From contig NW_026943823.1 of the NCBI RefSeq assembly GCF_035594765.1, positions 14,508,001 to 14,572,000 of the forward strand: DNA of 64,000 nucleotides, written 5' to 3'. A model generated the notes under the pieces. The model saw only the letters and a program-made list of their open reading frames with translations, had not been told where the DNA came from and did not search any database. Positions within the stretch are counted from its first letter, which is position 1. The number at the start of each line of letters is the position of its first letter. Below are positions 1 through 64,000 of the stretch, one piece after another. The translations under genes were made by a program, and so were the position numbers. This DNA comes from Anolis carolinensis (lineage: Eukaryota).

Positions 1-3000
1 TGCAGGGCTTGAGTGTTCCAATGAACGTAGTGCAGGGCTTGAGTGTTCCAATGAACGTAGTGCAGGGCTTGAGTGTTCCAGTGAACGTAGTGCAGGGCTT
101 GAGTGTTCCAATGAACGTAGAGCAGGGCTTGAGTGTTCCAATGAACGTAGAGCAGGGCTTGAGTGTTCCAGTGAACGTAGTGCAGGGCTTGAGTGTTCCA
201 ATGAACGTAGAGCAGGGCTTGAGTGTTCCAGTGAACGTAGTGCAGGGCTTGAGTGTTCCAATGAACGTAGAGCAGGGCTTGAGTGTTCCAATGAACGTAG
301 AGCAGGGCTTGAGTGTTCCAATGAACGTAGAGCAGGGCTTGAGTGTTCCAATGAACGTAGAGCAGGGCTTGAGTGTTCCAATGAACGTAGTGCAGGGCCT
401 GAGTGTTCCAATGAACGTAGAGCAGGGCCTGAGTGTTCCAATGAACGTAGAGCAGGGTTTGAGTGTTCCAATGAACGTAGTGCAGGGCTTGAGTGTTCCA
501 ATGAACGTAGAGCAGGGTTTGAGTGTTCCAGTGAACGTAGAGCAGGGCTTGAGTGTTCCAATGAACGTAGTGCAGGGCTTGAATGTTCCAATGAACGTAG
601 TGCAGGGCTTGAGTGTTCCAATGAACGTAGTGCAGGGCTTGAGTGATCCAGTGAACGTAGTGCAGGGCTTGAGTGTTCCAATGAACGTAGTGCAGGGCTT
701 GAATGTTCCAATGAACGTAGTGCAGGGCTTGAGTGTTCCAATGAACGTAGTGCAGGGCTTGAGTGTTCCAATGAACGTAGTGCAGGGCTTGAATGTTCCA
801 ATGAACGTAGTGCAGGGCTTGAGTGTTCCAATGAACGTAGTGCAGGGCTTGAGTGTTCCAGTGAACGTAGTGCAGGGCTTGAGTGTTCCAATGAACGTAG
901 AGCAGGGCTTGAGTGTTCCAATGAACGTAGAGCAGGGCTTGAGTGTTCCAATGAACGTAGTGCAGGGCTTGAGTGATCCAATGAACGTAGTGCAGGGCTT
1001 GAGTGATCCAATGAACGTAGTGCAGGGCTTGAGTGTTCCAGTGAACGTAGTGCAGGGCTTGAGTGTTCCAATGAACGTAGAGCAGGGCTTGAGTGTTCCA
1101 ATGAACGTAGTGCAGGGCTTGAGTGTTCCAATGAACGTAGTGCAGGGCTTGAGTGTTCCAATGAACGTAGTGCAGGGCTTGAGTGTTCCAATGAACGTAG
1201 TGCAGGGCTTGAGTGTTCCAATGAACGTAGTGCAGGGCTTGAGTGTTCCAATGAACGTAGTGCAGGGCTTGAGTGTTCCAATGAACGTAGTGCAGGGCTT
1301 GAGTGTTCCAATGAACGTAGTGCAGGGCTTGAGTGTTCCAATGAACGTAGTGCAGGGCTTGAGTGTTCCAATGAACGTAGAGCAGGGCTTGAGTGTTCCA
1401 ATGAACGTAGTGCAGGGCTTGAGTGTTCCAATGAACGTAGAGCAGGGCTTGAGTGTTCAAATGAACGTAGTGCAGGGCTTGAGTGTTCAAATGAACGTAG
1501 AGCAGGGCTTGAGTGTTCCAATGAACGTAGTGCAGGGCTTGAGTGTTCCAATGAACGTAGTGCAGGGCTTGAGTGTTCCAATGAACGTAGTGCAGGGCTT
1601 GAGTGTTCCAATGAACGTAGTGCAGGGCTTGAGTGTTCCAATGAACGTAGAGCAGGGCTTGAGTGTTCCAATGAACGTAGTGCAGGGCTTGAATGTTCCA
1701 ATGAACGTAGAGCAGGGCTTGAGTGTTCCAATGAACGTAGTGCAGGGCTTGAGTGTTCCAATGAACGTAGTGCAGGGCTTGAGTGTTCCAATGAACGTAG
1801 AGCAGGGCTTGAGTGTTCAAATGAACGTAGTGCAGGGCTTGAGTGTTCCAATGAACGTAGAGCAGGGCTTGAGTGTTCCAATGAACGTAGTGCAGGGCTT
1901 GAGTGTTCCAATGAACGTAGTGCAGGGCTTGAGTGTTCCAATGAACGTAGTGCAGGGCTTGAGTGTTCCAATGAACGTAGAGCAGGGCTTGAGTGTTCCA
2001 GTGAACGTAGTGCAGGGCTTGAGTGTTCCAATGAACGTAGAGCAGGGCTTGAGTGTTCCAATGAACGTAGAGCAGGGCTTGAGTGTTCCAATGAACGTAG
2101 TGCAGGGCCTGAGTGTTCCAATGAACGTAGAGCAGGGCCTGAGTGTTCCAATGAACGTAGAGCAGGGTTTGAGTGTTCCAATGAACGTAGTGCAGGGCTT
2201 GAGTGTTCCAATGAACGTAGAGCAGGGTTTGAGTGTTCCAGTGAACGTAGAGCAGGGCTTGAGTGTTCCAATGAACGTAGTGCAGGGCTTGAATGTTCCA
2301 ATGAACGTAGTGCAGGGCTTGAGTGTTCCAATGAACGTAGTGCAGGGCTTGAGTGATCCAGTGAACGTAGTGCAGGGCTTGAGTGTTCCAATGAACGTAG
2401 TGCAGGGCTTGAATGTTCCAATGAACGTAGTGCAGGGCTTGAGTGTTCCAATGAACGTAGTGCAGGGCTTGAGTGTTCCAATGAACGTAGTGCAGGGCTT
2501 GAATGTTCCAATGAACGTAGTGCAGGGCTTGAGTGTTCCAATGAACGTAGAGCAGGGCTTGAGTGTTCCAGTGAACGTAGTGCAGGGCTTGAGTGTTCCA
2601 ATGAACGTAGAGCAGGGCTTGAGTGTTCCAATGAACGTAGAGCAGGGCTTGAGTGTTCCAATGAACGTAGTGCAGGGCTTGAGTGATCCAATGAACGTAG
2701 TGCAGGGCTTGAGTGATCCAATGAACGTAGTGCAGGGCTTGAGTGTTCCAGTGAACGTAGTGCAGGGCTTGAGTGTTCCAATGAACGTAGAGCAGGGCTT
2801 GAGTGTTCCAATGAACGTAGTGCAGGGCTTGAGTGTTCCAATGAACGTAGTGCAGGGCTTGAGTGTACCAATGAACGTAGTGCAGGGCTTGAGTGTTCCA
2901 ATGAACGTAGTGCAGGGCTTGAGTGTTCCAATGAACGTAGTGCAGGGCTTGAGTGTTCCAATGAACGTAGTGCAGGGCTTGAGTGTTCCAATGAACGTAG

Positions 3001-3596
3001 TGCAGGGCTTGAGTGTTCCAATGAACGTAGTGCAGGGCTTGAGTGTTCCAATGAACGTAGTGCAGGGCTTGAGTGTTCCAATGAACGTAGTGCAGGGCTT
3101 GAGTGTTCCAATGAACGTAGAGCAGGGCTTGAGTGTTCCAATGAACGTAGTGCAGGGCTTGAGTGTTCCAATGAACGTAGAGCAGGGCTTGAGTGTTCAA
3201 ATGAACGTAGTGCAGGGCTTGAGTGTTCAAATGAACGTAGAGCAGGGCTTGAGTGTTCCAATGTACGTAGTGCAGGGCTTGAGTGTTCCAATGAACGTAG
3301 TGCAGGGCTTGAGTGTTCCAATGAACGTAGTGCAGGGCTTGAGTGTTCCAATGAACGTAGTGCAGGGCTTGAGTGTTCCAATGAACGTAGAGCAGGGCTT
3401 GAGTGTTCCAATGAACGTAGTGCAGGGCTTGAGTTTTCCAATGAACGTAGAGCAGGGCTTGAGTGTTCCAATGAACGTAGTGCAGGGCTTGAGTGTTCCA
3501 ATGAACGTAGTGCAGGGCTTGAGTGTTCAAATGAACGTAGTGCAGGGCTTGAGTGTTCCAATGAACGTAGAGCAGGGCTTGAGTGTTCCAATGAAC
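1..3596. repeat. 30-bp tandem minisatellite (consensus TGCAGGGCTTGAGTGTTCCAATGAACGTAG), about 120 units, continues beyond the window start
   Basis: Directly visible 30-nt period with a few recurrent variants (agcag/tgcag, gtgaac/atgaac, gatcca, gttcaa). The 1197-aa ORF (SVPMNVVQGL)n is its translation. Confidence 0.98.
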
Positions 3597-4403
3597 CACT
3601 GAAGTCATGCCCTCCCGGGGGGGGGGGGGGGGCGGCACAAGGGAGGTTTCAGACACAGCACGATCCAAAACCTCAATGGCAGATCAGGCAGAAGATAACA
3701 TGGTACATGTTACAACTGCTGTGAAGATGGAAGAAGGCTGCAAGAGACTGAGAGGCCACCATTGTCATCTTAACCATGCCACTGATTAGAACCGTCACTC
3801 TGTGAAGACTGTGTCTTGATAGGCTGTGCACCAACCTCCACACATTAAATAAACTCACGCACAGGTGTCTTCGAAGAACTTGGAAGGCCATTATACTTGA
3901 ATAATGAGGGATCACCTAAGTAAGTAAGGGCCCAACTCTCTTCTCTTGGAAATGTGGCCTCCCCAGGGCCTTCTGCAGCTCACTGCTGAAATTGTGGCTG
4001 GAATGAAAGGCCATGGAAAGGACCCCCCCCCCCCCCCCCAGTCTTAGGAGCTGTCCTGCGTTGCAAACTGTTGGAAATGTATGGCACCTTGCAGGTGTTT
4101 TAGAAACAGAGCTGTTGTGATGCCAGGAAAATCCCATAAGGAAAGTCCCATAATGTCTCAGCCAATGACAAGGCAATACCAGTCTTTCAGCTTCCATTGG
4201 GAGATCCTCCATCCTCAATGCAGGCACCCTCAAGACAGATGTGCTATAGCCAGGCTTTAGCACAGCAGGTTAATCCCCAAGCTGCAATAAATCTTGTCAA
4301 CCAGAGAGTTAAGAGTTCGAAGCCCGGGTCAGGGTGAGCTCCTGACCTTTAGCCCAGCTTCTGCCTACCTAGCAGTTCGAAAACAAATGTGAATAGATAG
4401 ATA

Positions 4404-4733
4404 AGGTAGGTAATGGTTTTCCCCTAACGTTAAGTCCTGTCGTGACTAACTCTGGGGGTTGGTGCTCATCTCAATTTCTAAGCCGAAGAGCCGGCGTTGT
4501 CCGCAGACACCTCCAAGGTCATGTGGCTGGCATGACTGCATGGAGCGCCATTACCTTCCCGCCGGAGCGGTACCTATTGATCTACTCACATTTGCATGTT
4601 TTCAAACTGCTAGGTTGGCAGGAGCTGGGGCTAACAGCGGGCGCTCATTCCGCTCCCGGGATTTGAACCTGGCACCTTTCGGTCTGCAAGTTCAGCAGCT
4701 CAGTGCTTTAACGCACTGTGCCACCAGGGGCCC
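4404..4733 (-). mobile_element. Sauria SINE, nested in an older tRNA-derived SINE (about 4260-5005)
   Basis: tRNA-like head at right (revcomp ggcccctggtggcacagtgcgttaaagcactgagctgctgaacttgcagaccgaaagg), BovB-like (ACCTTT)-type tail at left, flanking duplication gaatagatagata. Confidence 0.85.
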
Positions 4734-5527
4734 TTACGAATAGATAGATAGGAACTGCATTAAAGCAGGGTTACGAACAAAGAAAGCTCTTTGGCAGGGA
4801 GATGGAGCGACAGCACCCCCTGGTGGCCAGAACCAAGCACAGCCTCCAAAGATGCCGAAAGATGGGAAAGCTTATATTTACCTCTGTTTGTTGTCTGTCA
4901 TTGTTATAATCGGGATTGACTGTTTGCAGTATATGTGTTCTGTGATCTGCCCTGAGTCCCCTTCAAGGTGAGAAGGGTGAAATATAAATACTGTAAATAA
5001 ATAATAACAAATAAATTGATACCAACTGTGCAAACCGGTTCCATATTTTGTTTTGAAATTGGCCGCAGATGTCAAGAAGCCCCACATCCTAGCCCAGCTT
5101 TGGGTTTGCCCATCTGACCCCAAGGGAGGACAAACGGCGTGTGAAAGTAGCACCCCAACACAGAATGAACCCACTCCCCAATTTGGCAGACAAGCAGCAC
5201 ATTGAAAGGGGAGACTGTCTCCCCAGAGAGAGAGATCTGTGGGGTCTTCTCAATGGCAAAGGGGCAATCTGTGAGTTAGCACGTGTTGGTGGAGAAAATA
5301 ACACCTCCTCCCCACCCCTCCACCCCCAGTTGCACCACTTGCTCTCAGCACCACGTCTCTGGCCCATGCAAGGAATAACCCACCCGGCTCCCATTTGAAA
5401 TCACAATTTCTCTTGGTTTAAACAAAATGTATAAATACAACAAAGCAGCACACAACAAGAGACCACAGATATTATCTGGCTTAGCACCCTTGAAAAGGAG
5501 GTGTCTCTGTGTGACAGCATCTGCGTA

Positions 5528-5562
<35 letters not shown>

Positions 5563-6131
5563 AAGGTGGGGACACATGGGGTCCAGGGCCAGGTCGTAAC
5601 CTGGTCCAGCTCCATTGCCTTGGGGGCCCTTGGGGAGGAGGGGGTTTGGTGGAGGAGGAGCCCAGAGCGGCCTTGGTAATGTGCAGGCAAGACCAGGGAT
5701 GTGTCTGTAAGCAGCCTTTTTCTGAGTGGGGGAGCCTTGCCATATAGATAATGACAAACGGAGGGAGGGAGAGGGCCTTCTTTGGATGGGGAGGTTGAGT
5801 GGTGCTGAGGGGGAGGCAGAAGGACATCCCTGGGGAGGGAGGGAAGGAGACAAAGCAACCCAGGGGAAGGGATATGAGCAGCAGGCCAAGGGAAGTGTAG
5901 AGTGAAGGATGAGGAGGCAAAGGTAGTGGAGAAGGAGCAGTCCTCAGCCTCCCCAGGACGGACTCACACTTGCCAGGACCAACAAACCCTCCTCCTGCCT
6001 CTCAAATGCAAAGTGGAGAACAGGACAGACCTCCTGCACTGTCCCTTGGCCCTCATGATGAGAAGCCCTATCTGTATGCAAGTCTGATGGCTGGAAGGCC
6101 TGGTCCTGGAGGTAGCCTCCTCTCAAGCCCC

Positions 6132-6167
<36 letters not shown>

Positions 6168-6373
6168 CTGCCTCCTGAGAAGCCACTGTCTCGCAACTCA
6201 GGGTCCTCTGCTTGACGCCTGGAGGTGCAGAATGCACATCTCAGTCCTCTCTTGTGTTCAGTGCTGTCCCACAAGCAAAGGGGGCCGGGTATCAGTGGGT
6301 TCCTGGCGAAGGAGGCAATAAGGCTGCTCCGTGGGGGCACTGGCTGGTGAGTCCTGATAGCTCGTCCACACAG

Positions 6374-9735
<3,362 letters not shown>

Positions 9736-9959
9736 GGTCCGTTCTCCTTGCCCACGGGGTCACTTGGGGTCTCGGCCCATCTGTGGGGAGGAGGAGGAGG
9801 GAGAGGTGTCAGGTCAAGGAAGGGGAAACCCAGGGAGGGGTCTCTTCCCGAGACGAGGCGCTCCTTTGCAGGGCCTCCAGAGCCCCCCTCCCATCATTGA
9901 AATAAGGATGAAGAGATGGATGAATGGAATAAGGATAAACAGAGGGAAGGAGGGGCCAT

Positions 9960-10480
9960 TCAGGGAGGGACCCTTTCTCGCCCCCGCCCCCCCCCCGGCC
10001 GGAGGAGGAAGTTGCCATGGCAACAGCGAGGAGGCGTGAGGGGGAGGCAGCCTCTGACGTCACCTGGACAACCAACCCCCCCCCACACACACACCAATTA
10101 GGAGGGAGTGATGAAGAGAGGGATGGAGGGAAGGCTTCCCTTTGCCCCACCCTTCCCGCTCGCCCTCACCTCGGCCCCGTCGCCCCACCGGAGGAGGAGA
10201 GGGGCAGGCAGGCTGTAGCGGTTCCGTCCAGCGGCGGGAGACGCCCGTCGGGCGGGAGAGAGGGGAGGAGAGGGGGGGGGGTCCTCGGGAGGGGCGTGGC
10301 CCGGGCGCGCGTCCTGGCCAATCAGGTCCGCGGGGGAAGCCGGACACAGCTGCTGACGTCAAAGCGGAGCCCGGAGGGGAGGGGAGGGGGCCCGCCAAGT
10401 CTTCTGGGGAGTGGAGTCTTCAGCACCGCGGACAGCGCCTGCGCCGCCCCGTCCGGCCACCAGGGGGCGCCGCTGCAGCG
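9960..10480 (-). promoter_or_regulatory. CpG-island promoter of PRRG3 with RFX X-box, two CRE sites, GC box, CCAAT box, RE1/NRSE and CTCF motifs
   Basis: GTTGCCATGGCAAC 10011-10024; TGACGTCA 10055-10062 and 10354-10361; GGGGCGTGGC 10291; CCAAT 10318; TTCAGCACCGCGGACAGCGCC 10419-10439; CCACCAGGGGGCGC 10457-10470; high CpG density. Confidence 0.8.
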
Positions 10481-10529
10481 CTTAAGAAAGCAGAGGTTGT
10501 GAGGTCTGTTGGAAACTAGTCAAGTGGGA

Positions 10530-12222
10530 TGTGTTGTCATGGCCGGGATCACAAGGTTGTTGTATGTTTTCCGGGCTGTATGACCATGTTCTAGAAGTAT
10601 TCTCTTCTGACGTTTCGCCCACATCTATGGCAGACAGGCATGTAGCCGGGCCGGGGGGGGGGGGGGGCTTGAGGGGCTTCAATGGTCCATGAGAAGGCCT
10701 TACATGTATTATTTAAACTGTTACGTTTATTCATATCATGATCTGATCACCATGCTCAATATATCCCATATGCAAGGGGTATTGAGATAATGATACAAAA
10801 GGTTTGTTATAGTAGACCCTCTCCCACTCAGACTCAGCCCCTCCCTCACCCGAAACAAAATTCCAGCCCCTCCCGAAACAAAATCCTGGCTATGGGCCTG
10901 ATGGCAGGCATCCTCAGAGGTTGTGAGGTATGGAGAAACTAAGCAAGGAAGGTTTATATAAGGTAAAGGTAAAGGTTTCCCCTGACGTTACGTCCAGTCA
11001 TGTCTGACTCTGGGGTGTGGTGCTCATCTCCATTTCTAAGCCGAAGAGCAGGTGTTGTCCGTAGACATGTAGCTGGCATGACTGCATGGAGCGCCGTTAC
11101 CTTCCTGCCGGAGCGGTAACTATTGATCTACTCACATTGGCATGTTTTCGAACCTCTAGGTTGGCAGGAGTTGGAGCTAACAGCGGCCGCTCCCGCCGCT
11201 CCCGGGGCTTGAACCTGGGACCTTTCGGTCTGCAGCTCAGTGCTTTAACGCACTTTGCCACCGGGACTCCTTAAGGTTTATATATATCTGTGGAAAGTCC
11301 AGGGTGAGAGAAGAACTCTTTGTCAGTTGGAGGCCAGTGTGAATGTTGTAATTAATCACCTTGATTAGCATTGAATAGCTTCATCTCCTGCCTTCTTCCT
11401 GCCTGGGGGCATCCTTTGTTCAGAGTCGTTAGCTGCCCCTGGTTCCCATGTCTGGAACTCCTCTGTTTTCAGAGTGTGGCTTCTTATTTGCTGTTCTGAT
11501 TTTTGGTTTTTTTTTAATACTGGTAGCCAGATTTTGTTCATTTTCATGGTTTCCTCCTTTATGTTGAAGTTGTCCACATGCTTGTGAATTTCAATGGCTT
11601 CTCTGTGTAGTCTGACATGATAGTTGTTGGAGTGGTCAAGGATTTCTGTGTTCTCAAATAATATCCTGTGTCCAGGTTGGTTCATCAAGTGCTCTGCTAT
11701 GGCTGATTTCTCTGGTTGAGTTAGACTGAAGTGCCTTTCATGTTCTTTGACTCGTGTTTGGGCAATGCTGCGTTTGGTGGTCCCTATGTAGACTGCATGG
11801 TATGTGGTAGACTCCTGCAGAGGTGAGAGGATCCCTCTTGTCCTTCGCTGACCGCAGCATTTGTTGGATTTTCTTTGTGGGTCTGTAGATAGTTTGTAGG
11901 TTGTGCTTCTTCATCAGTTTGCCTATGCGGTCAGTGGTTCCCTTGATGTATGGTAAGAACACCTTTCCTCTGGGTGGATCTTTGTCTTTACTTTCCTGGC
12001 TTGCTCTTGGCCTTACACCTATTCTGATGTCCATGGTGGAGTATCCATTGGCATGTAGAGTTCTTCTCTCACCCTGGACTTTCCACAGATATATAAACTT
12101 TCCTTGCTTAGTTTCTCCATACCTCACAACCTCTGAGGATGCCTGCCATAGATGTGGGTGAAATGTCAGGAGAGAATACTTCTAGAACATGGCCATACAG
12201 CCCGGAAAACATACAACAATCC
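10530..12222 (-). mobile_element. Penelope-like element (Poseidon type), 5'-truncated, with degenerate GIY-YIG endonuclease and an inverted pseudo-LTR
   Basis: KVFLPYIKGTTDRIGKLMKKH...SAGVYHIPCS and HRILFENTEILDHSNNYHVRLHREAIEIHK. The pLTR at 10530-10960 (-) is mirrored at 12057-12222 (+). Nested hAT MITE 10635-10900 (8-bp TSD atggcagR) and Sauria SINE 10961-11270. Confidence 0.85.
10961..11270 (-). mobile_element. Sauria SINE
   Basis: aggtaaaggtaaagg tail and Sauria body; flanked by aaggtttatata repeats. Confidence 0.85.
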
Positions 12223-12253
12223 TCGTCAAGTGGGGTTTCGATATCTGTGCAAT

Positions 12254-12465
12254 TGAGCCCCCGGTGGCGTAGTGCGTTAATCCCTGATGACTTGAAGGTT
12301 GGGTTGCTGACGTGAAGGTTTCTGGTTTGAATCCAACCCAGGGAGAGAGTGGATGAGCTCCCTCTGTCAGCTCCAGTTTCATGCAGGGACATGAGAGAAG
12401 CCTCCCACAAGGATAGTAAAAACATCAAAACATCCGGGCAACATCCTTGCAGATGGCCAATTAGC
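12254..12465 (+). mobile_element. Anolis SINE2-like tRNA-derived SINE (partial)
   Basis: gagcccccggtggcgtagtg head and gacatgagagaagcctcccacaaggat core shared with other copies in the window. Confidence 0.7.
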
Positions 12466-12548
12466 TCCATCTGTGAAATGATTTCCAGGGTGGAAGAGAA
12501 GAGACAGAAGCCCCTTCTGGGACAAAGAAAGCATGCATAGAAATATGG

Positions 12549-12682
12549 CAGTGGTTCTCAACCTGAGGGTCCCCAGATGTTTTTGGCCTTCAACTCCCAG
12601 AAATCCTAACATCTGGCAAATTAGCTTGGATTTGTGCGAGTTTTAGGCCAAAGCACCTGGGGACCCCAGGATGAGAACCACA
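12549..12682. mobile_element. hAT-family palindromic MITE (related copies at 8332-8455 and 17661-17794)
   Basis: CAGTGGTTCTCAACCT...TGAGAACCAC terminal inverted repeats with internal palindrome. Confidence 0.7.
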
Positions 12683-13288
12683 GGAATATGGGGAAAGAAA
12701 GCCCTCATTCTAATCCTATTTCCTCTCTAGGTACTCCTTGAAGTCTGGAGACTTGGTGACACAAGAGACTTGTGCAGTTCAAAGGATGAAACCCAACAAG
12801 AACTCATGTCTGTTTAAGGCAGGTGTGAATGTTGCAGTTGGCCAACTTGATTCGCATTGAATAGCCTTACAGCTTCAAGGTCTGGCTTCTTCCTGCCTGG
12901 GGGAATCCTTTGCTGGGAGGCGTTTGCTGGCCCTGATTGATTCATGTCTGGAATTCCTCTGTTTTCTGAGTGGTTGGGTTATCTAGCAATCATGCATGCA
13001 TTTTCAATGTGGGATTGTTTATGTAGTTAGTTTTGCTTGTTGCTTAGTAACCTGAAGCCAAAGCTGCATTCCAGAGTTGATGGTACCATTTGGGGGTTTT
13101 TTCATGTGATGTGGGAAATGGGAGTATGCTCCCTGGAGACTTACAGGAAGTGACATGTGCCTTTAGAATTTGGGGCATAAAAGGAGAGACTTTCTTTTGT
13201 TCTCTCTCTTTGGCTCTTCATGCTTCTTCCTGTTTCTTGATCCTGCCATGCCATGCTGATGTTACTTCTTTGTTAAGAGATATGTATA

Positions 13289-13542
13289 AGGAGCCTCCAA
13301 TGGCCTAGGGGATAAAAGCCTCGTGACTTGAAGTTTGGGTTGCTGACCTGAAGGCTGCCAGGTTTGAATCCCACCTCCCTCTATCAGCTCCAGCTCCATG
13401 CAGGGACATGAGAGAAGCTACCCACAAGGATGGTAAAACATCAAAAAAAAATCCAAGCGTCCCCTGGGCAACGTCCTTGCAGACGGCCAATTCTCTCACT
13501 CCAGAAGCAACTCCGGTTGCTCCTGACAAGAAAAAAAAAAAA
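13289..13542 (+). mobile_element. Anolis SINE2-like element
   Basis: ggagcctccaatggcctaggggataaaagcc head, conserved core, A-rich tail. Confidence 0.75.
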
Positions 13543-13833
13543 GAGAGAGATGTATTATCCTGAACTATATTCTTTTGGAACTAAGATGTTTTTATCTGTA
13601 TGACCATCATCATACAAGATTGTGAGTAAACATATTTTTACTTTTTTACTTTTGCTGTCTCTGATGCTTATTTTATGCACATGACTCTTTAAAGGGAAAG
13701 GGAGGCTGGCTATTTTCCTTTTTTTCTCACCTCTGCTCACATAAACCCCTAGTCTTCTGCGTTATTGCTACTCTGCACCAATATCTAACCATATTGGTAT
13801 CATAATCCTAACAGGTTATGAATATATTCCTAA

Positions 13834-14452
13834 TGTTGTGGTAATCTCTGAGCGGTTAGACTCTCTGGGAGAGATTCCACCAAAATCAGCAGAGTAGCAA
13901 AAGCAAAGCTTTCAAATGCAGCAGTTACTTACACGGGGCGAGCAAAGAGAAGCCTTTGACCATTTAGGATTGCAATGGACTGCAGAGTCTCAATAAAAGT
14001 TCGAAAAGTATTTATTCAGGTAAAAAGAACTCCATTGTAGATAGAAAGGCTTGGGAGCTGTCTAGTCTACTCTACACTGGTTTCTAAGGAAAAATAAGAA
14101 AGGAAAAATAACAAACATCTAAATAGTTACATCTTGCCAGGAGAGACAGCAAGATGCTGCTTGTTAGCTAGAAGAACAAAGGAAGAAGAGAGAACCAAAA
14201 TGGTTCCAACCTCATGGTCCAGTTTATTGGGGCCATAAAAGACATTCTGACCAATGAGAAGTTAGTGTCCCTAAAGATTCACATTTCTACTAACTTCAAA
14301 GTAAGGGATGTGACGTACACAGGATAGAGTGAAACACAGTCAAGCCTATCTAGGCATGCTTTGGAAACAGGGAAAGGATTCCCTCAATCTAACTCTATCA
14401 TCTATCTAACTAACTACATTTAGACTTGAGTAGTCCAGGGTGATTCCCAACA
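13834..14452 (-). mobile_element. Solo LTR, 619 bp, with 5-bp TSD CCTAA
   Basis: TGTTG...CAACA termini; cctaa at 13829-13833 and 14453-14457; homologous to the 8574-9697 LTR. Confidence 0.75.
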
Positions 14453-14459
14453 CCTAATA

Positions 14460-14735
14460 CCTCCTAACAAAGGCTTCCCCCAGGCAGTAAGCAGCCAGGC
14501 CTTCAAGCTGCAAGGCTATTCAATGCTAATCAAGGTGTCCCATGGCAACATTCAAGCAGACAAGAGTTCTTTCTCCCACCCTGGACCTTTCGCAAATAAA
14601 TAAACCCCTCTTGTCTAGTTTCTTCTAACAGATCTCACAACCTCTGAGGATGCCTGCCATGGCTGTGGGCGAAACGTCAGGAGAGAATGCTTCGGGAACA
14701 GAGCCATACAGCCTGGAAAACTCACAGTAACCCAG
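14460..14735 (+). mobile_element. Penelope 3' end/pLTR with intact minimal hammerhead motif
   Basis: cct-CTGAGGA-tgcctgccatggctgtgggc-GAAAC-GTC-agg at 14641-14681. Confidence 0.8.
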
Positions 14736-15229
14736 ATAACTTTTTAAAGACTTTGTGTGACCCCAAGGCACACCAGGCAGGCGAAGGGCCTCTCCCCCTT
14801 CCTTTCCTCCTCCGCTCGCCAGCCAGCCCTTCGGGGCAATCGGGCCAGAGGGAGATAAAGCGAGCCTCCGCCGGATGCAAGGGAGCCCTTTGGACGCCGC
14901 ACCCTTCCTCACCCCCCCCCCGCCCCCCGCTGCGCCTTAAGGGACCCAAAGATCGCCCTGGCTGACGTGCTTCTTCCGCGCATGCGCTCACAGGCAGGCA
15001 GGCAGCCTGGCCCCGCGCCCAATCCGCTAAGCCCCTCCAGGAATGCCGCCCGTTCAGCCCCGCCGCCTGCCTGGCACCGAGGCCCCGAAGCCGGGCTCAT
15101 GAATGCAGAGAAGCCCGCTCTCCATCCCCCCGCCCGCCCCCAAAGACCCTGTGTTCGCTCCAGCACAACTTTATTCTACCTATTCTATTGAGTTGCCTTT
15201 TCCACCCAAAGGGAATTTCCCCCCAAATT

Positions 15230-15960
15230 TAATTATTTATCGTGTCCGAAGCGAACTGGGGGTACAGTTGTGATGTATTTAAAAACACATGATACTTAAA
15301 TGTCCTTTGACCAGAAGCTGTCCACTTGGAGTGCCTCTGGTTTTGCTATAAGAAGGTCCTCATTGTGCATGTGGCAGGGCTCAGGCTGCATTGCAATAGG
15401 GGGTCTGTGGATTGCTCCTCTGTAGACCCATTTCTTAAAGTTGGCTCTGCACCTCATGGTGCCAAAGCGCAGCCTGTTCAGCGCCTTCCAAGTCACCCAG
15501 TCTTCTGTGAGCCCAGGAGTTTTTCATCCAATATAAGTCACTGATTTAGTTTCTGGAGCCTCCGATGGTCTAGGGGATAAAAGCCTTGTGACTTGAAGGT
15601 TGGGTTGCTGACCTAAAAACTGCCAGGTTCGAATCCCACCAGGGGAGAGCGCAGATGAGCTCCCTCTATTAGCTCCAGCTCCATGCGGGGACATGAGAGA
15701 AGCCTCCCACAAGGATGGTAAAACATCAAAACATCTGGGCGTCACCTGGGCAACTCGTTGCAGACAACCAATTCTCTCACTCCAGAAGCAACTCTGGTTG
15801 CTCCTGACACACACACACAAAATAGTTTCTGGGGTTTAGCCTGCCACTTTCGGACTCTCGCTTGCTGAGGTGTTCCTTCGAGTATCTCTGTAGATCTTAG
15901 AAATCTATTTCCTCATTTAAGGCGTTGGCATGCTGGCTGATATCCGAACAGGGGATGGGC
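15230..15960 (-). mobile_element. Vingi/Ingi-like LINE 3' fragment with a nested SINE2 (15555-15815, +); related fragment at about 46870-47620
   Basis: TWKALNRLRFGTMRCRANFKKW here and TWKSLNSLRSRVGRSKDNLARW...CDCGAEQT in the second copy match the C-terminal motifs of Ingi/Vingi-type ORFs. Confidence 0.55.
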
Positions 15961-16211
15961 CGGAGATGTCACTGCCTTGTCACTGCCCAAACAGCAGAGT
16001 ATTTAAAAGAACAAAAAGGATACTTAGTAGAGCATTCAGCTCCCAGCAAGTGAAGGCAGTATAGTGAGGCTGTAATATAAGGAATCCTTGAGCTCAGGGG
16101 AGTGAGGTGCTCCTCATTGAGGACTGCAGACTTGAGCAGTGCGAGGTTGAATTCCAATTGTGTCCTCGGTGCCTCGTATTGTAGACACAATAATAATAAT
16201 AATGATGATGA

Positions 16212-16702
16212 TAACTGGTGGGATCCCAAGCCGCAAAAAGTTACAGAGAATGAACATGTCAAGCTACTTTGGGACTTCTGAATTCAGACAGAATTTTGGA
16301 GCACAAGACTCCTGACCTCACAATCATGTTAAAAAACAAAGTATAGATTGTCGATGTTGCAATCCCAGGGGACAGCAGGACTGAAGAAAAACAACTGGAA
16401 AAGCTGACACGATATGAGGACTTAAAGATCGAATTGCAAAGACTCTGGCACAAGCCAGTCAAAGTGGTCCCAGTGGTGATCGACACACTGGGCGCAGTGC
16501 CTAAAAACCTTGGCATGCACTTAAACACAATCGGCGCTGACAAAATTTCCACCTGCCAGCTGCAGAAGGCCACCTTTATGGGATCTGCACGCATTATTCG
16601 CAGATACATCACACAGTCCTAGACACTTGGGAAGTGTCTGACATGTGATCCAATACAACAGTCAGCAGAGTGTCTGCTATGGACTCATCTTGTTGTGTTT
16701 CA
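16212..16702 (+). mobile_element. R4/Dong-type non-LTR retrotransposon 3' fragment (restriction-like endonuclease), embedded in (TAA)n
   Basis: PDLTI...IVDVAIPGDSRTEEKQLEKLTRYEDLKIELQRLWHKPVKVVPVVIDTLGAVPK; (TAA)n on both sides. Confidence 0.75.
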
Positions 16703-16752
<50 letters not shown>

Positions 16753-17812
16753 TAATAAAATCTTTACTTATATTCCGCACAGTCTCCCCAAGGAGACTCA
16801 GGGCGAATTCCAACATACAATGGCAAATATTCAATGCCTCAATGAAACAACAAATACCAACATAAAATCAAGAACCCCCCCCCCCCCATAGGAAAACAAT
16901 ATTAAAACCTAACATCAAATTAAAGCCCAACCCCACCCTGCCACATTTGTGACCTCTCTCTCTCTCTTTGTTTCTGTCTAGAGGAGCCCCTTTGTGATGG
17001 ACCCACCAAGACACCCCTCCCTTGGCTCCCTGGCCATTTGTGCCGTCTAATTCTCATTTGGGACAAGGGCAATCCTGGGAGGAAAGGCAGAAGAGGGCCT
17101 CCTCCTCCTTGCAGTTCTCAGAGGTCCCTTAGCTCTTTCTGGTCCTAGCATGGCCACAGGGGCCCAGAATCTCCACCTGCCCCTCAGCCACCTCCCTGTG
17201 CCCCCACCATCCTGGCAGGACCCATAGCAACTCAGGCCCACTCAATGGGGGTCAGTCCCCAGGTCCCTGATCTGTCCGAGTCTGTAAAGGGTTTAATTGT
17301 GATCTGGACTAAGCCTCGGCCCCTGAGCCCGATTTGTGAGTGGATTTGGCAAAGCTGCAGTGAAAAATTAGAAAGCACGCCTCAGCCTCCCTCTGGCCCT
17401 GTTCTGAGGAGGTGCCTGACCGCCCAGCCTCCCTACTCTCCAACGGGCCCTGCGTGGCCGCCTGAGGTAAGCCCCCCTCCCACCATGGGGTCAGTCGCCA
17501 TGGGGTGCCCCTCTGGGATGGGGAGGGAGGGTGGGGCACCCTCTGGCCAGGCTGTGGGGAGAGCCAGACCCCCAGAAATAGCTCTGCTCCTTTCCCTCCA
17601 TCCTCCTCTTTCCCCCAAGAGGAGGACCAAGGCCCAAGGCAGCAAAGGCCTCTGTGTCAAGCAGTGGTTTTCAACCTGTGGATCCCCAGATGTTTCAGCC
17701 TCCAGCTCCCAGAAATCCTAACAGTTGGTAAATTGGCTGAGGTTTCTGGGAATTGTAGGCAAAACACCTGGGAATCCAGAGGGTGAGAACCAGTGGTGTA
17801 AAGGATGAGGGG

Positions 17813-18071
17813 TTTTTTTTTGTGTCTGTAGCAACCTGAGTCACTTCTGGTGTGAGAGAATTGGCCGTCTGCAAGGACGTTGCCCAGGGGACGCCGAGAT
17901 ATTTTTACCATCCTTGTGGGAGGCTTCTCTCATGTCCCCGCATGGAGCTGGAGCTGATAAAGGGAGCTCATCCGTGATCTCCCCGGGTGGGATTCGAACA
18001 TGGCAGCCTTCAGGTCAGCAGCCCAACCTTCAAGCTACAAGGCTTTAACCCATTATGCCTCTGGGGGCTCC
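17813..18071 (-). mobile_element. Anolis SINE2-like element (another copy at 34407-34668, -)
   Basis: Reverse complement of the SINE2 consensus seen at 13289 and 15555. Confidence 0.7.
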
Positions 18072-18324
18072 AGGAAGTGCCTGGTGGGCTAGGTCAGTTT
18101 TGAGAACGGAAAAGGGGTACCTGCTCTGGGCCAAAGCCTGAAAAAGCTGCACGTGCTTTTCAAAGGGAATTGGAAGAGGAGGAGGAGGCAGCTGGATACA
18201 GGTGGATTCCAGATTCAAAGCCAGAAGCAGTGGGCTGCTGGGGACCTCTTGAAAGCAGGAGGTGGGGAGAGGAGGGCTTCCCAGCAAAGCACCGGCTGCT
18301 GGAGGAGCAGTTGGGGCCTCCTTA

Positions 18325-18900
18325 CATAGAATTACAGAATCATAGACTTGGAAGAGACCCCATGGCTATCCAGTCCAACCCCATTCTGCCAAAAAGCAGG
18401 AAAACTGCATTCAAAGCACCCCCGACAGATGGCCATCCAGCCTCTGCTTAAAAGCTTCCAAAGAAGAAACCTCCACCACACTCTGGGGCACAGAGAGAGT
18501 TCCACTGCTGAATAGCTCTCTCACACAATAAGGAGGTTTTCCCTCATGTTCAGGTAGAATCTCCTTTCTTTCCTGTGGTTTGAAGCTGTTGTTCCATGTC
18601 CTAGTCTCCAGGGCAGTACAAAACAAGCTTGCTCCCTCCTCCCTATGACTTCCCCTCACATCTTGATCCATGGCGCTCATCTTGTCTCCTCTCAGCCTTC
18701 TCTTCTGCAGGCTAAACATGCCCAGTTCTTTAAGCCGCTCCTCATAAGGCTTGTTCTCCAGACCCTTGATCCTTTGAGTCACCCTCCTCTGGACACATTC
18801 CAGCTGGTTGACATCTCCCTTCAATTGCGGTGCCCAGAATTGGACACAGTGTGATTCTAGGCATAGTCTGACCAAGGCAGAAGAGAGGGGTCTGGATCTA
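18325..18900 (-). mobile_element. CR1 LINE 3' fragment
   Basis: HCVQFWAPQLKGDVNQLECVQRRVTQRIKGLENKPYEERLKELGMFSLQKRRLRGD, typical of the CR1 ORF2 C-terminus; (ATTCTRTG)-like tail. Confidence 0.85.
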
Positions 18901-19297
18901 GACACTCTTACCTTCATGTTACTAACCTCGGAGAGAAGACAGGAAGGGGAGGGGTGTTTGGAGACCTTTGTGGTCCATTCTGAGAGCGATTATTAGCTCA
19001 TCTCTCCTCTGGCAAGACCCTCCTCCCTCCCTTTGAAAAAGCAGCTGGCTAGAAGGAAGTGAGCAGAAGGAGAGAGAGGCCATGCCAGGGAAGGGGACAG
19101 GGCATGGGCAACCATGTTGGGACCAGAGGCCAAGCTAGGCCACCATCCACTTGGGCCTCCCAGCATGGATCTTCTAACCCTAGCTGAGCCAGAAAGAGCA
19201 ATTGCCACTGGTGGGGAGCAGAGACTGCTCCTCCAACTTGGATCTGTGTTCTGTGTGTGTTTGGGAGGAAGAGCGCCTGAGGGCACAGCCATATTGG

Positions 19298-19437
19298 NNN
19301 NNNNNNNNNNNNNNNNNNNNNNNNNNNNNNNNNNNNNNNNNNNNNNNNNNNNNNNNNNNNNNNNNNNNNNNNNNNNNNNNNNNNNNNNNNNNNNNNNNNN
19401 NNNNNNNNNNNNNNNNNNNNNNNNNNNNNNNNNNNNN
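19298..19437. other. Assembly gap (others at 26796-26930 and 38338-38508)
   Basis: Runs of N. Confidence 0.99.
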
Positions 19438-19910
19438 CCCACTCAGCATTCAAGGGCCAAGTACAAGTGGGAGAGGGCCCATCACTAAGACAGGGCCATA
19501 CCTCACTCACTCCCAGTTCTGCACATCACTTATTGCCTGAAGAGTCAGAAGAGGTTGCTTCCGCCAAACTGTTTGTGATTCCTACTAGGTTGTGTGTGGG
19601 TTTGGACTTTTCAAAACATAATTTCTAGATATAGATAACGGGGTGGGGGTAGGAAGAGCGCTCTGCATTTTTCTGAAGCCATGGGTCAATCATTAACCCA
19701 GTGCGCCCTCCCCCTCCCTCCTGTCTCCCAGATAAAGCTCTCTCTTCCCTCCCACCCAACTGTTGCCATCTTCCAGCCTTGCTCCAACTGTCCCGAAGGA
19801 GACCGGCCGGCTGTGAAGGCGGCTGCGCCCAAGGAGACTTCGCTCTCTGCAGCCGGGGGGAGGGGGGCAACGAAGGGCGGACGGACAGCTCTTTGAACCC
19901 ACAGGTGGGA

Positions 19911-20621
19911 ATGGCCTCGGTGGGCCTGCAGCTGGTGGGCTACGGCCTGGGCCTGCTGGGCCTGCTGTGCACGGTGATCGCCACGCTCCTCCCCGGCTGG
20001 CGCACCAGTGCCTACATCGGTTCCAGCATTGTGACGGCAGTGGGCTTCTCCAAGGGCCTCTGGATGGAGTGCGCATCCTACAGCACCGGCATCACCCAGT
20101 GCGACATCTACAGCTCCCTGCTCAACCTGCCCTCTGACCTCCAGGCCGCCCAGGCCCTGATGTCCACCTCCATCGCCGTCTCCCTGCTGGCCGCCCTCCT
20201 CTGCGTGGCCGGCCTGCGCTGCACCATCTTTGCCCAGGGCTCTCCGTCCAAGGACTGGGTGGCTGTGGCCGGAGGGGCAGCCTTTGTGCTGGGGGGGCTC
20301 CTGTCCTTCATCCCCGTGGCCTGGAACATCCACGTGGTTCTCAGGGACTTCTATAGCCCTGTGGTGCCCGACAGCATGAAATTTGAGCTGGGCGAGGCCC
20401 TCTACCTGGGCGCCTTGTCCTCCCTGATCTCCATCATCGGGGGGCTCATCCTCTGCGCCTCCTGTCCAGCCCGGGAACATCGATCGCCTGCTGTCCGCTA
20501 CAGCCCCTACCATGCCCAGACAGTGCCCACGCGGAGCCCCCCGCCTGCCACAACAGGGGCAACCCCATTAACAAAGACTAAGAGCGAGTTCAACGCCTAC
20601 AACCTCACTGGATATGTGTAA
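19911..20621 (+). CDS. CLDN2: Claudin-2, single coding exon, 236 aa
   Basis: MASVGLQLVGYGLGLLGLL...GWRTSAYIGSSIVTAVGFSKGLWMECASYSTGITQCDIYSSLL (claudin W-GLW-C-C signature), DFYSPVVPDSMKFELGEALYLG, C-terminal KSEFNAYNLTGYV PDZ ligand. Splice acceptor at 19903-19904 just before the ATG; candidate 5' UTR exon donor GAG|GTAAG at 17466/17467. Confidence 0.96.
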   Translation: MASVGLQLVGYGLGLLGLLCTVIATLLPGWRTSAYIGSSIVTAVGFSKGLWMECASYSTGITQCDIYSSLLNLPSDLQAAQALMSTSIAVSLLAALLCVAGLRCTIFAQGSPSKDWVAVAGGAAFVLGGLLSFIPVAWNIHVVLRDFYSPVVPDSMKFELGEALYLGALSSLISIIGGLILCASCPAREHRSPAVRYSPYHAQTVPTRSPPPATTGATPLTKTKSEFNAYNLTGYV

Positions 20622-23600
20622 AGGCAGGTGGACTGGTGCCTACAGATCCATGACTGCCCAGCCCTCAGCTCACCTGAAGGCACGGGACAGGTAAGCCAGC
20701 AAGGAGGCAGCCGGTCACAGTCCCCCCACTCCCCTATGCCTGTGTTTGCACCCCGCCATTGCCAGGACCTCTTCTTCCTCAATCATCACCTTGGATGGCC
20801 CCTGCCCTCAGAGTTTCTCTGGAAGATCCTGCTTTCCAGCGTGAAAAGAGCTTTCCAGCATGAAAGATGGACGGCTGTCGCAGGATGGGTCTTTGAGGCA
20901 TCAATTTGCTATTGACCTCTATGGTGCGTCTGCCTCATACCCCCCCCCCCATCTTCCAGCATGGATCAGCAGGGCCCCGACACAGGACACAGGCAGGGAT
21001 GCGGCAGATCCCGCAACCAGGATTACTGGGCCCAAGGCTGGTCAATGGTGACTGGAAGGAACTGGTGGGCATTCTTTGGGGAGACTGGAGGTGTGATGGG
21101 TGGGAGGGACAGATTGTGGATTCCAATTGAGCAATGGCTCAGCTGCCCACCCCAGGCTTCCTGATGAGCACAATTAAATTGGGGCAGCCGAATTAGACCT
21201 CTTTTGGTCCCTGGGGTGATGTCCTTCAGTATCAGGGCTCATCTGTAGCAGTAGCCCCTCTTCTGCTTTGCCAGGCTGCCTCCTGCAAGTGGGAAACAGG
21301 CCAAGCTCACAAGGCACAGGGCTCCAGGGCTGGGCTGGATCAAAGTGTGTCCTTTCGCTTAATGACCTCAGCAACCTCTCGCTTTGAAGAGTCACCTGCC
21401 CGCCTACCCTTATTCTCCTGTGGGAGGAGAGCAGGAACAGCCTGGCCTTGGCAGGGAATAACAAACATCATTAGGGAGGAGGGGGGAGGGAGGCCGGTGA
21501 GCTAACTGCCAGGCCCTTCTGCCTCCCACGGATGCTCTGTGTCTCTCCAGGCCTACCAGCACTGCCCGCCATGTTCTTGCCCAAGCCTCAAGGCACCAGC
21601 AGCACTGGCCCCGAAGGGAGAGGAGGAGGCCATGGGAAGCTGAAAGTGCCAGAAGACCTAGCGAGACCCTCACTGTGGGGATAGGGCGAAGGGGTGCCCT
21701 TTCTGGAGAGGGTATTGGGGAGGGAAAGGGTCACTCTGGGTGACTGGATTCATGCCCATCTGCCAACAGCCATCCTCCTCCTCTTCCTTCCATTTCTCCA
21801 AGGGAGCGGGCTGGGTGGGCACCAAAATGCCAAGCCAAGACTGGAGGGCTGCTCTGCGCTGCACCAATTTCCACCCAAAGGCAGTGCGGGCTGGGACCCT
21901 GCCTGCCCCAAGCATGAATCACTTTTCAGTGGTAACAAAAGGGAGGGCATGGAAATGGGGAGGCGGGGTACCAAGAACAGTCCCTAAATACGATCCTGGG
22001 AGGGGGGAGGGCATACGGTGCCATTGCATTGGGAAAGCAGACCCTTCTCATGTGTGTGTTGCCAAAGGCTTTCATGGCTGGAATCACTGGGTTGCTGTGA
22101 GTTTTCTGGGCTGTATGGCCCTGTTCCAGAAGCATTCTCTCTTGATGTTTCACCCACATGTTTGGCAGGTATCCTCAGAGGTAGGAGCTGGGGTGGCACA
22201 ATGGGTTAAACCCTGAACACACCCTGAACTGTTGACCTGAAGGTTGGCTTGTTCTCAAGTTGCTTCTGACATGATAAAAAAAAATCCCCAGAGGTGTGAG
22301 GTCTGTTGGAAACTAGGCCAACAGACACCACACCTCTGAGTTTGCCTGCCATAGGTGTGGGCAAAATGTCAGGAGAGAATGCTTCTGGAACATGGCCATA
22401 CAGTCCAGAAAACTCCCAACAATTCTTCTCATGTGGTTTGGTGGATGGGTGAGCTGAACTGTTGTCAAATAAAGCTGTGAAAACTCTGTCTCCCTCGGCT
22501 CTTCATTGGAAGCCCATGCGGATTGGAAGAGCCCTGGGCATTGATGCCACAGGGAGAGAGCGCATCCTCCGCCATTGCTATTGCTGTGGCAAACTTCCTT
22601 CAAATGGGACGTCATCTAAGGAGATGTTAGCCTTGGAGTACCGCGTGAAAAGATCTCCAGCAATAAAGTCATTTAGATAAATGCCAGGTGACAAGAGTGC
22701 CAAGTTCACTGGTGGCAGCCTTCTCTGTGCCAACCCGTTTGCCAGTCTCTTTTATCCTGCGCAGCAACTCGGGGCTTCCCATTGGAAAGGGCCAGAAGGC
22801 CTCCCCATCCAAGGAACCAGCAGTGCCACCCAGCGGAGGGACCCGGGAATGGCCCTAAAAGGAGGGTGTGGGACAGTGTGGGACAGGGCCCATTTGCTCC
22901 ATGCGCCCAGCTGGCCTTTTGTGCGCTGCCTGAAGAATTGAGGCTCCTGCAGGAGAAACACGCATCCTGTTGGGAAGCAGGCATGAAAGGGTGGTGGCCA
23001 CAAGGGACACAAAGAGGCAGCAGAAGTGGGGCTCTGGAAAAAGTGGTCCCAGAGACCTCCTCTGGGGAGGGGGGTGTATCTTATCGGGCCCTTATTCCAG
23101 TGTAGTTTCGGGTCACTCCCCCTCCTGTCCAGGAAAGCCCTGAGGAGCCTGGTCCAGGATGCAGCTGCCCTCTCTGCCCGCTGCTTGCGCCATCTCCTCC
23201 TCCTCCTCCTCCTCCTCCTCTTCCTCCATCACAGAGGTTCACCGGAGGACAGCACAGCCCCAGTCATGAGCCGTAATTAAAGCAGACAGACAGCAATCCC
23301 TTAATCAGGCGCTCGGCCTTCTCTTTCTCAGCAGCAGAGGAAAGTGTCATGTCTGGAGTTAAAAAAGGAAAGCAAGGAGGAAGTGCTGCTGACGACGCTT
23401 TTAATCAGATTTGCTTTCCTAAGCTCTCCTCACGGCTGACCCCAACCTCCCCAAGAGATGCCTGGACAGGGGCCAGGACAGGGCCAAGGGGAGGGGGGGC
23501 ATAACCAGAGGAAGGGGGACAATGGTCTGTTTCCACCTGAGGCCTCCCTCCTGCGAGTTGAGCCCCCCCCCCCTCCGCCTCCTCCCTCCCCTCCTCCTCT

Positions 23601-23666
23601 GGACAGCTCATGAGTCAAGTCAACCAAAAAACCCAACTAATGCCTGGTCAAAAAAATTACAATATA

Positions 23667-25210
23667 TTGTCGAAGGCTTTAATGGCCGGGATCACAGGGT
23701 TGTTGTATGTTTTCCGGGCTTTATGGCCATATTCTAGAAGTATTCTCTCCTGACGTTTCACCCACATCTATGGCAGGCATCCTCAGAGGTTGTGAGGTAT
23801 GGAGAACCTAAGCAAGGAAGGTTCATATATATATGTGGGAAGTCCAGAGTGAGGGAAGAACTCTTGTCAGTTGGAGGCCAGCATAAATGTTCCAGTTAAT
23901 CACCCTAATTTGCATTGAATGGTTTCATCTACTAGCTACTTTCTGCCTGGGGGCATTCTTTGTTAGCTGCCCCTAGTTCCCATGTCTCAGAGTGTTGCTT
24001 CTTATTTACTGTTCTGAAGCATGTGGACAACTTCAACAGAAAGGAGGAAACCATGAAAATGAACAAAATCTGGCTACCAGTATTAAAAAACTCAAAAATC
24101 AGAACAATAAATAAGAAGCAATACTCTGAGACATGGGAACTAGGGGCAGCTAACAAAGGATGCCCCCAGGCAGGAAATAGCTAGTAGATGTAGCCATTCA
24201 ATGCAAATTAGGGTGATTAACTCCAATGCTTTTGGGGTGGAAAGAAACATTGCCCAGGGGACGCCTGACTGAATTCACTCAATCTTCGGGGAGGCTCTTT
24301 CCGTGTCCCCCGAATTGTATTTGTTGTACAATGCTTTTGACACGAAATAAATAAATAAATAAGGGTGATTAACTGCAACATTTACACTGGCCTCCAACTG
24401 ACAAGAGTTCTTCCCTCACCCTGGACTTTCCACAGATATATATTAACCTTCCTTGCTTAGTTTCTCCATACCTCACAACCTCTGAGGATGCCTGCCATAG
24501 ATGTGGGCGAAACGTCAAGGGAGAATACTTCTCAAACATGGCCATACAAGCCCGGAAAACATACAACAACCCAGTTACAATGTAGTTTAATCACTTCAGG
24601 ACAGAGAGGGGCAAAAGGGAAGAAAGCCCCCGCCCCCATACTGTAATGGCATCTCACCTGGAGAAAAAAGGTGAGGTATAGAGCTGTTTCAACTTTGTGT
24701 TGTCGAAGGCTTTCATGGCCGAGATCACTGAGTTGTTGTGAGTTTTGCGGGCTGTCTGGCCATGTTCCAGAAGCATTCTCTCCTGACGTTTTGCCCACAT
24801 CTATGGCAGGCATCCTCAGAGGTTGTGAGGTCTGTTGGAAACTAGGTAAGTGGGGTTTATATATTTGTGGAAGGTCCAGGGTGTGAGAAAAGAACTCTTG
24901 TCTGCTGGGGAAAGTATGAATGTTATAATTAGTCATCTAGCATGTAATGGCATGGCAGATTCAAGGCCTGGCTGCTTCCTGCCTGGGGAATCCTTCCATG
25001 CTAATCAAGGTGATTAATTGCAACATTCACACTTGCTTCAAACAGACAAAATACTTTCTCCCACCATGGACATTATTTCACAGATATATAAACCCCACTT
25101 GCCTAGTTTCCAATATTCCTCATAACCTCCGAGGATTCCTGCTATAGATGTGGGTGAAATATAAGGAGATAATACTTCTGGAACATGGCCAGACAGCCTG
25201 GAAAACTCAC
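23667..25210. mobile_element. Two Penelope-derived elements with inverted arms (23667-24572 and 24700-25210); similar inverted pairs at 22062-22420, 28047-28682 and 42717-42976
   Basis: Minus-strand pLTR followed by a plus-strand pLTR; the mirror ORFs MLAAPSSHVSE on both strands reflect the inverted repeat. Confidence 0.8.
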
Positions 25211-25551
25211 AGAGTTCCAACTTTCTTAAGCTGCCAATGTTATTTTGCATTTCGAGACCAATGTGGCTCATGGAGGATCCTAGCACCCCAAAATTAGCCT
25301 TCTCACATTTACTCAGCACCCTTTTCAATGGGCCTAGGGGTGGGCTAGGTTCTTCAAATTCTATGAGTCCCCTCCTTCCAGAAAACCAGTAGGGTGGCCC
25401 TGAAGGCAAAGGAAAGGGCTGGTTCTGTTCCTGGATGCTTTGCCATGGCTGCCACAAGCAGAGCAGCAACTGAACGAAGCGGCTACTGGGCCCAAGACCA
25501 CATTCCTCCTCACAAAGACCCAGCAGAGTCAGTCAGAAGCAGCAACTCCTA

Positions 25552-26152
25552 TCAAGAGGGCTGCCCCACATCAGGTCTTTCTCCTGAGAAAACAATCCCC
25601 TCTCTGGATGCAATGGTGCTGCCTGTTCTGTGCTTTTTGCTGTTCTCTGCCACGTCCACACTAGTCAGGTTTTCTTCCTCAGAAGGTGGGGCAGGTGTCC
25701 CAGGACTTGGAATGGGCTCTGGTCGCCCCTTGCTCTTCCCAAACTCAATGACAAGGGGCTTCCCCAGCAAGTGGTATCCACTGGCCAGCTGCAGAGCTGC
25801 CTGGGCCACTGAGATGCCTGAAAGGAGAAGCAGGAGTCAGAGCTCTGGGCGGAGGGGACATCCCTGGGTTCACAAGGGAAGGAGGAAGAGGGCCTTACTG
25901 GGGAAGGTGAGGAAGGCTTGGCCTCGCATGCGTCCGCTCAGGAGGCGGAACCGGATCTGGGGGCCCTCCTTCTCCTGGAACCTGGCAAAGACCGACATAA
26001 GGTCTTCCACCGTCACCTGGCGACTGAGATTCTTCAGGTACAGCACCTAATAACAGAGCCCAAAGGAAACACTGCTGTTGTCAATGTGGCCTACGCTGAG
26101 GAAGGGCAGCCTGCTCCCTTGACTGCATGCACCACACTCCTAGCAGGGAACA

Positions 26153-26206
<54 letters not shown>

Positions 26207-28384
26207 GGCCCCTGGTGGTGGCGCAGTGTGTTAAAGCGCTGAGCTGCTGAACTTGCAGACCGAAAGGTCCCAGGTTCAAATCCCGGGAGCGGAATGAGCG
26301 CCCGCTATTAGCCCCTGCTCCTGCCAACCTAGCAGTTCAAAAACATGCCAATGTGAGTAGATAAATAGGTACTGCTCCGGTGGGAAGGTAACGGCGCTCC
26401 ATGCAGTCATGCCGGCCACATGACCTTGGAGGTGTCTATGGACAACGCCAGCTCTTCGGCCTAGAAATGGAGATGAGCACCAACCCCCAGAGTCAGTCAC
26501 AACTGGACTTAACGTCAGGGGAAAACCTTTACCTTTACCTAATAATAATAATAATACTTTATTTATACCCCGCCACCATCTCCCTGCGGGGACTCGGGCC
26601 GGCTTACATGGGGACACGTAAGGACAAAATATAAGCAACATAATACAAATCACAATATAAAAAAGATAAAACAGTAATACAATATATCAATTAAAACAGC
26701 AATATAGGATAAAAATTGCATTTCAAACACATAAATGGTAAGACCGTAATAAATACAGGATAGATTATTAAAAACCCGCTGGGGCTGATTAATTANNNNN
26801 NNNNNNNNNNNNNNNNNNNNNNNNNNNNNNNNNNNNNNNNNNNNNNNNNNNNNNNNNNNNNNNNNNNNNNNNNNNNNNNNNNNNNNNNNNNNNNNNNNNN
26901 NNNNNNNNNNNNNNNNNNNNNNNNNNNNNNATCCCATGGCGTTCCACAAGAAGGAACTCTCAGACACGGTAATTGTTCTATCACTATATAATATAGCGCA
27001 TTATTATAACTTTATATCATTATAATATGTTTACTATATTATAGTATTACTATCTATTATTTCATTATTATTATTATAGTGTTATAATATATTATTATAT
27101 TATGTCATTATTATCAAATAATATAATAATAATATTACATTATTACTTTACAATATATTATTATATCCTATATTATATATTACCTTTACCTTTACCTTAT
27201 ATTACAATATATTATTATATCCTAATATAGTTACTATATTATAGTATTGCTATGCACCCCTCCCCATCCCATTCCATGCCTCTCTGCTGGTGATGGTACC
27301 TGGCTTGGTTCTCCAGGGTCATAGGAGGCAAACCGGGGGATCTGGCGGATCTCTTCCTCCGAGAGGCGGCTTTGGCAGATCTCCTCTTCCGGGATGAAGG
27401 TCACCGGGCGTGTGACTAGTGCTGTTGTTTCCGGATGTGGTGCTGGGTCTGTGCCGTGCGTGGGGGGTTCCGGGAGAGGCTCCCTCGGGGGCGCTGGGGC
27501 CAGGACCTCCTGGTAGAGTGTCTCCAGGCGAGCTGCAGGGCCTTCCGTCGCAGAGGAATCCTTCTGCGGAGCCTCACCTGTGCAGCCCAAGGGAGAAGTG
27601 GCCCATCACTTGGGCTCTGGAGCCCCTCCCCTGTTCCTTCTCCCGCAAGCACCCCCTTCCATGCCCTGCCTTGGTGGTAGAGCCCCCGGAGGAAGGCATG
27701 TCGGTCGGTGCCCTGGAAGAGGGAGCGCTCGATCTCCATCTCCCGACGGCTGAGCGGCTTGCTGCCTGCAAAGCGCTGGGGCAGGGCCAGGATGCGCTGG
27801 CGCTCGGCAATCTTCTCCTGGATGGCACGGAGTCGGTCCTGACGAGCCTCAGGGGTTGCCCCCAAACCGGGGCTCTGCAAGACAAGCAGAGAAATGAGGA
27901 AGGTTCGTTAAAAAGTCAAAACAGTTAAGATTCAAGCAAATTGAAAAGACCCACCACTCTAGAAAACGTCATGGAAATGGCTCACAATTTGGGGAAAATA
28001 ATAATCCTACACAATGCATTGCACCATCTCACATTTGTGTAGGATTATTATTGGGTTGCTGTGAGTTTTCTGGCTGTATGGCCATGTTCCAGAAGCATTC
28101 TCTCCTGATGTTTTGCCCACATCTATGGCAGACATCTTCAGAGGTTGTGAGGCCTGTTGGAAACTAGGCAAGTGGGGTTTATGTATCTGTGGAATAACCT
28201 CCAGGATAGGAGAAAGAACTCTTGCCTGCTGGAGGCAAGGGTGAATGTTGCAATTAATCACCTTGATTAGCACTGAAAAGCCTTGCAGCTACAAAGCCTA
28301 GCTGATTTCTGCCTGGGGAAATCATTTGTTGGGAAAGTGTTAGCTGGCCCTGATTCCAGCCATGAAAGCCTTCAACAACACATT

Positions 28385-28437
<53 letters not shown>

Positions 28438-28681
28438 CGAAGGCTTTCATGGCCAGGATCACAGGGTTGTTGTGTGTTTCCCGGGCTGTATGGCCATGTT
28501 CTAGAAGTATTCTCTCCTGACATTTCACCCACATCTATGGCAGGCATCCTCAGAGGTTATATACCTCAAGAGGTCATATACCTCAAAACTTCTGAGAATG
28601 CCTTCCATAGATGTGGGCGAAACGTCAGGAGAGAATACTTCTAGAACATGGCCATATAGCCCGGAAAACATACAACAACCC

Positions 28682-28736
<55 letters not shown>

Positions 28737-31700
28737 GATGGAGAGACCAATGTGAAAAGGAAGGAGAGAAGATGAACCCACTCCCTACAATCCACCCACA
28801 AAGTGGGTGCTCCTACTATTTATCTATTTACCCTATTCATACCCCGCTTTTCTATACCGCAAGGGGACTCAAGGTGGCTTACATATGGCAATTATTCAAT
28901 GCCTTAAAAACATATACAAAAGCTTAAAAAGAAATTAAATTAAAAATTGATACATGTTAAACATTACATTCAATATTAAAATCACACCATCCAAAAATCG
29001 TAGTCCAAGGCCATTCCGTAGTCATTGCACATATTCCAAATCTATTATTGCACTGTGCTATTCTCTCATAGCCTGATCCCAGAGCCAGGTTTTTACTTTC
29101 TTTCTGAAGGCTAGGAGGGAGGGGGCTGATATAATGTCACTAGGGAGGTAGATCCAAAGCCAAGGGGTCACCACTGAGAAGGCCCTGTCTCTCATCTCCA
29201 CCTATCGGGCTTGTTCAGCAGGTGGCACCGAGAGCAGGGTTTCCCTAGACAAACTTAATCTCCAAATCGGCTCATAGGGGGAGATACTGGCCCAATTCTA
29301 TTGTTGGTGGGGTACAAGGGGCTCTTTGATTGTAGGTGAACTATAAATCCCAGCAACTACAACTCCCAAATGTCAAGGTCTATTTTCCCCAAACTCCAAC
29401 AGTGTTGACATTTGGGCATATTGAGTATTTGAGCCAAGTTTGGTCCAGATCCATCAGTGTTTGGAGTCCAGAGTGCTCTAGGGTTATAGGTGAACTACAA
29501 CTCCCAAACTTTGGTCAATGTCCACCAAAACATTCCAATATTTACATTACAATGCACAACAGTGGCAAAATTACACTTATGAAGTCGCAATAAAAATGTT
29601 ATGGTTGGGGGTTACCACAACATGAGGAACTGTATTAAGGGGTTGCAGCATTAGGAAGGTTAAGAACCACTGATGTAGGGACAACATGGGGGACCGTACT
29701 GAACCCTGCGGGACCCACAGGACCCCTACCTGCTCCTCCTGTTCCTCTCCGCCCCGGTTCCCCCTCCAGAGTCGCCGCTCGGCGTCGGAGAGGCCCATGT
29801 CCCGGAGGGCATCCTCCTCCCGGTTGCGCTGCTGCAAGGCCTGGAAGTGAGTCAGGCTGCGGGCCCCGGCGGCCTCCTCCCCGAAGGAGGGCTGGAAGAG
29901 AGCGGCCGGGGCAAAGCGGGAACGCTGCGAGAGGCATCTGGAAAAGGTAATGCATATTGGGTATTGTGGTATGTTTTCCGGGCTGTATGGCCATGTTCTA
30001 GAAGTTTTCTCTCCTGACGTTTCACCCACATCTATGGCAGGCATCCTCAGAGGTTGTGAGGTATGGAGAAACTAAGCAAGGAAGGTTTATATATATCTGT
30101 GGAAAGTCCAGGGTGAGAGAAGAACTCTTTGTCAGTTGGAGGCCAGTGTGAATGTTGTAGTTAATCACCTCAATTAGCATTGAATAGCTTCATCTCCTGG
30201 CTTCCTGCCTGGGGGCATCCTTTGTTCAGAGTCGTTAGCTGCCCTTGGTTCCCAGTGTTGCTTATTTACTGTTCTGATTTTTGAGTTTTTTAATACTGGT
30301 AGCCAGATTTTGTTCATTTTCATAGTTTCCTCCTTTCTGTTTTTTCCCCTCCCCAGAGGGAATTTTTATTAATCATTATTTTATAATACACTAGCTGTGC
30401 CTGGCCACGCGTTGCTGTGGCGTTGTCTGGTGGTGTTGGTGAGAAATTGTTGAGGTAGTATTGAATGTCTGTTGTATGGTTGTCTTTATGTTTAGTATGC
30501 ACACTGAAGTGATGATATGGCAATGTGGAGTCAAGATAATCCAGTTCAAAGCAGATAATATAAGATTCTAAATGGGTTATATAGCTGTTTGGAAGGGCCT
30601 TGAGTCTACACTGCCATATAATCCAGTTAAAATCTGATAATCTGTGGAAGAGGCCTAAGTGAGGCCTAACTGTGCCTGTCCCTGGGCTGAGTAGGTTGCT
30701 AGGAGACCAAGTGGGTGGAGCTTAGCCTTCAAACTGGCAGCAATTGGATAAAAACTATTATTCCTCTCCTTCTAATTAGGACTTTATTTTTCTTTTCTTT
30801 TTGTTGTATCAACCTAGAGCCGTGAATGATGGGTTGTGTTGTCAAATTTCGAGGTTGGGGGGCCTGTAGTTTTGTTGTTTTGTCTGCTGCCCTGATGCCA
30901 TCACTCTTTTATATATATAGATAATCATAGTTACATTTTCCTTTTCCATTCTCTTCTCCCTCCCCCACACCCACCCCACCCCCCTCCCTGTTGACAACGT
31001 AAACCTTATTTTCTTGTTACATGAGCCTTCTTTCCATTCTTCCCAATTTTTTCTTCCAGCTTTCATCATATGGTTTAACAATCTGTAACCATCTGCTAAA
31101 TGGAGTCCATATTTCTTTAATTTTCTTGTTTGTCTGACCATGTTTTTTTGTGTCTTATAATGTTTCCTCTTTTCTGTTGAAGTTGTCCACATGCTTGTGA
31201 ATTTCAATGGCTTCTCTGTGTAGTCTGACATGATAATTGTTGGAGTGGTCAAGCATTTCTGTGTTCTCAAATAATATACTGTGTCCAGACATGGGAACCA
31301 AGGGAAGCTAAAAACTCTGAACAAAGGATGCCCCCAGGCAGGAAACCAGGAGATGAAGCTATTCAATGCTAATTGTGGTGATTAACTGCAACATTCACAC
31401 TGGCCTCCAACTGACAAAGAGTTCTTCCCTCACCCTGGACTTCCCACAGATATATACGAGGGCTATCCACAAAGTTATCCACAAAATCACTAATAGTTAT
31501 GAAACGTGCCTAATTTTGAATGGGGACTATATTTAAAAGTACTATTGCAGTGCGGCTTTCAAATGTATATAATAAATATTTATTCCTATATGTTGTTAAT
31601 TTTTAATTCCAAAACGTCATTAACTTTGTGGTTAGCCCTCGTATAAACCTTCCTTGCTTAGTTTCTCCGTACCTCACAACCTCTGAGGATGCCTGCCATA

Positions 31701-33439
31701 GATGTGGGCAAAACATCAGGAGAGAATACTTCTAGAACATGGCCATACAGCCCGGGAAACACACAACAACCCTGTGATCCCCGCCATGAAAGCCTTCGAT
31801 AACGTATTGGGGATGGCATTTAATCTCGTTGTACAGTGTGCAAATGACAACAAAGCCACCCTCTTCTCCCCTCTTTGGAAGGGGCCCGGGGCCACTTACC
31901 TCTCTAGGGAGGCTGAGGGGTCTAGCTGGTGGCGCAGGAGGCTCCGCAGCTGCCGCTCGCCCTCCGTCTCCAGCGCCTCGGGCCCCGAGGGCTCCTCCCC
32001 GGAGGGCCCCAAGAAGCCACTGACCCTGAGGGGCAAAAGGAGTAAGCCATTATATATTGGACAAGCCTATTGGACTGATGGTGTTGCCTATTATTTCAGG
32101 TACAATTCGATCCCCTCCCCCCCCCCGCAGAGGGCCACCCAGCAATTGCTACTGTCTCCTTTACCATCAGATGGGAGCACCCCCCCCCCCCCCCAAGATC
32201 TAACTGCCATTCTGGAGCAGAATGAAGGCGGGGCCAGGAAGACATCTTTCCACCAGGTCTCCTGTATCCATTTAATGATATAATAATATATAATAATATT
32301 ATACTATACTAATATTATAATATATTGTATATACATGTAATATTAATAATAATATTATGATGTAATACAATGCAATAATAATTATAATTCACTATTATAA
32401 TTGTATATTTATATTACATGCAATATTACTAATAATATTGCAATATAGTCGTATAATATAATATATTGTATGTATATATACAGTAGAGTCTCACTTATCC
32501 AAGCTAAACGGCCGGCAGAAGCTTGGATAAGTGAATATTTTGGATAATAAGGAGGGATCAATGAAAAGCCTATTCAACATCAAATTAGGTTATGATTTTA
32601 CAAATTAAATACCAAAGTTTCATGTTATACAACAAATTTGAAAGAAAAAGTAGTTCAATACGCAGTAATGTTATGTTATAATTACTGTATTTACGAATTT
32701 AGCAACAAAATATCATGATATATTGAAAACATTGACTACAAAAATGGCTTGGATTATCCAGAACCTTGGATAAGCGAGGCTTGGATAAGTGAGACTCTAC
32801 TGTATTATGATGTAATACAATGTAATAATAATTATAATTCACTATTATAATTGTATATTTATATTACATGCAATATTACTCATAATATTGCAATATAGTC
32901 CTATAATATAATATATTGTATGTATATATACTTGTAAACTGCCCTGAAGGAGGGCGTTATATAAATGTCTCAAATAAATAAACGATAGATAGATTAGACG
33001 CCCATAGGCCATCTAGTTCAACCCCCTTCTTCCAAGCAGTGAAGCACAATTCGATCCCTCCAGACAGATGTGCATCCAAGCCTCTACTTGAAAGAGTCCA
33101 GAGAGGAGATAGGTGCGTAGATGAGGCATGAGCAAACTTCAGCCTTCCCTCCAGGTGTTTTGGACTTCAACTCCCACAATTCCTAACAGCCTACCGGCTG
33201 TTAGGAATTGTGGGAGTTGAAGTCCAAACCACCTGGAGGGAAGGCCGAAGTCTGCCCATGCCTCACCTACACACTTATCTCCTCCATGGAAGAGGCTCCG
33301 CGGTGACACAATTCGATCCCTCCCGAGAGATGGTCATCCAGCCTCTGCTTAAAGGCCTCAGTAGCTCTTCGGGTTTCGGGGGAGCTTTCGAAGGCCAGAA
33401 CCCCACCCGGAAGGCAAGGCTGCCTGCCCACCTCTTCAT
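25552..33439 (-). CDS. RBM41: RNA-binding motif protein 41, about 412 aa; join(33432..33439, 31900..32025, 29730..29937, 27670..27874, 27300..27577, 25899..26046, 25552..25817)
   Basis: MKRV...LETEGERQLRSLLRHQLD, ERQRILALPQRFAGSKPLSRREMEIERSLFQGTDRHAFL, RLSEEEIRQIPRFASYDPGEPSQVLYLKNL...GRMRGQAFLTFP...GYHLLGKPLVIEFGK (C-terminal RRM). Exon phases are consistent; intron 4 uses a GC donor. Confidence 0.93.
26207..26540 (+). mobile_element. Sauria SINE inserted in (TAA)n
   Basis: Full head to acctttacctttacc tail. Confidence 0.88.
29288..29672. mobile_element. hAT non-autonomous element with SPIN/URR1-like terminus
   Basis: Right end ccacaacatgaggaactgtattaaggggttgcagcattaggaaggttaagaaccactg resembles the SPIN/URR1 terminal sequence (recalled, not searched). 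Confidence 0.55.
29960..31800. mobile_element. Penelope element with inverted arms, hosting a nested Helitron (30391-30921) and a mariner MITE (31457-31641)
   Basis: pLTR (-) at 29960-30330 and pLTR (+) at 31290-31800. The MITE has cgagggcta TIRs flanked by TA. Confidence 0.75.
30391..30921 (-). mobile_element. Non-autonomous Helitron (second copy from 38024, +, running into the gap)
   Basis: On the minus strand A|TC...CTAG|T termini, no TSD, GC-rich subterminal region. Confidence 0.7.
32481..32802. mobile_element. Tc1/mariner(pogo)-like MITE of about 320 bp; other copies at 33635-33957, 36094-36415 and 46122-46444
   Basis: TIR CAGTAGAGTCTCACTTATCCAA / TTGGATAAGTGAGACTCTACTG flanked by TA. 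Confidence 0.85.
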
Positions 33440-33570
33440 GGCCGCGGCATGGCCCTCCAGCCCTATTCGGACTACAAGTCCCGGCATGCCCCGCGCCCGG
33501 CAGGAAAAAAAAGCACTGGGAGGGGGCGTGGCTCCGGAGCGGAGGCTGACGAGGGAAGTCACATTCCTTC
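33440..33570 (-). promoter_or_regulatory. RBM41 promoter/5' UTR with ZNF143/THAP11 SBS2 motif and GC box
   Basis: ACTACAAGTCCCGGCATGCCCCGCG 33471-33495; GGGGCGTGGC 33523-33532. Confidence 0.65.
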
Positions 33571-34679
33571 ATTTACCTCCTTTTCATTCTTATCTGTAAG
33601 CTGTTGGGAATTTTAGGAGTTGGACTCCAAAATACAGTAGAGTCTCACTTATCCAACATAAACGGGCCAGCAGAACGTTGGATAAGCGAATTTGTTGGAT
33701 AATAAGGAGGGATTAAGGAAAAGCCTATTAAACATCAAATTATGTTATGATTTTACAAATCAAGCACCGATACATCATGTTATACAACACATTTGGCAGA
33801 AAAAGTAGTTCAATACGCAGTAATGCTATGTAGTAATGACTGTATTTACGAATTTAGCACCAAAATATCACGATGTATTGAAAACATTGACTACAAAAAT
33901 GCGTTGGATAATCCAGAACGTTGGATAAGCGAGTGTTGGATGAGTGAGACTCTACTGTACCTGGATTTTACAAACTGTCTACAGATAGAACACTCAGAAG
34001 ATGGGAATTCCAGACGAGAAACAATCAGGGCCAGTTAACACCTCCCAACCAAGGATACCCCCAGGCAGAAAACAGCCAGGCTTTGAAGCTGCCAAGCTAT
34101 TCAATTCTAATTATTGTTGTTGTTTTATGTAGTTATAATGTTTTTAATTAATTGTTCTGTTGTTGTTGTTTTAAATAGTTTTTATTTAAATGTTTTCTAT
34201 GAGGGGGAATAGGGGAAGGAAGAGAGGGAAGGAGGTGAGAGGGTAGAGGGGGGAGGGAGGGGGGAAGAAAGAAAAAAGTTTGAAAAAGATGTGTATGTAT
34301 ATAGATAGATTTAAAAAATAGGAAAAGATAAAAAATGAAAATATATAGAACTTCCTTTCTTCTTTATAGTTGGGTGGTGTAAAAAAATAATAAAATTGTC
34401 CATTGGGGTTTTTTTTCCACGTCAAGAGCAACTTGAGGAACTGCAAGTCCCTTCTGGAGTGAGAGAATTGGCCGTCTGCAAGGACGTTGCCCAGGGGACG
34501 CTAGGATATTTTTACCATCCTTGTGGGAGGCTTTTCTCATGTCCCCGCATGGAGCTGGAGCTGATAGAGGGAGCTCATCCGCACTCTCCCCAGGTGGGAT
34601 TCGAACCTGGCAGCTTGCAGATCAGCAGCCCAACCCTCAAGTCACAAGGCTTTAACCCACTACTCCATTGGGTTTGTCT

Positions 34680-34990
34680 TAAACTGTGCTATAGTCCATT
34701 CCGTTTTCTCTCTTCATTTTAGATTAGGATCTTTAGCTTGTTTTCTTTCATCCAATCCTTGAACGGAGTCCAATCAGTCCTAATTTTGCTTTTTCCCTGG
34801 GTTTTGGTGATCAGGGATGTCAATTCATCCATGTTCATAATGTCCAACATTTTCTCAATCCATTCTTCCTTCGTAGGTATGTTTTCCTGTCTCCAGCCTC
34901 TTGCGTAGATAATTCTTGCAGATGTTGTGATAAAGGTGAAAGCTCTGTCTGTATTTGTAGGCCGGTCTATATTTGTTAATCCTAGCAAGA
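34680..34990 (-). mobile_element. L1/Tx1-clade LINE ORF2 C-terminal fragment, followed by a Tigger-like MITE (34995-35561)
   Basis: FITTSARIIYARGWRQENIPTKEEWIEKMLDIMNMDELT...WTPFKDW; MITE TIR ctgtatatactcgagtataag / cttatactcaagtatatacgg with TA flanks. Confidence 0.6.
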
Positions 34991-36705
34991 AGTACTGTAT
35001 ATACTCGAGTATAAGCCTAGTTTTTCAGCCCTTTTTTTAAGACTGAAAAAGCCCCCCTCGGCTTATACTTGGTTGGCTTATATTTCGGTCAGCTTATACT
35101 CGAGAATATATGGTACATTTATTATTTTTCTCTATTATTATTGGTATTATTACATCTATTATTTTTCTCTATTATTGTTGCTACTATTACATTTATTTTG
35201 CTCTATTTTTATTATTATTAATAATACATTTATTATTTCACTCTGATCTTATTATTATTATTGCATTTATTATTTTACTCTATTATTATTTAAAGGATAC
35301 ATAAGCACATTTGCATTGAAGATGAGAATAATGATTTGATCAGAGTTGGACAGTCTTATCTTAAATTTGAGCTTTATGTAAATATTCAAAAACATTTAAC
35401 CTACTGAGGCCTCAATTAATGTAATTTTATTGGTATCCATTTTTATTTTTGAAATTTACCATCCTCGGCTTATACTGGAGTCAATGTTTTCCCAGTTTTT
35501 TTGTGGTAAAATTAGGTGCCTCGGCTTATATTCAGGTCGGCTTATACTCAAGTATATACGGTACTCTGATTTTAAGATTTTTATTTTTAAAACTTTCTGG
35601 CTTAAGTCATGTATTCCTTTCCAGTATTGGGCCTTCTCGTTGGTGGCTCCCCGGCTGTGGAACACCCTCCCCACAAATATCCGACAAGCCCCAACTCTTC
35701 TGGGTTTCAGAAAGGCCGTGAAAACATGGCTGTGTGCATAAGCTTTTAGCGAGTAATATGATAACGTCGACATGGTCTGATTGAAGGCTGAAGCATGAGG
35801 TTTTTGGACAAATGGATCTAATTTACATATGTTTTAAATGTTATAATGTATTTTAATCATGTATTTTTATAGCTTTAATTGATGATACTGTTTTTATTAT
35901 TATGTTCTTGACATTAAATGTTGCCAACTGTTGTAAGCCGCCCTGAGTCCCCACGGTGAGAAGGGCGGGGTATAAATGCTGGAAATAAATAAATAAAATA
36001 ACTGTTTTAACTTGCGTTGTTGGGCTTGTCCCCATGTGAGCCGCCCCAAGTCCCGAGATGGAAGTGAGATACAAAAATAAAGTTGTTATTATTACAGTAG
36101 TCTCACTTATCCAACACTCACTTATCCAACGTTCTGGATTATCCAACGCATTTTTGTAGTCAATGTTTTCAATACATCATGATATTTTGGTGCTAAATTC
36201 GTAAATACAGTAATTACTACATAACATTACTGCGTATTGAACTACTTTTTCTGTCAAATTTGTTGTATAACATGATGTTTTGGTGCTTAATTTGTAAAAT
36301 CATAACCTAATTTGATGTTTAATAGGCTTTTCCTTAATCTCTCCTTATTATCCAACATATCCGCTTATCCAACATTCTGCCGGCCCGTTTATGTTGGATA
36401 AGTGAGACTCTACTGTATTATGATTAATCACGCTGGCCAACCGAAACATTCACACTTGCCTCCAATAGACAAGAGTTCTTTCTCTCATCCTGGACATTCC
36501 ACTTGCCTAGTTTCCAACAGACTTCACAACCTCTGAGGATGCCTGCCATAGATGTGGATAAACGTCAGGAGAGAATACTTCTGGAACATAGGCAGACAGC
36601 CTGGAAAACTCATAACAACACACTAGTCAAAGAATGCGCCTGGGACACCCCCTCCTGCAACAGACGCTCACACAGGCAGCAGCAGGTTCTGGGTTAGAAA
36701 AGACC

Positions 36706-36711
36706 TTTATT
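36706..36711 (-). terminator. Polyadenylation signal of NUP62
   Basis: AATAAA on the minus strand, 75 nt after the stop codon. Confidence 0.7.
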
Positions 36712-36785
36712 GTGTGATATAAAAGAGGGGAAGGAGGTATGAGTATCCCGAAGGAGGGGGCAAGGGGGGCCCCGTGGCCCTGGTC

Positions 36786-39700
36786 TCAGTCAAAGGTGAT
36801 CCGGAAGCTGCGCTCCTGCTCTTTGCGGCGGCCGTCGCACACTTTGCTCACCTCCTCCACTTTCCTCTGCAGCAGTGCTGAAGAAAAAGCACACACAAAG
36901 GGAGATGCATCAGTTGCATGCTGCTCTGGATTAAGGGCTGGTCCCGCCCTGCTCCCAGAAGAGAGGCAGCTCTAACCTACTGCAATTATAGCAGGCATGG
37001 GCAAACTTTGGCCCTCCGGGTGTTTTGGACTTCAACTTCCAGAATTCCTAACAGCCTCAGGCCTGAGGGGCCTGTGGCTGTTAGGAATTCTGGGAGTTGA
37101 AGTCCAAAACACCCAGAGGGCCAAAGTATGCCCATGCCTGATCTATGACAATAACTGTTACTCTATTATATTCCATTCTATTGGCTCCCAAGAAACAGCG
37201 CAGAGGGATCCTACCTGAATTCTGATCGATCCACTGGAGAGAGTCCATGTGCGCATTGAGAATTTTGCAGATCTGCTGGAGCTGGAAGAGGGAGGAAGAG
37301 GGGAATGGAAAGGTGGAAAGCGGGGGTCACTTTGGGGGAAGAAGAAAGATGCCCAAGGCGAGAGAAGGCCTACAAAGCCTCAGACCCCCCAGCCCCAGTG
37401 GGGCCTGGCTTCACAAAAAACCCAACATGATAGAATTAAAACCTAAAAATATACAAACCTTCCGTATAAACTCAAGTATAAGCCAACCCAAATAGAAGCC
37501 GAGGCATCTCATTTTACCACAAAAAACTGGGAAAACTCTTTGACTCAAGTATAAACCTAGGGTGGGAAATGCAGCAGCTACTGGTAAATTTCAAAATAAA
37601 ACTAGATACTAGATATCAATAAAATTACATTAATTGAGGCATCAGTAGTTAAATGTTTTTGAATATTTACCGTATTTCAAAGAAAAACAGTGAACTATCT
37701 CTGCAATTGGAAAAGTAGGGTCAAAAAAAGAATATGGTATCAACAATATTTTTATAGTAGTAATAATAATAGAACTTCATTTGTATCTCGCCCTATCTCA
37801 CCATGGGGTTCAGGCGATCTTCCAATATAGTAACAGGAAAACATTCAATGCCTATATAAACAATACAGAGCTAGATATAGATCTATAATTATATATACTA
37901 ATTTCATATATGCATTTCCCCCTGAAATATTTGCAAATCCTTTCTCTTTATATGTGCATTTCTCCTGCAATATTTGTAAGCCTTATATATCTATATTCAT
38001 ATCTAGCTAGACATGTCTATATATCTATATATATAAAAGAGTAATGGCATCACGGCAGTGGACAAAACAACAAAAGTAAACACCCCACAACCTCGATAAT
38101 TGACAGCACAACCCCTCATCCATGCCTCTAGGTTGATACAACAAAAATAAAATAAAAATAAAGCCCTAATTAGAGAGAGAGGAATAATTGTTTTTATCCA
38201 ATTGCTGCCAGTTAGAAGGCTAAGCTCCGCTAACTTGGTCTCCTAGCAACCCACTCAGCCCAGGGGACCCTTTACCTTAACTATCACCAATTCCTCAATA
38301 CTTTTATTTCCCATACCACCATACTTCGCCACAGCAANNNNNNNNNNNNNNNNNNNNNNNNNNNNNNNNNNNNNNNNNNNNNNNNNNNNNNNNNNNNNNN
38401 NNNNNNNNNNNNNNNNNNNNNNNNNNNNNNNNNNNNNNNNNNNNNNNNNNNNNNNNNNNNNNNNNNNNNNNNNNNNNNNNNNNNNNNNNNNNNNNNNNNN
38501 NNNNNNNNTAATATTTCCAAGCGCTATATCTATATTCATATGTATGTATCTAGACATCTCTTTATATATAATTATATCTATATAGGATTTGCAACAACTT
38601 GCAAACATGTGAGGGGAAAATTCATATACGAAATTATTTATATATACACACACAAACACAAATATACAGATATATAGATACCTCTATATATTTATCGATA
38701 TCTATATAGGATTTGCAGACACTTGCAAACATGTGAGGGGAAAATTCATATATAAAAATAATGTATACATATATACTGATGTAAGTTAATAATTTTAACT
38801 GATTTATATTGCACTGTATAATTTTTATATATGTGTTTTTTGTAAGCCGCCCTGAGTCCCCTGTTGGATGAGAAGGGCGGGATATAAATATTGTAATAAA
38901 TAATAAATATAGATACAGGTACATGGGAATCTCTAGATAATCTATATGTATACAGGATTTGCAAAGACCTGCAAACATATGAGGGGAAAATTCATATATA
39001 AAAGTCTTAAAACCAATTTTGTAGCTATCCAGGCCCACCCAGCAGAGTGCGTACTCACTGGGTCACTGGTGTCGGCTGGGCCCCCTGAGGTGTTCAGGTG
39101 CTCAATGATGTCCTTCAGGTCCTGCGCCATGCGTTTCAGCTGGGCATCAATGTTCTCCGCCAGCTTGTACCTACAACAGCAACAGGCAGTGACCGCCGGA
39201 ACAAGGCCTCCCCTCTTCCCAGGGACTGTGCCAGGAAGACAGCCTTTTGGCAGGAATGGGGAGCACACGGAGACCTGCCTGCACGCCCCTTTGAATGAGA
39301 AATGGGGTGCCTTATCCAAGGAGGGAGCTGAGCAGAACATCCTCCAAGCCTGATCTCTCCCTATTCAGCAGTGTGAGCAGACCCCCCACTGCCAGATACT
39401 GGCATGTGACCCACAAATTTGGATAAGGGGCTCTGCCTATCCGAGGAAGGGCCTTGCTCTGCGCCAGCTGGGCCTCAGCTTACGTCTTCTCCCGCTCCTC
39501 ATCCGCATGCTGCAGGTAGATGGTCCCGCTTTGCTCCTTCACAGACTCCTCCAGAGGGACCAACAAATCCTCCAGCTCTTTTTGTTGGGACAGAATGAAA
39601 TCCAGTTCTTGATCTAGCCTGGACCGGAAGGAAGGAAGGAGTCAGGCAAGAGAGAGGTGTCTGGGAAGGGAAGAAGGGCTGGTCATGCCAACGTCTTTCT

Positions 39701-42700
39701 CTCCCTCCCTCCCTGCCAGACAGAGCCCACAACCAGCCAGCCCAACACTGGCAATCCCCTCAAGCCTTCATTTCAGGCCCCCGGCCACTGACCTCTTCTG
39801 ATCCAACTTGACTTTCTCCACTTCTCTGTGCAAAGATGTTATCTATAAGAAACACAGGAAGGAATGACTCGCCTGACAATGGTACCACCTCCTCAGCAGA
39901 GTAAAAAAGAAAGGAAAAACTAGTGAGGGACTTGCAGAAGGGAGAACAGAGCACAGAAGGACAGGAGAGCTGGATCACCTTTTCCCCGTTCTCGATCAGA
40001 GTCCGGTCCCAGGCGTTGACTTGGGTGGCCTGCTGCAGGAAGTGCTTTTCCTGGTCCTCCAGCTCCAGGCTCCACTTGTTAATCAGGCTCTCCAGCTGAG
40101 CATAGGTCATGACTGGGGGAGCCCTGGAAGGTGGGAGAAATAATAATAACAATAAAACTTTATTTATATTCTGCCCTATCTCCCCGAAGGGACTCAGGGC
40201 AGATTCCAGGCATAAAAGGCAAACATTCAATTCCTGAACACAACAACACTACACTCATAATAACAAAAAATTGATATTAAAATTGATATAAAAACAAATG
40301 ATGACTTAACAACTAAAATTAAATAAGAAATGCAACCTGTTATATCAGACATAAAGCAAAACATCGAACAGAAGCGTCCATTTCCCAGTTCCTTGGGGGC
40401 AAATAGATTGATCAGGAAGCACTGTGGGAGACGTAGGGGCAAAGGGCAGCACCCTTTGTCAGAACCGGGGGGGAGGGGGGGGGCAAGGCATGATCCACTA
40501 GCCTTGAGCCCTAGCATATCATTATTGTTTGTATCCTGCTTTTTCTCCCTAAAAAGAGACTTAAAGTGGCTAACAAACCAATACAATACAACTAAAAACC
40601 TGAAAATATACAAATCTTAAGCATAAAATTAAAATACAATGTCACAAGATCCCAAGCACACACGCTGGACTTACGCAACTGTGGTGGTGGCCACAGTGGA
40701 TGTGGAGGCCACAGTAGTGGTTGGGGCCATTGACTTCAGGTTCAACATGAATCCTGTACTAGGTGCTGAGGCAGTACCTGTTGGAGAGAAAATGCTCCTC
40801 CATCAGATGAGGATGGAATGGGAACTGGATGGCAGGCTGCAGCCCAGCTTAGGGTAAAGGATGACCCAAGAAAAGTGCTAGAAGACTCTCTTGTGACCAC
40901 TGTGACTCCCACGAATGACGGACCTGGACCAAAACTTAGCACACAAAACCCCCATGATCCATCTCATGCCCTGGTAAAGTTTGGGGAGGACAAACCACAG
41001 ACAATGGACTTTGCAGGACCTTCACTCAATTAGGATCCCACAGACCATTGTGGCCCCTACAAGTCACGGATCTGGATCAAACTTGGCACACAGACACCCC
41101 TTGAGAGGTCACCATCTCCTCGAGTGAAATCTGTCCCACCCACAGCATTCTCAGTCTAGGAATTACAATTGCTCCTGAAATAAAATCCAGACTCCACGGT
41201 TTGTGGGTTTTGCCGATTGGCTCTCTGGTAAGCCATTGTGAGCTCTTTTCAGGGGAACCAGCACAAATTTTAACAAGGATGGCAATAACCAGGGTATATG
41301 GGCTTCTACAGCATCCAAAACTCTTTGCTCAAGGGCTGGTGCAAGGAAGAATCCCTCCCTCCCAGAACACCTTGTCTCCCAGTCCTTACTAGTTATACTG
41401 GGGGCAGTCGCTGCCGTTGTTGTTCCAGGAGCCTTTAAGCCAAACCCCAAATCAAGAGTGGGGGCCGTTGTCCCAGTGGAGGTGGTGCCAACTGCAAAGA
41501 TAAATAAAGTCTGACTAAATTATATGATACAGAGATTTTAAAAACACTGACATGTGAAGGACCCAAAAGAGAGCCAGACTCTCCATCACTTACGCAAGAG
41601 GCTAATTGGAGCAGAAGTAGTTGCTGCCTGGGAGGAGGCTGCGATGGAGGCAAACAGAGTGGGGACAGATGCGCCACCAATAAGGGGATTCGAAGTTGTG
41701 GTGGCAGTAGCTGTGGAGGCTGGAGTGGTACCTGTGAGGCAGAGGGCATATACAAGGTGTTTGAAAAAGAACTCCCTAGTTTTAAGTTAAAGCACATTAA
41801 AACTAGGGAGTTCTTTTTCAAACACCCTGTATTTTGGTGTCTTAAGAGTCATCTCAGGAGACCATCCTGTTGGTCAGATTGGGGATGGCATTTAAATCCA
41901 TTGAATAATGACAATAAAGTTATTCTATTACTCAACCTCAAGACCAACCTACCTCCAAGCTTAGCTCCAAAGGACAGAGTTGGTGCCTGAGCTATGGATC
42001 CTGTGGAGGAAGCAGGGGCAGCGGAGGAGGTCAGCAAGCCAAACCCGGAGCCTGGAAGGGAAAACAAAATCAGCCAGGGATGGCTCCCCCAGCCTCCCGC
42101 CTTTCTCCTCTTTCCAAACTAGGAGGGGCCCCTCTAGCCAAACAAAGGCCGACGGGCTCCCAGGAGGACTTCCCCAAGCAAAGCAGCCTCCCACCTGTGG
42201 ATTGGGTCCCAAGGCTGAAGACGGTTGCAGGCTGGGACGCAGTTGCTATGGGGGCAGCGCTGCTGGCTGAGGCTAATCCAAATGTTAACCCAGGAGCCGA
42301 TGCTGGCTGCACCGCATTCCCTGCCGAGCCAAGGCTGAACCCGGGGGCTGCTGCCGCCGCCGCCTGAGTGGTGCCCGCACTGCCGAAGCTGAACCCTCCT
42401 CCTCCTCCTCCTCCTCCTCCTGTGGTGGCGGCCTGGCTGCTGGCGGAGGAGCCAAACACAAAGCCCGAGGGAGCAGCTGGCTGAGCAGCTGCAGCACTGC
42501 TTGGGATGGAGCTGGCTAGCCCACCACCGCTGCTGCTACTGAGGCCGAAGCCTCCCATGATGCCAGGTGCCTGCGTTGTGCCCAGGTTCAGCTTGGGAGC
42601 ATTTCCCCTGAAGAAAGAAAAAAACTGAAGGATAATACTCAAAAAATATATGACTACTGAACTTAACATTTAGTGAGCATATTACTCTTCTCTTTGATAT

Positions 42701-43481
42701 TGGGGATACATGGAGTGTTGTTGAAGGCTTTTATGACTGGAATCACTGGGTTACTGTGAGTTTTCCAGGCTGTGTGGACATGTTCCAGAAGCATTCACTC
42801 CTGAAGTTTCGCCCACATCTATGGCAGACATCCTCTGGGGTTGCCTAGTTTCCCTTGCCTAGTTTCCAAGAGACCTCACAACATCTCAGGATGCCTGCCA
42901 CAGATATGGGTGAAACGTCAGGAGAGAATGCTTCTGGAACATGGCCATGCAGCCCGGAAAACTCACAGCAACCCAGCTTCCTAACAGTTCAACAGGGCTA
43001 TTTTTTGCCTCATGGTGTGGGGGAAGCTCATTTTTTGGAAGCTTTTAAATAGAGGCTGGACTAAATGGCCCATGTGATCTCTTCCAACTCTATGAGTCTA
43101 TGATTCTCTTCTATGATTCCCTGGCAGACAGGGGTCTCACCCCAAGGCGAAGATGCTTCCAGCAGGAGCTGCTGCAGGAGGAGGGGCAGCGGAAGTCCCA
43201 AAGCTGAAGCCGGAGGTCTGGGCCGGGGTGGAGGAGGAAGTGGCTGCGGGGGCAAAGGAGAAGAGGCCGGCCGGCTGGGCACCCGTTGTGGCGGCCGGGG
43301 TCCCGAAGCTGAAGCCCCCTCCTGCCCCTGTTGCTCCAGAGGCAGCTGAGGAGGAGAAGGAGAAGCCCCCTGGGGGGGCCCCGCTGCTGGGCGCTGTCTT
43401 GGGGGTCCCAAAAGTGAAGCCACCCCCTGCGGAGGAGGAGGAGCCAGGGGCTCCCGGAGTCCCGAAGTTGAACTGGCTCAT
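36786..43481 (-). CDS. NUP62: Nucleoporin p62, full-length intron-containing gene, about 598 aa; join(43141..43481, 42195..42607, 41953..42051, 41594..41731, 41390..41491, 40675..40777, 39979..40123, 39793..39842, 39484..39618, 39059..39170, 37215..37281, 36786..36877)
   Basis: MSQFNFG...GGFTFGTPKT FxFG repeats, Thr/Ala linker, Nsp1-C coiled coil MTYAQLESLINKWSLELEDQEKHFLQQATQVNAWDRTLIENGEK...LQQICKILNAHMDSLQWIDQNS...KEQERSFRITFD*. All 11 coding introns are GT-AG with matching phases. Non-coding exon 1 donor at 44560-44561. Confidence 0.95.
36991..37140. mobile_element. hAT palindromic MITE (CAGGCATGGGCAAACTT TIR); related copies at 33123-33263 and from 44924
   Basis: Terminal inverted repeats and internal palindrome visible. 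Confidence 0.7.
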
Positions 43482-43885
43482 GGTGAAGGAACAAACAGAC
43501 ACCGCCGCCGGGCCTGGAAAAGAAGGAAGGAGATGAAGGCAGTCCCCAGATGCACAAATACCACCCCCAAACCACACACAGCAGACTCTCAACTGGATCC
43601 CTTAAGCAACCGGAAAAACATCAAAGAAATAATACAGTGCTACCTTCGTGAAGCTGTTTATATAGGTTTGTGAGGGAGAAAAGTGGGATATAAATAAAGA
43701 TTATTATTATTATTGTACAGTGGAAGTAATACAGGATGTCCATAGAGTCTCTTTACCATTTCAATTATTTACTTATATATTTATCTATCACATCAGAAGC
43801 AAACTGAGAATATAGTTTTATTATGTATATTGTATTGTTTTGTTTTTATCATGTTGGAAAACCGCCCTGAGTCCCCTGCGGAGAT

Positions 43886-44214
43886 AGTAAAGTTAAAGGT
43901 TTTCCCCTGACGTTAAGTCCACTCATGACCGACTCTGGGGGTTGGTGCTCATCTCCATTTCTAAGCCAAAGAGCCGGCGTTGTCCGTAGACACCTCCAAG
44001 GTCATGTGGCCGGCATGACTGCATGGAGCGCCCTTACCTTCCCACCGGAGCGGTACCTATTGATCTACTCACATTGTCATGTTTTCAAACTGCTAGGTTG
44101 GCAGGAGCTGGGGCTAACAGCGGGCACTCATTCCGCTCCCGGGATTTGAACCTGGGACCTTTTGGTCCTCAAGTTCAGCAGCTCAGCGCTTTAACGCACT
44201 GTGCCACCAGGGTC
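43886..44214 (-). mobile_element. Sauria SINE in NUP62 intron 1
   Basis: Same consensus as the other Sauria copies. Confidence 0.85.
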
Positions 44215-44559
44215 CTGGCACATTACAGAGATACAGCGGTATATAAATAAAGTTTTATTATTATGAAGTGCCTTTGCACAATGATGGTCATTTCAGGGCC
44301 TTGCTGAGATTTCCAGATCAGGCCTCAAAAGTCATCTCTGGCGGGGGGGGGGGGGGGGGGGGTCAACCCCTCACGATTTTTTTTCTAGCTACGGGCCTGG
44401 TACATTACGGGGTATAGATTTAGGCCCCTGTTTAAGAGTCACTCTCAAAGAAACAGAGGCTACATTTATCACCTACCAAGCCCCACACACACACACCCCA
44501 CGGGCCAGGGGATGATGGGAGTCGCGGTGCGGCAAAAAAGCTTCACCGGGTCCTGACTC

Positions 44560-44728
44560 ACCTGCGACGCTTCCGCCTTCCTTCGCGCGAATCTGTGACG
44601 CACTCCTTTCGCGCCTGAGCCCTGCGAGCAGGCAGGGCAGGCGCCGATTGGACGGCGCTGCAGCCAATGAGAGGAGCGAGCGGTTGCCGTGGCGACGAAG
44701 GGACGCAGAAGCAGAGCTGGGAGCCGCC
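44560..44728. promoter_or_regulatory. Bidirectional CpG-island promoter shared by NUP62 and PIH1D3
   Basis: The NUP62 exon 1 donor (44561) and the PIH1D3 ATG (44729) are under 170 bp apart; two CCAAT boxes (44647 reverse, 44664); X-box-like GTTGCCGTGGCGAC 44683-44696. Confidence 0.8.
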
Positions 44729-47700
44729 ATGGCCGCCATGGAGCCGGAGCTGGGCCTTGGGGGTGGCCTGTTGGCACTAGCCGCGCTGCTCTCCGACCCC
44801 TCAGAGGGACCCCAGGAGGAGGAGGACGAGGAGGCCTCTTCCTCGCGGGGGAGGAGCCTGGGGCCCGGGCACATTGGGGCCCCGAAGGTGGCGGTGGGGC
44901 CCACAGGTGAGTCTCTCTGGGCCAGGCCTGGGCAAAGTTGGGCCCTCCAGGTGTTTTGGTCTTCAACTCCCAGAATTCCTAACAGCCTCAGGCCCCTTCC
45001 TTAAACGGCTGAGGGGGAAAAGGAAGGGGCTTGAGGCTGTTAGGAATTCTGGGGGTTAAAGTCCAAAACTATACAAAATACCAGAATACTTGTAAAGTAT
45101 CTATACAAACACACGATAGTCTATGTGCAAAGAAAATGTGTCCAAATAACATATATTATTAAAGATCCCCGTACAAAGCTCAATTTGGCCGTACCAGACA
45201 AAATGAAAAGGAGCAACAGCTCTAACACAAAAGTTATTCAAGTCTGGTATTGGTTCCAATGTATATAGGCTTCAAGGATACATAGTCAATGAAAATATCT
45301 TCCAAACAATTTAAACAGATGGTTGGTCATGTTGCTGTATACTGGAATGAAGAAAATAATGATGGAGCACCGCACTCAAAAGAGTCTTCGAAAGTAAAGA
45401 GATTAGGCAAGCCCCCACACTAGCAGCCTTCAAGAAAGACTTGAAAACATGGCTCTTTCGCTGCGCTTTTGGAGAGTAACCATTTTATATTTCTTTTCCG
45501 TTGCTCCCTCTAATATCTATCCTCCAGAATACCCCACTCCCTTATGACCCTGTTCACTGTGGTTTTTATTTTTATGTCTTTCTCACACCGAGTTTTAACT
45601 TAATGTTCATGTGGTCTGCCCTTGTTTTTATTGTCTCCTTGTTTTATTTTGTAATGGATATTATTTACTGTATTGTTTATTGTATTGTGTTGTGCTGTTC
45701 TTTTATATGCTGTTTACATTGTATTGTTTTGGGCGTGGCCCCATGTAAGCCGCCCCGAGTCCCCATTGGGGAGATGGTGGCGGGGTATAAATAAAATTTT
45801 ATTATTATTATTATTATTATTAAAGTCCAAATAAAGTCCCAAGTCTGCAGGGGTCCCGGGTATTTTTGTACCCTGTTTCAGGGAGAAAATCCCCTTCTTC
45901 AGGAGTTGTTATACTCAGCAACAATGAATTTCTATCTAAAACAAAACAAGTATTTTACCAGCAGTATTAACAGAAGTAAAGGTAACTCATATAACAGTAT
46001 TATACTTACATAGTGCCTAATTGCTTACACTAAGTGACTCTGCTTGTGGTGATTTCAACTGCGAGTGATTCTGGAGTTTCATTCAAAGGTTTTTAAAGAG
46101 TACTTGGTAATTTAAAGAGTACAGTAGAGTCTCACTTATCCAACATAAACGGGCCAGCAGAATGTTGGATAAGCGAATATGTTGGATAATAAGGAGATAT
46201 TAAGGAGAAGCCTATTAAACACCAAATTAGGTTATGATTTTACAAATTAAGCACCAAAACATCATGTTAGACAACAAATTTGACAGAAAAATTAGTTCAA
46301 TACACAGTAATGCTATGTAGTAATTACTGTATTTACAAATTTAGCACCAAAATATCATGATGTATTGAAAACATTGACTACAAAAATGCGTTGGATAATC
46401 CAGAATGTTGGATAAGCGAGTCTTGGATAAGTGAGACTCTACTGTACTTTGCCCATGCCTACTCTGGGCCGTCATGCAAGCTGATGGGAAGCCCCAGGGA
46501 AGAATCCCATTGCAGGGGAAGGTGAGGGGAGACATTGGGGGGGGGGGGGGCAAGAAGAAGATAATAGAATAAGGAGATGAAATGAATAAGATATAATAAA
46601 TATATAATACAATAATATAACCAAATAATCACCACATACCTCCAAGATCATAAGGTACCTTAACATCCGCATTTATTTATCTATTTATCATGTCAGAAGC
46701 GAATTGGGGGTTTGTTTTTTTATTTCGTGTCAAAAGCATTGCACAACCTCTGAGGATGCCTGCCATAGATGTGGGTGAAACATCAGGAGAGAATACTCCT
46801 AGAACATGGCCATACAGCCCGGAAAACATACAACAACTCTGTGATCCCGGCCATGAAAGCCTTTGATAACACATTGCATAATAAATAATAAATAAGTTAT
46901 TTATAATAAAAAATAAGTTTAAAAGTGATAAAATAAAGGAGTCACAAGCAACTAAATAGCTTTAGACCAAAAGCGGGCAACAACGACCACATTGTCCATA
47001 GCTTTAAACAACTTCCTCCGTACATGAGGCAGGACATTGTGGGCAAGCATACATATGCGAGTTGTTTGTTCTGCTCCACAGTCACACAAGGTGGAGGATT
47101 CCTCCATGTAGTACCATCTTGCCAGGTTGTCTTTTGATCTACCCACTCTGCTTCTGAGGCTGTTCAGGGACTTCCAAGTTGCCCATTCTTGGTTTGCCCC
47201 TGGAGGCAGAATCCTCATGAGAGGCCATCCAGTTGGGATTGCCTGGTTTAGCTGCCCAGAGGGATACTCTTGCTATTGCTGGGGGAACATTAAGAGGAGT
47301 GGTGGTTTTCATGAAGCTTTTCCTTCATTTGAGTCTACTGGGAGGAGGCTGATAGTCATGCAGTGGATGGCTTTCACAGTATTCAACCTTATTTCTCTCA
47401 CAGTTAGCAGCAACTTCCCATCGCACATCAGGGGGGTAAAATTATAATTTTTTTTTTCAAACAAACAAAAAACACAAACAAAGTAAAAACTTGGCATTAT
47501 ACTAGATTTCCTTTAACCAGAAGCTGGCCACTTGTAGTGTCTCTGGTGTCGCTCTGAGATGATCCTTCATTGTGCATGTGGCAGGGCTCATGCTGCATTG
47601 TAGTAAGTAGTATGTGGTTTGAAGCCTCCCTGCTGAATCATAGCACATCCGGGCATCCTCGGGGCAATATCTTTGTAGACGGCTGATTCTCTCACACTAG

Positions 47701-50700
47701 AAGTGACCTGCAGTAAGAAATGGGCCTACAGAGTGGAGTCCATGACATGAGAATGTGCAGAACATATACAAAGCCCTGGAGTGTTTACTGGGATCTGCCC
47801 AATGTTAATCAGAATTTTGAAAAGGATGTCTTTTTAATTCCAATTTTTGGAACATGGCATTAATAACCATTTGGAGATAATAACCTTTTGGAGAAGCATG
47901 ACCTTTCAGAGAAGAGCCAAAAACCTGTTTGAGTAGTATCTTCTCAAACAGTATACAACCAAATGTAATATGCAAGGCAATGTCTTCAGTGTTAGACAAA
48001 CCTATTGTCTCTGATCTGTTAAGAAAAGAGACTATGTCAGTGCATAAAAACAGCAGAGTTTCAGAAGTGTTTTTCAGTGCCCCAAAATATATCTACTCTC
48101 CCATAACCTAGACTTGACGTCCCCTAGATCACCCCCCCACCCACAATGCTGGCCGGGTGTTCTGGCCTTTACACCTGCCCCTCATTACTTTGAGGGCTCT
48201 ATTTATGACCACTTGGTAATTGGCCATGCCCCACCTCCTTTTCAGGGGGCCAGTCGAACATTGGGCACCTAGTTTCTGCTGTAGAGCCCCCAAGAGAAGT
48301 AGGTCTGTGTATGGGAATTCCTACGATCTCTGGGAGGGGGAGATATGACGGTAGGCTCAGGCCGAATATTAGAGGGAGGCTGAGTCGACGGAAGACTCGG
48401 CCCCCCTCTGACCTGCGGCCTATCCCCAAGTGCACCTATGACAGGCGACCAGTTTCCTCCCCTCCTACCCTGGTGTTGGTGAATGCTAGGTCCATAAGGA
48501 ATAAAACTGCTACTATCAGAGATTTTCTTACTGACCAGGGAGCTGACCTAGTGTGTATCACTGAAACCTGGATCCAAGAGGGGGACGAGATCCTACTCCA
48601 GGAAATAACATCTCCAGGTTATGTAATCACCCGCCAGATGCGGAGTGGGAGGCGGGGGGGTGGGGTGGCTATGCTCTCCCGAGAAAGCTTTTCTCTTAGG
48701 GCAGTTCCTGTTGTGGACATCTCTGGCACTGAATGTGTTGGTCTGGTGTGGGATTCCCCTGAGAGCATGGCCTTTCTGCTGGTGTACCGTGCGCCTAGTG
48801 CACCAGCAGACAGCCTATCCCAGCTGCTCGAGACTGTGTCGGAGTGGTCCTTGAGGTTCCCCAGACTTGTTGTCCTGGGGGACTTCAATGTCCACGCTGA
48901 TACGGACTCTTGCTCAGCAGCGGCTATGGACCTAGTGTCTACCATGGAGACACTAGGACTCTTGCTCTGCAGTACTGGGCCCACGCATCAAGCAGGACAT
49001 ACGCTAGACTTGATCTTCAGCGCAGGAATTCAAGTGACCCAAGCCTCTATTTTAGAGGTTCCATGGTCAGATCACTGTGCCCTGAGAGTCAGGCTGGAGC
49101 ATGCCTACCCACCTGGCAAGGGCGCCGAGCCGATTTGGGCTCGCCCAAGAAGACTTATGGAACCTAGTAGGTTCCAGAATGCTCTGAAGGACCTGGAGCC
49201 TGTCAGCGACTCAATCGATGTGCAGGTGGACATGTGGAACATCAGGCTGTCCAATGCACTCGACGAGATCGCCCCTAGACGCCCTCTCCAACCCCGCCGA
49301 AATCGGTCTCCTTGGTTCACCGAGGAACTTCGATCGATGAAGCGGGAAAAGAGACGGCTAGAGGGCGTGTGGCGAGAACTTCATGACAGAGCTTCGAGAT
49401 CAGCTTACAGGGCATTTATTGGAGTCCTATGAGCATGCTACCATCGAAGCAAAGAGAGTATACTATGCCTCTTTGATAGAGTCCGCCAGCTCACGCCCGG
49501 CAAAATTGTTCAAAATAATTAGATCTCTAACGACGGTTCCTACCAACCCAAAAAGTGATGATCAGACCCCTTCAGCCGAGGCTTTTCAAAGCTATTTTGC
49601 TGACAAGATCTCACTACTACGCCGGGACCTCCCCGCCACAACTGATACAATGAGAGAACTTGAGACTCCGTGGCCACTTGCTGGGCCCACCCTCGACCAG
49701 TTCATCCCACTGGACGCAGAGGGTCTCGATAGGCTCATAGCTGCAGCTAGACCGACCACTTGCTCCCTTGACCCGTGTCCCTCTTGGTTAGTAAAATCCT
49801 GCTTGGAGGGATTACGTGACCCGCTGCTGAAGATAATAAACAGCTCCCTTGAGCAAGGAGTCTTTCCAGAGGGATTAAAAGAGGCAGTGGTCTCTCCTCT
49901 GCTGAAAAAACCAGATTTAGATCGTTTGGTTCCCTCCAGCTACCGCCCAGTTTCGAATCTTTCATTTCTGGGCAAGGTGATTGAGAGGGCAGTAGCGGTG
50001 CAGCTGCAGCAGTTCCTAGACGACACAGCCGGACTGGATCCTTTCCAGTCTGGCTTCCGTGCGGGGCATGGGACAGAGACTGTATTGGTTTCCATCACAG
50101 ATCATCTCCGATGCCAGCTTGACCGGGGCGGGTCGGTGTTGCTTGTGTTATTGGATCTCACAGCAGCATTTGACACAGTCGATCACAATCTTCTGACCCA
50201 CCGCCTTGCCGTTGCTGGAGTTAGGGGGACAGCTTTAAATTGGCTGGCCTCCTTTCTTCACAACCGTGGACAGCGAGTGGAGAGGGGGGGCCTGGTCTCT
50301 GAGAGGTCCCCTCTACATTGTGGGGTTCCTCAGGGGGCCATTCTCTCCCCTCTGTTGTTTAACATCTATATGCAACCACTTGCTCAGCTGGTCCGAGATT
50401 TCGGGCTCGAGTGTTATCAATATGCTGACGACACTCAGCTTGTGTTAAAGATGGAAGGCCAACCGGAGTCTGTACCCGACAGTTTTCACCAGTGCCTCGA
50501 GGCCATTATTGGATGGTTGCGTTCCAGTAGTTTGAGGGTGAATCCAGCAAAGACGGAGCTCCTATGGCTGGGCCGACCGGGCAGTGGGGATATCCAGTTA
50601 CCAACCCTGGATGGTGAAGTGCTACGCCCGTCTTCACTAGTAAAGAGTCTGGGAGTCCTCTTGGACCCTTCACTGACGATGCAGGCCCAGGTCTCTGCCG

Positions 50701-53700
50701 TTACCAAAACTGCCTTTTTTCATCTTCGGCAGGCTAGACGGCTAGCCCCCTATCTATCTAGGGACAACCTGGCTACAGTGATCCAGGCTACAGTCATCTC
50801 GAGACTGGATTACTGTAATGCCCTTTACATTGGCCTTCCTGTGTCGGTGATCCGGAAGCTCAAAATGGTGCAAAATGCAGCTGCCCGGCTCCTTGCGGGA
50901 GTCCCCATAAGATGCCACATAACACCAATCTTACGGCAGCTGCACTGGTTACCAATTGAGCACCGGATCACTTTCAAAGTGATGGTGCTTACCTTCAAGG
51001 CCTTACATGGTCCAGGGCCGATGTACCTGAGGGACCGCCTCACCCCTTACAAACCCCAGAGATCCCTCCGTTCTGAGGACCAAGACCTGCTGGAAGTCCC
51101 CAGTTTTAAGACCTTGCGTCTAACTGCAACTAGACGCAGAGCCTTTTCAGTAGTGGCGCCATCTCTGTGGAACACCTTGCCACCTGAAGTTCGTGCCTTG
51201 CGGGACTTGTTGGCCTTCCGCAGGGCATGTAAGACACACCTGTTTCGGCAGGCTTTTGAGTTCTGTTGCTGATGTTTTAAAAGGTGCTTTTAGGATGTTT
51301 TAAAGATTTTTTTTTAAATGATGTTTTTAAAATGTTTTTTAAATTGTTGATTTTAGCCGGTTCTTGTAAGCCGCTCCGAGCCCTAGGGGAGTGGCGGCAT
51401 ATAAGTTTGAAAAATAAATAAATAAATAAAAATAAATAAATAAAAACAACTAGTTTTGTATCATGCACTCAAGAGTAAACCGTCCTGAGTCCCCTTGAGG
51501 AGATAGGGTGGTCTATAAATAAAGTTATTATTATTGTTATTGTTATTATTATTAAGAGACAAAAATGAAGTAAGCTTTGGTAAAATAACACACTTGGTTT
51601 ACTCACAACTTCGTGTGTTCAGCATAACAAGTACATAGCTTATCAGTCCAGTTTCAGATATGTTTGAGACATCTTTCTTACAAACATCAAGTGTTTGCTC
51701 TTAGCAGTTCAGGTTCAGTCTATTTGGGTGACCGCATCCCCTTGTGCGAACCTGGCTGGGCCCTGAGATCTTCAGGAGAGCCCTTCTCTCGGTCCCACCT
51801 CCATCTCAAATACAGTTGGTGGGAACAAGAGAGCGGGCCTTCTCAGTGGCTGCCCCTCGACTCTGAAACTCCCTGCCCAGGGAAGTGGTTTCATGAATCT
51901 ATGATTCTATGGCAGCAGGTTAAAACCTTTTTATTCAAACAGGCATATAAAGATGAAGGTGTTTACGATCTAGTCAGAGGATGCAATGGTTTTTCACGTT
52001 GAATATGTTTTGATGGTTTTTAACTGAAATTTGCAATGCTGTTTCTGTTTAATTCTGTTTTAATGTTTGTATATTTGTATATTTTAAATTGGATAATGAT
52101 GCTTTTATGTCAAGCCACTTTGAGTTCCCTTTGGGGATAAAAAGCAAGGTATAAATAAATATAATAATAACAAGAAGAAGAAGAGGAAGAAATGAAATAG
52201 AAATAGAATGAAATAGAATAAGCAGGGCTCAGTTCACATTTTCCCATTCACACGACAACTAGAGAGGTATTCAGAATGCAAATGACCATGAGGTCTTAAA
52301 ACAAAAGAAGATGCATCCTGAAGAATTCCATTCTACATCATCCATTAGTGTGGGAGGAGAAAAGACAAAGAGTGAGAGAAAACAGAACAACAAAAGGTCT
52401 TTCGGGAATGAGGGGGAAAGAAGGGTTTCCCTCGGCCTTGCTTAATTCTGTCTGCTTCTCATTGAGGACTATAGCAGTGTGGGGTTGAACTGCAACACAC
52501 AGGGCACCATTGTTGCCACACACGTCCCATGTTCCAGCCATGTCCCGAGGGCTCCCATCCTTGTTTCAGAGGCTGCTTGGGTCTGTGATTGTGCTGTGAG
52601 GGTGTCACGACCCAGGCTGCAGAGCACCAATAACCATACACCGAGGCCAGATTCTATCTAATATCTTTATTGAAGGAATATATAAAGTTAATAAAAGCAA
52701 GTGTATGAAATAGTCCAGAAATAGACCTTTCAGGAAAGGTCAAAATTAGTCCAAAGAAACAATGTCCAATATGAAATATTAAGGTCCAAAGTTGTAATCC
52801 AATAACCGAAACACTCACTTTGCCAGGCAAAGTGAGGGGAGATGACAAGGTCCTTTAGTCCAATGGAACTTGAGCGAGGCTAGGGAGTAACTTGAAACAG
52901 GGCTTGATACAAGGCAACAAGGACGAGGAGCAAGAACAAGATCCGTGGAATACTTGGCAAAATCCGGAAAACAAGGCAAGGCAGAGTCCTGGAAAACAAG
53001 GCTGAGTCCTAGGAAGCAAGGCAAGGTCCGCGGAGGTAAACAAGGCTGGAACGGGAACGTAGGCTTGGAAACAGGAACGAAGGCTTAGAAGCGGAGTAGC
53101 GCTGTCCACACACAACCTACTCCAGTTGCTGACGAATTGACTCCGCAAGATCCCTTTGTGGGCAAAGCACCTAAATAGGATCTAGTTTTCCCACCAAAGA
53201 GCAGTTCCCTGGAGAACCAGAAACGAAAGCTATTCTCTGAGTCCAGATGCATGACTCCTTAAAGTTTCCCATGGAAAGCAGGCTTAATCAGCTGAATGCT
53301 TAGCAGCTATCCTAGCACTCCTGCGGGACGCCTGTTGAACTCCCCTCTGTTGTTTACAAAAAGCATGGCGAGAAAACGTAGGAGATTGTGGCTCGGGGCT
53401 TGTTTGACAGACTTCTGGAAGACAAATCTCTTGCAGGTGCAAGGTTTCCAAATCTGGCTGGGAAAGTTCCAATTCTGGCTGGAACGGTGAAAAACCCAAG
53501 TTTTCCTCTTCATCTGGCACCATAGTGCCAGGAATGGGACTACATTGCCCATGGGTCATCACACTATCCCCCCCCTCAAGCCCCCTCTCAAAAATGAGCT
53601 CTCTCCCCGAAGTGCGGGACCGCGGCTTAGCAGGGTAGTTCTGATGGAAGCGGCGGGCTAAATCAGGGGCATGGACTGCGGAAGCGTCTACCCAAGAGCG

Positions 53701-56700
53701 TTCTTCGGGGCCAAAACCCGCCCAGTCAATGAGATATTGCAGGCGGCGGCGGTGAAAGCGAGAATCCAAAATGTCCTGAACCTCGAATTCTTCCTCCCCA
53801 TCCACTAAAACAGGAGTGGGGGCCGGCCGGTCTGCATCAGGGCGCACACCATCCGCCGGAAGGAGCAGGGAGCGATGAAACACTGGATGAATGCGCATCG
53901 AGCGCGGCAGTTGGAGTTTGAAAGTCACGGGGTTAAGTTGCGCCACCACTGGATAGGGGCCAATGAAACGGGCATCTAACTTCCGGCAAGGGCGGTGGGA
54001 GGGCAAAAAGCGAGTGGACAGAAGAACCCGATCTCCTACCTTGATTTCGGGGCCCGACTGGCGATGTTTGTCCGCGTGGCGTTTATAGTCCTCCTTGGCT
54101 TGGTCTAATTGCTGGAGCAAAAGTTGTTGCACCGCTGTGAGTTCTTGCAGCCAGTCCTCTGCTGCGGGAACCTCTGAGGTTTCAATAACAGGAGGGAAGA
54201 AACGTGGATGGTAGCCGTAGTTTGCAAAGAACGGGGTTTCTTTAGTAGAAGCCTGGACACCATTGTTATAGGCAAACTCTGACAGCGGTAACAGGGAAGC
54301 CCAATTGTCCTGTTGATAGTTTACATAGCAGCGAAGATATTGTTCCAGAGTGGCATTGGTGCGCTCTGTCTGCCCATCCGTTTGTGGATGGTGAGCCGAA
54401 GATAAACGAGAGTCTATGCCCAATAGTTTTTGTAGTGCTCTCCAGAAACGAGAGGTGAATTGGGACCCACGGTCTGTGACCAAACTCTTGGGCAATCCAT
54501 GCAATCTGAAAACGTGCTGAAGGAATAAATCTGCAGTCTCTTTGGCCGTGGGAAGGCCATCGCAGGGAATGAAATGGGCTAACTTGGTAAAAAGGTCCAC
54601 CACCACTAGGATCGTGGTGAATCCGCAGGAAGGTGGTAGATCAGTGATAAAATCCGCAGAGATTATTTCCCATGGGCGAGATGGAGTAGGAAGGGGATGC
54701 AGAAGCCCCGAGGGCTTCTCCCGTCTTGTCTTGGAGCGCTGACATATTGGGCAGGTATTGACATATTTTTCCACATCCTTGCGGATCTTAGGCCACCAGA
54801 AATCTCTTAGGATCAAATGCATGGTTTTAAATAGTCCGAAATGCCCTGCTGGCTTACAGTCATGACACAGACGAAGTGCCTTTTCTCTGCCCGGTCCTGG
54901 GGGAATGTAGACATGATTTCTATAGCAAAGTAACCCATCCTTAAGCGAGAAGGGAAAATGTAGTCCTTGGCGAAGTTGATCCTGAGCCCAGGCATCTGTT
55001 TGTTGACTGGCCCTGATTTCCTGAGCACAAAGGGGCCCTGGAGTTGAGGGAGTAGATTCAATTGGGGTGGATTTAGTGTTTCCCACTGTGAGCGTGGCAA
55101 AGTTCTCGGGCTGCAGCAATTGGGACTCAAAGGTCTCCTTGCGCCCTGCAGCATATTCCGGTTTTCGTGACAAAGCATCTGCCTGTTTGGTCTGGGCTGG
55201 GGTTACATAATGGATTTGGAAGTCAAAACGCTCAAAGAATAAAGCCCAGCGTTGTTGTCTCTGATTTAGTTTGCGAGCAGTTCTTAGATGTTCTAGATTC
55301 CGATGATCAGTGTGGACCTCAATGGGAAATTTGGCCCCTTCTAACCAATGTCTCCAAGTTTCAAAGGCTGCCTTTATGGCCAAAAGTTCCTTTTCCCAAA
55401 TAGTGTAGTTTCTCTCTGGGGCAGTCAGTTGACGAGAGTAAAAGGCACAAGGGTGAAGATGTTCTCCCACTGGTTGCAAGAGTACCGCTCCAATTGCCAC
55501 ATCGGAGGCGTCCGCCTGTACGACAAAAGGGGTTTCAGGATCTGGGTGCTGAAGGATTGGCTGTGACGTGAATAATTTCTTTAGTTGTTGGAATCCTTTC
55601 TCAGCTTGCTCTGTCCAGCGGAAAGGCTGTTTCCCTCGGATGCAGCTGGTGATTGGATCAGACCAGCGAGCAAAGTCTGGAATGAACTTGCGGTAGTAGT
55701 TCGCGAACCCCAAGAAGCGTTGCACCTCTTTCTTGTTGGTTGGCGCCCGCCATTCCAATACTGCTGTTACCTTGGCCGGGTCCATGGTGAGCCCTAGTGG
55801 CGAGACACGATAACCCAGGAAATCTACCTCTTGTAGATCAAAAGCGCATTTTTCCAGCTTGGCATAAAGTCCATGATCCCGCAATCGTTGTAACACCATT
55901 CTGACGTGGTTCTCATGTTCTGATTGCGATCTAGAAAACACCAAAAAATCGTCCAGGTAGATGATCAAGAACCGGTCTAGATAATCCTGAAAGATATCGT
56001 TGACAAAATGTTGAAACGTTGCGGGAGCTCCACATAAACCGAAATTCATGACCAGGGTTTCGAATAAACCGAATTTAGTCTGGAAGGCAGTCTTCCACTC
56101 GTCCCCTTCCCTGATGCGAACTAGATTATAAGCTCCTCGAAGATCCAGCTTGGTGTAAACCTTAGCCCCTCGAAGCCGGTCTAAGAGGTCCGAGATCAAA
56201 GGCAGGGGATACCGGTTTCGCTTAGTGATATTGTTCAATGCTCTATAGTCCACCACCAAGCGTAGGTCCCCTGACTTCTTTTTCACGAACATCACTGGGG
56301 AAGTGGCTGGGGATTGAGAGGGTCTAATAAACCCCTTGCGGAGGTTTGTCTCTAAGAACTCCCTGAGAGCTTCTTGCTCTGGTTCAGTCAGGGAGTAGAG
56401 GTGTCCTCGCGGGATCGGGGCCCCCTCCACCAAGTCAATGGCACAGTCATAAGGTCTATGTGGGGGTAGTCTCTCGGCTTCTTTTTCATTGAATACATCC
56501 CAATATTCTGAGTACTTCTTGGGCAAGGTGATAATGGGTTCAGCGTCTGTGGCATGGCAGACCTTGGCTACTAGGCAATGGTTTTGGCAATATTTTGAAG
56601 CAAACTGCAGTTCTCTGTTGGACCAGGAGATGCTTGGGTCGTGGAGTGTCAGCCATGGAATTCCCAAAATCACAGGGAAATGGGGAACCTCGGTAACAAA

Positions 56701-59700
56701 GAAGGAAATCTCTTCCATGTGTTCCCTTATCCACATTCTGGTGGGTTCCGACCACTGGCTTACTGGACCTGTCTTGAGGGGGCGGCCGTCGATGGCTTGC
56801 ACCACCCGGGCGTTCTTGAAGTCATGATATTGTAATCCCAGAGAGTCGGCATACTCTCTATCAATGAAATTGTTTGTGGCTCCTGAGTCTATCATGGCAT
56901 GGACCATGACGGGTCCTTTTTTCACTGACCACAAGGTGACCACTAGGAGAAATAGGACCCCGGTTGGCGGCTCTTGAGTGGGGTTTTTGACCGGGCTGGC
57001 GAGCCTCTCTACGCCCGGTCGCCGGCTTCCCCCGCCGGCTGCGCGCCAGCCGCCTCAGATGTCTTCGTCTCCGTGGAGGACGCCGTCGCCAGACGAGCGG
57101 CGGGCTTCCCTTTGGCTGGACACTCTCTGGCAAAGTGGCCCCCGTTTCCGCAGTACCAACAGAGATTTAGGCGTTGGCGGCGGGCCTTCTCGGCGGCATC
57201 TAGTCTGGGTCGCACGTTGCCCAACTGCATTGGCACCTCCTCGCTTCCTCGGGGGTATGGGGCTGGTGGCGGGGGTCTCCACACAGGACGCGGCTGGACG
57301 CCGGTGGGAGCGGGAGGTTTCGCTCCAGCCCTACCGCTCTGGCCTCGAATCCATTGCTTTCTGTTGGCAAGCATGACTTCAGCTCGTAAACATTGATCAA
57401 TGAGTGCTTCAAGAGAGTGTGGAGGATCCACCTTGGAGATTTCCTCCAGCATCTCGATGTTGAGACCCTCCCGAAATTGTCCTCTGAGGGCTACATCGTT
57501 CCAGCCGGTGTTATGGGCCAGCACTCGGAACTCGGCTATGTACTGGGACAAGGGTCTGTCTCCTTGGGAGAGGCGCCGGAGTTTGTGGCCGGCTGCCTCC
57601 AAATTATCCTCGATCCCCCAAGTCGCCTTAAGGTGGTCCAAGAAGTGTTGCGCTGATCTTAGATGTGGGGAGACTTGGTCGAACAGTGCCGTCGCCCAGT
57701 TGGCCGCTGGCCCGTCTAGGAGACTGTAAATCCACGCCACCTTGATGTCTTCTTGGGGAAACTCGGCAGCACGGGCCTCTAGATAAGCCTGGCATTGGCG
57801 ACGGAAAACATGAACCTTAGAAGCTTCTCCGGAGAACTTGGTTGGCAACGCCATGGCCGGGAGACGGATTCCGCGCTCCTTCAAACCCCTAATTTCTCCA
57901 TCCTGCGCATTGAGCTTGTCACGGATGCGGTCCACTTCGTCCTTGTCGATGGTGTAGCTGAGTGGCTGGCCACCCGGCACGGTTCCGGTAGACATTCTGG
58001 CCTAGGTTAATTGGTGCTTAGGGTGGCGGAGTCAAACTGTCACGACCCAGGCTGCAGAGCACCAATAACCATACACCGAGGCCAGATTCTATCTAATATC
58101 TTTATTGAAGGAATATATAAAGTTAATAAAAGCAAGTGTATGAAATAGTCCAGAAATAGACCTTTCAGGAAAGGTCAAAATTAGTCCAAAGAAACAATGT
58201 CCAATATGAAATATTAAGGTCCAAAGTTGTAATCCAATAACCGAAACACTCACTTTGCCAGGCAAAGTGAGGGGAGATGACAAGGTCCTTTAGTCCAATG
58301 GAACTTGAGCGAGGCTAGGGAGTAACTTGAAACAGGGCTTGATACAAGGCAACAAGGACGAGGAGCAAGAACAAGATCCGTGGAATACTTGGCAAAATCC
58401 GGAAAACAAGGCAAGGCAGAGTCCTGGAAAACAAGGCTGAGTCCTAGGAAGCAAGGCAAGGTCCGCGGAGGTAAACAAGGCTGGAACGGGAACGTAGGCT
58501 TGGAAACAGGAACAAAGGCTTAGAAGCGGAGTAGCGCTGTCCACACACAACCTACTCCAGTTGCTGACGAATTGACTCCGCAAGATCCCTTTGTGGGCAA
58601 AGCACCTAAATAGGATCTAGTTTTCCCACCAAAGAGCAGTTCCCTGGAGAACCAGAAACGAAAGCTATTCTCTGAGTCCAGATGCATGACTCCTTAAAGT
58701 TTCCCATGGAAAGCAGGCTTAATCAGCTGAATGCTTAGCAGCTATCCTAGCACTCCTGCGGGACGCCTGTTGAACTCCCCTCTGTTGTTTACAAAAAGCA
58801 TGGCGAGAAAACGTAGGAGATTGTGGCTCGGGGCTTGTTTGACAGACTTCTGGAAGACAAATCTCTTGCAGGTGCAAGGTTTCCAAATCTGGCTGGGAAA
58901 GTTCCAATTCTGGCTGGAACGGTGAAAAACCCAAGTTTTCCTCTTCATCTGGCACCATAGTGCCAGGAATGGGACTACATTGCCCATGGGTCATCACAGA
59001 GGGGATTGTGGGCATCTGCCTTTTAGGGCAGAGGGGCTGTGTGTTTTGGAAGAGCATGGGAACTGGTCTCTTCCCTCCCACCCTCTCTCCTTCTCAGCTG
59101 CTGCTCAAGTGCAAGTGAAGCCTGAAAATAATAAAGGGATCTGGAGCACAGATGAGGTGCCAGAGGGGTCCCAATACGACGATCCCTGGGACCCCCGGGA
59201 GCAGCCTGAGTAAGTGCATCCAAGTAGGCAGACTTTTGATGTATGCATGTTTGTATGTGGGCCCCCATCAGGGGAGCTTGACTAGTAATTTTTTGTGCAG
59301 TTGTGAAAATTGCTAATACAATTATATTTATATGTCTTAGGGCTGTATTGTGACTGTAAAGAATCCTTGAGTTTAAGGAAGCAAGAAGCAGAGTTAATCT
59401 TAAAAGTTTCAAAAAGGTTTATTAAAACATAAGAACTACATTTCTTGATGGAAAAGGATTGGGTCTAAACTTTCTCTCTAACCCCACGACTTCTAAGTCC
59501 AAAAAAAGAGAGGAAAAATCTCTATAGACTACATTTTCCCATTTGCACACAACTAGAGGGAGACTCCGGCTGGATCTACACTATCCTATATCCCAGGAAC
59601 TGATCCCAAATTATCTGCTTTGAATTGGATTATATGACTCTACACTGCCAGATAATCTGGGATAAGCAGATACTCTGGGATCAGATACTGAGATTTAGGG

Positions 59701-61508
59701 CAATGTAGATCCAGACTCAGAAAGAAAAGGAGGTGAATGAAGGAATGATCACACAGTCTTAAAACAAAGGAACATGCATCCTGAAGAATTCTATTCTACA
59801 TCATCCATTAGGATGTGAGGAAAAACGACAGAGAGGGAGAGAAAACATAACAACAAGCATTCAGAAATGAGGGGGATGGGATTTCCTCAGCTTTGCTTAA
59901 TTCTATCTGCTTCTCATTGAGGACTACAGACTTAAGCAGTGTAGGGTTGAATTCCAACAATATGAATGTATAAAAGAGAGCTGTGTGCTTGTCTTCTGAT
60001 ACCTGATTACTGCTACCACTTTTGCATGTCTGGGCTAACTGTGTCCACAAGCAGACAAATTCACACAGTTTCCAAGTGGGACTCAAGAGATCTATATGAG
60101 GCCTCTCCTTATAAACAGACTTGGTCCAGGCCCACCCTCAGCCCCAGAAACACTTGTTTGCATTTTTAAGAGACCATGCCCAAAGAGTCTTCCTCCCTGA
60201 ATCCAAGATCTGCCTGTTCACCTTATGCCAGGTTTCTGTCATGCCTCAGTAGCACTGCTACCAAATCTCTAGATAAGGCTCTGGAGTCTACTCAGTCTTC
60301 CAGTGATTTGGGGGAAATAACTCAATTTGTTTTGCTCAATTATATTAGGCACATTACATGCTCAAAATACCATCTTCAGTCATGTTTTTTCATTTCTTGA
60401 AAAACGGGAGAAAGGGAACATGCAGTTCCTAAATTTGCTGTGTTCTGAATTAGACAAATTGGTTTGGAGGGGGAGAAAAATCAATGGTTGCCAAATGGAA
60501 AATAATTAAAATTGGTTGGAAAAGCTCTACTGTGCCCAGCCTCCCTCCCAGGAGGTATTAGGAACAGGCAGCCGGGGTGGGAGGGGCATGCAGCCAAAAA
60601 GAAAGAGGTTGCCAAAGAGTTGCCAGGCAGCTGCTTGTGCGAAGCCTCCTCCTCCTCAGAAGCCCCGCTCCCCACAGCTTCCTTGTGTTTTAGTGGCTCC
60701 TGGAGGCAGGAGAGGCTGTTCCTGGGGGGAGTCTGGGGGCTGCCAAGCCGTAGAATGAGCAGCAGGAGCCGAAAAAGTGAAGGGGAGGAAGTCAGGTTCT
60801 TGTGTGCAGGAGCCCCACAAAGACCGGTTTGGACTTGCTGTCTTCCACAGATACGAAGTCCTGTTCAAGCAGCAGGTGGGGCCAGAGGACATGTTCCTGG
60901 GCATGAGCCGAAAGGACCCCTCCACAGCTTGCTGTGAGGACATGCTGGTGAGGAGTGACCAGAAGCAAACCTCCCTCTTCCAGCACAGGCAGATGCACAG
61001 GGAGGCCTCCCCTTGGCTTCCAGGGGCCCAAGACTTTCATGACCATTTCCTAGCCACACAGAAGCCTTGGGGACAGCTTCCCCCAAATGCACACCTGCCA
61101 TGATACCCTTCCCCAGGGTCTGTGATATTCCGAACACCTTCACTTCAGCACAGAGACTGCCCCAGTGGGAGATGCCATCCCACCTTCACTGGTACCCTCA
61201 TCCTCTGGGTCTGTGGGTGGGGAGCGACCAAAGCTACCAAGGCCCCTTTTGGCTCCCTGTGCTGGCCCTGTTCTTGCCCTCTTTGGCAAAAGGCTCCCGC
61301 GCCGAACTTGCCATTGGGCCCTGGATGGGATGGGGGTCGCAGGAGGTCAGATCCAGCCAAGGAAGGGCAGCCCAGGAGATTTGATTTACTTGTCTATGTG
61401 CTGCTTCTATCTTTCACTTCAGATTAAGATCAAGCTGCCAGACACAAAGGCTTCGGACATCACTCTTGACATCCAGGAAAAGATTTTGGATCTCCGGAGC
61501 CCCCAGAA
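44729..61508 (+). CDS. PIH1D3: Dynein axonemal assembly factor 6 (PIH1D3), 3'-incomplete; join(44729..44906, 59098..59209, 60851..60947, 61423..61508); last exon lies beyond the window
   Basis: LLALAALL...[91 protein letters not shown]. GT-AG junctions in phase; adjacency to the NUP62/NUP62CL locus fits known synteny. Confidence 0.9.
48112..51445 (+). mobile_element. L2-clade LINE with near-complete ORF2 (APE endonuclease plus RT) split by one frameshift near 49420; 5' boundary uncertain
   Basis: ORF 48311-49432: LVNARSI, CITETW, LGDFN, GHTLDL, SDH (APE). ORF 49383-51272: CSLDPCPSWL, YRPVSNL, QSGFRAGHGTET, GVPQGAILSP, YADD, HWLPI (L2-type RT). (TAAA)n tail. Confidence 0.9.
52603..53563 (-). 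repeat. 3' LTR of the Gypsy element
   Basis: Near-identical to 58038-58998 (one substitution noticed). Confidence 0.95.
53284..57050 (-). CDS. pol: Pol polyprotein (protease, RT, RNase H, integrase, chromodomain), probably expressed by -1 frameshift from gag
   Basis: AMIDSGA (protease), YLDD (RT), DASD/TDH (RNase H), HHCC zinc finger plus ADF/TDRG/DGQTE (integrase), GPY motif, chromodomain EFEVQDILD...YLIDWAGFGPEERSW. The frame is open upstream of the called start, to about 57053. Confidence 0.95.
57009..57995 (-). CDS. gag: Gag of sushi-like retrotransposon (PEG10/RTL-related capsid plus CCHC zinc knuckle), 328 aa
   Basis: LPTKFSG...LLDGPAANW...QGDRPLSQYIAEFR (major homology-like region), PMQLG, CWYCGNGGHFAREC. 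Confidence 0.93.
   Translation of the reverse strand: MSTGTVPGGQPLSYTIDKDEVDRIRDKLNAQDGEIRGLKERGIRLPAMALPTKFSGEASKVHVFRRQCQAYLEARAAEFPQEDIKVAWIYSLLDGPAANWATALFDQVSPHLRSAQHFLDHLKATWGIEDNLEAAGHKLRRLSQGDRPLSQYIAEFRVLAHNTGWNDVALRGQFREGLNIEMLEEISKVDPPHSLEALIDQCLRAEVMLANRKQWIRGQSGRAGAKPPAPTGVQPRPVWRPPPPAPYPRGSEEVPMQLGNVRPRLDAAEKARRQRLNLCWYCGNGGHFARECPAKGKPAARLATASSTETKTSEAAGAQPAGEAGDRA
58038..58998 (-). repeat. 5' LTR of the Gypsy element
   Basis: TATA-like TATTTA 58612-58607 and AATAAA near 58106 on the minus strand. Confidence 0.95.
59330..59959 (-). mobile_element. Probable older solo LTR with a nested palindromic MITE (59567-59715); related copy at about 52230-52497
   Basis: Shared block tcttaaaacaaa...gcatcctgaagaattc...catccatta and shared end ggttgaa..caaca in both copies; no TSD found. 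Confidence 0.5.
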
Positions 61509-62163
61509 GTAAGTGAAGGTAGAGGGGCCTTTCTCCCCAGCCCTTCCTGCCAAGAGTCTCTTGTCCCTCCAGTGGCTTTACACAGGGGCCTGTGGACTCC
61601 CTTGAGTGGCCCTTGTGATACCAGTTGGAGACTTCAGGGTTCTTGGCATGAAGTGCTGGCCTCAGGCTCTCAGTGTGGCTACTGTGGTGAAAGGGTGCAC
61701 TTCTGGCTATTCCATTTGTGCTGGTCCTTTTCCCCAGGAAGCTCCTCCTGCACCTGCCTCATCCCGTGGATGCCGAGAGTGGGAGGGCCTGCTTCCTCCA
61801 TGAAAAAGGGCTGCTGGAAGTCACCTTGAGGATGAAACGGGAGCTTGATTTCATTAACTTTGCCTGAAGAAGAAAGGAACCAAACCCAGCGATAATGTGG
61901 GGCTCCATAGGCCAAGGGAGATCCCCGTTTGGCACTGAGGAGCAGGACTGTTTACATGTCTTTTCTTCTTACCCCTCCTTCCCTTTGGCTCCTGGATTGT
62001 CTCAGTCTAGACTAGGGGGGCTTGTTCTTCCTCCAACCCACAACTTTGCATTTCAGATCTTCCTGGGTAAACCTCCAGCCTCTTGCAACCTTTGCTTAGA
62101 TTCAGCTGCTGCTCTTAAAAGGAACAGCAAGGGAGGGGCCCAGGCCAGGCCTGTGTGTGGGGC

Positions 62164-64000
62164 TGTGCCGTCCGCCGGACAATAAAAAACTATAAAACTG
62201 AAACGTGCTGTCCTTTATCCGGGCGAACTGCAAATCCCTATAAGCTGTCCTATAGATATTGAACGACTGAGTCTGGATAACTTCAAAAAAGGATGTTTAT
62301 TCATACAAGGTTGTAAACCTGGCACAGATCTTAAAGTTGCAGAAAATGAAACAAATTTCTATAGGTTTTAGGTACAGAACTATCCCTGGTTCCAGAAAGC
62401 AAAGGTGATTATAAAACCACTATACCCTAATCACGCTGCCTATATTAGAAGGAGAAACTCTTTCCTTCCCTATCTTTACAGCAAAGATTAGTTCTAGAAG
62501 CGACAGAATAACCCTGCTCCTATAACTAGATTTCCTATTCCAGATCAATATAATTCAATACTTATCTAATTTGGATAGGCTTAGATTGGCCTGGTTTTGA
62601 GGATGATTTGTCCCAGTTAGCCTTGCACAGCTCCAGCACGTTGGAAGACTATAGCCAGAATGAAGCTCCAAAATGGAGACTAGACCCTGGTAAAAAGGGC
62701 GGTCCTAAGATGTTGCATTCTTTGACCAATCACTGCAAAGAAAACTGCAGCCAGCTCTTGCAGATTCCAAGCCATTTTTCCTAGGCTTTTGCAGCCAGAG
62801 GCTCAAACAAAATGTAAAGGAGGGAAAACAAACAAACGACCAATAGGTAAGGCAAACCATCGTCCTGGGGGACGGAACACTCCCCGCTAAATTCCCAGGA
62901 TATGGGAATTTACCAATCAAAAACATACAAACACCTTTGTATACACAACAATACAAACACTAGAACTTTAAACATCTCCAATAAGCAACACGAGGTCACT
63001 AATTGGTCTGTCCAAAATGGACACTTTGCCTCTGTTGCAAGTCTTTAATTGAACTTTCCTGACCTTACCGTCCGGGCAAGGAAAGGTCTTTAATACAATG
63101 CCCATGGGCCATGCATGGCGGGGCAAGTCTTTGTCCTTTAACAACACAACGTTGTTAACCTCAATGTTGTCCTGTGGGCTTTGCCAGATTCTTCTAGCTT
63201 GAAGCTGGCTTAAGTACTCGGCTTTCCACCTTTTCCAAAAGTGGTTGGCCAAGGACTGCACCTGTTTCCACAGGGCACGGTGAGTTCCGTCCGGAACTGG
63301 CAACATGACGTCCTTCCATCCTGGCACCTTTTGTGTCAAAATAAGTGCAGGAGTCAGTGGTTGTAAGTTCTCAGGGTCACTGGTAAGGGGAACCAGCGGC
63401 CGGTTGTTGATAATTGCGGTAACTTCCGCCATAAGTGTCACCAAAACATCATGCGTCAATGACCTATGACTCAAAAACATGGCATTAAGGATTTTGCGAC
63501 TAATACCAATCATCCTCTCCCAAACACCACCCATATGGGAGGCGTGAGGAACATTGAAAGTCCACATAATTTGTTCAGTATTCGTAAAGTTCTGAACCTT
63601 TGGGTCTCTCCCAAACCTAGACACACAATTGAGTTCTTTGGTCGCACCTACAAAATTGGTGCCACAGTCCGACCGAATTGACTTAATTGGCCCTCTGAGG
63701 GCTATGAACCTTTTTAATGCGTTTAAAAATGATGAAGTGTCCATCCCTTCTATGACTTCTATATGGACAGCTCGTATTACTAAACAAGTAAACAAAACTG
63801 CCCACCTCTTGTTATTTACAACACCACCCCTGGTTTTCCTAGTGACAACCTCCCAAGGACCAAACACATCGATTCCCACATGGGAAAAGGGTGGGTCTGT
63901 CAAAGTCCTATCCTGAGGTAGTTCTGCCATCAACTGACTTTGACAGTTTCGCCTAAGGCGCCTGCATTTAACACATTTGAAAATACAACTGTTGACCAAC
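62164..64000 (-). mobile_element. BEL/Pao LTR retrotransposon 3' part; 3' LTR 62164-62879
   Basis: LTR termini TGTGCCGTCC...GGACGGAACA (inverted repeat); purine tract at 62880-62890; integrase ORF upstream. Confidence 0.88.
62968..63999 (-). CDS. BEL/Pao integrase core plus C-terminal domain (5'-incomplete)
   Basis: CVKC, QLMAELP, GIDVFGP, FTCLVIRAVHIE, SDCGTNFVGA, PHASHMGGVWERMI, INNRPL, FWKRWKAEYL, DGKVRKV...RPISDL. Confidence 0.9.
   Translation of the reverse strand: MVNSCIFKCVKCRRLRRNCQSQLMAELPQDRTLTDPPFSHVGIDVFGPWEVVTRKTRGGVVNNKRWAVLFTCLVIRAVHIEVIEGMDTSSFLNALKRFIALRGPIKSIRSDCGTNFVGATKELNCVSRFGRDPKVQNFTNTEQIMWTFNVPHASHMGGVWERMIGISRKILNAMFLSHRSLTHDVLVTLMAEVTAIINNRPLVPLTSDPENLQPLTPALILTQKVPGWKDVMLPVPDGTHRALWKQVQSLANHFWKRWKAEYLSQLQARRIWQSPQDNIEVNNVVLLKDKDLPRHAWPMGIVLKTFPCPDGKVRKVQLKTCNRGKVSILDRPISDLVLLIGDV

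Follow-up and report, generated by a model that had tools for sequence, protein, structure and literature searches.

Does the integrase of an LTR retrotransposon in the Anolis carolinensis genome carry, behind its chromodomain, a second nucleosome-binding module that is encoded by the LTR? The question was raised by a pol frame in the window (the whole stretch of 64,000 nt analysed, to which all positions refer). According to the first-pass annotation, this frame has no stop after the chromodomain, crosses the polypurine tract (PPT) and ends within the LTR in a motif like that by which HMGN proteins bind nucleosomes. To our knowledge, the choice or holding of target chromatin is understood for few LTR retrotransposons and vertebrate chromoviruses have barely been studied. 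The reading preferred here is that pol reads through the PPT into the 3' LTR, which adds a selected tail of 92 residues, and that the terminal RRSAR probably binds the acidic patch of H2A-H2B as a second chromatin grip beside the chromodomain. We assign this reading a probability of about two in three.

Anatomy and classification of the element

The element is a young, intact chromovirus of the Tf1/sushi type (Table 1); the tree calculated for it was based on SH3 plus chromodomain sequences of database hits. The two LTRs differ at 1 of 961 bases and enclose protease, RT, RNase H and integrase in the order of this Ty3/Gypsy group, together with a PPT and a target-site duplication. Among named proteins, Gypsy/Tf2-like polyproteins of Anolis and fish come closest. 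The chromodomain, which had been placed at about 53640-53800 with an F/W/F cage, was recovered by Pfam Chromo PF00385 with 31 bits (cut-off 25.1). When it is aligned with the HP1 chromodomain that matches best in the PDB, the three cage positions fall on aromatic residues, and the C-terminal position in the integrase together with three aromatic cage residues assigns it to group I.

Table 1. Features of the element within the 64,000-nt window.
Feature	Position	Strand	Remarks
5' LTR	58038..58998	-	961 bp, TG...CA; second copy of the tail frame, upstream of the putative transcript start
Putative self-primer / transcript start (LTR base 418)	58572..58581	-	complementary to the primer-binding site
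Primer-binding site	58026..58035	-	not of tRNA type (no TGG start); complementary to LTR bases 418-427
gag	57009..57995	-	328 aa; Retrotrans_gag, zinc knuckle; overlaps start of pol frame
pol frame	53284..57054	-	1256 aa; protease, RT, RNase H, integrase (H2C2, rve, SH3), chromodomain, LTR-encoded tail
Group I chromodomain	53641..53787	-	three aromatic cage positions F/W/F; aa 1090-1138 of pol frame
Polypurine tract (PPT)	53564..53577	-	translated in frame
3' LTR	52603..53563	-	961 bp; AATAAA at LTR base 893
LTR(U3)-encoded tail	53284..53562	-	92 codons; linker acidic and Pro-rich, C-terminal part basic; dN/dS about 0.35
RRSARIAAK motif	53299..53325	-	candidate arginine anchor (acidic patch of H2A-H2B)
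Target-site duplication CCCTC	52598..52602	-	other copy at 58999-59003

Ten bases just behind the 5' LTR are complementary to the LTR at base 418, a length reached in 14 of 2000 shuffles, and a TATTTA lies about 31 bases upstream of this LTR complement. The same layout was found in the LTR of one further subfamily. Reverse transcription is thus presumably self-primed, as the primer site pairs with the LTR and not with a tRNA. Because the putative transcript start at base 418 lies downstream of the stop of the LTR frame (base ~280), the assignment of the tail frame to U3 is supported indirectly. Ty3/Gypsy domain order, a group I chromodomain at the integrase end and self-priming instead of a tRNA are shared with the vertebrate chromoviruses of the V-clade (Sushi-ichi, Amn-ichi), which are named in the accessible text of PMC6317226. 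A 30-bp repeat array is present at the start of the window.

The LTR-encoded tail and its conservation in the genome

Behind the chromodomain, the pol frame was indeed found to run through the PPT and on into the 3' LTR, where it ends in RRSARIAAKHSAD; the proposed length of about 93 LTR codons was corrected to 92 codons plus stop. The first 62 LTR codons form the predicted acidic and Pro-rich linker (11 D/E, 10 P, no K/R) and the last 30 form a basic end with 7 K/R, in which RRSARIAAK lies exactly at the expected bases. No Pfam family matched the 92-aa tail. Since RRSxR[ILV] occurred in only about 1 of 10,000 shuffles of the tail, the motif is not due to chance.

Read-through into the LTR is the norm in this family. 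The frame is open from the chromodomain to the motif in 64 of 70 consecutive PPT-LTR junctions, which were picked irrespective of motif or frame and belong mostly to one subfamily (48 of 68 scored frames are of equal length); most copies, therefore, do not stop before the PPT. In 8 of the 30 nearest copies, the G run of the PPT differs by one base and the frame stops at the LTR edge. RRSxRI is encoded by every one of the 67 LTR frames extending as far as the motif, and R1, R2, S3 and R5 are invariant although their codons vary, while position 7 is A or I and position 9 alternates between K and R. R-R-S-x-R is also invariant in alignment A2, the rows of which were picked by motif. Throughout the genome, 16,842 sites match the back-translated pattern RRSxR[ILMF]AA, compared to 20 for the reversed control. 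LTR copies with the motif number about 17,000 and those linked to internal sequence about 5,000, with about 4,900 junctions in all. The selected tail comprises 76-99 codons across the family and ends in RRSxR[IL], whereas in fish relatives of the Tf1/sushi group the LTR contributes only about 20 codons, with R-x2-3-SP[ED][YF] as the terminal sequence.

Selection on the tail

For 20 subfamily representatives, a dN/dS of 0.34 was obtained for the tail, compared to 0.98 and 1.24 in the shifted frames. Ten disjoint pairs, which are not phylogenetically independent, gave 0.36 outside the motif (Fisher p 1.6e-18) and 0.09 within it, the latter value being partly circular because the representatives were picked with the motif pattern. 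The corresponding value for the chromodomain region was 0.15 (4 pairs). The LTR-encoded tail is under protein-level purifying selection, and frequent stops or indels were not encountered (frame open in 64/70, dN/dS about 0.35 as calculated on the tail).

An open frame and a motif might also arise as by-products of a young burst or of a promoter element acting at the DNA level. The copies are young, with LTRs one base apart, and the LTR sequence 3' of the tail stop reaches a pseudo-dN/dS of 0.64 in one frame. However, the subfamilies have diverged to a pS of about 0.5, the motif codons are free to vary and both serine codon blocks are used for the motif across families. Length changes inside the frame are multiples of three in 12 of 12 cases (partly owing to the choice of open copies), compared to 19 of 219 downstream. 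As synonymous change in the motif is saturated (pS 0.77, pN 0.11), a DNA-level element is excluded there. The by-product explanation was already largely refuted by the open-frame survey and dN/dS and is hardly tenable.

Likeness to acidic-patch binders

The claimed HMGN-type likeness holds for the core: R-R-S-x-R with fixed arginines is present, and the segment modelled for HMGN2 has the same RRSAR. It does not extend to the full octamer RRSARLSA, with which 5 of 8 residues are equal and the S at position 7 is missing; yeast Dot5 (RRSARIAT) is closer with 7 of 8. Having neither this octamer nor homology to the HMG14/17 domain, the tail is not a member of the HMGN family, and the lizard motif sits on a transposon enzyme as a candidate binder. 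With HMGN, Dsup (RRSSRLTS) and Dot5 it shares a location in a low-complexity region, and the contacts predicted for it are the same. According to the accessible text of PMC12487698, HMGN2 RRSAR and Dsup PPRRSSRLT were resolved on the acidic patch by cryo-EM, and for Dot5 the accessible text of bioRxiv 10.64898/2026.01.14.699602 describes acidic-patch binding with R6, R7 and R10 required for nucleosome binding.

A complex model of the peptide with H2A/H2B from the Anolis genome itself placed the motif on the acidic patch, as the first-pass annotation had suggested, with a score of 0.78, while none of the 3 controls exceeded 0.00. In calibration, which did not extend to short disordered peptides, 51 of 78 pairs with a solved complex passed the mark, as did 2 of 108 mismatched ones. 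The runs share at least 93% of contacts and the partner pLDDT is at least 59. In the model, R5 enters the H2A pocket E61/D90/E92, S3 lies on E61/E64 and R1 on H2B Q47, in agreement with the contacts published for Dsup. The score may reflect solved complexes of HMGN, Dsup or LANA that the method has learned; AlphaFold 3 was unsuccessful on HMGN2 itself (accessible text of PMC12487698). The motif likely clamps the integrase onto nucleosomes at the H2A-H2B acidic patch.

Another interpretation is that the basic end directs the protein to the nucleus or nucleolus, or is a helix that binds DNA in general and replaces the AT-hook-like stretch of fish relatives, and resembles HMGN incidentally. For the integrase of Ty1, titles cited in PMC3605345 report a nuclear localisation signal at the C-terminus, a stretch of the RGRGRP type follows the chromodomain of fish relatives (109 of 208 proteins) and is found only in degenerate form in the lizard family, and further basic-region residues upstream of the motif are conserved (F7, R9, R17 in alignment A2). 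A plain basic signal, however, would allow R/K swaps and would not fix a serine, whereas the two arginines, the serine and R5 are constant in every frame that reaches the motif; at position 9, K and R do replace each other. The spacing of the motif, moreover, equals that of three tested acidic-patch binders. We therefore consider a mere localisation or DNA-binding signal rather unlikely.

Distribution of the motif

A sister family (tree support 98/88) has the same motif after an acidic linker of unrelated sequence, and in all four decayed copies the frame continues over the PPT junction. It is absent at 17 loci of another chromodomain family in the same genome. Nor is the motif general in squamate or fish relatives: it occurs in 7 of 208 related proteins, and in its exact form in 0 of 143 new proteins from a profile search of 1.84 billion representatives, where mostly chromodomains and multi-chromodomain proteins were matched. 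A search of the ESM Atlas returned generic chromodomain clusters only. Chromoviruses in general do without the RRSxR motif and, among the relatives examined, its exact form appears almost confined to Anolis. The earlier interpretation is thus supported in part, in that all sequence-level checks were favourable and the placement on the acidic patch is a prediction of the model, while the motif is not general among relatives.

The single carrier outside Anolis, P0172, was retained as a weak indication of spread beyond lizards and rejected as proof, being one sequence with a close relative (P0352, 10 members) that lacks the motif. A third LTR-like family (L100, L141-L170) with an acidic frame ending in RRSLRIAAK was likewise rejected as support, as no pol match was found in 36 loci.

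Proposed mechanism and relation to known systems

Given its cage residues, the chromodomain would read methylated H3, and the acidic linker may serve as a flexible spacer to the anchor. Since the 5' copy lies upstream of the putative transcript start, the tail would be translated solely from the 3' LTR, as the C-terminal part of Pol. The anchor would raise chromatin affinity or retention rather than pick a specific site.

Alternatively, the motif could bind the acidic patch while the tail acts apart from the integrase. It would then be released by protease cleavage, or translated from a spliced RNA or from the ATG within the LTR, and would tether particles to chromatin like MLV p12 and foamy virus Gag or alter local chromatin. 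An in-frame ATG is present at LTR codon 2 in almost all subfamilies, the annotated Anolis gene model P0127 ends in the tail frame and, in the accessible text of PMC9040877, the Gag CBS of prototype foamy virus is an arginine anchor that steers integration, loss of Gag chromatin binding redistributing the integration sites. Yet the ATG belongs to the conserved LTR end TGTGATG, and the LTRs of sister families begin otherwise; the likely transcript start is downstream of the tail frame, and 64 of 70 copies have chromodomain and tail in one uninterrupted frame. A separately acting tail is, thus, distinctly unlikely, and an anchor at the end of Pol remains the preferred reading. Foamy virus Gag CBS, KSHV LANA and HCMV IE1 (accessible text of PMC9040877) also join a mobile genome to nucleosomes by a short arginine anchor, but their motifs differ and they belong to Gag or to herpesviruses, whereas the lizard candidate is encoded by U3 and terminates Pol, arranged in tandem with the chromodomain.

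That pol continues into the LTR is not new in itself, as plant chromoviruses precede: pol of CRM group A is known to read into the LTR (accessible text of PMC3059260 and PMC3605345). CRM elements have a tRNA-Met primer, a plant host and a CR motif in place of the chromodomain, the partner of which was stated to be unidentified in 2011 (accessible text of PMC3059260). In contrast, the lizard element has a canonical chromodomain and a non-tRNA primer site, and its LTR adds a second motif matching tested acidic-patch binders. No report of an HMGN-type anchor in an integrase was found in the literature searched, which consisted mainly of openly accessible articles. An RRSxR motif in an integrase was not found in the accessible text of PMC5053271 and PMC12159745, and that of PMC3601003 does not mention an LTR reading frame.

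If binding holds true, this integrase would possess its own arginine anchor in the form of a short selected motif matching three proven acidic-patch binders, and the HMGN motif would extend from host proteins to mobile elements. It is conceivable, though we would not yet bet on it, that integrases of LTR retrotransposons can carry HMGN-type anchors and that U3 of the 3' LTR is a coding cassette in which a second module for binding chromatin can be exchanged (RRSxR in anoles, the CR motif in plants and another conserved end in fish). In anoles, anchor and chromodomain would then form a bivalent nucleosome reader that aided the spread to the present copy number and scattered ready-made nucleosome-binding exons. 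The tail may guide searches for other LTR-encoded integrase ends, e.g., the plant CR motif, and it provides a clear case of vertebrate LTR DNA that serves as both promoter and protein code.

Structure of the element

A complete LTR retrotransposon lies on the minus strand of the window, and the tail with the RRSARIAAK motif belongs to its 3' end. Over 961 bp the two LTRs differ at one position, and the element is flanked by the target duplication CCCTC. Using Pfam, protease, RT, RNase H, integrase, SH3 and chromodomain were assigned to pol, and the closest named proteins are Gypsy polyproteins of Anolis carolinensis. The gag and pol frames differ and overlap by ~45 bases, which implies a ribosomal frameshift. 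The first-pass annotation had described pol as lacking a stop after the chromodomain; the frame indeed crosses the polypurine tract (PPT) and extends 92 codons into the 3' LTR, and the motif lies exactly where it had been placed. The proposed aromatic cage was borne out as well, since F, W and F occupy the positions that aromatic residues hold in the HP1 chromodomain that matches best in the PDB.

Coordinates of the element and of other features in the window
Feature	Position	Strand	Length	Source
5' LTR	58998-58038	-	961 bp	
gag	57995-57009	-		
gag/pol overlap	57009-57054	-	~45 bases	
pol open frame	57054-53284	-	1256 aa	
Chromodomain	pol aa 1090-1138	-		Pfam
3' LTR	53563-52603	-	961 bp	
RRSARIAAK motif	53325-53299	-		read from sequence
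Near-palindrome	53283-53260	-		
LINE-like open frames	48209-51272	+		
Integrase-like frame	62968-63999	-		
Array of ~30-bp units	1 to ~3700			

The bases behind the 5' LTR contain no tRNA primer site; they show a 10-nt pairing with LTR bases 418-427, matched by 14 of 2000 shuffles, and TATTTA is found ~31 bases upstream of the region of base 418. Self-priming has been described for the Tf1/sushi group (PMC6317226). From its sequence, the transcript would start near LTR base 418. Because the tail stop is near base 280, the whole tail would then fall in U3 and be made only as the C-terminal part of Pol, from the 3' LTR copy; that it acts separately, as a tether peptide of its own, appears quite improbable. 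By domain order, chromodomain type and predicted priming, the element is classified as a Tf1/sushi-type chromovirus. An HMGN protein as identity of the product and a CRM element as identity of the whole were both rejected. Directly behind the tail stop stands a near-palindrome, TTTCCATGGGAAA / TTCCCTTGGGAA, which is common to the subfamilies and is perhaps a promoter element.

Read-through across the family

For a sample independent of motif and frame, PPT-LTR junctions were searched, yielding 4,921 matches versus 15 for the control. The frame from chromodomain to motif was open in 64 of the first 70 junctions on one contig (C1), a sample leaning to young copies and a single subfamily; three were broken within the LTR, two upstream, and one had no internal region. 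All LTR frames reaching the motif position encode RRSxRI (67/67; RRSARII in 7). Thus, read-through to the motif in most copies, an open U3 frame and conservation of RRSxR, all raised as checks in the first-pass annotation, were found within the family. The motif is reached in 22 of the 30 nearest copies (window copy included); in the other eight, the G run of the PPT has one base more (6) or less (2) and the frame stops at the LTR edge, either by true slippage or by assembly error. In a second sample of 30 loci, chosen by Pfam Chromo alone, eight belong to the window's clade: four have the motif in frame, two behind a frameshift, and two with one hit inside the motif. The back-translated motif pattern matched 16,842 genomic sites versus 20 for the control. 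The tail is real, selected and family-wide.

Selection on the tail

The dN/dS of the LTR frame was 0.34 (20 subfamily representatives, all pairs, hence non-independent) versus 0.98 and 1.24 in the two shifted frames of the same DNA, so that the test across U3 suggested earlier indicates purifying selection. Beyond the stop, values were 0.64, 0.86 and 0.74, and the chromodomain region gave 0.15 (four pairs). Ten disjoint pairs gave 0.09 within the motif and 0.36 for the frame without it (Fisher p = 1.6e-18), the motif value being partly circular as representatives were extracted by motif pattern, for which the 67/67 junction frames are the non-circular check. At the motif codons pS is 0.77 and pN 0.11; synonymous change is saturated, hence the constraint acts on the protein and not on the DNA. 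Frame length differences are multiples of three in 12/12 cases (partly by construction) versus 19/219 downstream. That frame and motif have no protein function is very improbable.

Predicted binding to the acidic patch

HMGN2 RRSAR (22-26) and Dsup PPRRSSRLT were resolved on the H2A-H2B acidic patch by cryo-EM, with the last arginine as anchor in the H2A E61/D90/E92 pocket (PMC12487698). Yeast Dot5 is reported to bind nucleosomes via RRSARIAT, all three arginines being required (bioRxiv 10.64898/2026.01.14.699602); RRSARIAA of the element differs from it at one position.

The last 36 tail residues were modelled with H2A and H2B of the same genome. The complex scored 0.78 and the best control 0.00, with the peptides outside the calibration (mark reached by 51/78 solved and 2/108 mismatched pairs) and memory of solved structures possible. 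At least 93% of contacts agreed between runs and partner pLDDT was at least 59. Counting the motif as R1 R2 S3 x R5, with converted numbering, R5 is predicted to contact H2A E61 and E92, S3 E61 and E64, and R1 H2B Q47, which are the contacts published for Dsup. AlphaFold 3 reportedly failed on HMGN2 (PMC12487698). The model raises the odds of acidic-patch binding, short of showing it; that the basic end instead serves as import signal or in general DNA binding seems unlikely. We put at roughly two in three the probability that the integrase bears an arginine anchor adding nucleosome affinity beside a methyl-lysine reader: the chromodomain would read methyl-lysine and the adjoining tail motif would anchor on the nucleosome.

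Bingo elements and plant CRM group A are published cases in which pol reads on into the 3' LTR; in CRM group A the CR targeting motif is LTR-encoded (PMC3059260, PMC3605345). Foamy virus Gag is a published case of a retroelement protein that tethers through the acidic patch (PMC9040877). No description of an HMGN-type motif or arginine anchor in a retrotransposon integrase was found by full-text search of largely open-access literature.

Distribution of the motif

A second family of the genome, sister of the window's clade (support 98/88; SH3 and chromodomain tree, 41 rows), combines a chromodomain with a PPT junction that is in frame (4/4 decayed copies) and, after an unrelated acidic linker, the same motif; the motif has thus outlasted the linker. 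Its LTR has no significant DNA match to that of the window. The motif is absent from 17 loci of another chromodomain Gypsy family of this genome (L053, L058-L060, L065-L066, L070-L080), against which insertion preferences could naturally be compared; its frames mostly stop at the PPT/LTR edge, two of the 17 reading 21 codons further. A third, older LTR-like family (L100, L141-L170, L286-L291) has an unrelated acidic frame with RRSLRIAAK in better-preserved copies, and no internal region in the 36 loci examined.

Among related proteins the motif occurs in 7 of 208, six labelled Anolis plus P0172, whose close relative lacks it, and in 0 of 143 further representatives; RRSxR is therefore not the general feature of squamate and fish relatives that had been considered. 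Other squamates have acidic tails with looser basic ends. Proteins of Rhineura, Vipera, Crotalus, Naja, Podarcis and Salvator (P0225, P0258, P0273, P0338, P0242, P0228, P0132) continue past the chromodomain and a PPT-like junction into an acidic tail; several end arginine-rich, merely approximating the motif, and two Salvator records have a near-match directly at the junction. Fish sushi-like integrases (P0005-P0120, P0136-P0182, fish-labelled) have an AT-hook-like RGRGRP stretch after the chromodomain (109/208 proteins) and a conserved terminus R-x2-3-SP[ED][YF] (67/208), ~20 codons past an apparent PPT crossing judged from the protein alone. In two annotated gene models of Anolis the C-terminus comes from the LTR frame, in P0127 (XP_062826559.1) with the motif and in P0315 with a near-match; they are possibly exonised solo LTRs or prediction artefacts.

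Other features of the window

The window also contains a LINE-like pair of open frames (endonuclease and reverse transcriptase) and an integrase-like frame running off its end, which resembles BEL/Pao elements. In the array of ~30-bp units, 115 or more overlapping 300-nt copies are in register.
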